The notes beneath the pieces are model-generated. The model worked only from the letters and a program-made list of their open reading frames with translations, did not search any database and was not told the origin of the DNA. From positions 89,964,001 to 90,028,000 of the forward strand of contig NC_086108.1 in NCBI RefSeq assembly GCF_963921235.1: a stretch of 64,000 nt of DNA. The letters run 5' to 3'. A program made the translations under genes and the position numbers. Positions 1 to 64,000 of this stretch are shown here, piece after piece (the first letter of the stretch is position 1; every line of letters begins with the position of its first letter). Source of the DNA: Mobula hypostoma. Lineage: Eukaryota.

Positions 1-203
1 TGGGTTACGCAGAGAAATCAGTGATAGCAGAACATTGACTTTGATGGCACAAAACTACTGTATCACACCAATTGCTTTTGGGGCCAGCTTGTAAAGGAAG
101 CCATTGAAATAAAACTAGAGGAAAAGAATTTTAACAAAGACGAAGGTCTCGCTCTAAGTAAGAACTGGAATTTGATTGTAAACAAGGTGGGACAGTGGAA
201 ACT

Positions 204-256
204 TGATTGGATGAGGATGAACCAATCAGGATGGACAGACTATGGGGGTATAAATA
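204..256 (+). promoter_or_regulatory. Candidate pLTR-internal Pol II promoter (CCAAT boxes + TATA)
   Basis: GATTGG at ~205, CCAATCA at ~222 and GGGGGTATAAATACC at ~244-258, upstream of the HHR remnant. Confidence 0.45.
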
Positions 257-283
257 CCAACAGACTAGACATGCCCGGGTATC

Positions 284-325
284 ATCCCTGAAGAAGATGG
301 CAGAGTTTGTCATCAAAACATTAGT
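284..325 (+). ncRNA. Degenerate hammerhead ribozyme motif
   Basis: CTGAAGA (288-294), an extra A, stem II GATGGCAG/TTGTCATC, then AAAAC in place of GAAAC. Confidence 0.55.
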
Positions 326-1242
326 CATAATTGACACCTGTCCCAGGCTGGAAACCCGAGAAGAGTTTATTCATCCTAATGACTATTTTAAGCCACCCTT
401 CAAATGCCATTAATAAACAATTATGACTAACCACCATTAATTGGTTGTTTTAAAAAATTTGAATTTGAATGGCTGTGAACCAAAGAGCTGGAAAATGGGA
501 TTCTATGATGGGCATGGTGGCTTCCTACTGCTCTTCAAATTCCTGTGATTCTATGGTTGGAGGAGGTAGGCTGAGGACTTTCTTGGGTAAATGGAGGAAT
601 AAGAAAAGTTTAATCGATTTATAAGGCCAGAGATAAATCCAAACAGAACAGGCATTCCTACTTAAGGGTCATTTGTGACTATCCGTGCTGAGATAATCAG
701 AGGTGGTCCAATAACTGAAATCACCCTCATACAAATGAGTTCATTTCCTGCCTCATTCACACCTAAATTAAAGTAGTGGTTCAAACAGCAGTACTTTTTT
801 TTTTACTTTGCAATTTTACTTGCTTTTTCTGGAGCAAGCATGTGGTAATAAAACAAAATTGCTGTAAAGGCATATTTTATTTACAAACAGGGAAAGTAAA
901 ACATCAGGAGAAATGCTAATATAATTATTAACTTGCTTGTTTAACCACTCGCATATGTTCAAATACTTTCAAAAGATTTAAAGTAGTAATTAACTTTGGT
1001 TATAACCTAAAGGTTTTCTGCTAAGATATGCAATTCATCCAATTTCTGCATTTCATTCCTATGACTATTAGTTTAATTGGGTTTACCTGTTCATTTTATT
1101 TAGCTTATCTGTTCAAGTAATGAATGGAGGAATGTCAGACCAACTAATTGCTTATATTATAGATTATTATATCTTTGTCAGCAATATAAATGTGATAGGA
1201 AGATTTACCCAGGTTGTCAATTTCCCCAGAGAAAGGAATATA

Positions 1243-2097
1243 CATTCAGTGGCCACTTTATTAGGTACACCTGCTCATTAATGGAAATATCTAATCAGCC
1301 AATCGTGTCAGCAACACAATGCATGAAAGCATGCAAACATGGTCCACAGGTTCATTTGTTGTTCAGATCAAACATCAGCCTGGGGAAGAAACGTGATCTT
1401 AGTGACTTTGACTGTGGAATGACTGTTGGCACCAGAGAGGGTGGTTTGAGTATCTCAGAAACTGATCTCCTGGAAATTTCATGTGCAACACTCTAGAGTT
1501 TACAGAGAACATTGCGAAAAACAAAACATTCACTGAGCAGCAGTTCTGCGGGCGAAATTCATTGTTATTGACAGAGGTCAGAGGAGAATGGTTGGACTGT
1601 TTCTTGGCAGGAAGGCAACAGTAACTCAAGTAAACACACGTCAGTTCGATAGTTTCATTTAGTATCAGAGAAATGTATACAATATATATCATGAAATCTT
1701 TTTCTTCACAGACCTCCATGAAAACAGAAGAGTGCCCCAAAGAATGAGTGACAGCTAAAACGTTAGAAACCCAGGAGCCCCCACCACTCCCCACCCCCAC
1801 ACATGAGCAGCAGCAAAACAACGACCGTCCCCCACGCCCACCCACTTCCGCAAAAAAGCATCAGCAACCTCCACCCATGCAATAACGAGGCCCCCAATAA
1901 AGACCATGATTTGCAGTACAACAAAAACGAATTGTTCCCCCAACAACTCAACATGCCATAGGCTCTCTCTCTCCCTAATAACGTGCATGATATGTTGAAC
2001 CTTGAAGTGGATTAGCTACAGCAGCAAAAGATCACAAACATACACTCAGTGGCCACTTTGATGGTTTCCTCTGTACCTACTAGAATAACCACCCAGG
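1243..2097 (+). mobile_element. Non-autonomous Tc1-like DNA transposon with N-terminal transposase remnant, interrupted by a LINE tail
   Basis: TA + TIR CATTCAGTGGCCACTTTATTAGGTACAC; translation LGKKRDLSDFDCGMTVG...GLSISET; second TIR copy at 2043 followed by a degenerate inverted TIR. Confidence 0.8.
1642..1980 (-). mobile_element. Probable LINE 3' UTR fragment inserted in the Tc1 remnant
   Basis: Interrupts collinear Tc1 sequence (compare the copy at 37797-38042) and resembles LINE 3' tails. Confidence 0.5.
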
Positions 2098-2212
2098 ACA
2101 TCTTCCTTCTGCTTTACAAGGCAAAATTATTTCAGACCAATAGACAGCAAAAAGAAGTAAAAGATACTTATTCTTAACAACATGTCAGCAAAGAGCAACT
2201 TGACCTTATGAT

Positions 2213-2890
2213 ATCAGACTCAAAATCAGGTTTAATATCACTGGCATACGTCGTGAAATTTGTTAACTTTGTGGCAGCAGTACAATACAATGCATAACAA
2301 AGAAAAGAACTGAATTTTATAATATATATTATATAGTATATATGAAATAGTTAAATAAGTAGTGCAAAATAGAATTTTAAAAAAAAAGTGAGGTACCTCC
2401 TTCCTGATAGTTACAATAAGAAGAAGGTGGGTCCCTAATGATGGACGCTGCCTTTTTGAGGCACCACTCCTTGAAGGTATCTTGGATACTATGGAGTCTA
2501 GTGCCCTAGATGAAGCTGGCAGCTCTCTGCCGCTTGCATTGATCCTGTGTAATAGCGTCCACCCCGCCCCCCCATACCAGATCTGATGCAGCCAGTCAGA
2601 TTGCTCTCCACGATGCATCTGTGGAAATTTGTGAGTGTGTTAGGTAGCACATCAACCCTTCTCAAGTTCCTATGAAATGTAGCTCCCTGTCTTGCTTTCT
2701 TTCTCGCTGCATCGGTCTGTCGGGACCAGGGTAGGTGTTCAGAGACACTAACGCCCAGGAAATTGAAACTGCTCACTCTCTCCACTTCTGATCCCGCTAT
2801 GAGGACTGGTGTGTCCTCCCTCATCTTACCCTTTCTGAAGTCCACTATCAGTCCTTTGGTATTACTGACGTTGAGCACAAGGTTGTTGGG
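2213..2890 (-). mobile_element. Rex1/Babar LINE 3' fragment
   Basis: ORF 2498-2920: NNLVLNVSNTKGLIVDFRKG...VERVSSFNFLGV...RCIVESNLTGCI, plus a 3' tail. Confidence 0.85.
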
Positions 2891-2974
2891 GAATGAAATA
2901 TAACAATGCATGGAAAACACATGGTGAAAATTGAATATTGCAAGTGATTGGAGGCAAATGCTCTTATAGTTCCT

Positions 2975-3471
2975 CAGTACTTTGCAAAAGTCTTAGGCAC
3001 CTATACACTATATAGCTTTATATATTGCACTGTACTGCTGCCACAAAAAAAAAACAAATTTCATGACATTTGTGAGTGATGATAAACCTTATTCTGATAT
3101 AGGTCTCTATTGTAGACTGAGTGTGGGAAGGGGACAGGGAGAGGGGAACATGGTTGGGAAAAGGGGAAGGGAGGGTAATAATCAATAAACCAATTGTTTG
3201 GAATCAAATGATCTTCCCTGGTGTCTCAGGGCTGGTGTGTTTTGACCTGCTCCACCTCCGCCCCCCCCCCCAGCTCAGCCCTGGCACTCCTTCAGTGCCA
3301 TCCGTCCCAAACTCTTCCTGCACCACTCTACCCTTGTCACTCCCAACACCCTTTGCACCCATCAGATTTACAAACTCTCTCCACTCCACATTGACAAATG
3401 CAGTGCTGTGCAGAAGTCTTAGATACCCTAGCTATTTGTATGTATGCGCCTAAGCCTTTTGTGCAGAACTG
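2975..3471. mobile_element. Tc1/mariner-type MITE (~500 bp) carrying a Rex1-like 3' UTR piece
   Basis: TIR CAGTACTTTGCAAAAGTCTTAGGCAC (2975-3000); inverted TIR at 3446-3471 followed by TA; extra direct TIR copy at 3401. Confidence 0.75.
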
Positions 3472-4189
3472 TACCTATCAAGGATAAGCAATAAATCAAA
3501 AGGAGTTGATCAGGTCTGATGGCAGGCCATAAATATAATTGCTTCAGACAGCATTATGTTTTCCTGATCACTACATTATTTTCTTAAATAATTAACAAGT
3601 GTTAGTTTAATGCCTAAATCTTGCTTTTGGTGTTTCTTCAGGAAGTATGCTGGAGTAAAATGCCATTGTGGTCACACATTAAAAATTAAATGTGATCCAT
3701 TATTGCCACTAAAACATGACTTGAAGTATGGTATTGCTTAATGATAGAATAAAATCATTGATTCATTGCAGAAAACTGGTATAAGATGATCATTCTATTC
3801 ATTGACACAATGTTATCTGAGGGTAGAACAATCCAGTAAGCCCTGTTCATTGCTTTTTTACCATGAGTGCCTAATCAATTCTCCTTCGAAACCCTGAGTA
3901 GTTCTCTTTCTGCTGTCCTACCTAGCACTCATTTTCAGGACATAATCAGATTCAGGGTAAAATGATTCCTCTTCATATTTGAATATTCCCCGGCTTTAAG
4001 TCTGTTCTTTGAATTTTGAGTGATCTGTTAATGGCATGAAACTCAATTGACCCAACTTAACCAATGATAATCTCATAAATCACTATCAAATTTCCATTGA
4101 CCTTTTTACTTAAAGAAGAACAACCCCAGCTTCTGCACTATAGCTTTGCAACTTAAATTCACCATCTCTGGAACCTTTCTATTGTCCTC

Positions 4190-4415
4190 ATAACCTGCCC
4201 ATCACCTCCCTCCCTCCCATCTATTTCCTTTTACTGCCTTCTCCTATTAGATTCCTTTTTCAGCACTTCACCTTTTCCACCTATCATCACACATATTCTT
4301 ACATCAATTGCCCTCCCCACACATCCATCTCCCCCCTCACCTAGTCTCACATATCACCTATCTCCCCCAACCTTTGTATTACAGTATCTGCCAACTTCAT
4401 TTCCAATTCTGACTC
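4190..4415 (+). mobile_element. PLE-derived pyrimidine-rich pLTR fragment
   Basis: Shares ACCTGCCCATCACCTCC / CCTATTAGATTCC motifs with the PLE ends at 8.1, 18.6 and 30.3 kb. Confidence 0.55.
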
Positions 4416-5514
4416 CACTTTTGCCTTCTCAGTCACTCATCAGCCTGCTCGCCACCTTTCACTTCTCGCTGACTATTCACATTCCTACCTAAGGCTGCCG
4501 AGTTCCCCTATGCTGACTGTCATTTTATTCTCGATCTCTCTTTGTCCATCTTTTCAGTAAATGTTTGGATTTCAATAGTGAGCCTAGTACTTGCCAGAAT
4601 AAAGCCACAAAGTTGTAAAACATTTCAACGAGCCCTTTTCTCATCACATCCATGTCACTGATGATACTCACCTACAGTGGCCCCATTTTCCCAAGTTAGA
4701 TCCATACCTTTCTATCGCTTGCCTATTCGTTCCTATCTATACAGTTCTTAAACATAGTGACTGGATCTAATTCCCCCTTCTCCTCAGTCAGTTGAGGTCC
4801 AAATATTACCACAAGTAGGGCCTGAGAGCCCCATTACCTCAACTGCACCAGTTACTCCTAGTTCAATATTTTATCACATTATCTATCCCCTTTTGCATCC
4901 AGCTAACACCACTTTTCCATATCATTGCCCTTGTTGGAATGTTTGTCATCTGTACCTGAAATATTTCGTCTTTAAAGGTCATCCTTTGTTCCATTATAGG
5001 TTTGCATGATAACCTTTTATTTTATGTTATTCTAGTTAGGCTTCTACTAGTGAAATTTCTCTTTTAGTTTGATTTGCATTTTCTCCAAAGTTATTCTCCA
5101 AAGCATTGTAACATGATGATTCTATTACAGAAGGCTAGAATGCATGCGATCGAGTAATTAAAAAATCTAGCAGAAGGAACCAAAAGGGTAGATGAAGATA
5201 GTTCAAAGAATATTGCCTATATGTACTTAGGAAGGTCTTCTACAAAGTCCACATGATTGGCTGATCTGGAAGTTTAGATCCCATGGAAACCAGGGAGAGC
5301 CAGTTAGGTTCAATCAAAATTGATAGGGAGATTGGAATCAGAGGGTGGTGGCTGAAGGTCAATCACAAGTGGTGTGTTGCAGAAGTCAGTGTTAGAACTT
5401 CTGTTATTCATTATTTACTGCATATAAATCACCTTTATGTGGAAGGCTTGAACAAATTTGCAGATGATGCTAAAGTAGGTGTTGTTGGTAATGAAGAGGG
5501 TTATCACAGATTAC

Positions 5515-6081
5515 CATAAAACCACAAGATATAGGAACAAAATTAGGCCATTTGACCCATCGAGTATGCTTCAACCATTTCATCATGGCTGATCCATTTC
5601 CTCCATGAGCCCAATCTCCTGCCTTCTCCCCGTAACCCTTCATGCCCTGCCTAGTCAAAAATTTATCAACTTCTGACTTAAATATACCTAATGACTTGAC
5701 CTCCACAGCTGCCTGTGACAATGAATTCCACAGATTCACCACCCTCTAGCTAAAGAAACTCCTCATCTTCATTCTAAAAGGATGTCCCTCTATTCTAAGG
5801 CTATGCCCTCTGGTCTTAGATTCCCCCAGCACAGAAAGCATCTTCTCCACATCCACCCTATTGAGGCCTTTCAACACTCCATAGGTTTCAAAGAGATCAC
5901 CACTCATTCTTCTGAATTCCTGTGAGTAGAGGTCCAGAGCCATCAAACAGTCCTCCTATGATAAGTCTTTCACTCCTGGAATCATTTTTGTGAACCTCCT
6001 TTGAACCCTCTCCAACATCAGCACATCCTTTCTCAGATAAGTGGCCCAAAACTGCTCATCATACTCCAAGTGAGGCCTCAT
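5515..6081 (-). mobile_element. CR1 LINE 3' fragment nested in the older CR1
   Basis: ORFs MALDLYSQEFRRMSGDL... and VNLWNSLSQAAVE...; flanked by duplicated CAGATTAC (5507-5514, 6082-6089). Confidence 0.85.
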
Positions 6082-6596
6082 CAGATTACATGGGGAAATT
6101 GATCTGTTAGGGAAATAGGTCGAGGAGTGCCAGATGGATTTTAATAGGAATAAGGGTGTGGTGAAGCATTTGGGAAAACCATATCATTGTGGGCATATAG
6201 TACAAACTGTAGGGTGCTAGGGAGCATAATGAAACAGAGGGACCAGAGAGTACAAGTGCATAGTTCATTGAACCTGGCATCACAGTTAATTAGGAATGAG
6301 AAAAAAAAAAGGCATTTAGTCCATTGACCTTCATCAGTCAGGGTACTAAGTATATGAGTTGGAACATTATGTTTACATCTGTATAAATCATTGGTGAGGT
6401 CATCCTATTACAGAAAAGATCTGGTTAAACTGGAAAGAGTGCAAAGAAGATTTATGGGGATGTTGCCAGGACTAAAGAACCCATGTTACAGTATAGCAGT
6501 ATAGGGAGAAATTTGCCTGGCTAGATCTTTACTCCTCAGAACACGAGAATGAGGGACAACCATATTGAAGACCTGACTCCTTCACCCTTCTTTTCT

Positions 6597-6633
6597 CGTC
6601 CTGATGAAGGGCCTTGGCCCGAAATGTCAACTA
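6597..6633 (+). ncRNA. PLE-derived hammerhead motif, core largely intact, stem I decayed
   Basis: CTGATGA-A-GGGC cttg GCCC-GAAA-TGTC. Confidence 0.6.
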
Positions 6634-6954
6634 TTTCTGGGTACCAAATCAAGCGGCCATAGTAAACAGTTTTAGGATGAGAGGGGAAAGATTTAAAAGA
6701 GACCCAAGGGGCAGCATTTCGATGGAGAGTGTAGCGAGTATATGTAATGAGCTGCCATAGATCGTGGTATGTACAAAAGGAATTTTTTTTTTAAGAAAAG
6801 CTTGGATAGGCACATGAAGGGGCAAGGGCTTAGAGGGATCTGGGCAAATGCAGGAAATTAGGACTGGTGGGTTGGGCCAAAGAGTCTCTGCCCATTCGGT
6901 ATTGCTCGTGATTCTATAATGTTACTGTTTTTCTGATTTCCAATCAGTTTTATT

Positions 6955-7140
6955 ATTTATTTATTTGGAGATACAGCGAGGAACAGGCCCTTCTGGCTTA
7001 ATGAATCACACCATGCAGCAACCTTAAAGCAGGTATTTAACCCTCACCTAATCACAGCACAATTTACGATGACCAATTAACCTACTAACCAGTATGTCTT
7101 TGGAATGTTGGAGAAATCCAGAGCACCCGAAAGAAACTAT
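6955..7140 (-). mobile_element. V-SINE/HE1-like SINE fragment
   Basis: Reverse complement contains the V-domain-like GGGTGCTC..TTTCTCC..CATTCCAAAGAC..GGTTAATTGGTCAT and a CR1-like tail. Confidence 0.7.
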
Positions 7141-7144
7141 TACC

Positions 7145-7740
7145 ATACGTTGTGAAAATTGTTGCTTTGCACATCCCAACAGTGGAAGATGTAAAATTGC
7201 CATAAGCTACAAAAAGATACAGTATAAACAAAGTAAAATGAGGTAGTGTTCATTAGTCACTCAGAAATCTAATGGCAGAGGGAAAAAAAATTGTTCTTAA
7301 AATGTTGAGTGTGAGTCTTCAAGCTCCTGTTCCTCCTCGCGAATAGTTGGAAAGCAAGGAAGATGTTGTACCATACGGTGACAATGATGCTTTCATGAGG
7401 CACCACCTCTTGAAGATGTTCTTGATCTTGAAGGGCTTCTGCTCATGATGGAGCGGGCTGAGTCTACACTCTTTTGCAGCCTCTTGCAATCTTCCATATC
7501 TGGTTGTTATGCAACCAGATAAATGCTCCCCACTGTACATTTGTACAAATTTGGAAGTCTCGGTGAAATACCAAACATCCTCAAATTCTTCTGGTGCAGT
7601 ACTGGTGGACCTTTCTCATGATTGCATCAATATGTTGGTTTCAGGGTAGATCCTCCTCGATGTTAAGACCCAAGAACATTCTCGCTCTTTCCACTAATGA
7701 CCACTCAATGAAGGCTGGTGTCAACTTGTTCAAGCTCATT
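7145..7740 (-). mobile_element. Rex1/Babar LINE 3' fragment (decayed)
   Basis: EHLSGCITTRYG and IFKRWCLMKAS remnants. Confidence 0.7.
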
Positions 7741-7992
7741 TCTTGGGACCAAATCCAACAACACTTCTGGATTTAGTTCTAAGAAATGAGCTGGAGCAAG
7801 TAGACCTAATGTGAGAAGGAGATATTGTAAATGAACCCATTCTGATTGGTTTGAAAATTTTCTGATCAATTTTTCCCAAAATGAATTTCAGAATATCTTT
7901 CCTTCTATTCCTTGATTCTAGTGAATATTGGATTTATAAAGCCTCCCCAACATCATCATTCTGCTGTTCATTCACATCCTTGTAATATTCTA

Positions 7993-8450
7993 AACACCAG
8001 ACATTCTGCAGATGCTGGAAATCCAGAGCAACACATACAAAAGTTAGTACATCAATTTCTCTACTTCCAGTAGATTCTCCCCAACCCCTCATTTTCTTTT
8101 CCAATCCTTATTCAAACTCCGCAGTTACCTTTTCTTTTCTCCTCACCTGCCCTTCACCTCCCTCTGGTGCCAATTCCCCATCCCCTCTCCAATGATCCAC
8201 TCTCTTCTCCCATCAGATTCCTTCTTCCTCAGTCTTTTACCTTTTCCAACTATCACCTCCAAGCTTCTCACTACTCCCCCATTCAACTACCTTTCCCTCA
8301 CCTCATTTCACTTATCACCTTTAACTTGTACTCCTGCCCCTCCTCCACCTTCTTGTTTTGGGTTCTTCCCCCTTCCTTTCCAGAATTATGAAGGGTCTTG
8401 GCCCAAGACGTTTGCTCTTTATTCTTCTCCATAGATGCTGCCTGACCTTG
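7993..8450 (+). mobile_element. PLE pLTR remnant with short inverted 5' segment
   Basis: Inverted TTCTGCAGATGCTGGAAATCCAGAGCAACAC at 8003; pyrimidine-rich body; decayed HHR at 8385-8415; ATAGATGCTGCCTGACC. Confidence 0.7.
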
Positions 8451-8484
8451 TGATATTTAGTAGATTTGCTCCTCCTTCTTCAAG

Positions 8485-8830
8485 GCCCAGTAAGGACTAG
8501 ATAGAGTGGATTTGGAGAGCATGTTTCCTATAGCAAGGGAGTCTAGGACCAGAGCGCACAGTCTCAGAATAGAAGGACAGACATAAGGAGGAAGTTCTTT
8601 AGCAGAGGGGAGTGAATCAGCAGAATTCATTGCCACAGACGGCTGTGGAGGCAAAGTCATTTGGTATATTTAAAGCGGACGTTGACAGCTTCTTGATCAG
8701 TAAGGATGTCAAAGGTTATGGAGAAAAGGCAGAGGAAGAGAGTTTAGAGGGAAAATAAATCAGCCATGATGGAATGGCAGAACAGACTGGATATGAATGG
8801 TCTAATTCTGTTCCTATACCTTATGGTCTT
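8485..8830 (+). mobile_element. CR1 LINE 3' end
   Basis: GLDRVDLESMFP...GHSLRI-type remnant and ...CCTTATGGTCTT tail. Confidence 0.8.
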
Positions 8831-9744
8831 CAGTATCCTGAAGAACAGCCTTAATGTTATGATTGTCCCCTTCTTCCAACTTAAGTCTCAACAAGGTGCA
8901 TGAACATCAAAGCATCACCTAATACTCTCTGTAAAAGAAAATATTTACGTCTAAACAGCAAATGTTAGCACCATGTGTTAGAGACATGATAATTCTAATC
9001 TCCCAAAGTGATAAAACAAAATCATATTTAATACTTATTATTAAAGACAATACTTGGGTCACAATTTTATTATGTCACAGAATCTTATCTACTGAGGAAA
9101 TAAGTTTTAGGAGAAAAGTAAGTTTAAATTGGAAAGACGTGGTTCAGAACCATTTTCAAGTATGTTGTGTATGACATTATTTAGATAAGTTATTTATCAG
9201 TGTTTTGTTGTGCAAAGCAAAACATTCCACAACTGATAATCTCTATCTATGCTCTTGAGCTTTACATCAAAAATTTTCTGATCTGCTGGGAAAATAGTCA
9301 AATTGCTTCAAAAAAAAAAAATGGGCTTAATAGCCTTGAAGCGTACCCAATGATGTTGGTGAGGGACATGAGCCAAATTGGTACTTATGCATCATTTGAT
9401 TAAGACTGGCCAGATGCCAGCACTACTCACATTGCTTACTGGCATATATGAAAATTGTGGTACAAGAATCTGAGCAGCAATGAAACCATTTACAGAGAGA
9501 AGTCACAACTTTGTAGGTTATATTCATGCCCAAATGGTCTGGCCTGCAGGACAAAGGACATAACAATCTCAAGCTGATGTCTCAGTGCAGGACTGAGGAA
9601 GTGGTACACAAACAAAACAGGCAGCAGCAGGATAGAAAGAAACTAAGGCAATGCCTTTTGATTGAAGACCCTTCAACAGATGTTGTTTCTCTTTCTATTT
9701 GCATTGGCTGGACTGCTGTGTATTTGCAGCATTTTCTGTTTTAA

Positions 9745-10180
9745 ACATACAACAGAGAATAGAACAATACAGCAGAGTACTGGCCCTTCAGCCCACAATG
9801 TTTTGCTGACCTTTTTCCCTACTCCACAATCAATCTAACCCTTCCCTCCTACATAGCCCATAGCCTTTCACCTATGTGCCTATCTAAGAGACTCTTCAAT
9901 ATCCCTAATGTATCAACTTCTATCACCAACCCTGACAGTGAATTCTGGGCACCTACCACTCACTCTCTGTGTAAAAAAACTACCTCCAACAATTCCCTAA
10001 AGTTTTGTCTACTTAACTTAAATAGACAACTCTACTTAACCTCTGGTGCTACACATTGTGCCTTGGCCAAAAGATGCTGGCTATCCACTCTATCTATGCC
10101 TCTTATAATCTTATACACCTCTATCAAGTCATCTCTCATCCTCCTTTGCTCCACAGGGAAAAGTCCTATCTTGTTCTATC
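9745..10180 (-). mobile_element. CR1 LINE 3' end
   Basis: TGGCCCTTCAGCCCACAATG 3' UTR motif; DLIEVYKIIRGIDRVD on the minus strand. Confidence 0.75.
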
Positions 10181-11719
10181 TTTTCCTTGTTCTATTCATG
10201 TTTTGGACTTTTAACATTTTTAATTTCTTTTTTATTTTTGTTTAGTGAGGGATTGCATATTGCACACAGAGAAGAATTTAAAGCCCCTGATTGTGATCTT
10301 GAAGAAAAAACTTGCTATCTTCTTCCTTTTCTTCTTCTGTCTTTTGATGACAGTTCGCAGTCCAACTTAAAGGTGCATTATCACCATCAACTGCACTCTG
10401 CTTTCCTAATATCACTTTCTAAACAAAAGTGAATCCAGTGCCATTAAATGCTCCAAGAACTTATCACATTTTAAAGAACCAAGAGAATGTTCTGTAATTC
10501 CTTGCCAGCGCAAGAATAGTAGTAATAACTGGACTGCTCTCCCCACCTCTCCAGCTTATAAAACTCCTGGACCACGTTCCAGTGTGGAGTCTGCAATCAC
10601 TTCCCAGATCATGGTGCACACCCAAGGGTTGCTCTATAAAGCTAGCACCTGAACTCCAAATCCTTTTCATGATTAGGAAAATGGGAGGATTTGCAGGGCC
10701 AGCCAACAATATTGCAGTGTTGATTGATAAAGGCCATTGCTGAAATGGCTAGGTCACTTGCTGTAATTCAGTATCAACATAATCCAAGTGAAGAGGTGAA
10801 ACAATGTAGGGATAAGAGTCTAACTGAATACCCTGATGTGCTGGAAGCCAGCTGTAGCCAAAAACCCATGTTATTCACTCCTTCTCTGCTGCTCACTTTA
10901 AACAAAACATCACTCCCTCCATGGTTCCCATTTCTAACCGGCCAATGGGGTCTCTTAGAGATACCGCATCTCTCCCTTCTCTAGCCCACAGCATCTCCAT
11001 CACATCTTCAACTTCATCCAAATCAACTGAAGTCATCATTTTCAGACTACCATCCCCCAAAGCTGGTCCTCCTAACTTTTTTTTGGCCTTTAGGCTCTTA
11101 CCTTCAAACATCAGATCTTGTTAAACACCATCTTCTTTCTCAATGTCTTCTGTATCAGTTAAAGATAATTCTTGATTGCCTTCATCTGTGATGTCATTAG
11201 GCTAGCAGCCAATCAGATTAAACAATTTTCATTAATATGAATCTAGGAAGGAAAAGACATAGTTCTGAAATAACATTTTTAAAACATAGATTGATACTAA
11301 AGAAAGATTGGGCCAAGCACACTCCATGAAGGTAGAAAATAAAATTCTATAATTCATCTTCTAAAAAGAATTAGAAGGGAAAAAAGCAGGTCAATAGCTC
11401 AAAGGTCAAGAGTTGAATTAATCAGGAGGTTGTTTGGAGGCAGTAAGAACATAAGTTATAATATTCCCCCATCACTGTACTTTTTGACTGTGGTTTTGTT
11501 TATTTAAAATATGGCTCGCAGACAAAAATAAAACTCAAAAATTAATATAAAGGTAAAATTGCATGAAGGGGAGAATGCAAAGTTTTGTTGTTATTGTGGA
11601 TTAAAATGGCAAACTGAAATGTTATTTTTCACACTTAAGACACAAGTCTTGGGAAATTTAGATTCTAGTACATGTGATGAAGGAATTTAGTATATGGGAT
11701 AAAGATATTGAGAAACAGG

Positions 11720-14447
11720 CAGACTGTGTGCTTAGCCTCCTGCTCTACTCGGATTATATTTATGACTGTGAGGCTAAGTACAACTCCAATGTTATATTCA
11801 AATTTGCTGACGACACCACTGACATAGGCCGAAGCCAAGGTGGTGACAAATTGGCACAAAGGAGGGAGTTTGAAAATCTGGTTGAATGGTGTCACAATGA
11901 CAACCTCTCAACATCAGCAAAACAAAATAGTTGATTATTGCCTTCAGGAGAAAGAAAATGAAGATCCATGAGCCATTCCTCATCAAGGGATAGGAGATGG
12001 AGAAGGCCAATAACATTAAATTCCTTGGCATTAGCATTTCGCAAGATCTCTTCTGGACCATTACTTAAGTGCCATTACAAAGACAGCATGGAAGCATCTC
12101 GACTTCCTGAGAAAATTGTGCAGATTTTCCATGTCATCTAAAACTTTGACAAACATCTATAGATCCACAATGGAAGTATCCTGACTGGTTGCATCATAGC
12201 CTGGTATGGAAGCACCAATGCCCACAAACGGAAAAACCTTCAAAAATTAGAGTCACATCACAGGTAAAGCTCACCCCACCTCTGAGCACATCTAAAAGAA
12301 GTGCAGCCACAAGAAAGTAGCAAAGATCAAAGTTCAAAGTTCAAAGTAAATTTATATCTCCATATAGAACCCTAAGATTCATTTTCTATCAGGCATACTC
12401 AATAAATCCGTAATAAAATAATAACCATAATAGAATCATTGAAAGACCATACCAATTTGAGCATTCAACCAGTGTGGAAAAGAAAATAACTGTGGAAATA
12501 CAAAAACTAAGCAATAAATATTGAGAACATAAGATGAAAAGGCCTTGGAAGTGAATTGATAGTCTATGAGAACATTTCAATGATGATGCAAATGAGTTGA
12601 ATGAGTTTACCACCTTTGCTTCAAGAGTCTGATGTTTGAGGGGTAAGAACTGTTGCTGAACCTGGTGGTGTGAGTCCTGAGGTTCCTGTACCTTCTCCTG
12701 ATCACAGCAGTGAGAAGAGAGCATGAACTGGGCGGTGGGGGTCACTGATGATGGATGCTGCTTCCCTGTTAGAATACTTCATGTAGATGTGCTTAATGGT
12801 GGAGATGGCTTTACCCATGATGGACTGCGTACCATCCATTACTTTTTGTGGGATTTTCCATTCGAGGGCATTGGTGATTCCATACCAGACAGTGATTCAG
12901 CCAGTCCATATACTTTTCACCACACATCTATAGAAGATTGTCAAAGTTTTAGATGTCATGCTGAATCTTCCCAAACTCTTAAGGAAGTAGAGCAGCTGCT
13001 GTGCTTTCTTCATAATTGCACTTACATGCTGGACCCAGAATAGGTCCTCCGAAATGATAACACCGAAGAAATTAAAGGTGCTGATCCTCTCCTGCTCTGA
13101 TCCTCTGATGAGAACTGGCTCATGAACCTCTTGTTTCCTCTTACTGAAGTCAATAATCAGCTACTTGGTCTTGCTGACATTGAGCAAGAGGTTGTTTCTG
13201 TGGCACCATTCTGCCAGATTTTCTATCTCCCTCCTATATGCTGATACATCAATACCTTTGTTTCAGCCTAGGACCGTGGTATCATCAGCAAACTTGATTA
13301 CGGCAGGTGGAACTGTGCTTAGCCAAACAGTTATAAGTGTAAAGCAGGTAGAGCGGGGGCTAAGCACACAGCCTTATGGTACACCCGTCTTGAGGAAGAT
13401 TGTAGAGGATATGTTGTTGCCAATCCAAACTGACTGGGGTCCGCAAGAGAGGAAATAAAGACTCCAATTGCACAAGGAGGCACTGAGGCCAAGGTCTTGA
13501 AGCTTAGTTTTGAGGGGATGATTGTAATGAATGCCAATCTGTAATTGATAAAGATCATTCTGATGTATGCATTTTTGTTGTCCAGATGTTCCAGGGTTGA
13601 GTGAAGAGCCAATAAGACGGCATCCAATGTGAACCTGTTGCTCCGATGGGCAAATTGGAGCAAATTCAAGAAGCTTCTCAGCTGGGAGTTGATATGTTTC
13701 ATTACCGACCTCTCAAGACACTTCACCACTGTGGATGTAAATGCTGTTGAATAATAGTCATTGGGGCAGGCTACCATGTTCTTCTTAGGCACCTGTGTAA
13801 GTAAAGTCTGCTTGAAGTAGGTAGGTATGTCAGACTGCCAAAACGAGAGGTTAAAGATCTCAGTGAACACCCCAAGCAATTGATCAGCATGGGTCTTTAG
13901 GACTTGGCCAGCTACCCCATCCAGGCCGAATGCTTTTCATGGGTTCGCATTTCTGAAGGCTTCTCACATGTAGGTCTCCGAGACTAAAATCATAGCACCA
14001 CTTGCGGCTGTGGGAGTTTGTGAATTTGTCAAGGATCCCCCACCATCCGAGCCATACTGTCTTCTCACTGCTGCCATCAGGAAGGAGTTACTGGAATGTT
14101 ATGTCAAATACCACCAGGTTTATGAATAGTTAATACCATTCAACCAACAGGCTCATGAACTAACTTGAATAACTTCACTCACCTCAACATTGAACTATTC
14201 CACAACATATTGATTTAATTTCAAGGATTCTAAGTGTTCTCAATATTATATATCATTAATTTATTAGTAATTATTATTATTTGTTTTATTTTGCAATTGC
14301 ACAGTTTTCTTCTTATGCTCATTGGTTGTCTATGCGTGCACTTTTATCATCGATTCTATTGTGTGGCTTTGCATCTACGATGAATGGATGAAAGAAAATG
14401 GATCTCAGGGTATAAGTATTTTGATGATAAGTTTACTCTGAACTTTG
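11720..14447 (+). mobile_element. Rex1/Babar LINE (RT to 3' tail) split by a nested Rex1
   Basis: FKFADDTT...LVEWCHNDNL; reading resumes at ~14028 (KDPHHP...LPSGR). Confidence 0.8.
12328..14025 (-). mobile_element. Rex1/Babar LINE nested in opposite orientation
   Basis: ORF 13331-13879 VFTEIFNLS...VPKK...LQFAHRSNR...; (AAAGTTC)n tail at 12329. Confidence 0.85.
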
Positions 14448-15661
14448 AGACAATTAAATATTGTGGGTGGAACATTGCTTCCTTTGATCAATGAGTAAAG
14501 ATGGTTTGACTCATGTTGTGTTTCGAACAGTCTTTATATGGAGTTAAAAAGTATCAACCTGAATATTCCCAGAATCTTTGTAGTATGATTGGGTCATGAG
14601 GTTGGAGTGAATATAGAAAAAAAACCTACATCCTCTCACCAGGGAGTTGCTGTCAAGAGGGTCACAAGTTTAGAATTGTTACTGAGAGACTGAGCAGAGA
14701 AGTTAAAAGTAATCTCTCTGCAAAGGCAGTTGTTGCAGCCAGGAATGCTTTGCCACAGGGAATGTGGAAATGAGAGAAAATGTGATAAAAGCTTGAATCA
14801 GTGAGATATACAAAGCTACAGTGAGGGAGCTGTGCTATGGGATTATTTTTGGATTTCTCCAGCCAAATGTCCTCCTTCTGTGCTGCAGACGTCAGTGGTT
14901 TGATTCTAACCTTCACTTGCAGAGGAGGAGCTGTCTTCGATCCAGATGTTGTCTGCAGCTCATTATACAGCAGATGGTACAATTTTGTGACAGCCTGTCT
15001 TGAGAAGAGAGGCTGAGAAGACAAGTCTCCTCTGACATGTCCCCTTTACATATCCAGAGGGATCTATTCACACAGGATCTGGGCTGTTGAACGCTTTGGC
15101 CAAACTTTTACAATGGCCACCTGCATTCATTTGTTCTTAAATGCTTCTCCTTCATCTTGAATTTCTAAGTGTTCAAGCTCTCCCTCCCTCCTCTCTTCCC
15201 ACCACCAAAGGTATTCAGTTTCTCACTTAGTTGACTGCAATTTAAATGTCATTAACGACAGCATCATAATGAAATAAGGAATATAATAAATACATTGGCA
15301 TGAAGGACTCTTATCAAATTATTTAATGGAAAATCAAACAACAAACCATTAAACCGATAAAACAAACATTAAAAGCTAGATATTAGTTGTAATCAAGCCC
15401 GTTTTATACGCTAGAAAGGATGTGTAAGTACATCAAATGAAGAGCAAAATACAAGTAACCACTTGGTGGATGGGACGAGGCAGCATAATAGTTCGTCATG
15501 GACTAGAAGCCTGAAGGGCCTGTTTCTGTATCACAGCGTTTAATGATTGCTGCAGAAATGTGTTTCCTGTCATATTAGCTTTGGTTCCTCCAAATGTTTC
15601 CAAATGAAGTTAAAACATTCAGCAAAATTGAACAGATGATCAAATTAAATTACAGAATTTC

Positions 15662-15818
15662 ACAGAATTGCTGGAAATACTCAAAAGGTCAGTCAGCATT
15701 TAGATTAGGAAACAAAGTTAACATTTCCAGTTGATGACTTACAATCACAACACAAAGTTCTAATCAAAGATTTGACTTGAAATGTTATCACTGATATGTG
15801 TTTCCAACAATTTCTGTT
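15662..15818. mobile_element. Old palindromic PLE-terminus-derived element
   Basis: ACAGAATTGCTGGAAATAC pairs with GTGTTTCCAACAATTTCTGT; inner AACATTTC/GAAATGTT. Confidence 0.45.
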
Positions 15819-16019
15819 TTTATTTCCAACTTCCCTCACCTAGAGTGCCTGTAAAATCTGGAGTATCTGTGTATTCAAGTTGGGACCAGATCATCCTGCA
15901 TCCAGCCTGTGCCTGAATTTCCAGGAAGTGATCCCCTCCACTTGAAACTAGATTTTCCAGATATGGAAAGACAGAAAGGTATCCAGCAAGCTAGAGTATG
16001 CTCAAAGTAACAAGCGCAG

Positions 16020-17740
16020 TTCAGATATGTTTTGCCGAGGCATTCAACTGGGAATGCGCTGACGTTTCTGCAGACATTGTGATCATTGAGGGGGACTTCA
16101 ACAAGCTTGAAGAATCCTCTGACCAACTACCACCAACATGTCACTTTTGAAACCGGAGGAGCCAACACATTTGATCATTGTTACACCACCATCAGGAACG
16201 CTTACCATGTCATTCCACCCCCACATTTGGCACATCTGATCCCCTGGCTGTACTTATATTCCCAGCATTCAGGCAGAGACTGAAGACCATAGCACTAGTC
16301 ATGAGGACCAGTGGTATGATCAAGGGAGCTAAAGGAGCAGGTACAAGACTAATTTGAATCGGTGGACTGAACTATATTCAGGGATTCATCTTCAGATCTG
16401 TACGAATATGCCACAGTTGTCATTGACTTTATCAAGACCTGTCTGGATAACCATGTGCCTTTAGGAACACACCTGACATATCCAGATCAGAAGCTATGGA
16501 TGAACTGTACAATTCACAGTCTGCTGAAGGGTAGATCTATGGCATTCAAGACCAGTGATCCAGAACTTCACACGAAGTCCAGGTATGTCCTAAGGAAGGC
16601 TATCTTAAGAGTGATAAAGCAGTTCCGAGGGAGGTTAGAGACAGAATCAGATGCCTATTAGCTCTAGCAGGGTTTGCAGGCCATTACTTCCTACAAGACA
16701 AAACCTAACATCATAGATGGCTGTGATGCATCACTCTCCAATGAGCTGAATACCTTTTATGCGTGCATTGAAAGGGAGAATAAAACTGTGGCTGTGTGAA
16801 TACCTGCCAGCATCTGGCAAACCTGTGGTTTCTATCTCAGAGGCATTTCTGTCAGAATATCTTTTAAAAGGATGAACTCTCATAAAACATCGGGCCCTGA
16901 TGGTGTACCTGGTAGGGCTCAGAAAAGCTGTGCCAACCAGCTGGCTGGAGTATTCAAGGATATCTCCAATCTCTCAGAGCTGCAATTGGAGGTTGCCACC
17001 TGCTTCAAAAGTGTGAAAGTCATACCAGTGCCCAAGAAGAGCAAGGTGAGTTGGCTCAATAATTGTCACCCAGTAGCACTCACAACTACTATGATGAAGT
17101 GCTTTGAGAGGTTGATCATAGTTAGAATTAACTCTTGCCTGAGCAAGGACCTGGACTGCAATTTGCCTTCTGCCACAATAGATCTACGGTCCATTCTTAC
17201 TGGCACTCTACTGAGCCTTGGACCACCTGGACAATAGAAATACTTCCATTAGACTGCTGTTTATTGATTGCAGTTCAACATCCAATACCATCATCCCTCA
17301 TAACTAATCACAAGCTTCAAAACCTTGGCCTCTGTAGCTCCTGCTACAACTGGATCTATCTTGGATCTATCTTTGACCTCTGCATTGGGAGACCACAGTC
17401 AGTGCAGATTGGAAGTAAATCTGCAGAGGGTGGTGAACACAGCCAGCTCAATCATTGGCACAAACCTCCCTACTATCGAGGATATATTCAAAAGGCAATG
17501 CCCCAAGAAGGCCACATCCTTCATGAAGGACCTACACCATCCAGGACATGTCCTCTTCTCATTGCCACCATGTGAGAGGAGATACAGGAGCCTGAAGATA
17601 CACACTCAACATTTTAGGAACAGCTTCTTTCCCTTGGCCATCAGATTTTGGAGTGGTCCATGAAAAGTACTTTACTATTTTTGCTTTCTTTTTCTGCTCT
17701 TCTTATTTATTTTCTGCACTTCTTATTTATTTTCTGCGCA
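16020..17740 (+). mobile_element. Rex1/Babar LINE, APE end to 3' end, with internal deletion of the RT core
   Basis: GDFNK, NTFDHCYT, SGPDGVPGR..CANQLAGVF, PVALTTTMMKCFERL; jumps at ~17415 to LQRVVNTA...HHPGH. Its tail continues at ~18320-18440. Confidence 0.85.
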
Positions 17741-18320
17741 GCTCTCCAGTGAAAATGACACCATATCTGTTAAATAGGGGCCGTGGACAATTCTGATTTG
17801 ATGAAGATAGACGTGAGAAGCAGAGGAACATCTGGAGAAATTTCTGGAATGCCAGGTTTGCTGCTGTTGTTACTGTGCGATTGAGAATCTCCGAAGGGTA
17901 GGCCCCAAAATCCCCGGCTTTGCCTGCTGCTGGCGACCGAGGCTGAGGTCGAAACGTTCGGACAGAGATAGTGCTCGGTACTCGGTGTCGGAGGGCTGCT
18001 CAGAGCTCGAAGCTTTTGGACGACTCGGTCGGGCATGGCAGGGAGAGTTTTCTTCCTTCTCCCGTCTGCATGAGATGTGGGACTTTTGAGAAACTTTGAA
18101 CTTTTTTTACTGTGCCATGGACTGTTCTTCATCAAGTTATGGTATTCTTGCACTATTGTAACTATATGTTATAATTATGTGGTTTTGTTAGTTTTTCAGT
18201 CTTGGTCTGTCCTGTGTTTTTGTGATATCACATCAGAGGAATATTGTATCATATCTTAATGCATGCATTACTAAATGACAATAAAAGAGGACTGTGTGTC
18301 CTCATAATCTGATAATCTAA
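17740..18320 (+). mobile_element. Younger LINE 3' UTR-like insert with (TAATC)n tail
   Basis: CpG-retaining segment ending in AATAAA...CATAATCTGATAATCTAA; interrupts a Rex1 tail. Family not identified. Confidence 0.5.
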
Positions 18321-18484
18321 TTTTGTATACAATATTATAACTTATGGTAATTATTTCATGTATTGCATTTTACTGCTGCTGTAAAAGCAACAAATTTCAT
18401 GACATATATCAGTGAAAATAAACCAGATTCTGGTATCTGACCTAAAATAATTAAAAATATACTTTGAAATAAATAACTACACAA

Positions 18485-18920
18485 ACAAGGCAACACACTG
18501 GAGGAACTCAGCAGTTCATGCACTATCTATGGAAATGAATGAACAGATGATGTTTCAAGCTGAGCCCCTTCTTCAGGATTGGAAAGGGCGGGGGAAGACT
18601 CCAGAATAAAAAGTTGGGAGGAGGGGAAGGAGTATAGCTGGAAGTTGACAGGTGAAGCCAGGTTGGAGAAGAAGGAATCTGATAGGAGAGTAGACGGTGG
18701 GAGAAAGGGAAGAGGGAGAGGTATCTCGATAAAGCTACTCTCTGGATGGAGGAGCAACATCTCATATACCACCTTGGTAGCCTCCAACCAGTTGGCATGA
18801 GCATCGATTTCTCCTTCTGGTAATTTTTTTCCCTCCCCCATCCTTCTTCCTCGATTCCCCAGTCAGTCTTCTTACCACTTCCCCTTACCTGCCTATCACC
18901 TCTCTCTGGTGCCACCCCCT
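18485..18920 (-). mobile_element. Neptune-type PLE 3' fragment with HHR remnant
   Basis: Minus strand reads CTGAAGA-AGGGGCTCAGCTT-GAAACATC at 18545-18580. Confidence 0.75.
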
Positions 18921-21337
18921 ACTCCCAAAATCCCAAACGTTTCATTATCATGATTTTATTGAATGGACACCCTGTAACCAATATTGTGGCCCTCTCACAA
19001 ACTCAGTGTTTCATGAATTAGAGAAAATGTACACAGTATCATCTCTAAGGATGAAACTGAAAGGTGTACACTTAGGTGGGATTATGACTCATAATCCAAC
19101 AGAAGATAATATCACACCACAATTTCCTCAGCCAAGCATGAGCACCAAGTGTGGTTTCTCTCATTCTGTACAGGATTACAATTTTAATTCAATTTCACAT
19201 TAACACTAAATACCAATGGACTGCTAATCCATTGTGCTCTGCACGCGTGTGTTCATATCCCACCTTCGTCGATGTCTTTGATTGGCACAGCTTTGTGGGC
19301 CGAAGGGCCTGTATTGTGCTGTAGGTTTTCTATGTTTCTATGTACAGTATACTATATAATACTAACCATACCTGATTCTGATTGAAACTGAAAGAATGCT
19401 CCAAGATATCACATGATACTTTTTAAGGATGACATATATATTAAAAAAAGCATGACTGAAAAGCGAAAATGATAAACCCTGGATATCTCAAATTAATTCA
19501 TGAAATGTTGGGTTTATTCAATAGCTCAGGCAGTATCTGTGGAGACAGAAGCAGAATTAACACCACAGGTCAATTCCTTTTCACAGACTAAATGGTAATT
19601 TCATGGCATTATTTTCCACAAAGAAAATATGTCTTTGCCCTTGAAAAATTCAAACTCTTCCAATTATGAAGGAAAATCTTTCCATCAGGACTTTATGCAG
19701 ATACTCTACCCATCCATTGATCAACAGACATTGGCTATTGAATGTGCTTTTAGGGCTTACAGCATAAAAGACAAACAAAGAGTCACTGCAAGCCTCAGAT
19801 GCCTCTGATGAATAAAATGTGCCTATACTCCGTAAGGTATTGCCACATCAGTTACAGACAGAGACTAGTTATACTTACACTGATTCTTTTTAAGTGGTAA
19901 GCACACTAAATCCCCTTCCTATCCACTACGTTCATTGTTCCATTATTCAATAATCTGTTCTCGAACATTATCATTGAAATCTATCCTTGTACAATTTAGC
20001 TTGCTTTACTCTAAAACATTGCCATCTGTAGTTTATAAATAATAAAATATTGGCTAATTGAGCCGGAAGTACTTCTAAAATATATTATCAACAGCATTTG
20101 TTTGATTGTATATAGTGCAGACCACCCTACGGTCAGCTTGTTTTGCAATAAAATATAGGTACTTTTCCTGAACAAGTGTATATGTATTGATACACAAATG
20201 ATTCTAGGAATTGTATTATGGTCTATTTCAGAAAGGACACAATGTGAATGAGTTTGAAACTGCCATTATTAACCGTTCTGTATAAAATACAACAGGCCCT
20301 GTTGAGCAAGTTTCACCTTATTGTATAGTTAATTGCCTTGTCAGACAGAAAGTGAAGCAGGCTTCTTTGGTCAGCAGATGGTATTATGGTGTTGTCTAAT
20401 TGCCAGATATTACAAACATGTGAATGTCTAATCAATGAACACCTGAGTTGTCAGGTAGATTAGTGCAATGTCCTCCGTATCATTAGTGCAACAATTTTCG
20501 GAACTCACGAATATCTCAGATTGATCCATTGCTATGATTTATCTCCTGTACTACCAATCCTTCATTATATACAGCTCTCTCCACTTGCACTGCAGATCAA
20601 TCTGCTAAGCCATATAAAGCTCCGCCTCTAAAGAAGATTGCTTTATTAAAACCTTTACATTTCATTTATTCCAAGCAATTAACAGTATTAAAATATTCAT
20701 GGTCCCACACATCAAACACACCCACCAGGCATACAACCAATCAACAATCACTCTGACAAAATTTTTGAAGTGAATGCTGCAGAAATTAGTGAAAAATATG
20801 TATTTTACATTCTCACATATCCTAATATTAAAGCTCATGTTCAAATGACAGAGTGACAGAATGATCTGAAATGTTAAGACAGAGTGACTTTGACATGTTC
20901 CAGGTTATTAATGTCAATTAATTTAGGGCGCAGTGGATATTTTGTATGATTTGCCTAATAGGTGCACTTATTCTACCTGTCCCAGAAAATACAATGAGAC
21001 GTTATAGCTTTTCAATCAGCTTTGGGAGAAAAAATGAATATAGCATTAGTCTAATAGAATATTCTTAATTCTACCCTCAGATTATTGACAATCCTCAGTT
21101 CATCTTTAAACCAAGCCATTAATTTGGTTAAAGCATATGCTTGATTAAGAAAAGTGCCTGGAAATTGGATAGTGTTCCAATTGTGTATGCTATTTGATTC
21201 AGGTTCAATGAAAGATCAATTGTAAAGGGAAAAACAGGGGCTCTGGTCCTTTTGTGTGTTCAGCATACTAATACAGTAGTGTACAGATTTGTCTCGTGGT
21301 CATGTCTCCTCTATGTGTCTAAGCATAGAAGGTACAT

Positions 21338-23630
21338 GATTTGACTGATGTAATTGACAGCTTTGTGGCCAAGTTTGTGGCTGATACAAAAATGGGCATA
21401 GGGACAGAAGAGGGAGGTACCATCGTGCACCCCAAGTCTCCCTATGATCCTTTGGTCTCAGTATCTGAAGATGATGGGCAGGATATCTTCAACCTCTTGC
21501 TCCAATTGTACTGGTGCCCAAGAAGAGTGTGATAACCTGTCTAAATGACCATCACCCAGTGGCACTTACCTCCACAGTGATTAAGTGTTTTGAATGGCTG
21601 GTGTTGAAGCATATCAAATCCTGTCTGAATGGCAACTTGGATCCTCTCCAGTTTGCCTACTGAAGCAATAGGTCTACAGTAGATGTTATGTCATTGGCTC
21701 CTCTCACAACCCTGGAGCATCTGGAGAGCAAAGATGCATACATCTGGATGGTCTTTATCGATTACAGCTTGATATTTAACACCATCATCCCCTCAAAACT
21801 AATCAATAAACTCCAAGACCTGGGCCTCACTACCCAGTTGTGCAATTGAATCCAGGATTTCCTCACTTGCAGACCCCAGTCAGTTTGGATTGGCAAAAAC
21901 ATCTCCACAATCTCCATCAGCAAAGGAGCACTGCAGGGATGTGTACTTAGCCCTCTGCTCTACCTGCTTTGCAACTATGACTGTGTGGCAAAGTATAGCT
22001 CCAAAACCATTTACAAGTTTGCTGATGACACCACCATCAAAGGGGGCAATGAATCAGCATACAGGAAGGAGATTGAAAATTTGGCTGAGTGGTGTAATAA
22101 CAACAACCTTTCACTCAATTTGAATAAGACCAAGAAACTGATTGTAGGCTTCAGGAGAGGTAAACTGAAGGTCCATAAGCCAATAATCATTGGAGGATGA
22201 GAGCGGGAGAGGGTCAGTAACTTTAAATTGCTGGACATTACTATCTCCAAGGACCTGTCCTAGACCATTCATATAAATATTTTTGCAAAGAAAGCATGAC
22301 AGTGCCGCTACTTCCTCAGGAGTCTGCAAAGGTTTGGCATGTCATTGAAAACCTTGGCAAACTTCTATAGATGTGTGGTGGAAAATGTGCTGTCTGGCTG
22401 CATTATGGCCTGGTATGGAAACACCAATTCTTTTGAACGTAAAATCCTACAACAGGTTGTATTCGGTCCAGTACATCATGGATAAAACCCTCCCAACCAT
22501 TGAGCACATCTAAATGAAACATTGCCGTAGAAAAGCAGCATCCACCATCAAAGGTCCTCACCACCCAGACCATGCTCTTTTCTCACTGCTGCCATCAGGT
22601 GGAAGGTACAGGGGCCTCAGAACTCGCACCACCAGGTTCAAGAACAGTTACTACCCCTCAACCATTAGGCTCTTGAACAAAAGGGGATAACTACACTCAT
22701 TTAAGGATTCTGTTGTATTTTTATTTCATGCTCATTATTTATTGCTATTTATTTATATTTTCATTTGCACAGTTTGTTTACAGCTTACAGTTCCTGATAT
22801 TTACAGTTTACAGTTACTGCTCTATAAATTTGCTAAGTATGTCCACAGAAAAAGATTTTCTTTTTACTTTGAACTTTGCTGAGGAAGCAGCTTAGATGAA
22901 TGGGCAAAGAAATGTCAGATAGAATATTGTGTTGAGAAGTGTACAGTCATGCATTTTGGTAGAAGGAGTAAAGGCATAGACTACTTTGTAAACAGGGAGC
23001 AATTTTTAAAAAAAGAGTTGCAAAAGGACCTGGGAGTCCTCATGTAGGATTCCTTAAAGGTTAGCTTGCAGGTTCAGTCAGTGGCATGGAAGGCAAATGA
23101 AATGTTTGCATTCATTTCAAGAGGACTAGAATATAATAGAAACTAAGAAATGCTGAGGTTTTTTAAGGCATTGGTTAGACTGCATTTTGAGAATTGTAAG
23201 CATTTTTGGGTTCCTTATTAAAGAAAAGATGAGCTGGCATTGGAGAGAGTGCAGAGGAAGTTCATGAGAATGATTCTGGGAATGAAAGGGTAAATGTATG
23301 ATGAGCGTTTGATGGCTCTGGGCCTGTACTTGCTGGAGCTTGGAGAAAAGAGGAGGGATCTCAAGGACTTCCCTTTAGAACAGAGATGAGGAGGAATTTC
23401 TTGAATCAGAGGGTGGTGAAACTGTTGAATTTATTGACACAGACAGCTATAGGGGCCAAGTAATCGGGTATATTTAAAGCAGAGGTTGATACGTTCTAGA
23501 TTAATAATGGTGCCAAGGTTACAGGGAGAAGGCAGGAGAATGGAGATGAGAGGTATAATAAGTTAGCCACGATGAAATGGCGGAGCAGACTCGATGGGCT
23601 GAATGGCCTAATTCTGTTCCTAGGTCTTTA
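21338..23630 (+). mobile_element. CR1 LINE (RT C-terminus to tail) split by Rex1
   Basis: IDSFVAKFVADTKMG at 21341; resumes at ~22880 with LDEWAKK...MHFGRR. Confidence 0.8.
21405..22877 (+). mobile_element. Rex1/Babar LINE nested in CR1
   Basis: QGCVLSPLLY, YKFADDTT, LAEWCNNNNLSLN, ...CTTTGAACTTT tail. Confidence 0.9.
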
Positions 23631-23944
23631 CATCCTTTGCGGTGCTTTCTTTGTCCCAATTTAAAGGAATTAGCTTGACTAGGTCCCAACCTCGGTGTCT
23701 GGTGAAGTAGCTCTTTGTCAAATCAGTTATTTACTATTCATGGCAACTCTGCCTTCAACCTCTCATCTCTTTGTTCCCACACCCCCCTTCCTAGTTCATG
23801 AATCCCAAGCTACCACACTGAAGCCAATTATAGCTCTGAAGCCAAATTTCCCCCACTCTAACCTCCAGATTGACCATCAGCACCAAACCTTCCCACCCCA
23901 TTAGATCCTGGCCCAACCATTATCCATACCTTTCCACTGATGCC

Positions 23945-24705
23945 TGGTAGCATGGTGTTAAGACAATAACATTTCCATCAATATCAGCAAAATGAAGGAG
24001 CTGATTATTGAATTTAGGTAACAGATAGAATACATGTCCCTGTCTGTATCAATAATGCAGAGATGGAAATGGTTGAGAGTTTCAAAGTCTGAGGTGTAAG
24101 TATCACTAACAATTTGTCCTGAACTAGCCACCATATGATGAACACTGTAGCCAAGAAAGCACAGCCTGCCTCTACTTCGTCAGAAGGCCAAGGAAACTTG
24201 GCACGTCCTTGACAACTTTTTCCTATTTTTACAGACACATTGTAGAGAGCATCCTATCCAGGTGCATCACAGATTGGTATGGTAACTGCTCAGCCCAAGA
24301 CGCCAAGAAATTACAGAGTTGCAGATATAGCCCAGTCCATCACGCAAGAGACTCTGCCCTCTATTGACCCTGTCTGTGCTTCCATCCTTGTCATTCCCTC
24401 TTTTCCACCTCTGCCATTGGAAAGGAGATACAAAAGGTTGAGAGCGCAAGCCATCAGGCTCAAGGACAGATCCTATCCATTGTTATCAGACTCTTGAATG
24501 GACTTCTCCAATGTTAAAGGCTAAACTCTTGATCTCCCAATCTACCTCATTTATTTGTCCTCCTGTACACATTTTCTCTACATTCCTGTTACTACCTGAA
24601 TGTAATTATGTATATAATGCTGTGCTTGGATGGCACATTAACATACTGTATGTTATTCACTGTATTTCAGTACATGAGATAACAATAAACCAATGCCAAT
24701 ACCAG
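23945..24705 (+). mobile_element. Rex1/Babar LINE 3' fragment
   Basis: ESILSRCITDWYGNC, RVADIAQSIT, RRYKRL. Confidence 0.75.
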
Positions 24706-25049
24706 GCAACCTTAACTCTACTTGTTCTACTGATACCTGACAGACAATTGAGGCCTCATGAGAGATCCTAGCGAAAAATTTACATCGCTTTCCACAGCCA
24801 TCGCCTTCCTTCTCATGCCAGACCAGACCTTTCTCTCTGAAAGCCAATATCCACCCATAACTTGCCTGACACAACCCAGACTGAACTGACCTCCTTGCAC
24901 CATGAGCATAATGCTCCTTAGGACATTGCAGTGGTTAACCCCAAAGAGAAACATTGGCACCTGGTATGTACTGTACCATTCTGTAAATAAGCCATTACTA
25001 ATACCAATACATTTTGATAGCAATTATTTTAGCTTCTCTCTGGTACGAC

Positions 25050-25352
25050 ACAGTAGAGTATGACTAGTGTATCATCGAACAGTGCCAGCAATCAGAAGAT
25101 CAGGGTGCAATGCTGATGTTTGTAAGGAGTTTGTACATTCTCCCCAGACCTTGTAGGTTTCCTTTGGGTGCCTTGGTTTTGTCCCACATTCCAAAGTCAT
25201 ATGGTCAGGATCAGTAAATTATAAGCATGAAGGTGCTGAATGTGTGGTGACACTTGCGGCCTGCCTCCAGCACAACCTTTGACTACGTTGGTCATTGATG
25301 TTGCAAATGATGTTTTGGTGTTCGATGTACAGGTGGCAAATAAAGCTGATCT
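25050..25352 (+). mobile_element. V-SINE/HE1-like SINE
   Basis: GTAAGGAGTTTGTACATTCTCCC...GGTTTCCTTTGGGTGCCTTGGTTT...CCACATTCCAAAG. Confidence 0.7.
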
Positions 25353-25411
25353 TTAATTGTTTTTCTTTTCTGTCTATATATTCTCATGAATGATAACATG
25401 TTGTAGATGAG

Positions 25412-25588
25412 TGCCATCGTCGTCATCGGCACAATGGATAGTGTAGTTGTCCATAGGGTTTTCATGGCATGATATGGAAGTAGATTGCCAGGCCTTTCTT
25501 CCACACAGATACTGCTGCTGACCTGGCCGGATTTGAACTCAGGACCATCTGCTTCGCAGTCCTGTGCTGACGCCACTGTACCACCGGC
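25412..25588 (-). mobile_element. tRNA-derived SINE with RTE-like body
   Basis: Minus strand: A box TGGTACAGTGG, B box GAGTTCAAATCC, then GGCAATCTACTTCCATATCATGCCATGAAAACCCTATGGAC. Confidence 0.65.
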
Positions 25589-26856
25589 AACCCGAATTGT
25601 TGATAATTGTTGAAGATAACATAGTCAGTGCTAATCTTCATTTATTTACTTCTAATTTACTTTTTACTTCTTGCTGAGTATTCTGAAATGGATTTAATTT
25701 CATAAAAAGCCATACTTTAATATTAAAACATTATTTGAGGCAAAGCATTAGACAGACTAAATCAACTAACCTAAAGCGGAAGCAACATCAAGGGCAAGTA
25801 ACTTTCATTGAAAATAACACTTGATACATTTTTTAAATCAGTAATTGCTTTTTGTCTCAACAGAGGCAAATCATGTTAGACTTCTTGCCACCAATTCAGT
25901 GTAGTTAAACCACACAGGGCAAGTATCCCATGCCTCTTTCAACAGATATACTGGTGGTTAACTGGTGTTTTAATTTAGTTTTAGTTTTATATCATGCTAA
26001 AGGACAATCAAGCTGAAATTAACAGTCATGCGTATAGTGAAGACAACGATTTGTTAAAATTATCCATTCTATTCAAAGAGTTTATTAAAAAAAATCAAAG
26101 ATATTTCCATGGGAGTAATTCTACACTGTCAATATCAGGAAAAATGAACAGATGGATAGAGCGTGATCTCTAAAATTGTAACAGCATTTTTGAAGAACGA
26201 CACAGATCTGTCGGGAACAGTGAAGCAACTGGGCAAGGGGAGAAAGTTGAATTCAATTCTCACAGGTCCAGGAAAGCACAGAAGATTGTCTAATGTGTTT
26301 ACAAAGCACTTCAGTGCCCTGAAGAAATGATAACTCATTTGTTTAAACTATTTCAAAAATTAGGTTTATTTCCAGATGTCCAGCTGTTGATTAGTACAAA
26401 ATATAGTGTTTTTTTTTCCTGAACAATCTCCCCATACAGTGAATGTAATTGGAAGCAGTAGGTAAATTTATTGAACCCATATTCAAGGCAGGGAGTCAGG
26501 CTCGAGGGCTGAGTGGAAGGGGCAGGGACCACATCACCATAAAACCTATTCTCTGTTTCTTGCTGTTTTCAAGTGGGCTCCCTACTGGCAACATGCAATC
26601 AGTTAATTCACTGAAGTGTGCATAATACTCCAGTTTGCTTGTATTCTTTTGTAAAATCATTAATAATTTTGTCAAAATCCCTTTATAAATATTCCATAAC
26701 TCACTTAATATGCACACTGTCATAATGTTCATCATCTATCTGATGTTTGAAATGTTTCTTAATTTTTATTGCAAATGCAGTCTTGTGGTATTAATTGAAT
26801 AACGTCTTTCCTGCTTCATAGATGAGAATTCCTCATCCAGCTACGATACATTGACA

Positions 26857-26995
26857 TAAACATAAGAGATTCTACAGATGCTGAAAATCCAAAGTAACGC
26901 ACACAAAACACTGAAGGAATTCAGCAGGTCGGGCAGCATCTACGGAGAAGAATAAACAATCGATGTTCCAGGTCAACCCCTTCATCAGGACTGAG
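26857..26995 (-). mobile_element. PLE terminal fragment with HHR remnant
   Basis: Minus strand: AGTC-CTGATGA-AGGGGTTGACCT-GGAA-CATC-GATT. Confidence 0.75.
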
Positions 26996-27479
26996 TTCTT
27001 ACAACTGACAATTGTCAATACATTGACAGTCATCTTCAAAGACAGTGAGGAAATTGTTCACTAGCCAGAGACATCTGCAACCGACAGTCAATGTCCATAC
27101 AGGTAGCAGAGTCCAGAGTGAACAATGGACTGGAAGGAAATTAGTTTGTGGGACCTGCACTTGGCAGTCTGAACAGATGGGAGAAGGAACTGGCGGAGGC
27201 AACGACCACACAGAGTAAGTTCAGGCAGCAACTGGTGGAGCTGGTGCACCACAGAGTGAAGCTGGGAAGAAATCACTGGAGACTGTGCAGGGCTCCGAAC
27301 GAACTAATCCCAAACACTGTGTGATGGAATAAGATCAAACAGAAACTGGTGGTGGCAAAAACTCCTCTTTGCACACATACCAGTGCATGATAAGTTGGAA
27401 ATTTCACTGAGGAATTGGTGGATACATGGCTGAAAGTCAGCATTCAGCTTCCACTCCCCCTTCCTCTCTTCCTCTCTTC

Positions 27480-27725
27480 CATTCAGAATCAGGTTTAATA
27501 TCACTGACATATGTTGTGACCTGTTGTGAAATTTGTTGTTTTGCAGCAGCAGTACGGCGCAAAACATAAAAACAAACTATAAATGGCAATGAGAAGTAAA
27601 CATACACCGTATATAACACAAGCAGCACAAGTAGAGAGCAAAAATAGTAAGATTGTGCTTATGGGTTGGTTCATTGCTATTCAGAAATCTGATGACAATG
27701 GGGAAGAAGCTGTTCCTAAAATGCA
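27480..27725 (-). mobile_element. Rex1/Babar LINE 3' UTR
   Basis: TCAGAATCAGGTTTAATATCACTG tail shared with other Rex1 copies. Confidence 0.7.
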
Positions 27726-28329
27726 CCTGCTTCCTCTACACAACTTCTGACTACCGCTAGATTCTGCAGCTAGCTTCTTGTCACCCAATTTTAACCTGTC
27801 CAGTCTTGAAATGATGACTAGCAGATTGTTCAAACAAGGACAGTGTCTATGCCAGACACCTGAATTTCTACCCCCCCTTCACCCTCCCCACAGTCATCTT
27901 AATCAGACCAAGTTCAGAGCCATGTCCGTGCCATGCTGCAGTCTTAAGTTGAGAAAGCAGAAAGCCCCGAAGCCTAAACCAGCTGGTAATACCCAGCAGA
28001 CGTCAGCACGATGTCTAAAAAGGACACAGAAAGTATTAATATACTTTGACATAGCCTGGCAAATATGTGAACACAAGCTGACCATTGTCTATTCCTGATT
28101 ACTTAACTCAGTTGGCCTACTGTGTTGTATTGTACATTTCCTATTGCGTATGTAGGCGAAAAAAAGATAACAGATGTGGGAATTGGGATCAGAAAAACAG
28201 AACACCAGAGAAACTCAGCATCTTAAAGGTAAATGTTCCAATCATTGTTGGATTGGGGTGTGGAATTTTTATTTTATTTGTTGTTTCCCAATGCTTGCTT
28301 GTATTTTTATATAATCTCCAATATGCATA

Positions 28330-28427
28330 TAAGACACACAAAATGCTGGAGGAACTCAGCAGGCCAGGCAGTATCTATGGAAAAGAGTAAACAGTCGATG
28401 TTTTGGGGCTGAGACCCTTCATCAGCA
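28330..28427 (-). mobile_element. PLE terminal fragment with HHR remnant
   Basis: Minus strand: CTGATGA-AGGGTCTCAGCCCC-AAAA-CATC-GACT. Confidence 0.75.
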
Positions 28428-28769
28428 CATATACATTTAATTGTTCAGTGAATTTTCTAGTAATTACTGTGCAGTTGCTTCTGTATTTTTCTAAAAAACA
28501 TCTTAGTTTTCAGAAGGCAGGTGTCACAACACTTGAATCTGGCTATTTTATAGGTTAATTGTTAACACTGGAATTTTGGTTATCCCTGGTCTGAGTATGA
28601 GATGACCATGAGAAGACTTTTGTGCTTCCTCTGTACTCTCAGCTCAGATTTCTTGTTCATTCTTTGCTACTGTGACAGTTAATAAAGCAGCTGTAAGGAA
28701 TAAGTTTTATGCCTTATTCTTAACTTCTGAAGAACCTTTGGATCACAAAAGCATCAGAATTTAACATCA

Positions 28770-29600
28770 CCATTTCACATCGAGACCTGAGAGGGTCAAC
28801 GAAAGATTGGAGTAGGGGGGATGTGCAGGATGGAGGAACGACTGAGGCTGGTGGAATAGATGGGGAGGGGATGATGGGCAAATGGAATGAAGCAGTGAGC
28901 AGCTGGGACAGGAAGGGTGAACAACCGGGAAGAAGACTAGGTGGACAGTCATGTGGGAGAAGAGCACCAAGGTTTTGAGCTTGGAAAACTGGGTTGCAGG
29001 CTATACAGGTAGAACATCAGAATATTCCATTTTGCATTTGGCTGTCAGAAAGATCAGTGTGGGAGTGAGAACGAGAGTTAAAATGACACACAGCTCGATA
29101 TTTAATGTGGCTTTTGTGGCTGAATACAACGCTCCATGAAATGGTCACCCAGTCCACACTTGGTTCCACCAGTGCAGACAAGGTTGAATACAGAAGAGAT
29201 GGATCTGAACTTCTGTCTCACTCCCAAGGGCTGTTTAGCTTCCTGGAAGGTGCTGAGGGAGGAAATGAAGGGACAGTCATTTCACCTCCTTTGCAAGGGA
29301 AGGTACGGGGGGGCGGGGCTGGAAGGGGTAAGTGGTGTGGGATGAATGCACCAGGGAATCATGAAGAGATGTTACCTGTGGAATCAGAATCTGAATTCGG
29401 TTTATTATTACTGACGTGCATTGTGAAATTCATTGTGAAAGCCATTGTGAAAGCAGAAAGGAGAAAGGGGGAAGAGAGGATGATGTGACTGGTGGTGGGA
29501 TGATGTTGGAGTTGGCAGTAATTATTGAGCAGGCAATGCATATGCTTACAACACAATGGTAGGATCATTGACGTTTCAATTCTCAGGAAACCCACACACC
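28770..29600 (-). mobile_element. Highly decayed Neptune PLE Zn-finger/GIY-YIG region
   Basis: Minus-strand remnants TFPCK...CPFISSLSTFQ...VRQKF...GGTKCGLGDHFME resemble the Neptune Cys linker and GIY-YIG start. Confidence 0.5.
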
Positions 29601-29734
29601 CTTGGAGTTCTTCATCTACGGAAACTCCATCCTGATATCATCTAGCATCATCCCCCTCTCCTTCTGCTTCTATGATTTACCTATCAATCTCTATATCATG
29701 CCCTCTCCCCCACTCATTCTGTTACACATTGGAG

Positions 29735-29985
29735 TGCCACAGAAACATAATGGTTAGCGTAATGCTATTACATCACTCGTGACCCATTACTGCTGCTGTC
29801 TGCAAGGAGTTTGTATGTTCTCACCCTGACCTCAGGGGTTTCCTCTGGTAGCTCTTATTTCCTCCCACCATTCTAAAGGCATACCGGTTATTATCCTAAT
29901 TGGTCATAGGGGTGTAATTGGGCTGCCTGGGTTCGTTGTGCAAAAGGGCTTGTTACTGTGCTGAATCTCAAAATAAAATATATAA
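29735..29985 (+). mobile_element. V-SINE/HE1-like SINE
   Basis: V-domain AAGGAGTTTGTATGTTCTC...GGGTTTCCTCTGG...TTCCTCCCAC. Confidence 0.7.
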
Positions 29986-30164
29986 CCTAAAAATAAATCG
30001 TCATTCTTTCCTCTTTCCTGTCATATTTTGATGCAGGATCTCAAACAAAATTTTCCGTATGCACCTTTTTCTCCACGTTGTTGCTTGACTGAATCCTTCC
30101 AGACTTCTGTTTGTTGGATCATTTGTAGATAGTCACTTTATTGTAATTGTAGACCAAGAAAATG

Positions 30165-30820
30165 GGATACAGCAACACAGTAAAAGCTCCAAGCAGCATC
30201 TATGGAGGGAAATGAGCAGTCAACATTTTTGATCACAACCCTTCATCAGGACTGAAAAAAAAGAGAAGAGATTGTCAGTATAAAAAGATGGGGGGAAAAG
30301 TGGAGCAAATGCTGGCAGGTGACAACTGACTCCAGGTGAGGTGAGTGATAGGTAGAGAAAGGAGGGGCAGAGGTGGAAATGATGTAAAAAGCTGGAAGGT
30401 GATTGGTGGAAATGACAGAAGGTAGAATCTGATCAGGGAGGACGGTGTACCAGAGAATAAAGGGTAAGAATTAGAGAGGGGAAGAGTGAGGGGAATGGAT
30501 GGATGATGGGCAAATGAAGAGGAAGAGGAAGGCGGAGGGGAAAGAGGTAGGGAGATTGGGGCTAACTGGAATAAGACAAAAGAAAGGAAGGAACAGAGGG
30601 AAGTGGTTACCAAATTTAGAGAATTTGATGTTCATGCTGTCAAGTTGGAGAATATGAGGTGCTGTTTCTCTACTCTCTGCTCAATTCAGCAGACATGGAC
30701 CGACATGCTGGTGTGGGAATGGGTGGTGGAATTAAAATGGCTGGCTATCGAGTGATCCTGGCTGGTAGAGTGGACAGAGTGGAGGTGTTCAATGCAGCAG
30801 TCTCCCAATCTGTCTCAGGA
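30165..30820 (-). mobile_element. Neptune PLE 3' fragment (GIY-YIG remnant, pLTR, decayed HHR)
   Basis: Minus strand has RLGDC..EHL and VASHFNSTTHSH-like remnants; CTGATGAAGGG at ~30238-30248. Confidence 0.7.
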
Positions 30821-32525
30821 TTTTCCTCATTTCAGTAATGAGCAGTGACATTTAGAAAATATTGTGAGGCAAGTTTACATGTAGTTATAAACTAATTGCA
30901 TAAAGATTTAAGTTATTTTCAGAAGAAACCTCTTTATACATTTGTGTGCACAAGCACAAACTTAACGAAATTCTAACACAAACACACAAAAGAGCTGGGC
31001 CATGTAATAAGCCCTTTCTGCCAACTATTTAATGATGATAGATACAAAGCTGGAGGACTAAATTGCCTAGATGTCGATCTGCCAGGATTGGATCTGTGCA
31101 AAGAATGTTCTGTTTGAATGGAGATATTTAAATTGTATGCAATTGCTACAATTAGGAAAAGCAGATGACAACCTGTGCTCATGGCAACAGTTCTTAAAGA
31201 AAACTGTTGCAGAAGGAATAGGCATTCTTTGTTTATGGCATACCGAATCCAGCAATGCAGTGAAACTACTGCTGTTTTGTATAATTACAGTGCATCAGTG
31301 AAACTTCTGCTATCCCATACCTCTGTGAAAAGGTGGCTGCCCTACGCACTTACACCTTCTGCTTACAGAATAGGATTTTAATCAACCGAGACCTTAATCA
31401 GGACATGGCTTCGAGTGCTTTACGTTTCAGTGAAAACATTGACAGCGATGACAGGAAAACCCAGTGATAATGTTAAAATGTTCCTTTTATGTCGAGTGAC
31501 CACCGAACATGGTGAAGTGATAACAGTATGAAGGTCGGTTCCCTGTGGCAGCATTTTAGCATTTTAATTTCTCCAGTTTTCTTAGGAACAGACATTGCTA
31601 CAGCTGGCATTTTTGGCTGGAATTTACTTCCTTGGCTGCAGTGCTTAGGAATTCTCAGCTGGCAAGGTCTGTTTACAAATAGAAATTACTGGCTGTACTT
31701 AATTACCTACCTGAGTCATTTACATCTGTGCAAAGCCTACAGTACATTTGGGGGATTTGTATAGTATTACTTGGATTTGGGATGCTAGATTTGTTCTGCA
31801 CAAGTCATTTGGAATCGCCAATGAAACATAGGGCCTGAAATGTTCCAAGTTCAGCTGTGTGACCAGAATGGGTATCTTCAATGGTTATGTCCTTCAGCAG
31901 ATATGGTAGAATTCAATAGCATTCAGTTAATGTCCAGAAGATTCAGCAGCCAGAACTATTATTTCAGAAATTGAGTTCAAATCATTAGCTACTCGAAACC
32001 TGATAACAAGGGAATTACCTAAATGTATACATTAAATAAATTCGGAATAAAAAAAAGCTGAGGTTGCTAGATTGTCTTTAAAACTTCTTGACAGGCATTC
32101 CTCAGTCATTTAGAATTGGTCATAACATTTCACCCACCCTGACCATCAACAAGAGTGCTTCTCAGGGTTAGGTGCTCAGTCCCCTCTGCTAATTCCTGTG
32201 TACCCTTGACTACATGACAACTCAGACTTTAAGTTTGCCAATGTTACTGGCCGCATCAAGAACAATGTTGAGGGGGGGTACAGGAATGAAATCAAGAACA
32301 TTGTGCTTTGGAGTCAAAGAATCAACCTAGCTCTTAAACAAGAGGAATTCTGCAGATGCTGGAAATTCAAGCAACACACACCAAAGTTGCTGGTGAACGC
32401 AGCAGGCCAGGCAGCATCTCTAGGAAGAGGTACAGTCGACGCTTCAGGCCGAGACCCTTCGTCAAACCATCTCTCACTGCTCCCCATCTCTAATTTCTTC
32501 TGCTCTTCAACTTTTCGACCACATT

Positions 32526-34137
32526 TTGACTCAGACTTGCTATCACAGCCATATATCCTTTCTTGGAATGTGCTTCCATCACCAACTTACTCCAGTTGGA
32601 TTTAGGATTCGTTTCCGAGACTCTCAATTTGGACCTTCTGAGGATCCCAGGTACTCACATTTTATTGACTCTGCCTCTCGTTGCTTCTCTCGTCAAGCTC
32701 TGAAGGCGACCCTCTCCGCCATGAGGAGGTATTTGGTGTCCCTATCCCAGACCCTTCTACACCTTCGGGACACTTTCTTCGCCGTCTGTATTGGTCCTAC
32801 CCATTATTTCATCCTCCGTCAGATCCATGCCTGCAATCGCCGTTTTTTTGACTTTGTCACGTTAGGCAAAGATCACAAGATCCTACATCTGCGGACCCCA
32901 GAGCCTGCTGGCCCTGGAGCTAGCAGGCATCAACTTCAGATTGCAGCTCCTGCCATTGATCTCGCCGGCTCCAACACCTCAGGGCATATTCAAAACCCGG
33001 ACTCCAGCAACGACCATGGACACCTTCAAAGCGATTGCGCAACCACCAACTGCGACTCCAGCCTTGAACTCCAGGCTGTGTCTTTATGTGCTGCTATTGT
33101 GACTCCCGTCTCTCCTTCCCCCACCACCACTCTGCAATCCCATCTTCCTCAGATCCCATCGTCAGCTCCTGGGTACTCAGAGGTTCTATCTTCCTCTCAC
33201 CTCAACCCTCCCCTCTCCACTGACACCCTCAGCCTCCCCCCTCCCCCCTCTGATCCCAGCTCTCATCCGTGCTGGGTCTTTACCATCCCTTCGACCTTCA
33301 ACTCTCTGAGGCAGAATTCTCTGTCCTCAGTAAGGGCCTCACCTTTGTCCCCCTTCGCCCACACCTCAGCGAGTTCCGTTTTCGCCATGACACGGAACTG
33401 TTCTTCCGCCGTCTCCGTCTCCGAGCCTACTTCTTCGACAAGGACTCTTCCACCCCCACCGATGACCCCTTCTCCTGTCTTCAACCCTCCTCTTCTTCAT
33501 GGACGCCCCGCTCTGGTCTTCTGCCTGCTCTGGATCTCTTTATCGCTCACTGCCGACGGGACATCAACCGTCTCGACTTCACCGCACCTTGTTCCCATTC
33601 CAACCTTACTCCTTCCGAACGCTCTGCTCTCCACTCCCTCCGCACTAATCCTAACCTTACTATTAAACCCGCCGATAAGGGGGGTGCTGTTGTAGTCTGG
33701 CGTACTGACCTCTACCTTGCCGAGGCACAGCGACAACTCGCGGATACCTCCTCTTATTTACCCCTCGATCGTGACCCCACTAAGGAGCACCAGGCCATTG
33801 TCTCCCACAGCATCACCAACTTTATCCGCTCAGGGGATCTCCCATCCACTGCTACCAACCTTATAGTTCCCACACCTCGCACTTCCCACACTTACCCAAG
33901 ATCCACAAACCTGCCTGTCCTGGCAGACCTATTATCTCAGCTTGCTCCTGCCCCACCGAACTCGTTTCTGCATACATCGACACGGTTTTATCCCCCCTTG
34001 TTCAATCCCTTCCTACCTATGTCCGTGACACTTCTCACGCTCTTAAACTTTTCGATGATTTTAAGTTCCCTGGCCCCCACTGCTTTATTTTCACCATGGA
34101 TGTCCAGTCCCTATATACTTCCATCCCCCATCAAGAA
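32526..34137 (+). pseudogene. PLE polyprotein N-terminus and RT motifs up to motif A (frameshifted, truncated)
   Basis: LSEAEFSVLSKGLTFVP, FFRRLRLRAYF, TIKPADKGGAVVVW, PKIHK..GRPII, MDVQSLYTSIPHQE; later RT motifs and GIY-YIG absent. Confidence 0.88.
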
Positions 34138-34138
34138 A

Positions 34139-34178
34139 ATAGTCCTGACGAAGGGTCTCGGCCTGAAACGTCGACTGT
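34139..34178 (+). ncRNA. Minimal type I hammerhead ribozyme motif (intact core)
   Basis: Stem I AGTC/GACT; CTGACGA 34145-34151; stem II GGGT-ctcg-GCCT; GAAA 34165-34168; C-GTC; predicted cleavage after 34172. Confidence 0.85.
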
Positions 34179-34611
34179 ACCTCTTCCTAGAGATGCTGCC
34201 TGGCCTGCTGCGTTCACCAGCAACTTTGATGTGTGTTGCAACCTAGCTCTTAACGTCAGCAAGACAAAAGAGATGGTTGCTGAACTAAGGAAGCATGGGA
34301 TGAACATATCCTTGTCCTCACCAATGACACTTCTGTAGAGATGGGCAACAGCTTGAAGATCCATGGCATGTCCGTCACCAGCATCCTCACATGGAGCTTT
34401 CACACAGATGCAGTGATCAAGAGAGCACATCTGCATATCCATTTTCTTGGGCATCTCAGAAGACTTGGCATGTATACGAAGATTCTCTTGAACTTCTACA
34501 GATGCGCTATAGAGAGTATTGTGACGGGTTACATCAGAGTCCGGTACGGTAACTATTCACATTCAGCCAACTGAACCTGCAGAGAGTGATGAAAGCAGAG
34601 AATGAAGTCTA

Positions 34612-34950
34612 AGATAAAGATCAAGATTATCTTCATTGATCACATTTACCTCAAAACATTGAGACATAGAGTGAAATGTGTCATTTGCATCAATGACCAG
34701 CACAGTCTGAGGCTGTGCTGGGGCAGCCCACAAGTGTCTCCATGCTTCCAACGTTAACTTATCATGCCCACAGCTCACTAACCCTAACCATACATCTTAG
34801 GAATGTGGGAGGAAATGGGAGCACCCAGAGGAAGCCCACATGCTCACTAGGAGAATATACAAACTCCTTACCAACAGCAGAGGGAATTGAAATCTGATTT
34901 CTGGTGCAGTAAAATATTGCACTAACAGCTCTGCTACCATTCCTCACTGC
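34612..34950 (-). mobile_element. V-SINE/HE1-like SINE
   Basis: Minus strand: GGTAAGGAGTTTGTATATTCTCC...GGGTGCTCCCATTTCCTCCCACATTCC. Confidence 0.7.
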
Positions 34951-35137
34951 CAACAGCTTTCTGAACTCATTACCTCTTTTTCACCCCTTCCCAGTGGTGC
35001 TGCCCCATTCTACCTCTCTCAGTTATTCCGCTATTGTCAGCTTAGTATTCTTTTTGTACTACATCAGATTCCACTTCAGTATTTGCACCTTCACTCTTCA
35101 TCGTATTTATTGTTGTATTTATTATTATTATTGTTAT

Positions 35138-35389
35138 TATTATGTTTTATACCTTCAAAACATTAGACTAATTCAAATGAAGATATGGGATTCCAAAATG
35201 CGGGTCTGACTTCAAGTTCACTTTTAAGCAAGGCACACACATATCACATGGTAGCATGATGACAAATGCAAATCATGTATTTATACATATAACCCGTAAT
35301 GAATTATATAAGTGAACAAAAATCCTTAATTAACCTGTAATATATATAAATAATTATTCAAATATTAGTTCAATATTAAATACACAACA
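35138..35389. mobile_element. Short solo LTR (252 bp) with 5-bp TSD GTTAT
   Basis: Ends TATTATG (decayed TGTTATG)...CACAACA; GTTAT at 35133-35137 and 35390-35394. Confidence 0.65.
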
Positions 35390-36011
35390 GTTATCATGCA
35401 TACTCCTTACCTTGTAGGCTTTATGCAAACAAGGAATTTCATTGCACCTTGGTATATGTGATAGTAAACTTATCTAAAATCTTGTTCTTCAGGAATGTAA
35501 ATTGTCCTTTTCTGGTCTCTGATGCAGCACTAATGCAATTGGCTTTCAATTCCCTTGTGATATGGATTTGTATGTCACTCAGTTGAAGACTGGACTGGCC
35601 AAAACTACCTTCTTTACAGTGACACCCATGTCCCAAGAATAAATAATTACCTAAAGGGTGATCTTTAAGGCTCTTGCAGCCTCTAACAGATGCAAGAATC
35701 ACAGCTTGAGACACTGCAGTGATGGTATGATTATTGGGTCAGTTAGAAAACTTCCAAACTACTGTACAACAGAAGTATTTTTGTGAGTTGAAGCAAATAA
35801 AGTATTATAGTGGGTAAATAGATTCAGATATGCAACGGTCATAATCTAATACATTGCCACAGGAGGCTTGAGGCACTCAATAGCTCCCTCTATTCCTTCA
35901 ATTTTACTACCCTTTCACTTCTCGTGGGAAAGTAATGAATTTGCTTCACTTGCTTCATTGTCTCAGTGCTTTAGACCTGGTCTCATGTGTCCCTCAGTTT
36001 ACAAGAAGTTT

Positions 36012-36651
36012 CAATCAACATCATAAGACTAAAAAGCTGACTGTTGATATCAGGAAAGGGGAGTTGGGAGAACACACACTGGCCCTCATTGAAGGTTCAA
36101 GGATGAGCAGCTTTAAGTTCCTGTGTGCCAACATCTCAGAGGATCGTCCCTGGACCTAACATGTTGATGCAATCATGAAAGAGGCAAGCAGGGTCTTTGC
36201 TTGGTTAGTTATTTGATATTTGGTATGCCACCAAAGACTCTAGCAAATTTACATCATGGTGGCATCACAGTCTGGTATGGAAACATTAACGCCCTTGAAG
36301 AGAAAAGCCTACAAAAGGTAGTGGACATTGTCCAGTCAACCACAGGTAAAGCCCTCCCCACCAGCGAGCACATCTACATTGAGCGCTGTCAATGGAAATA
36401 AGCATCCATCATCAAGGACCCCTGCCATCCAGGCCATGATCTCTTCTCGATGCTGCCATCAGGAAGTAGGTACAGGAACCGGAGGTCCCACACCACCGGG
36501 TTCAGGAACATTTATTACCCCTCAACCATCAGGCTCTTTAACCAGGCGGGATAACTGCACTCAACTTCACTTGCCCCATCACTGAACTGCTCCTACAACC
36601 TATAGACTCACTTTCAAGGACTCGTCATCTCATATTCTCGAAATTTATTGC

Positions 36652-36682
<31 letters not shown>

Positions 36683-36870
36683 TTTTTGTATTTGCATAAC
36701 TTTCTGTCTTTTGTACATTGGTTGTTTGTCCATCCTGCTGAGTGCAGTCTTTCATTGATTCGATTGTGCTTGTTGTATTTACAGTAAATGCTCATAAGAA
36801 AATGAATCTCTGGGATGTATATAGAGACTTACGTGTACTTTGGTAATAAACTTACTTTGAACTTTGAATT
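36012..36870 (+). mobile_element. Rex1/Babar LINE 3' fragment
   Basis: KTKKLTVDIRKG, FKFLCANISED, ITVWYGN..LQKVVD; (TTTA)n at 36651-36685. Confidence 0.85.
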
Positions 36871-36879
36871 TCTATTGAT

Positions 36880-37790
36880 GAATGGTGAAGGACATTCTGA
36901 CTGGTTAATCTATGCACTGGAATCTCCATGCCAGGCATGGGGTCTCAATCATACAGCGTAACGAGAGGCTACAGCGGGTTGTTGACTCAGCCAGCTGTAT
37001 TGCAGGCACAACCCTCCCTACCATTGACGACATCTTCAAAAACATGTGTCTCATGAAGGTGGCATCTACCATTAAGGACCCTCACAATTTGGGATATACC
37101 ACCTGCTTTTTATTACCATCAAGGAAGAGGTACAGGACCCTGAAAGCTCACACTCAATGTTTTAGTTTCATCCCCTCTGCCAACAGATTTCTGAATGATC
37201 CACGAATTCATGAATATTGCCTCATTATTCCTTTTTTTACACTGTGTATTTACTTTTATAATTTATAGATCTTTATGACTTACACTTTACCGATGCCTCA
37301 AAACAACAGGGTTCACGTCAGCTGACAGTGATCATGATTTTGATTCTGATTCTGATGATCTGGTATGGTAACTCAAATGTGCAAGAATGCAAGAGACTGC
37401 AGAGAGCAGTGGACTCAGTCCAGTACATCACAGGTACATCCCTGCCCACCATCAGTAATATTACGGGAGGCACTACCTCAAGAGTGAAGCAACTGTCATC
37501 AAAGATAATCACCATCTGGGCCATGCCAATTTATGACGGCTGTCATTCCGTAGGAGATACAGAAGCCTGAAGTCCTACGTCACGAATTTCAAAACCAGCT
37601 TCTTGCCTTCAATCATATGACTCTTGAACCAACCTGCACAGTCCTATTCACCACCCCAGTGCACCAGCATCATGACTACTTTGACCATTTTCCTCAACAA
37701 TAGACTCATTTTTGTCCTCTTTGTGTTCTAATCTTGTAAAATTTATCTTTTTCCTGCTGGCAAGTAAGATTTTTATTGCACCTCTGTACA
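36880..37790 (+). mobile_element. Two tandem Rex1/Babar 3' fragments
   Basis: LQRVVDSA...IKDPHNLG (36912-37268) and WYGNSNVQECKRLQRAVDSVQYITG (from ~37355). Confidence 0.75.
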
Positions 37791-37796
37791 CATAGT

Positions 37797-38042
37797 GGCA
37801 GTTCTGTGGGGAAAAGCCTGTAAATGAGAGAGGTCTGACGAGAATGGCCAGACTGATCCGAGCTGACAGGAAGGCGACAGTAACTCAAATAATCATGCGT
37901 GCAACAGAGGTGTGCAGAAAAGCATCTCTGAATGCACAACATGTTGAACCTTGAAGGCCAGAGCAGCAAAATACTATGAATATACACTGAATGGCCACTT
38001 CATTAGGTACAGGAGACACCTAATAAAGTGGCTACTAAGTGT
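37797..38042 (+). mobile_element. Right part of the Tc1 derivative seen at 1243-2097
   Basis: RMARLIRADRKATVTQI remnant; ends CACTGAATGGCCACTTCATTAGGTAC-aggaga-CACCTAATAAAGTGGCTACTAAGTG. Confidence 0.8.
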
Positions 38043-38147
38043 TGATGGATGATTTAATGGTGAAATGGACAGTACAGATACATAGAAAGAAATCAAGTTT
38101 CCTGTTGTAGTCAGGAAGGTTGCAAGGTACCCAGCAGAATAGATTAT

Positions 38148-38650
38148 AAAACCATAAGACATAGGAGCAGAATTAGGCCATTTGATCCATCAAGTCTACT
38201 CTGCCATTCAATCATATCTGATCCTTTTCACCCCTCTTCAGCTCCACTTCCTGGCCTTCTTCCCTCAGACCTTGACGCCATGAATAATCAAGAACCTATC
38301 AAGCTCTGCCTTAAATACACCCAACCACCTGGCGTCCACCACACTCTGGCGAAAGAAATTTCTCCACACCTCTGTTTTAAGAGGGTGCCCATCTATCCTG
38401 AGGCTGTACCCTCTTGTCGTGGACTCCCCCACCATGGGAACCATCCTTTCCACATCTACTCTGTCCAGGACTTTCAACATTCTGAAAATTTCAATGAGAT
38501 CCCACCTCATCCTTCTAAATTCCAATGAGTACAGACCCAGAGCCATCATATAGTAACCCTTTCATTCCTGGAATCATCTTTGTGAACCTCCTCTGAACCC
38601 CCTCCAACGCCAACACTTCTTTTCGTAGATGAGGAGCCCAAAAGTATTCT
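38148..38650 (-). mobile_element. CR1 LINE 3' end
   Basis: ORF MALGLYSLEFRRMRWDLIE...; CCATAAGACATAGGAGCAG tail. Confidence 0.85.
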
Positions 38651-39492
38651 GAGTTGCTGTTCCTCAAACTAACACTGGGCCCCATTATGACAATGCAGAA
38701 AACCACAGTCAGATAGTTGAAAGTGAGGTAGAGAATTCAAGTAGCTTTTACACTGGTTTGCCTGACCTGCTCAATGTTTCCTGCTTTTTCCTTTCCTTTA
38801 GTTCAGTTTTGCATGATCACTTTCATCTCACTAGCATATGTGCTGGATCTGTTCAAATACGTGGTTGAATGAAAAAGGATGCATGCGTACCTAACTTGCA
38901 CTTATCCAGTTCTGCTCTTCTACTTTCAACAAACCGGAGTGGAGCACTCAGCCCAACAGTGGTTCTGAGAATTCAGGGCTGAATTATGCAAAATCTTGCA
39001 GCACATCTTTAAGTACCACTTCCCGAAAGGCCAAATCAGATCCGTCCTTTAATGTTGGCTTTACATGGCAAGTGCCTGATGCATTCCCGGAGAGAAATAT
39101 GTGAAATCTTGCCGTAAGATAATTGCCCTTCATTTGCATAGGATTTGCACCTTTAATGAAGCTCTTGCACATTTTGAGAGAGAGCTTGGAAGGTCACATG
39201 ATGCACTAATCAGACAGGGATCTGGCTGATTCCCTGGTCTTTGTAAATGCATTCTATACTGGCAACAGAAATCTGGCAGGCAGTAAATTTTACCCCTAAA
39301 TTCATGCACTGACTTCCCACATTTTGTGATACTTGGGTAGCATAACTTTGCTGGCAATCTCAAAATATCAGTAAAATCTTTCTCTTACTGGCTTTCTGTA
39401 ATTTGGACTGATAAACTTCACGTTTTTCTTATTGCTTGAACTCACTCTATGGATAAATTGATTTGTGATTGCCATTAATTGTTGACAGAATA

Positions 39493-39927
39493 TGGTGTGA
39501 CACAGGGTAAAAACACCAGCTAATGGAGGTTCCTGGATGGCGGGGTGGAGATACATCTCTACCAAAGGAGGTGTGGGGCACTCCTTCCCTCTGCTAGCCT
39601 GCACATCGCCCTTGGGCAGTGTAAGCACCTGTTTAGCCACCCCCCCAACCCTCCAACCAGGGTCACGTGTAGCCATGGGGAGCAGGTGGCAGATGGTTGT
39701 ATGAGCAGCTGGTGCATATCACAAGTTCTGGTAATGCGACCACTGATGCCAATTAGGCAATCTCTGAAGAGTATTGTTAATGGCTGGTGTCAGCCATCTT
39801 GTAAAGACACTGCCCAAAAGACAATTGCAAACCACGTCTGTAGAAAAATTTGCCAAGAACAATCATGGTCATGGAAAGACTGTGATCACCTACGTCATAT
39901 GGCATGGCACATGATGATGATGATGAA
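39493..39927 (+). mobile_element. RTE-related non-autonomous element with (TGA)n tail
   Basis: TTGCAAACCACGTCTGTAGAAAAATTTGCCAAGAACAATCATGG RTE-type motif; ends ATGATGATGATGATGA. Confidence 0.55.
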
Positions 39928-40009
39928 TGGAAGTTCAACATAAAATAGAATAGTTTGATTTGCAGTATCAATGTATCATCTTCACAGGGGTGAATATTTA
40001 CTACTATGG

Positions 40010-40135
40010 CTTCATCCCCCATCTTTTCCAGTCTTGATGAAGGGTATCAGCCTGAAACATAGACTGTTTATTCCTTTCTATAGATGCTGCCTGACCTGCT
40101 GAGTTCCTCCAGCATTTTGTATGCATTACTCTTGT
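40010..40135 (+). mobile_element. PLE terminal fragment with HHR remnant
   Basis: AGTC-TTGATGA-AGGGTATCAGCCT-GAAA-CATA-GACT. Confidence 0.75.
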
Positions 40136-41311
40136 CTTCATGTTACTAATAATCCCATTTAAGTATTCCCATGCACATACTTCATTTAATGAGGCATGAA
40201 GAGAAGACCTGGATTTATTGAGTCTCGCCAGCAGTTCATTGTGGATAAATATGAGTTTATCCACTTTGGTGGTATCAACAGGAAGAAAGACCATTATCTA
40301 AATGATGACTGTAAAAGGGGGAGGTGCAAAAGGACCTGGGTGTCTATGGGCACCAGTCACTGAAAATAAATGCACAAGTGAAGCAGGCAATTAAGAAGGC
40401 AAATTGCATTTTGGCAATTATAGGGAGAGGATTCAAGTAAGTTGCTCGAATTATGCAGAGCACACATTAAATATTGTGTCTAATTTTGGTTGCCTTTATC
40501 TGAGTGAGGATGCTGTTGTTGTGAAGGGAGTTCAGCATATTTTGCTACACTGAGTGCTGGCATGGCAGGGATGATGCATAAAGGGTGATTGTATCAACTA
40601 GCCTTATATTTACAAGGGTTTAGAAAGCTGAGAGGAGATCTCATAGGAACCTTCAGCAGAACTGGACAGATTAAATGTGGGTAGAATGCACCCAGATACT
40701 TCAATTGTTTTTGTAGTAGGGAATTCTACAGGTTCATTGCTCTTGGGGAGAAGAAATTCCGCTGTGACTCCTGAAAATGGAGGTTTATGGCTTTCCTTGT
40801 TCACCCACATCACCCAATCACATTACACAAAGTCCGTGTTGTTTAGTCGTTAAATTGAGTCTGACTCTTCATGACCTCATGGACATCTGCACACCAAGCC
40901 TTATTGTTGGAAACTGCCTCTCTAATGCCTCCACCAAGGTCTTAGGCATTCTCTGAGTAATATTATCTGTCCATTGTAGCCTCTGTCATCCTCTCCTTCT
41001 TTCACCTTCTGTTTTACCTAACATGAGAGTCTTCTCCAAGGAATCCTGTCTTCTCATGATGTGGCCAAAATATTTGAGCTTTTGTCTCATAATCAAGCCT
41101 CCTAGTAAGCAGTCTGTCTGTATTTCTTCAAGTATTGACTTGTGGATCTTCTTGCTGTACAACAAGCTTTTAACACTTTCCTCCAGCATCTAAGTTTAAA
41201 GGTGTCAATTGTTTTGTATTCAGCCTTACTAATAGTCCAGCTCTCACAGTCATACATCACAACTGGAGATACCATAGACTTGACTATACAGATCTTTGTA
41301 GACAATGTTAT

Positions 41312-43644
41312 AAGACCATAAGATAGAGGAGCAGAAGCAGGCCATTCGGCCCATGGGTTCTGCTCTGCCATTTAATCATGTGCTGATCCGGTCATCTTCC
41401 GGTCTTCCAGTCATCCCCACGCCCCAGCCTTCACCCCATACCTTTGATGCCCTGGCTAATCAAGAACCTATCTATCTCTGCCTTAAATACACCCAATGAC
41501 TTGGCCTCCACACTGTCTGACTAAAGTAATTTTTCTGCATCTCTGTTCTGAATGGATGCCCTTCAATCCTGAAGTTGTGCCCTCTTGTCCTAGACTCCCC
41601 TACCATGGGAAATAACTTTGCTATATCTAATCTCTTCAAGTCTTTTAAAATTTGAATGTTTCATGGAACATAGAACATAGAATAGTACAGCACATTACAG
41701 GCCCTTCGGCCCACAATGTTGTGCCGACCCTCAAATCCTGCCTCCCATATAATCCCCCACCTTAAATTCCTCCATATACCTGTCTAGTAGTCTCTTAAAC
41801 TTCGCTAGTGTATCTGCCTCCACCACTGACTCAGGCAGTGCATTCTATGCACGAACCACTCTCTGAGTAAAAAACCTTCCTCTAATTTCCCCCTTGAACT
41901 TCCCACCCCTTACCTTAAAGCCATGTCCTCTTGTATTGAGTAGTGGTGCCCTGGCTATCCACTCTATCTATTCCTCTTAATATCTTGTACACCTGTATCA
42001 TGTCTCCTCTCATCCTCCTTCTCTCCAAAGAATAAACCCCTAGGTCCCTTATTCTCTGATCATAATCCATACTTTCTAAACCAGGCAGCATCCTGGTAAA
42101 TCTCCTCTGTACCCTTTCCAATGCTTCCACATCCTTCCTATAGTGAGGCGACCAGAACTGGACACAGTACTCCAAGTGTGGCCTAACTGGAGTTTTATAG
42201 AGCTGCATCATTACCTTGCGACTTTAAAACTCTATTCCTCGACTTATGAAAGCTAACACTCCATAAGCTTTCTTAACTACCCTATCTACCTGTGAGGCAA
42301 CTTTCAGGGATCTGTGGACATGTACCCCAAGATCCCTCTGCTCCTCCACACTACCAAGTATCTTGCCATTTACTTTGTACTCTGCCTTGGAGTTTGTCCT
42401 TCCAAAGTGTACCACCTCACACTTCTCCAGGTTGAACTCCATCTGCCACTTCTCAGCCCACTTCTGCATCCTATCAACGTCTCTCAGCAATCTTCGACAA
42501 TCGTCTACACTATCTGCAACACCACCAAACTTTGTGTCGTCTGCAAACTTTCTATGAGACCACACCTCATTCTCCTGAACTCCAGGGAATACAGCCCAAG
42601 AGCTGCCAGACGGTCCTCATAAAGTAACCCTTTCATTCCTGGAATCATTCTCGTGAATCTTCTCTGAACCCTCTCCAATGTCAGTATATCCTTTCTCAAA
42701 TGAGGAGCCTCAAACTGCACACAATACTCCAAGTGCAGTCTCACGAGTGCCTTATAGAGCCTCAACATCACATCCCTGCTCTTATTTTCTATACCTCTAG
42801 AAATGAATGCCAACATTGCATTTGCCTTCTTCACCACTGACGTTTAGGGTATCCTGCATACGAGGACTCCCAAGTCCCTTTGCATCTCTGCATTTTGAAT
42901 TCTCTCCCCATCTAAATAATAGTCTGCTTGTTTATTTCTTCTACCAAAGTGCATGACCATACACTTTCCAACATTGCATTTCATTTGCCAATTCTTTGCC
43001 CATTCCCCTAAACTATCGCTCTGCAAGTTTTCTGTTTCCTCAACACTACCCACTCCTGCACCTATCTTTTGTATCATCAGCAAATTTAGCCACAAAACCA
43101 TTAATCCCATAGTCCAAATCATTGATATACATCGTAAAAAGCAGTAGTCCCAATACCGACCCCTGTGGAACTCCACTGGTAACCAGCAGCCAGCCAGAAT
43201 AGAATACCTTTATTCCCACTCTCTGTTTTCTGCCGATCAGCCAATGCTCCACCCATGCTAGTAACTTCCCTGTAATTCCACGCTTCTTATCTTGCTAAGC
43301 AGCCTCACGTGCTGCACCTTGTCAAAGGCCTTCTGAAAATCCAAGTACACCACATCTACTGCTTCTCCTTTGTCTGTCCTGCTTGGAATTTCCTCAAAAA
43401 ATTGCAGTAGGTTAGTCAGGCAGGATTTTCCTTTCAGGAAACCACGCAGGCTTTGGCCTATCTTGTCATGTTCCTCCAGGTATTCCGTAATCACATCTCT
43501 AACAATCAATTTTAACAACTTCCCAACCACTGATGTCAGGCTAACAGGTCTATAGTTTCCTTTCTGCTGCCTCCCACCCTTCTTAAATAGCAGAGTAACA
43601 TTTGCAATTTTCCAGTCATTTAGTACAATGCCAGAATCTATTAA
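41312..43644 (-). mobile_element. CR1 LINE inserted in BovB-like element, itself split at 41664-42548
   Basis: [32 protein letters not shown] duplicated at 41308-41311 and 43645-43648. Confidence 0.88.
41664..42548 (-). mobile_element. Second CR1 subfamily nested in the first
   Basis: KFADDTKFGG...WAEKWQMEFN; RPHLEYCVQFWSPHYRKD; (CATAGAA)n tail. Confidence 0.88.
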
Positions 43645-44342
43645 TTATGTCTCTGCTCTTCAGTATTTTATCTAAATTTGCCTTCACTGCCCTCCACAGA
43701 AGTAAGCGCCATTTAATTCCATGGCTGCAGTCACCATCTATAGAAATCTTTGAATTGAGGAAGTCAAAACCCATCACTGTTTCCACTTCCTTCCCATTTA
43801 TTACCACGTAATTAATAGGGCTGGTCGACATAATCTTAATTTTCTTAAAATGAACAGCTAGTCAGCTTTTGTACTTTCTTCTTTCACTTTGATTAGAAGC
43901 CTCCTCAGATCCTCCTCTCTTTCAGCCATTAGAGTAGCATCATCTGCATATCTGAGGTTGTTAATATTTCATTCGACAATTTTGATTCCAACATTTGAGT
44001 CCTCTAGATCAGCTTCCTCATGACGTGTTCAACATATAGATTAAATAAGGAGGGTGACAGTAAGCAGCCTTGTCATACTCCTTTCCCAGTCTTGAACCAG
44101 ATTGTTGTTCCATGTTCAGCTCTAACTATTGCTTCTTGATCTTCATACAAGTTTCTCATAAGGCAGATCAGATGTCCATGTATCCCCATTTCTTTAAGGA
44201 TATGCCATAGTTTATGATGGTCCACAGTGTCGAAGGCTTTAGAGTAGTCAGTAAAACATAGATACCTGTAAATACTTTTCTGGAATTCCCTCGGTTTCTC
44301 CATTATCCAGCACAAGTTAGCAATTTGATCTCTGGTGCCCCT

Positions 44343-45723
44343 TGTCATGGTCTGGTCCGTGAAGTCCGTGTTCCGGGTCACGGTCCGGTCCATGGTTCCT
44401 TGTTCCGGTGTTTCTGGTTTTCCCCAGTTTCTGTTGTGGGCACATGATTCTCATTTTGGGGCTGAGACATAAATACCTCTGCAAGCTAGGGATTCCCTGC
44501 TGGACTGTCCTGTTCTCCTCCCTGTCTTCCCCCACTCCTCCTTGCCTGACTTTCTGCCTGCATACCTCACCTGACTCTCTGACTGGATACCTTGCCTGCA
44601 CCACTGTCGAGTTTAATTGCCAATGCAGAAATGGAACTGTCTGTCGTTCTTTGGCGTTTGTCTCCTCTTGTCCTCGCCTCTGTGGGGTAAGTCAGGCTGT
44701 TCTGTTGTTGCCCTGTGGGGGGACCTGTCTTGTCTTGTCTTTGCCTCTTTTGGGTAAGAACAGCTGTTCTACTGTTACCTGATGGATGGTCCTGTCCCAC
44801 CTTGGTGTGGAGATGAGTCCTGGCTTGTCTAAGTTTAAGTCCTGGCTCTGTCTATGTACTGTACTGTCTCATGTTGGTGTAGTGTTGAAGATAAGTCCTG
44901 GCTTTTTGAAGGATAAGTCCCAGCTCAATGTTGATGTACAGTTCCCAGTCTGTCTCTGAGCTCCAGCCTCGGAGTTATCAGCCTCTGCATTCCAAGACCC
45001 CAAGACCCCCAGCCTGTCTGTGAGCCCCAAGACCCAAGACCCCCAGCCTGTCTGCGAGCCCCAAGACCCAAGACCCCCAGCCTGTCTGCGAGCCCCAAGA
45101 CCCAAGACCCCCAGCCTGTCTGCGAGCCCCAAGACCCAAGACCCCCAGCCTGTCTGTGAGCCCCAAGACCCAAGACCCCCAGCCTGTCTGCGAGCCCCAA
45201 GACCCAAGACCCCCAGCCTGTCTGCGAGCCCCAAGACCCAAGACCCCCAGCCTGTCTGCGAGCCCCAAGACCCAAGACCCCCAGCCTGTCTGTGAGCCCC
45301 AAGACCCAAGACCCCCAGCCTGTCTGCGAGCCCCAAGACCCAAGACCCCCAGCCTGTCTGCGAGCCCCAAGACCCAAGACCCCCAGCCTGTCTGCGAGCC
45401 CCAAGACCCAAGACCCCCAGCCTGTCTGCGAGCCCCAAGACCCAAGACCCCCAGCCTGTCTGTGAGCCCCAAGACCCAAGACCCCCAGCCTCCAGTCCTG
45501 CAGTCATGTTATGTCCATGCCTTGTTCTGGGGCCCAAGCCCGAAGCATGACCCAGGTTCTGGGTCCTTTTCCAGTCTCTGGCTTGGGGTCCAAGCACATA
45601 TCTGCGTTATTGTCCCTGCTCCTTGTCTGTATCCTGTCACATCCCTACTCTAGTCAAGCTGTTCCTTGTACTTCAGTGTCTGTGTCTTTCATTTGGGTCC
45701 ACCACCAACGCCCCATTGTGACA
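44343..45723 (+). mobile_element. Solo LTR (1381 bp, probably Gypsy) with 5-bp TSD CCCCT
   Basis: TGTCA...TGACA termini; CCCCT at 44338-44342 and 45724-45728; removal restores the BovB GFRRGRGTRDQ codons. Confidence 0.85.
44992..45491. repeat. 34-bp minisatellite, ~14.5 copies
   Basis: Unit CCCAAGACCCAAGACCCCCAGCCTGTCTG(C/T)GAGC, counted directly. Confidence 0.98.
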
Positions 45724-46440
45724 CCCCTGCCTCTTCTAAAACCAGTCAGTTCTTGTTCGATATATCATTGGAGTCTTGCTTGCACGATCATGATCATTAC
45801 CTTGTGAGCATGTGAAATTGTTTGGTAATTTGAACACTCCCTTATATTTCCCTTCTTGGGAATTGGGATATGAACTGATCTTTTCCAGTCTAAAGGCCTT
45901 TGTTGGGTTTTCCAGATCTGCTGGCAAATTGCATGCAACACTTTTACAGCATCACCTTTTAAGGTTTTAAACAATTCAGCTGGGATCCTGTCACATCCTG
46001 CAGCCTTATTATTGGCAATGTTTTCTATCACCCATTTGACTTCACTTTCCAGAACATCCAGCTCTAGATCAATGAGGGAATCATTACAGGTGTCTTCGCT
46101 GTTGGGATCTCTCCTGTACAATTCTTCTGTGTATTCCTGCCATCTCTTTTTGATGTCGTCTGCTTCTGTAAGGTCCTTCCCTTCTATGTCTTTTGTTATA
46201 CTCATTTTTGCTTGAAATGTTCCTTTGATTTATCTAATCTTCTTGAATAGATCTCTTGTTTTTTCCAATTCTGTTGGCTTCTTCAGCAATCTCCATTTGT
46301 TCCAATCTCCATTGGCCTTCACTTCTCCTCGCTGCTGAACCACTTGTAGATCCTCCACAGAAAGCCATTTTGCTTTCCTGGTCTTCTTTTTGTTTGCAAT
46401 ATTTTTTGTGTTGCCACTTGTATAATGCTCCCTACTTCTA

Positions 46441-47466
46441 TCCTGATGACTGGGAGAAATTCAGAGTCCAGCGGAGGAGGACAAAGGGCTTAATTAGGAA
46501 AGCGAAAAAAGATTGAGAGAAAACTGGCAGGGAACATAAAAACTGACTGTAGAAGTTTTTATAGATAAGTGAAAAGAAAAAGATTGGTTAAGACAAATAT
46601 AGGTCCCTTACAGTCAGAAACAGGTGAATTGATCATGGGGAATAAGGACATGGCAGACCAATTGAATAACTACTTTGGTTCTGCCTTCAATAAGGAGGAC
46701 ATAAATAATCTTCCAGAAATAGCAGGGGACAGAGGGTCCAGTGAAATGGAGGAACTGAGTGAAATACATGTTAGTAGGGAAGTGGTGTTAGGTAAATTGA
46801 AGGGATTGAAGGCAGATAAATCCCCCGGGCCAGATGGTCTGCATCCTAGAGTGCTTAAGGAAGTAGCCCAAGAAATAGTGGATGCATTAGTGATAATTTT
46901 TCAAAACTCGTTAGATTCTGGACTAGTTCCTGAGGATTGGAGGGTGGCTAATGTAACTCCACTTTTTAAAAAAGGAGGGAGAGAGAAACCGGGGAATTAT
47001 AGACCGGTTAGCCTAACGTCGGTGGTGGGGAAACTGCTGGAGTCAGTTATCAAGGATGTGATAACAGCACATTTGGAAAGCGGTGAAATGATCGGACAAA
47101 GTCAGCATGGATTTGTGAAAGGAAAATCATGTCTGACGAATCTCATAGAATTTTTTGAGGATGTAACTAGTAGAGTGGATAGGGGAGAACCAGTGGATGT
47201 GGTATATTTGGATTTTCAAAAGGCTTTTGACAAGATCCCACACAGGAGATTAGTGTGCAAACTTAAAGCACACGGTATTGGGGGTAAGGTATTGGTGTGG
47301 GTGGAGAATTGGTTAGCAGACAAGAAGCAAAGAGTGGGAATAAACGGGACCTTTTCAGAATGGCAGGCGGTGACTAGTGGGGTACCGCAAGGCTCAGTGC
47401 TGGGACCCCAGTTGTTTACAATATATATTAATGACTTAGACGAGGGTATTAAATGCAGCATCTCCA
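46441..47466 (+). mobile_element. CR1 LINE internal fragment (RT domain to just before FADD)
   Basis: ORF 46569-47528: [43 protein letters not shown]; no 3' tail. Confidence 0.92.
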
Positions 47467-49800
47467 TCTACCAGCATACCATTCGCCTTTTTCACCGCCT
47501 GCTGTACCTGCATGCCCACTTTCAATGACTGGTATATAATGACACCAGGTCTCATTGCACCTCTGCTTTTCCTAATTGGCCACCAGTCAGATAATAATCT
47601 GTTTTCCTGTTTTTGCCACCAAAGTGGATAACCTCACATTTTATCCACATTAAGTTGCATCTGCCATGAATTTGCTCACTCACCTAACCTATCCAAGTCA
47701 CCCTGCATCCTCTTAGCATCCTCCTCACAGCTAACACTGCCGCCCAGCTTCGTGTCATCCGCAAACTTGGAGATGCTGAATTTAATTCCCTCGTCTAAGT
47801 CATTAATATATATTGTAAACAACTGGGGTCCCAGCACTGAGCCTTGCGGTACCCCACTAGTCACTGCCTGCCATTTTGAAAAGGTGCCGTTTATTCCCAC
47901 TCTTTGCTTCCTGTCTGCTAACCAATTCTCCACCCACACCAATACCTTACCCCCAATACCGTGTGCTTTAAGTTTGCACACTAATCTCCTGTGTGGGACG
48001 TTGTCAAAAGCCTTTTGAAAATCCAATATACTACATCCACTGGTTCTCCTCTATCCACTCTACTAGTTACATCCTCAAAAAAAATTCTGAGATTTGTCAT
48101 ACATGATTTTCGTTTCACAAATCCATGCTGACTTTGTCTGATGATTTCACCGCTTTCCAAATGTGCTGTTATCACATCTTTGATAATTGACTCTAGCATT
48201 TTCCCCATCACCGATGTCAGGCTTACCGGTCTATAATTCCCAGGTTTCTCTCTCCCTTTTTTAAGAAGCGGGGTTACATTAGCCACCCTCCAATCCTCAG
48301 GAACTAATCCAGAATCTAACGAGTTTTGAAAAATTATCACTAATGCATCCACTATTTCTTGGGCTACTTCCTTAAGCACCCTGGGATGCAGACCAACTGG
48401 CCCTGGGGATTTATCTGCCTTTAATCCCTTCAATTTACCGAACACCACTTCCCTACTAACATGAATTTCCCTCAGTTCCTCCATCTCACTGGACCCTCTG
48501 TCCCCTACTATTTCCGGAAGATTATTTATGTCCTCAGTGAAGACAGAACCAAAGTAATTATTCAATTGGTCTGCCATGTCCTTGCTCCCCATAATCAATT
48601 CACCTGTTTCTGTCTGTAGGGGACCTACATTTGTCTTAACCAATCTTTTTCTTTTCACATATATATAAAAGCTTTTACAGTCAGTTTTTATGTTCCCTGC
48701 CAGCTTCCTCTCATAATCTTTTTTCCCTTTCCTAATTAAGCCCTTTGTCCTCCTCTGCTGGACTCTGAATTTCTCCCAGTCCTCAGGTGTGCTGCTTTTT
48801 CTGGCTAATTTGTATGTTTCTTCTTTAGAATTAATACTATCCCTAATTTCCCTTGTCAGCCACAGGTGCACTATCTTCCCTGGTTTATTCTTTTGCCAAA
48901 CTGGGATGAACAATTGTTGTAGTTCATCCATGCGATCTTTAAATGTTTGCCATTGCATGTCCACCGTCAACCCTTTAAGTATCATTTGCCAGTCTATCTT
49001 GGCTAATTCATATCTCATACCTTCAAAGTTACCCTTCTTTAAGTTCAGAACCTTTGTCACTGAATTAACTATATCACTCTCCAACTTAATGAAGAATTCC
49101 ACCATATTATGGTCACTGTTACGCAAGGGGCCTTGCACGACAAGATTGTTAATTAACTGTTCCTCATTGCTCAATACCCAGTCCAGAATGGCCTACTCTC
49201 TAGTTGGTTCCCCGACATGTTGGTTCAGACATCTATCCTGCATACATTCCAAGAAATCCTCTTCCTCAGCACCCTTACCAATTTGGCTCACCCAATCTAT
49301 ATGTAGATTGAAGTCACCCATTAGAACTGCTGTTCCTTTATTGCACGCATTTCTAACATCCTGTTTAATGCCATCCCCAACCTCACTACTACTGTTAGGT
49401 GGCTTGTACACAACTCCCACCAGCATTTTCTGCCCCTTAGTGTCATGCAGCTCTACCCATATCGATTCCACATCCTCCCGGCTAATGTCCTTCCTTTCTA
49501 TTACATTAATCTCCTCTCTAACCAGCAATGCCATCCCACCTCCTTTTCTTTCATGTCTACCCTACCTGATTATTGAATATCCCTGAATGTTGAGCTCCCA
49601 TCCTTGGTCACCCTGGAGCCATGTCTCTGTGATCCCAACTATATCATTCATTAATAATTATCTGCACATTCAATTCATCCACCTTTTTACGAATGCTCCT
49701 TGCATTGACACATAAAGCCTTCAGGCTTGCTTTTACAACACTCTTAGCCCTTATACAATTATGTTGAAAAGTGGCACTTTTTGAGTTTTGCTTTTTGATT
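47467..49800 (-). mobile_element. CR1 LINE ORF2 (APE endonuclease + RT), 3'-truncated
   Basis: [41 protein letters not shown]. Confidence 0.92.
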
Positions 49801-49804
49801 TACA

Positions 49805-50580
49805 GCTGATATTCTCCAGTCCAGGCAACATTCTGATGAATCTCCAGGTGTTTCCAATAGTGTGGCAACCAGAACTGTGCCTAATACTCAAAATACCTAA
49901 AAGGTTATACAGCTTCACAACTTTTATATGGAGTGTCCTGATGGATAAAGCCAAATATGCCAAGTGCCCTTTTTACCATTCTATCCACTTCTGTATCCAT
50001 TTTTAGGGAGCTATGGATATGTGGCCCAAGCTCTCTCTGTATATCAATGCTTGGAAAGGTCCTGCCATTTATTTTACACATTACTCTTGTATTTGACTTC
50101 TCCAAGTGCAGCCCCTTTGACTTGTCTGTTTTACATTACTTTTGCTATTTCTTCACCCAAATTTTGAACTGATTGATATTCTATTGTTTCCTTTGGCAAT
50201 CTTTCTCACGATCCACAACTCCACCAATTTGCATGTTGTCTGCATACTTACAAATCAGGCCTTCGAATCAGCCAGATAATTCCTAACTATTCCAAATAAA
50301 GGAAGTCTCAACGCTGACCCTTGCAGAAAACCACTGGTTACAGTGCTCCAGTCAGAAAATCACCACTCCACTACTATCTTCTGTCTTCTATGAGCGACCC
50401 AACTTTGGATAAAATTTACTGAAAATTCAATGTGAATTAATCTACTATAAGAGTTCCCACCCTGGGGTCCACATACTCCTTGCTTTATGATATTAGTCCA
50501 TGGCATAATAAAAGGTTGGGAGCATCTGTTCTAGACCAATCTACCATGAGGGCTTTGCCAAATGCTTTACTGAAGTCCTC
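49805..50580 (-). mobile_element. Old CR1 LINE fragment
   Basis: YADNMQIGG, RFIRMLPGLE remnants. Confidence 0.65.
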
Positions 50581-51231
50581 TTTATGCTGTTCTTTACTTT
50601 ATACCCCTGATCTCTAGTCCTCATCTAAAGTGAGCAATGTGCCAATATCCACTTGATACAAACCCCTTAGCATTTTATGCTCGACCAGCAAATATCCCCT
50701 TAAGTCTTCCCTTTTCCTTAAGACAACAGTGTCAGCCTCTCCAAACTACCTTTATCAGAGGATCTTTTCTTATGTTTTTTTTGGAACCTCATCAATATCC
50801 TCAATTTACTGAGGCTTTCAAATTGAAGGCCAAGCGCATATTATTTAAAAGTCTAAGATGGATTTTCTGTTTCTCTGTTCTAAAAAGTAATTTGGTTCCA
50901 AATTCAGAATATTTTATTAATTACTCCTGCTTCCTGTCCTAGTTTATATACCAATTCCCTCAGGATGTCTTGCTCATGCATCCTTGTAGAACAGTTTCTT
51001 GAAACCTCAACATTCTTCCCACCAAGATACATCACTCAGTTCTGCATATACTTCATCTGCCAATATTTGCCCTTTCTATCAGGCTGTTTATATGATACAA
51101 TCAAAGCAGAAACTGTTAGAAACACTCTGCTCCAATTGGAGGACTTGAGAGGGAAGCCAAATTTGACATAAGTCATAATGAATATGTCCAGCAACGGTAC
51201 TTCAGTGCTGGACCCACCATTGAGCAGAATT

Positions 51232-51685
51232 ACAAGGAAAGCAGAGTCCATCATCGTGGACCCCCCCCCCCCGCACTCCCCACCATCCAGGCTTTTCTCT
51301 TTTCAGTGCTGCCGTCAGGAAGGAGGTACAGGAGCATCAAGTCCCACAATACAAGGTTCAGGAATAGTTATTACCCTTCAACCAGAACTAGAGGGGATAT
51401 GACTTCTCTAACTCCATCATTAAACTGATTCCGCAATCAATGGACTCACTTTTAAGGGCTGAACAAATCATATTCTTGACTAGTTATTGTTTATTTATTG
51501 ATTATCACTAATTTTTGTATTTGTACAGTTTGTTGTCTTTTGCACATTGATTGTTCTTTGTTGGGTGTGGTTTTTCATTCTATTGTGTTTCTTTGTTTAC
51601 TGCAAATGCCCACAGGAAAATGAATCATAGGGTTGTATCTGGTGACATATATATACTTCAGTAATAAATTTACTTTGAACTTTGG
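51232..51685 (+). mobile_element. Rex1/Babar LINE 3' end
   Basis: RKAESIIVD...LPSGRRYR; CTTTGAACTTT tail. Confidence 0.75.
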
Positions 51686-52634
51686 AGACTCCTGACCTTT
51701 GACAGCAGTTCGAAGGTGCAATGCAGCCCAGCTACCACACCCCTGCTTTTTCCCACCCCGTACTTCTCCCCACCCCCAGCTTAACCAGCTGCCACACTAC
51801 TACTGCTGGCTTAATATCTGTTTTCTGCCATTGTGCTCTATGCAGAGAATATCTGGCTTGTTTTGTTGAACTGAACCAGATGCATTGGTAAATTCAGCTA
51901 GAGAGTTTGTGTGTGTGTGTGTTGGGAAGGAAGATAAGGCGTATCAATCTACCCGGGTTTGAGTGGGTGAGCAGAGGAGAGGGAAATCAGCTGTGATGTT
52001 TCCAGGCCACAAGGAAATGTCAATTATCCTATGCAACTGATGTCATACTTTGATTTTGGCTCATTTTACTGTTATTGACAAAAAAATAAATGAGCCATTT
52101 AACAATTTTCATTTTAAATTAATTTAATTGCAGCACCTTGTTAGTGAAATTAGTAAGTAGCTCTGAGAATCAAATCAGAAAATCAAAAATAAATACATGC
52201 ACAACGTCTGAGTGAAAGATTTTTGCACAGTGATTCACAAGTAAGGTTTACAAAAACCTGCTCACATTAAGTGTTCTTCGTGAGTAATTGAGCTTTGACT
52301 GAATAGATCTATTTTCAGCTTTAATATACATCTGAAAATGAACCAGCTGAACAAATCATCAGGATCAAACCTCCAACTATAATTGCAAACTCGCAGAAAA
52401 GGTGTATTGATCGACTCTGTTCACTGAACTACTATACATAAGCTATATAGGAGAGCTCTATGATTTTAATCATCATGTTAAGCAAACCATTGAGTACATG
52501 TTCCATTTCTGCTTATATTACCCTATCTGAAGATCGTCTACTTATCTTATTTTCTAATATTTTATAACAGGTAGATCAATATTTGTAGCCAAAAGGGTAA
52601 AATCACGTGAAGTAGTGTTGACATACTTTCACAC

Positions 52635-52892
52635 ACCACAATGCTTTACAGTACAGGCAACCCGAGTTCAATTCCCGTTGCTGCCTGTAAGGGACTTGTA
52701 TGTTCTCCGCAAGACCACAAGGATTTCCTTTGGGTCCTCTGGTTCCCTCCCACAGTCCAAAAACATACATGGTTGGTTAATTGGTCATTGTAAATTGTCC
52801 TGTGATTAGGCATGGATTAAACTGGGGGTTGCTGGACGGTACTGCTCGAAGGGCCGGAAGAGCATATTGTGCTGTATCTCAATAAATAAATA
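52635..52892 (+). mobile_element. V-SINE/HE1-like SINE
   Basis: B box GAGTTCAATTCC, V domain, (AAAT)n tail. Confidence 0.75.
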
Positions 52893-54059
52893 AAACAAAA
52901 ACATTTTTTTATTTGTAGATTCTGTTTGATTCTCTGGAGATTGTATTATATTTTGTGGTATATTCGATCATTCATCATTTAATACCACTCAGGCAAAGTA
53001 CCATTTACTCGAAACCGAATAGTGGCTGTTTAGGCATGGTAATGGAATGATTGTTTTGAAGGCCCATTGCAGAAGATTCAGTAGTGCGTCAAGTCCAAAG
53101 CAAAACACATTTGGAAGAATAACAGGCAAGCACTGAGCTGTCACAAGGCTTCCCTCCATATACGTTGCCATTGCCGACTACACTTCCACTGGAATGCAGC
53201 TTCTACTAACTCCTCGTTCGCTGTTAAGTGGAAAAATCAGCAAGCTGTTGCTGGGGTCACCCTGCTCTTCTAATATTTCTCAAACCAGTGTATTGTCAGG
53301 AAGCTCAACTCCAAAGCAAACAAACAGAAGTATATTCACTTGGATGGTTATCATCATTTAGAATTCTCTATCCCAGTGGGGAGAAAGAGAACCATGGGAA
53401 TGGACACTGAGGTTGTGATGTAGAGAAGCTGAAGCATTGATGAAGAGGCCATTTGGCCATCTCTATTCCTATCTTTTGTAAGTTTATTATGTAAATCATA
53501 TGTGGAATACATAGGGAAGAACAACACAGGATGGATCAGTGGGGCTGAATGCTTACTCTCTGTGCTATAATATCTGCAGCACATTGCTGGAGGAGTTAAA
53601 CTGATATTGGGTTATAAGTTTAATGTTGATGTGTGCAGAAAGATTATTATCCAATATATTATCCTTTAGCAAACCTCACAAAGTCCAAAGTGGGCACAAA
53701 GTATTAAAGGAAGTATATATTGTATTTCTCAGGAACAACATCCTTAATTCAGATGACAACGAATGCACCAAAAAGATGTAAATTAATAAGAAAGAGAAAT
53801 AGTGCCAAGCAGGAAAGAAAAATGGGGAACAGATGGATCATAAAATACATTGGTTATAATGAAAATGCAAGAAACTGTAAAATAAATCATATGTTTTACT
53901 GCATCTGACATTATTATGACATTGGAGCAAACTGAGGAGATTGACTGGACATCATGGAAACTGCAGCAGTTAGGACCAGTTATGTTTCATTAGAATTTAA
54001 AACCAATCTGATACAATGACAGATAGACTGTTTTATAAAAAAAAAAGCAGCCATATATT

Positions 54060-54495
54060 AGAGTCATAAATACATACTTCACACTAAGAGGCCCTTTGGC
54101 CCATCTAGTCCATGCTGAAAACACTTAAATCGCTTGCTCCCATCAACCTGCACTAGGACCATAGCCCTCCGTACACCTACCATCCATGCACCTATCCAAA
54201 CTTCTTATAAACTTTGAAATTGAGCTTGTATACACCACATGTGCTGTCACCTCAGTCAAGCTTGTATGCACCACATGTTCTACATCCTCAAGACCCTCTG
54301 AGTGAAGAAGTTTCCCCACATTTCCCTTGAACTTTTCACCTTTCACCCTTTACCCATGACCTCTGGTTGTAGTCCTGCTCAGCCACAGTGGAAAAAGGAT
54401 GCTTGCAGTTACCCTGTCTATACGCCTCATAAATTTGGATACTTCTATCAGATCTCCTCTCAGTCTTCTATGTCCTAAAGAATAAAGTCCTAATT
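54060..54495 (-). mobile_element. CR1 LINE 3' end
   Basis: GGCCCTTTGGCCCATCTAGTCCATGC 3' UTR motif; DLIEVSKFMR. Confidence 0.75.
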
Positions 54496-55896
54496 CTACA
54501 CACTGCTAGCCATCACAGGGACAAATGTTGCACTTTTCTTGTGATAGTTTGCACAATTGTCCAGATGTTACTATTTCCTAGGAGTGTAAAGTGTAATGAT
54601 GGTCATTTGAAGAGATTTTTACCTGCTTTGGCCAAATGAGCTAAACTTCAGTAAACCTGGTCCATTCTGTGGCCTCCAGCTTCTGCAGGTCATGCACCAC
54701 TTAATGTTATTTTTTCAAGCAGGAGGTTTAAGTATGTTACTGTGCATTACAAAATTGTCGTTAGTAACACACAAGAGTCTGTCAGCAAGAGGGTATCATT
54801 GCTGAAATCATTCTGTATCTGGGTTGTAAGATGATCCAGAAGCCCTAATTTCTGGATCCTGAGATAACTCAGTATATGTGGAGGGCATATTGACATTTAT
54901 AGATCAGTCCTTTCCTCATTTACCTGGGCTGATTCCATGTGCCCACTTATTCTCTCTCTCTCACTTTGTCCCAACTTATCTCACACGGCAGCTTGATGCA
55001 AGGAAGAATTTGCTTTTTTTTGATAATTGATGGCATATTTATTTTGGGTAAAATAATGCATTTCACCATTTTCACTTATATATATTCATTATTTCATTGA
55101 GCATGTCAAGTCCTTTCAGGATATAAGTCTCTGGAGGGTAATGATGCAGATATATTGGATTTATTAGAGAGCTATATAGTTTTCTCTAATATTCCTCTTC
55201 CAGGCTATGGCTGCACGTACACAATGGGATCCCTGGAGATCTGGAGAGACGGGCAATCAGCTTCCAAACCGCATTTTCTTATCAACTCTTTCAGTGCCAA
55301 AGTTTACAGCTTGGATCATTTTTGAACAGGATTTGCTTAGTCATTAAGGCAAAGCTTTGCTGTTGGGGACAAATTACCTGGTTTTTGTACGGGCGGAAAT
55401 TAGCTGTGTAATGCTGTTTCACTCTTTGATGTCATTTGGGGAGAATTAAAAGCTTCAAGTATCAGGACCACTGGGAAAACAATTTTTGTAGATGAAAGAT
55501 GGTAAATTTTATTAAACATCCCTTACAGGAAGATCACTGGTAAACTGCCAGCTTTCTGAGACATCCTTCTGTTCCCTATAGACCATGACTCCCCTACTGA
55601 AAACCATGATATCACTTACTGGACTGTCACTTATTTCACTGTCACCAGAGACCTTTTCTCCACAGTTTATAGCCTCATTCAACGTAACTCAGGCCCTTGC
55701 CTCATCCTTTATTCCAGTACCAATAACTCTAACCTCAGCTGCAATGGAAAATCTCATCACTTTCAATCTTTCCTTCATCTTTACACAGTTCATCTCCAAA
55801 TCTCGCTTTCCTTAGCTTTGATAGGAGCCCGATGCCCTCATGGTAGATCCGAGTTTCCAGTCTTTCATGACAGATTGTGATGTATTTCCGAGGACG

Positions 55897-56140
55897 TGTG
55901 TTATGGTAGTGTAGTATTTGGCATAATGCTATAGCAGTGCCAGCGACCCGGGGTCATTTCCCGCTGCTGTCTGTAGGAATTTTCTCCCCAGGACTGCATG
56001 GGTTTCCTCCAGGCGCCTCGGTTTCCTCCCACATTCCAAAGATGTACGAGTTAGTAGGTTAATGTGTTAAAGCGGTATTTGCACGTTGTGGCTTCATTGG
56101 GCCAGAAGGACCTGTTGCTGTGCTGTATCTCTAAATAAGT
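55897..56140 (+). mobile_element. V-SINE/HE1-like SINE
   Basis: GGGTTTCCTCCAGGCGCCTCGGTTTCCTCCCACATTCCAAAGA. Confidence 0.75.
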
Positions 56141-56282
56141 AAAAACAAGATACCATACAGGAGATGGTTGATTTGATGATCAGATTCCTTGAAATGTATA
56201 TACTGTACTGTATATACTGGGTGATCACAAGGAGTCACATAAACTTCAACTGTGTCATCTTGAGTTAGTGGGAAATCTGTAA

Positions 56283-57010
56283 TTGCTTTACTCTCTTTAC
56301 ACCCATGACTGTGTGGGTAGGCACAGCTCAACTGCCATCTATAAATCTGCTGATATTGTTGGCAGAATTTCAGATGATGACGAGAAGGCGTACAGGAGTG
56401 AGATGTATCAGCTGGTTGAATGGAATCATAGTAAAAACCTTGCACTCAAAGTCAGTAAGGCCAAAGAACTGATTGTGGGCTTCAGAAAGGGTAAGACAAG
56501 GAACACACCAGTCCTCTTAGCAGGATCAGAAGTGAAGAGATTGAGCAATTTCAAGCTCCTGGGTGTCAAGATCTCTGAGGATATAACCTGGACCGAAAAG
56601 CACAACATCGGCTATATTTCATTAGAAGTTTGAGGAGATTTGGTATGTCACCTAAAACACTTGAAAATTTCTACAGATGTACCATTCTAACTGGCTGCAT
56701 CACAGTCCGGTATGAGGAGGAAGGGAATACTGCACAGGATCGAAGTAAGCTGCAGAGAGTTGTAGACAGTCAGCTCCATCACGGGCACTAGCCTCTGTCG
56801 TATCCAGGACATCTTCAAGGAACTTTGCCTCAAAAAAGTGGCGTCCACCATTAAGGACCCCCTTCACATAGGTCACGTCTTGTTCACATTGCTACCATCA
56901 GGAAGGAGGGACAGCCTGAAATCACACTCAAAGATTAATTCAAGTTTTATTTTTCTATTATTACGTATTGCATTGTACTGTTGCTGCCAAGTCAACAAAT
57001 TTCACAACAC
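56283..57010 (+). mobile_element. Rex1/Babar LINE 3' fragment
   Basis: LYSLYTHDCV...AYRSE..LVEW...KAKELIVGFRKG. Confidence 0.85.
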
Positions 57011-58587
57011 TGTGACGTTGTGGCCATTACAGAGACCTGGATGTCTCAGGAGCAGGAATGGCTGCTTGAGTATGCCAGGCTTTGGATGTTTCAAAAAGAA
57101 CAGAGAGAGAGGAAAATGAGGTGGGGACGTGGCATTGCTAATTAGGGATAGTATCACGGCTGCAGAAAAGGAGGAAGTCATGGGGGGGATGGTCTACTGA
57201 GTCAGTGTGGGTGGAAGTCAGAAACAGGTAAGGAGCATTAACTCTACTGGGTGTACTTCATAGACCACCCCCGCCCCCCAGGGATATCGAGGAGCAGATA
57301 GGGAGGCCGATTCTGGAATGGTGCAATAATAACAGGGCTGCTATGATGAGAGATTTTAACTTTCCTAATACTTATTGGCATCTCCTTAGCGCAAGGGGTT
57401 TAAATGAGGTGGAGTTTGTTAGGTGTCTTCAGGAAGGTTTCCTGAAACACTATGCAGATAAGCCAACTCGAGGAGAGGCTGTATTTGATCTGGTATTGGG
57501 AATTGAACTTGGTCAGTTGTCAGATCTCTCAGTGGGAGAGCATTTTGGAGGTAGTGACCACAACTCTGTCTCCTTCACCATAGCGCTGGAGAGAGATAGA
57601 AGCAGACAATTTGGGAAAACATTTAATTGGGGTGGGGGAAATATGATGCTAATAGGCAAGAACTTGGGAGAATAAATTGGGAGCAGATGTTCTCAGGTAA
57701 ACGCATGGCAGAAATGTGGCAAATGTTCAGGTAACATTTGCATGGAGGTCTGCATAGATACGTTCCATTGAGGCAGGGAAAAGATGGTAGAGTTAAAGAA
57801 CCACGGTGTACAGAGTATGTAGAAAATCTAGTTAAGAAAAAAAGAAAAGCTTACAAAAAGTTCAAAAAACTAGGTACTGTTAGAGCTCTAGAAAATTACA
57901 AAGTTGTTAGGAAAGAACTTGAGAATGGAATTAAGAGCGCTAGAAGGGGCCATGAGAAGACCTTGGTGAGCAGAATTAAGGAAAACCCCAAGGCATTCTA
58001 CAAGTATGTGAAGAGTAAGAGGCTGAGCCATGTGAGAATAGCACCAATCAAGTGCAATAGTGGAAATATGTGCATGGAGTTGGAGGAGGTAGCTGAGCTA
58101 CTCAATGTAACAAAACACATTGATAAAGGTAGAGCAGTGGTTGTGGTGTCTATGGATTTCAGTCAGACATTTGATAAGTCTCTCCATGCAAGGCTCCTTC
58201 AGAAAGTAAGGAGGCATGGGATCCAAGGAGACCTTGCTTTGTGGATCCAGAATTGACTTGCCCAAAGAAGGCAAGGGGTGGTTGCAGATGGTTTGTATTC
58301 TGCATGGAGGTCGGTGACCAGTGGTGTTCTGCAGGGATCTGTTCTGGCCCCTCCTGGTTGTGATTTTTATAAACGACCTGGATGAAAAAGTAAAAGGGTG
58401 GGTTAGTAAGTTTGCTGCTGACACAAAGGTTGGGGGTGTTGTGGATAGTCTGGAGGGTTGTCAAAGGTTACAGCGGGACATCAATAGGATGCAGAACTGG
58501 GCTAAGAAGTGGCAGAAGGACTTCAACCTAGATAAGTGTGAGGTGGTTCATTTTTGTAGGTTCAATTTAAAGGCAGAATATAATATG

Positions 58588-60187
58588 CAGTTGAAGTCAG
58601 AAGTTTACGTACACCTTAGCCAAATACATTTAAACTCAGTTTTTCACAATTCCTGACATTTAATCTTAGAAAACATTTCGTGTGTTAGGTCCGTTAGGAT
58701 CACTACTTTATTTTAAGAATATCAAATGTCAGAATAATAGTAGAGAGAATGATTTATTTCAGCTTTTATTTCTTTCATCACTTTCCCAGTGGGTCAGAAG
58801 TTTACATACACCTTGTTAGTATTTGGTAGCATTCCATTTAAATTGTTGAACTTGGGTGAAATGTTTTGAGTAGACTTCCACAAGCTTCTCACAGTAAGAA
58901 TTTTGTTCCATTCTTCCAGACAGAAACTGACGTAACTGAGTCAGGTTTGTAGGCCTCCTTGCTCACACACACTTTTTCAGTTCTGCCCACAAATTTTCTA
59001 TCAGAAAATGATGTCAAGTCTGGTTCATCCTTGGGAGCAATTTCCAAACACCTGAAGGCACCACGTTCATCTGTACAAACAATAGTACGCAAGTATAAAC
59101 ACAATGGGACCACGCAGCCATCATACTGCTCAGGAAGAAGACGCATTCTGTCTCCTAGAGATGAACATACTTTGGCGCAAAAAGTGCAAATCAATCCCAG
59201 AACAACAGCAAAGGATCTTGTGAAGATGCTGGAGGGAACAGGTAGACATGTATCTATATCCACAGAAAAACGAGTCCTATATTGACATAACCTGAAAGGC
59301 TGCCCATCAAGGAAGAAGCCACTGCTCCAAAACCACCACAAAAAAAAGCCAGACTACAGTTTGCAAGTGCACATTGGGACAAAGATCTTACTTTTTGGAG
59401 AAACGTCCTCTGGTCTGATGAAACAAAAATTGACCTTCATTATATTTGGAGGGAAAAGGATGAGGCTTGCAAGCCAAAGAACACCATCCCAACCATGAAG
59501 CATGGAGGTGGCAGCATCATGTTGTGGGAGTGCTTTGCTGCAGGAGGGACTGGTGGACTTCACAAAATAGATGGCATCATGAGGAAGGAAAATTATGTGG
59601 ATATATTGAAGCAGAATCTCAAGATATCAGCCAGGAAGTTAAAGCTTGGTTGCAAATGGGTCTTACAAATGGAGAATGACTCCAAGCATACCTCAAGTTG
59701 TGACAAAATTGCTCAAGGACAACAAAGTCATAGTATTGGAGTGGCCATCACAAAGCCCTGACCGCAATCCGAAAGAATTGTGGGCAGAACTGAAAAAGGG
59801 TGTGCGAGCAAGGAGACCTACAAACCTGACTCAGTTACACCAGTTCTGTCTGGAGGAATGGAACAAAATTCCAGCAACTTACTGTGAGAAGCTTATGGAA
59901 GGCTACTCAAAACGTTTCACCTAAGTTAAACAATTTAAAGGCAATGCTACCAAATGCTAACAAAGTGTATGTAAACTTCTGACCGACTGGAAAAGTGATG
60001 AAAGAAATAAAAGCTGAAATAAATCATTCTCTCTACTATTCTGACATTTCACATTCTTAAAATAAAGTAGTGATCCTAACTGACCTAAGACAGGGAATGT
60101 TTTCTAGGATTAAATGTCAGGAATTATGAAAAAAACTGAGTTTAAATGTATTTGGCTAAGGTGTATGTAAACTTCTGACTTCAACTG
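58588..60187 (+). mobile_element. Sleeping Beauty/Tdr1-type IR/DR Tc1 transposon (defective)
   Basis: Termini CAGTTGAAGTCAGAAGTTTAC / GTAAACTTCTGACTTCAACTG; inner DRs at ~58790 and ~59965; TA on the right, TG (decayed TA) on the left. Confidence 0.95.
59015..59960 (+). pseudogene. Tc1 (DD34E family) transposase pseudogene lacking its N-terminus
   Basis: KSGSSLGAISK..PRSSVQTIVRKYK, GRRR, RKKPLLQN, VLWSDETK, KHGGGSIMLW, WPSQSPD, KGNATK; stop at 59283 and frameshifts. Confidence 0.93.
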
Positions 60188-62199
60188 TAAATGGTAAGAC
60201 TCTTGACAGTGTGGAGGATCTGAGAGATCTTGGGGTCTGTGTCGATAGGACACTCAAAGCTGCCTCACAGGTTGACAGTATTGTTAGAAGGCGTATGGTG
60301 TGTTGGCATTCATCAACTGTGAGACTGAGTTCAAGAGCCATGAGGTAATGTTATAGTTATATAAGACCTTGGTCAGACCCCAGTTGGAATACTGTGTTCA
60401 GTTCCGGTCACCTCATTACAGGAAGTATGTGGATACTGTAGAGAGAGTACAGAGGAGATTTACAAGGATGTTGCCTGGATTGGCGAGCGTAACTTATGAG
60501 AATAGGTTGCGTGTACTTGGCTTTTTCTCCTTGGAGCGATAGAGGATGAGAGGTGACCTAATAGAGGTGTATAAGATGATGGGAGGCATTGATCATGTGA
60601 ATAACCGAAGGCTTTTTCCCGGGGCTGAAATGGCTAACATGAGGGGTCATAGTTTTAAGGTGCTTTGATATGGGTACCAAGGGGATGTCAGAGGTAAGTT
60701 TTTCACACAGAGTGATGCACTGCCGGCAGCAGTGGTCATAGCGGGTACAATAGAGTCTTTTAAGAGCCTCTTCGATAGGTACATGGAGCTTCGGAAAACA
60801 GAGGGATATGCGCAAGGAAAATACTCGGCAGTCTCTGGAGTAGGTTACATGGTCAGCACAACATTGTGGGCTGAATGGCCTGCAACGTGCTCTAAATTTC
60901 TATGTTCTATATTCTTGTTCTAACATAAGCCGGTGATATTAAACCTGATTCTGATTCTGAAAAATTGGAGCCTGTCTTCTTGGTAATTTCTTTCTATAAG
61001 AAGCAGCAATGAAAAGAATACCCTCATCCCAGCATACATGGCGTTTCTGAATGAGCCACATACAGTAGTTGAGAAACTGGCAGGTGCAATGGCCTGGAAT
61101 GAGCCTTTTGCATGGAAGCTTAACCTTAGTCATCCTAATAGTGACAGCAAGAGTTTCCCTGGTGCTTGATGTAAGTCAGGCTGTCGCATGCAATAAAGAA
61201 ATAGCAGCGAAGAGGTTTCTAAAGAGAAGACTCTTCTGCCATGCATAGCTGGAAATGGCATTATCGAGGTATGGGTCCTGGCACACTGCTGGGTGCACAT
61301 ATATTCACCGAGATATTTCTACATCAGCAAATAAATCAGCATTGTGAAAGCCTTCCTTATTACATTCAGACAATGGCATGGGAGCTGCCATCGCCTAACC
61401 CTTCCTCGTAATACTCCTAAGTGCCACTTGGATTGCTAAAAATATAAAGTTAGTGGAACACTGCCTGCTTTACAAAGCTAAACTTTAAAAAGCAACTAGG
61501 AAACGGCAGGCTGCTTTGAAACATCGCATGAATCTCCCAGTTTTTCCACATGTGAGACTATTACTGTGAGTAGGGGCTCGCTGAGAATAATCATCACAGG
61601 ATCTGGTTTCCCACATTTGCTTATGTTAATGATGACATTGATAGTGTAGCTGTAAAAGCTCAAACCAAAGATTGTAAAACGTAAATGTGTTATAAATTGG
61701 GCACAATAAGCTGGGTTCCAGATCTTATTATCTGCATTCATTGGCATTATGATGCCAGGAACATTGAAAAACTTTTTAATATTCTGCAATATTTTGACAG
61801 ATTTTTCAATACCTTATTTGATAGCTTACAAAGCTTCAAGGTATGGAATTCACCAACACTCCTTGCTTGCAGTTCAAGGAGCATGCTAACTGAACGTTGC
61901 TTGTTGTTTTAATGACATTTGCATGCAGCCAGAGCTAACTGCACCATTATTTGGTGGCATGCAACTGTAGGGCCCCTAGTATCATGACCCGCAAGCTGTT
62001 GTTAAGAAACTACTCACTCAATTAATTTTTTTAATATATACTTCACATTTTATTATTTTTGTACTACACGATACTGCTGCCACAAAACAACAAATTTCAC
62101 GATAAATGCCAGTAATACTGAACCTGATTCTGATTCTGAGCTTCTTTCCCTCTGCCATCAGATTTCTGACCAGTCCATGAACACCACCTCAACTTTTTT

Positions 62200-62292
62200 G
62201 CAACATGCGTGAAGTGCTGGAAGAATTCAACAGGTCAGGCAGCATTTATAAAAATTAATAAACTGTTGATGTTTTGGGCTGAGACCCTTCTG
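62200..62292 (-). mobile_element. PLE terminal fragment (partial HHR)
   Basis: GTGCTGGAAGAATTCAACAGGTCAGGCAGCAT...GTTTTGGGCTGAGACCCTTC. Confidence 0.65.
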
Positions 62293-62464
62293 GTTGTGCA
62301 GAATTTCTTGTGTCAATATTTTTACTCCCGTTTTACATTACTATATATTATATAATGTATATAGTTCTTATTGTAATTTATAGTATATTTATTGTACTGC
62401 TGCTGCAAAACAACAAATTTCAGTCAGTGATAATAATAATAAAGCTGATTACAGAGCTGCACAA

Positions 62465-63375
62465 GAAACATAGAAAACCTACAGCACAATACAAGCCCTT
62501 TGGCCTACAAAGCTGTGCCGAACATGTCCCTACCTTAGAACTTTCTAGGCTTTACCCATAGCCCTCTATTTTTTCTAAGCTCCATGTAGCCATCCAGGAG
62601 CCTCTTAAAAGACCCCATCGTTTCTGCCTCCACCACCGCCGCTGGTAGCCCATTCCATGCACTCCCCACTCTCTGCATAAAAAAAACTTACCCCTGTCAT
62701 CTCCTCTGTACCTGTTTCCGAGCACTTTAAAACTATGCCCTCTCATGCTAGCCATTACAGCCCTGGGGAAAAGCCTCTGACTATCCACACGATTAATGCC
62801 TCTCATTATCTTGTACACCTCTATCAGGTCACCTCTCATCCTCTGTCGCTCCAAGGAGAAAAAGCAGAGTTCACTCAACCTATTCTCATAAGGCATGCTC
62901 CCCAATCCAGGCAACATCCTTGTAAGTCTCCTCTGCACCCTTTCTATGGTTTCCACGTCCTTTCTGTAGTGAGGCAACCAGCATTGAGCACAGTACTCCA
63001 AGTGGGGTCTGACCTGGGTCCTATATTGCTGCAACATTACCTCTTGGCTCTTAAACTCAATCCCACAGTCGATGAAGAATGCACCATATGCCTTCTTAAC
63101 CACAGAGTCAACCTGCGTAGTAGCTTTGATTGTCCTATTGACTGGACTCCAAGATCCCTCTGATCCTCCACACTGTCAAGAGTCTTACCATTAGCGCTAT
63201 ATTCTGCCATCATATTTGACCTACCAAAATGAACCACCTCACACTTATCTGGGTTGAACTCCATCTGCCACTTCTCAGCTCAGTTTTGCATCCTATCGAT
63301 ATCCCGCTGTAACCTCTGACAGCCCTCCACACTATCCACAACCTCTGTGTCATCAGCAAATTTACTAACCCTTCA
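62465..63375 (-). mobile_element. CR1 LINE 3' fragment
   Basis: KFADDT, MEFNPDKCEVVHFG, RPHLEYCAQ, GDLIEVYKIMRG. Confidence 0.9.
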
Positions 63376-63479
63376 TTGAAGAACAAAACCTTCAGCCTAC
63401 GTGTTGTGCTAAACATGATGAAGAATGAAACTAGATCACACTCTGCCTATCCATAATCTATACCTCTCTATTCCTTGCA

Positions 63480-64000
63480 TGCTCATGGGTCAATAGACAC
63501 CATCCATTCTTCTCTTTACAACATATGCTAAAAATCAATGCTATATGCAGTATGCTTGGACATAATTGAGACCCATGGTTTATGGTCTGTCTCCAATTCA
63601 AAAGCTTGTCCATAGATGTACTAACATGCATATGTGCTGGCAAGAAGCTCTTTATCTGTGAATCTTCTGCACTTGTGAAATCCTTTGATGCCATGTGTCA
63701 TCTTACTGCTGTAATAGTACTCTCCAAGGCCATGCCGGGATGCATCAGCCGAGATTCTAGTACTCCCTTCCGAATGATAAAACTTCAGCATGGGCTCTTT
63801 AGTTTTGACTCTTTTCAGTGTCTGAAAACACTCTTCTTGCTCATGAGACCATATCCACTCATTTTGCTCTTGAAGGAGTGACCCAAGTGGTGTTGACACA
63901 GTTGACAGTCAAGGGAAGAACTTAGTCTGGTAAGTCACCATCCCTAAGAAACACTCACCTCCTCTTTGTTTTGGGGTATCTCCGTGTATTCAATAGCCGA
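63480..64000 (-). mobile_element. Ty3/Gypsy pol fragment (RT connection + RNase H)
   Basis: FLGMVTY, PLGSLLQEQNEWIWSHEQEECF, EPMLKFY, ISADASRHGLG, KELLA, TDHKP-like; runs off the window end. Confidence 0.85.

Follow-up and report, generated by a model that had tools for sequence, protein, structure and literature searches.

The window analysed here, a stretch of 64,000 nucleotides of Mobula hypostoma DNA, contains an insert with one inverted end, a missing interior, and a deletion joint at the edge of a minimal hammerhead, which raises the question of how its two joints arose and whether the hammerhead shaped them. The reading preferred here, held tentatively and at somewhat less than even confidence, is a defective Neptune-type copy produced by one target-primed insertion with a template jump at a 5'-end/acceptor hot spot. 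The insert (32338–34238, 1.9 kb) was located between exact 15-bp TSD copies (Table 1). The arms at 32371–32464 and 34146–34239 were 98% complementary over 94 nt, with two mismatches (A34168 against 32442, which changes GAAA to GAAG, and 34229 against 32381). The exact repeat and the 94-nt arms bore out both the 15-bp TSD and the inverted terminus of the initial annotation, to which a 33-nt extension of the left arm (32338–32370) was added as a new detail. By analogy with published elements, this extension corresponds to the known PLE 'tail', which is 30–40 bp long and present at one PLE end (PMC8557442, PMC3846280, PMC11167929; statements on published work refer here and below to the accessible portions of each source).

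Table 1. Features of the insert and its target in the window.
Feature	Position	Strand	Basis or remark
Target, left part: old LINE fragment	32082–32322	+	tblastx against other window copies
Left TSD	32323–32337	+	exact repeat CAACCTAGCTCTTAA, 15 bp; empty site in organism D
PLE 'tail', 33 nt, inverted end only	32338–32370	-	absent from right end; cited PLE papers
Inverted pLTR arm	32371–32464	-	92/94 nt identical to right end
Truncated hammerhead in inverted arm	32434–32464	-	sequence; predicted dead
CGTCA at inversion joint	32460–32464	+	putative 5-nt microhomology, hammerhead core (reverse strand)/native tail-ORF border
5' half of Neptune-type PLE ORF, two frameshifts	32465–34137	+	protein and profile matches
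CAG/GT donor-like site	32648–32652	+	other family copy joins 32650 exactly to predicted acceptor
Two extra A at deletion joint	34138–34139	+	in neither native flank; frame kept; no microhomology
Direct pLTR end without tail	34140–34238	+	sequence, repeat and contig comparisons
Minimal type I hammerhead, loop-less palindromic stem III	34141–34176	+	descriptor match; predicted cut after C34172
Right TSD	34239–34253	+	exact repeat CAACCTAGCTCTTAA, 15 bp
Target, right part of same LINE	34254–34559	+	tblastx; continuous in copy at 56339–56489

The ORF start read CGTCAAACC, and the fragment in the copy ended at 34137 with the RT motif DVQSLYTSIPHQE, which confirmed the proposed 5' half of the ORF ending at this motif. 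When aligned to a profile built from 26 full-length homologues, the three frames of the copy together covered positions ~11–464 of 898 (iE 4e-74 and 7e-44), with two frameshifts at ~33287–33298 and ~33871–33895. Since the profile cover started at ~11–14 of 898, the copy begins almost at the ORF N-terminus. The remainder of the RT was missing together with the endonuclease and 3' UTR, an estimated ~1.6–1.7 kb in all. Among the best 120 of the 126 protein matches, the ORF middle was 83–87% identical to predicted proteins of the batoids Hemitrygon, Mobula, and Hypanus, 65–69% identical to Chiloscyllium, and 50–54% identical to full-length proteins with RT and GIY-YIG. These identities point to a batoid as the probable host. 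A Pfam search with the three ORF frames gave no real match and one chance match only, and the protein cluster look-up returned singletons.

The GIY-YIG endonuclease, deleted in the copy, was found in 56 of the 122 homologues. A Cys-rich CX2-5CxxC linker between RT and endonuclease, also in the region deleted from the copy, occurred in 46 of the 56 homologues with a GIY-YIG-like motif, and the 10 without it were all distant matches (P0088 and later). The linker of the close relatives therefore excludes Penelope/Poseidon for them, although not Nematis. Only Neptune and Poseidon PLEs have been found in vertebrates (Li 2026, 10.64898/2026.07.22.740005), and together with the linker this makes membership in the Neptune clade likely, as judged from the sequences of relatives. 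The insert carried a PLE-type RT ORF, pLTRs, an inverted 5' copy, a tail within the 30–40 bp range at one end, and a TSD of the variable kind, so that its identity as a PLE is close to certain; the initial naming as a Penelope element is supported, with Neptune as the likely clade. A non-LTR retrozyme was rejected on account of the single direct hammerhead, the ORF remnant, the inverted arrangement, and the lack of short non-coding tandem units.

Nine related pLTR loci besides the insert were found in the window, about one per few kb, and the Neptune-type family is very abundant and high-copy. An older copy at 30850–30190 showed the native order, with the endonuclease end (30850–30662) followed by ~400 nt and the hammerhead. 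The protein search with the pLTR frame gave two matches, both exonised pLTRs in Mobula host-gene models; SVSPDEG in P0121 is compatible with splicing at the acceptor or with plain genomic reading. A protein-based search of metagenome contigs for relatives gave 116 pattern matches, of which none was confirmed. A motif search of metagenome contigs gave no match, and neither did the searches of viral contigs and prokaryote genomes.

In order to place the insertion in time, contigs from four sequencing runs (of 24 listed) were compared with positions 31900–34700. Organism A showed no differences in either flank, and its contigs entered the element at both ends. Organism B had the same insert ends, with 9 differences in 871 nt (~1.0% flank divergence). 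In organism D, which was ~9% diverged (74 of 809 nt) and also lacked 24 nt left of the TSD, one contig joined 32298 to 34239. This was an empty site with one TSD copy, the empty orthologous site for which the initial annotation had proposed a search. Furthermore, a related LINE copy (56339–56489) ran continuously across one TSD unit in tblastx; the target fragment at 32082–32322 is presumably L2-like. The TSD is genuine because the site is empty in organism D and the LINE is uninterrupted in another copy, and a chance repeat was rejected on the same grounds. An assembly artefact was also rejected, since both insert ends were present in contigs of two organisms; the HQE joint lay outside the listed contigs.

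Because organisms A and B share the insert and organism D has the empty site, the insertion took place before the A/B split and after the split from D. At least 21 body positions (of 29 body rows, themselves among 40 of 445 rows listed) had a family depth of at least 90% against the copy in runs X1 and X5, and many of the family-versus-copy differences were C>T or G>A. With an insert common to two organisms, two frameshifts, and these differences from the family majority, the description of the derivative as recent was not sustained, and for the insertion the word holds only loosely.

In the direct arm, helix I was formed by 34141–44 and 34173–76, and CUGACGA (34145–51) was followed by a bulged A, helix II (34153–64), GAAA (34165–68), the loop-less stem III ACGU, and C17 at 34172. 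The CUGANGA, GAAA, and UH elements, helices I and II, and the palindromic stem III were thus all present, and the parts matched the annotated minimal hammerhead with a loop-less palindromic ACGT stem III as written. A descriptor, which was composed after the site was known, matched one site in the 64-kb window and none in 150 Markov-shuffled windows on both strands. The Rfam search of 30000–36500 returned no hammerhead at E<=10 and only two weak snoRNA chance matches; of the model searches that had been suggested, the descriptor was therefore positive and Rfam negative. The inverted copy lacked C3 as well as the helix I 5' strand, its arm stopped at U4, and A15.1 was changed to G at 32442. This agrees with the annotated GAAG and cut within the core, and the inverted hammerhead is predicted to be dead. 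Among the arm-to-arm joints listed for the family, one inverted arm ended near the cut, at 32436 (equivalent to 34174).

The hammerhead monomer was predicted to fold to a rod (-10.0 kcal/mol, versus -6.0 for the open form), in which the core was paired with the cleavage site. In a 2D model that leaves out tertiary contacts and protein help, the active dimer (-9.5 kcal/mol) was less favourable than either a pair of rods (-20) or a non-catalytic duplex (-28.3). In the fold model of a transcript across the insert, the hammerhead was buried in the arm duplex (-193). These predicted preferences agree with the low or protein-assisted activity of published PLE hammerheads (PMC4209133, PMC11167929, review PMC6765202). 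The best reading is that the hammerhead is an ordinary inherited part of the pLTR, predicted to need a partner copy or protein for cutting.

Self-cleavage might in principle have made RNA ends that became the junctions, given that the core of the right motif was intact and that weak in vitro cleavage has been reported for dimers of minimal hammerheads (PMC4209133). However, an end would be expected at 34172/34173, whereas the joints were located upstream of it, by 32 and 26 nt, and neither arm was broken at the cut. None of the 11 listed arm-to-arm joints started the direct arm at 34173, and mutants of the hammerhead had no effect on insertion of the Anolis element (PMC11167929). Ends made by self-cleavage are therefore highly improbable as the source of the junctions. 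Since both arms cross the scissile bond intact, neither of the two joints of the insert was made by hammerhead cleavage.

At the inversion joint, loose ends before 32336 ended with ACGC in runs X1, X5, and X12, the last putatively an RNA run (agreement 0.42–0.44; loose-end consensus 0.41–0.44), while X10 differed, and CGC before 32336 was also present in listed inserts. The family tail probably continues with GCGT beyond the arm end. This GCGT would overlap the body start CGTCA and bring the tail frame (..LQNSSC) into register with the body frame (RQTISH). On these two grounds, the native element probably has the two segments, inverted arm and body, side by side with about one base between them. 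Native continuity from tail to ORF was found in none of the contigs or proteins examined, and the protein search with the ORF N-terminus gave one match, which started downstream of the tail border. The arm and the body appear to have been joined via a 5-nt microhomology to the hammerhead core. Neighbouring arm and body together with microhomology would be what twin priming on a single RNA leaves behind. Such a pattern fits the Anolis element, in which both strands are nicked and extended, two internal start sites delimit the tail, and the RNA used is uncleaved (PMC11167929).

At the deletion joint, family sequence resumed at 34140, 1 nt ahead of helix I, in accordance with the annotated junction within a few bases of stem I. 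The native continuation after HQE was GLKALRFF (134, 133, and 119 contigs in X1, X5, and X10, respectively), and the native sequence before 34140 was present in 276, 165, 125, and 31 contigs in four runs. In all four runs this sequence was a pyrimidine tract ending with CAG-T, and a branch-point match was located upstream of the CAG (TACTAAC in X1, TACTATC in the other three runs). The native boundary before helix I is thus 3' splice-site-like, and the first base of its exon would lie 2 nt ahead of helix I. The intron of D. virilis Penelope (75 bp; PMC2377424) likewise terminates where helix I begins (PMC4209133). In addition, another family copy joined 32650 to T + 34140 in DNA run X1. This joint was one row, among 12 of 520 inserts listed, and had a depth of 112 versus ~11 for a single-copy flank; summed contig depth was not read as copy number. 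A spliced and reinserted copy would have exactly such a joint, which was seen in a single row. A second copy with the HQE–hammerhead joint was not visible among the 15 of 1115 joints and 12 of 520 inserts listed, where joints identical to the reference never appear. With 119–134 contigs per DNA run leading to GLKAL and 125–276 holding the native sequence before 34140, the annotated trans-mobilisation stays conjectural.

The two extra A at this joint could also be explained if the interior had been spliced from the RNA, from a cryptic donor HQE/G to the acceptor, and the product had been inserted in trans, with GT later changed to AA by two substitutions; the copy would then be a trans-mobilised derivative in the proper sense. 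The gap between 34137 and 34140 was exactly the 2 nt that such a splice leaves, the frame was kept, and the other copy (X1) joined CAG/GT at 32650 exactly to the acceptor. Against this, the family consensus at the would-be donor was GC and not GT, both joint letters were off prediction so that two adjacent substitutions would be needed in a copy diverged by 1–3%, and PLEs are known for intron retention (PMC8557442). A spliced origin is accordingly quite unlikely.

An insertion of a full-length inverted-arm copy, which later lost ~1.65 kb by DNA repair adding two A, is unlikely too. In that case the closeness of the hammerhead would reflect chance and ascertainment among very many copies. A 2-nt insert without microhomology fits end-joining, the copy had time for decay (two frameshifts, at least 21 differences), and internally deleted PLE copies have been published (PMC3846280, PMC8557442). 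However, the breakpoint lay within 1 nt of a boundary used by other family joints, an agreement estimated at ~0.3% under a uniform model (~5 of 1650 positions).

The use of this boundary across the family was examined in the listed joints. Among the 15 of 1115 joints listed, 11 were arm-to-arm, and 10 of these landed at 34140–34155. When three reference-edge rows ('between: not known') were left out, 7 of 8 landed there (binomial 9e-5, 16 of 79 positions); the cluster window was picked afterwards, and all arm-to-arm joint sides were shorter than 30 nt. The joints are biased toward the hammerhead, because 34140 is the first position of the reference and no other part is as well conserved across subfamilies as the hammerhead. 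Among eight older hammerhead-bearing copies in the window, three began between about -4 and +8 nt relative to helix I, two at -17 to -33, and three beyond -110, in noisy upstream alignments that included a spuriously long one for the insert itself. These results are suggestive of a family joint hot spot at the helix I edge.

Such a hot spot could instead be due to the folded 36-nt hammerhead rod, which may stall RT or snap the cDNA back, so that its 5' edge collects ends and jumps. The two joints of the copy, 34140 and the equivalent of 34146, coincided with the 5' edge of the fold, the monomer rod was stable by -10.0 kcal/mol, and several family joints fell inside the motif (34144–34155) and not solely at the acceptor. 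However, the fold did not exceed shuffled sequences in strength (z -0.5 to -1.1), and the acceptor or an RNA 5' end accounts for the position without structure. Moreover, polymerases usually stall upon entering a hairpin, at its 3' side. A stall driven by the fold is therefore rather improbable. The suggestion that the junctions were guided by hammerhead structure thus survives as a possibility, whereas cleavage as their cause does not, and the 3' splice-site-like boundary is better supported. Overall, in their appearance the joints suggest reverse transcription and a splice site more than they suggest cutting by the ribozyme.

In the preferred reading, a single target-primed insertion, the element nuclease would make a nick in each strand, with 15 bp between the nicks, and RT on uncleaved RNA would be primed from the two 3' ends. 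Priming would begin at the tail-less site (34238) from the right nick and at the tail site (32338) from the left one. The inverted arm would arise as the left cDNA copied the upstream pLTR back to the hammerhead core. The right cDNA would copy the downstream pLTR to 34140, the family 5'-end hot spot at the splice-acceptor boundary, gain two A, resume at HQE, and run to the tail/ORF border where the left primer began. The two cDNAs would then join through CGTCA, as in twin priming. Of these elements, the TSD, the empty site, the tail, the arms, the junction letters, and the passage across uncleaved sites were observed directly, whereas we infer twin priming, the hot spot, and the placing of the deletion at the time of insertion.

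A wider proposal is doubtful and is put forward as such. The helix I edge would be both a functional 3' splice site and a preferred RT end or jump point in the ray Neptune family, spliced, ORF-less derivatives such as the 32650-to-acceptor form would be reinserted despite the intron-retention rule, and inverted-arm copies would result from twin priming from two fixed start sites on one uncleaved RNA. If this is true, ray genomes are a natural dataset for the integration mode of PLEs and the purpose of the ribozyme. If the hot spot and twin priming hold family-wide, the origin of inverted pLTRs and the role of the hammerhead become testable from genome data alone. Within a literature search that covered few subscription papers and little of the main mechanistic reviews, no paper was found linking PLE junctions to an acceptor or to twin priming. 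The single copy itself matters little, since each named feature has been published for PLEs. It is useful as a clean and dated example of how a PLE integrated: the empty site is known, the tail is confined to one end, and the ribozymes of both arms are uncleaved. The uncleaved arms agree with the in vitro finding that cleavage is unneeded for insertion (PMC11167929).

Palindromic, dimer-type minimal hammerheads in fish Neptune have been published before, as have inverted pLTRs, tails, and copies with internal deletions. Minimal hammerheads were reported in metazoan PLE pLTRs, including those of fish Xena, Poseidon, and Neptune (Cervera and de la Pena 2014, PMC4209133). Like these, the hammerhead of the copy was of type I, without a helix III loop, palindromic at 15.2–16.2, and with a short helix I, an unpaired base before helix II, and predicted dimer activity. 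The G10.1–C11.1-type closing pair was matched by G with U in the copy. Helix II was 4 bp with a G.U first pair, in contrast to 7–8 bp in the Schistosoma minimal hammerhead. The accessible portions of the main text (PMC4209133) gave no chondrichthyan example, and the supplements may list some.

The Pen2_Av derivative on Adineta vaga scaffold 304 (Arkhipova 2013, PMC3846280) shared inverted pLTRs, a TSD, an internal deletion, and a defective ORF with the copy. Its TSD was 10 bp, and a tail on one inverted end was described for Pen2a. It belongs to the Penelope/Poseidon group and has a microhomology-mediated deletion, whereas the deletion of the copy was without microhomology. Unlike this derivative, the copy had no upstream direct pLTR and was broken at the edge of the pLTR hammerhead.

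For PAc, the Anolis Poseidon element, both strands were nicked and primed in vitro, two internal RT starts bound the tail, and the template was uncleaved RNA (Frangieh 2024, PMC11167929). As in PAc, which is of a different clade, the hammerhead of the copy overlapped the coding frame at the pLTR. The PAc ATG lies inside the ribozyme, whereas the pLTR-to-body frame of the copy lacked a nearby ATG in frame, so that its start may lie upstream and be joined by splicing. Non-LTR retrozymes, which are pLTR-derived and carry type I hammerheads, occurred in the one chondrichthyan genome sampled (Li, Clavereau and Pollet 2026, 10.64898/2026.07.22.740005). They are short non-coding tandem units, whereas the insert is single, measures 1.9 kb, retains half an ORF, and has inverted ends.

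The insert is a real but ordinary internally deleted PLE copy. In L1 twin priming, said to have been described by Ostertag and Kazazian in 2001, the 5' part is reportedly inverted, with near-zero loss at the inversion point and short microhomology. The copy resembled this in its inverted 5' part, near-zero loss, and short microhomology. However, its second priming site would be a fixed family site, the tail end, and not a chance internal match as in L1.

In the genomic DNA of run X1, whose contigs were compared with 31900–34700, another family copy showed a precise junction between the CAG/GT donor at 32650 and the predicted acceptor that precedes the hammerhead (34140). The depth of this joint was about 10 times the single-copy level, and the joint possibly represents a spliced, nearly ORF-less non-autonomous family. 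Comparison of contig joints with the insert reference also revealed many hairpin insertions, in which the pLTR arms were placed head-to-head without an ORF between them (joints 32358–32440 to 34140–34191). Several of these were common to organisms A and B, which share the focal insertion. The empty-site contig of organism D was without 24 nt (32299–32322) to the left of the TSD; because these 24 nt were in frame in the target LINE, they were probably deleted in the lineage of D.

The 64-kb window contained eight older hammerhead-bearing pLTR copies (70–83% identity) and one inverted stub carrying the PLE extension (tail), and a second inverted-arm structure was located at 7994–8450. Where the surroundings of an older copy were intact, its pyrimidine tract was closed by a CAG, the AG of which constituted bases 1 and 2 of helix I.

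PLE-derived features in the window
Feature	Position	Strand
Older hammerhead-bearing pLTR copy	6597	+
Tail-bearing inverted pLTR stub	7994–8045	-
Older hammerhead-bearing pLTR copy	8382	+
Older hammerhead-bearing pLTR copy	18580	-
Older hammerhead-bearing pLTR copy	26992	-
Older hammerhead-bearing pLTR copy	28429	-
Older hammerhead-bearing pLTR copy	30253	-
Decayed PLE 3' end (GIY-YIG C-terminal remnant, ~400 nt pyrimidine-rich UTR, hammerhead)	30850–30190	-
Older hammerhead-bearing pLTR copy	40030	+
Older hammerhead-bearing pLTR copy	62299	-

Other repeats were also observed. A LINE RT region, which we take to be CR1-like, formed a 1-kb inverted duplication (46442–47466 and 47768–48787; 93%) with open frames of 305–319 aa, perhaps through inversion of a LINE or through two insertions in head-to-head orientation. 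A transposase remnant at 58588–60187, presumably Tc1-like from its motifs, was flanked by inverted repeats of ~410 nt (91%) and located within a LINE.

The translated pLTR/hammerhead frame was found inside two predicted host proteins, STARD3NL isoform X3 of Mobula hypostoma (P0121) and CoA synthase of Mobula birostris (P0122). These sequence matches suggest that pLTR repeats were exonised in Mobula gene models.
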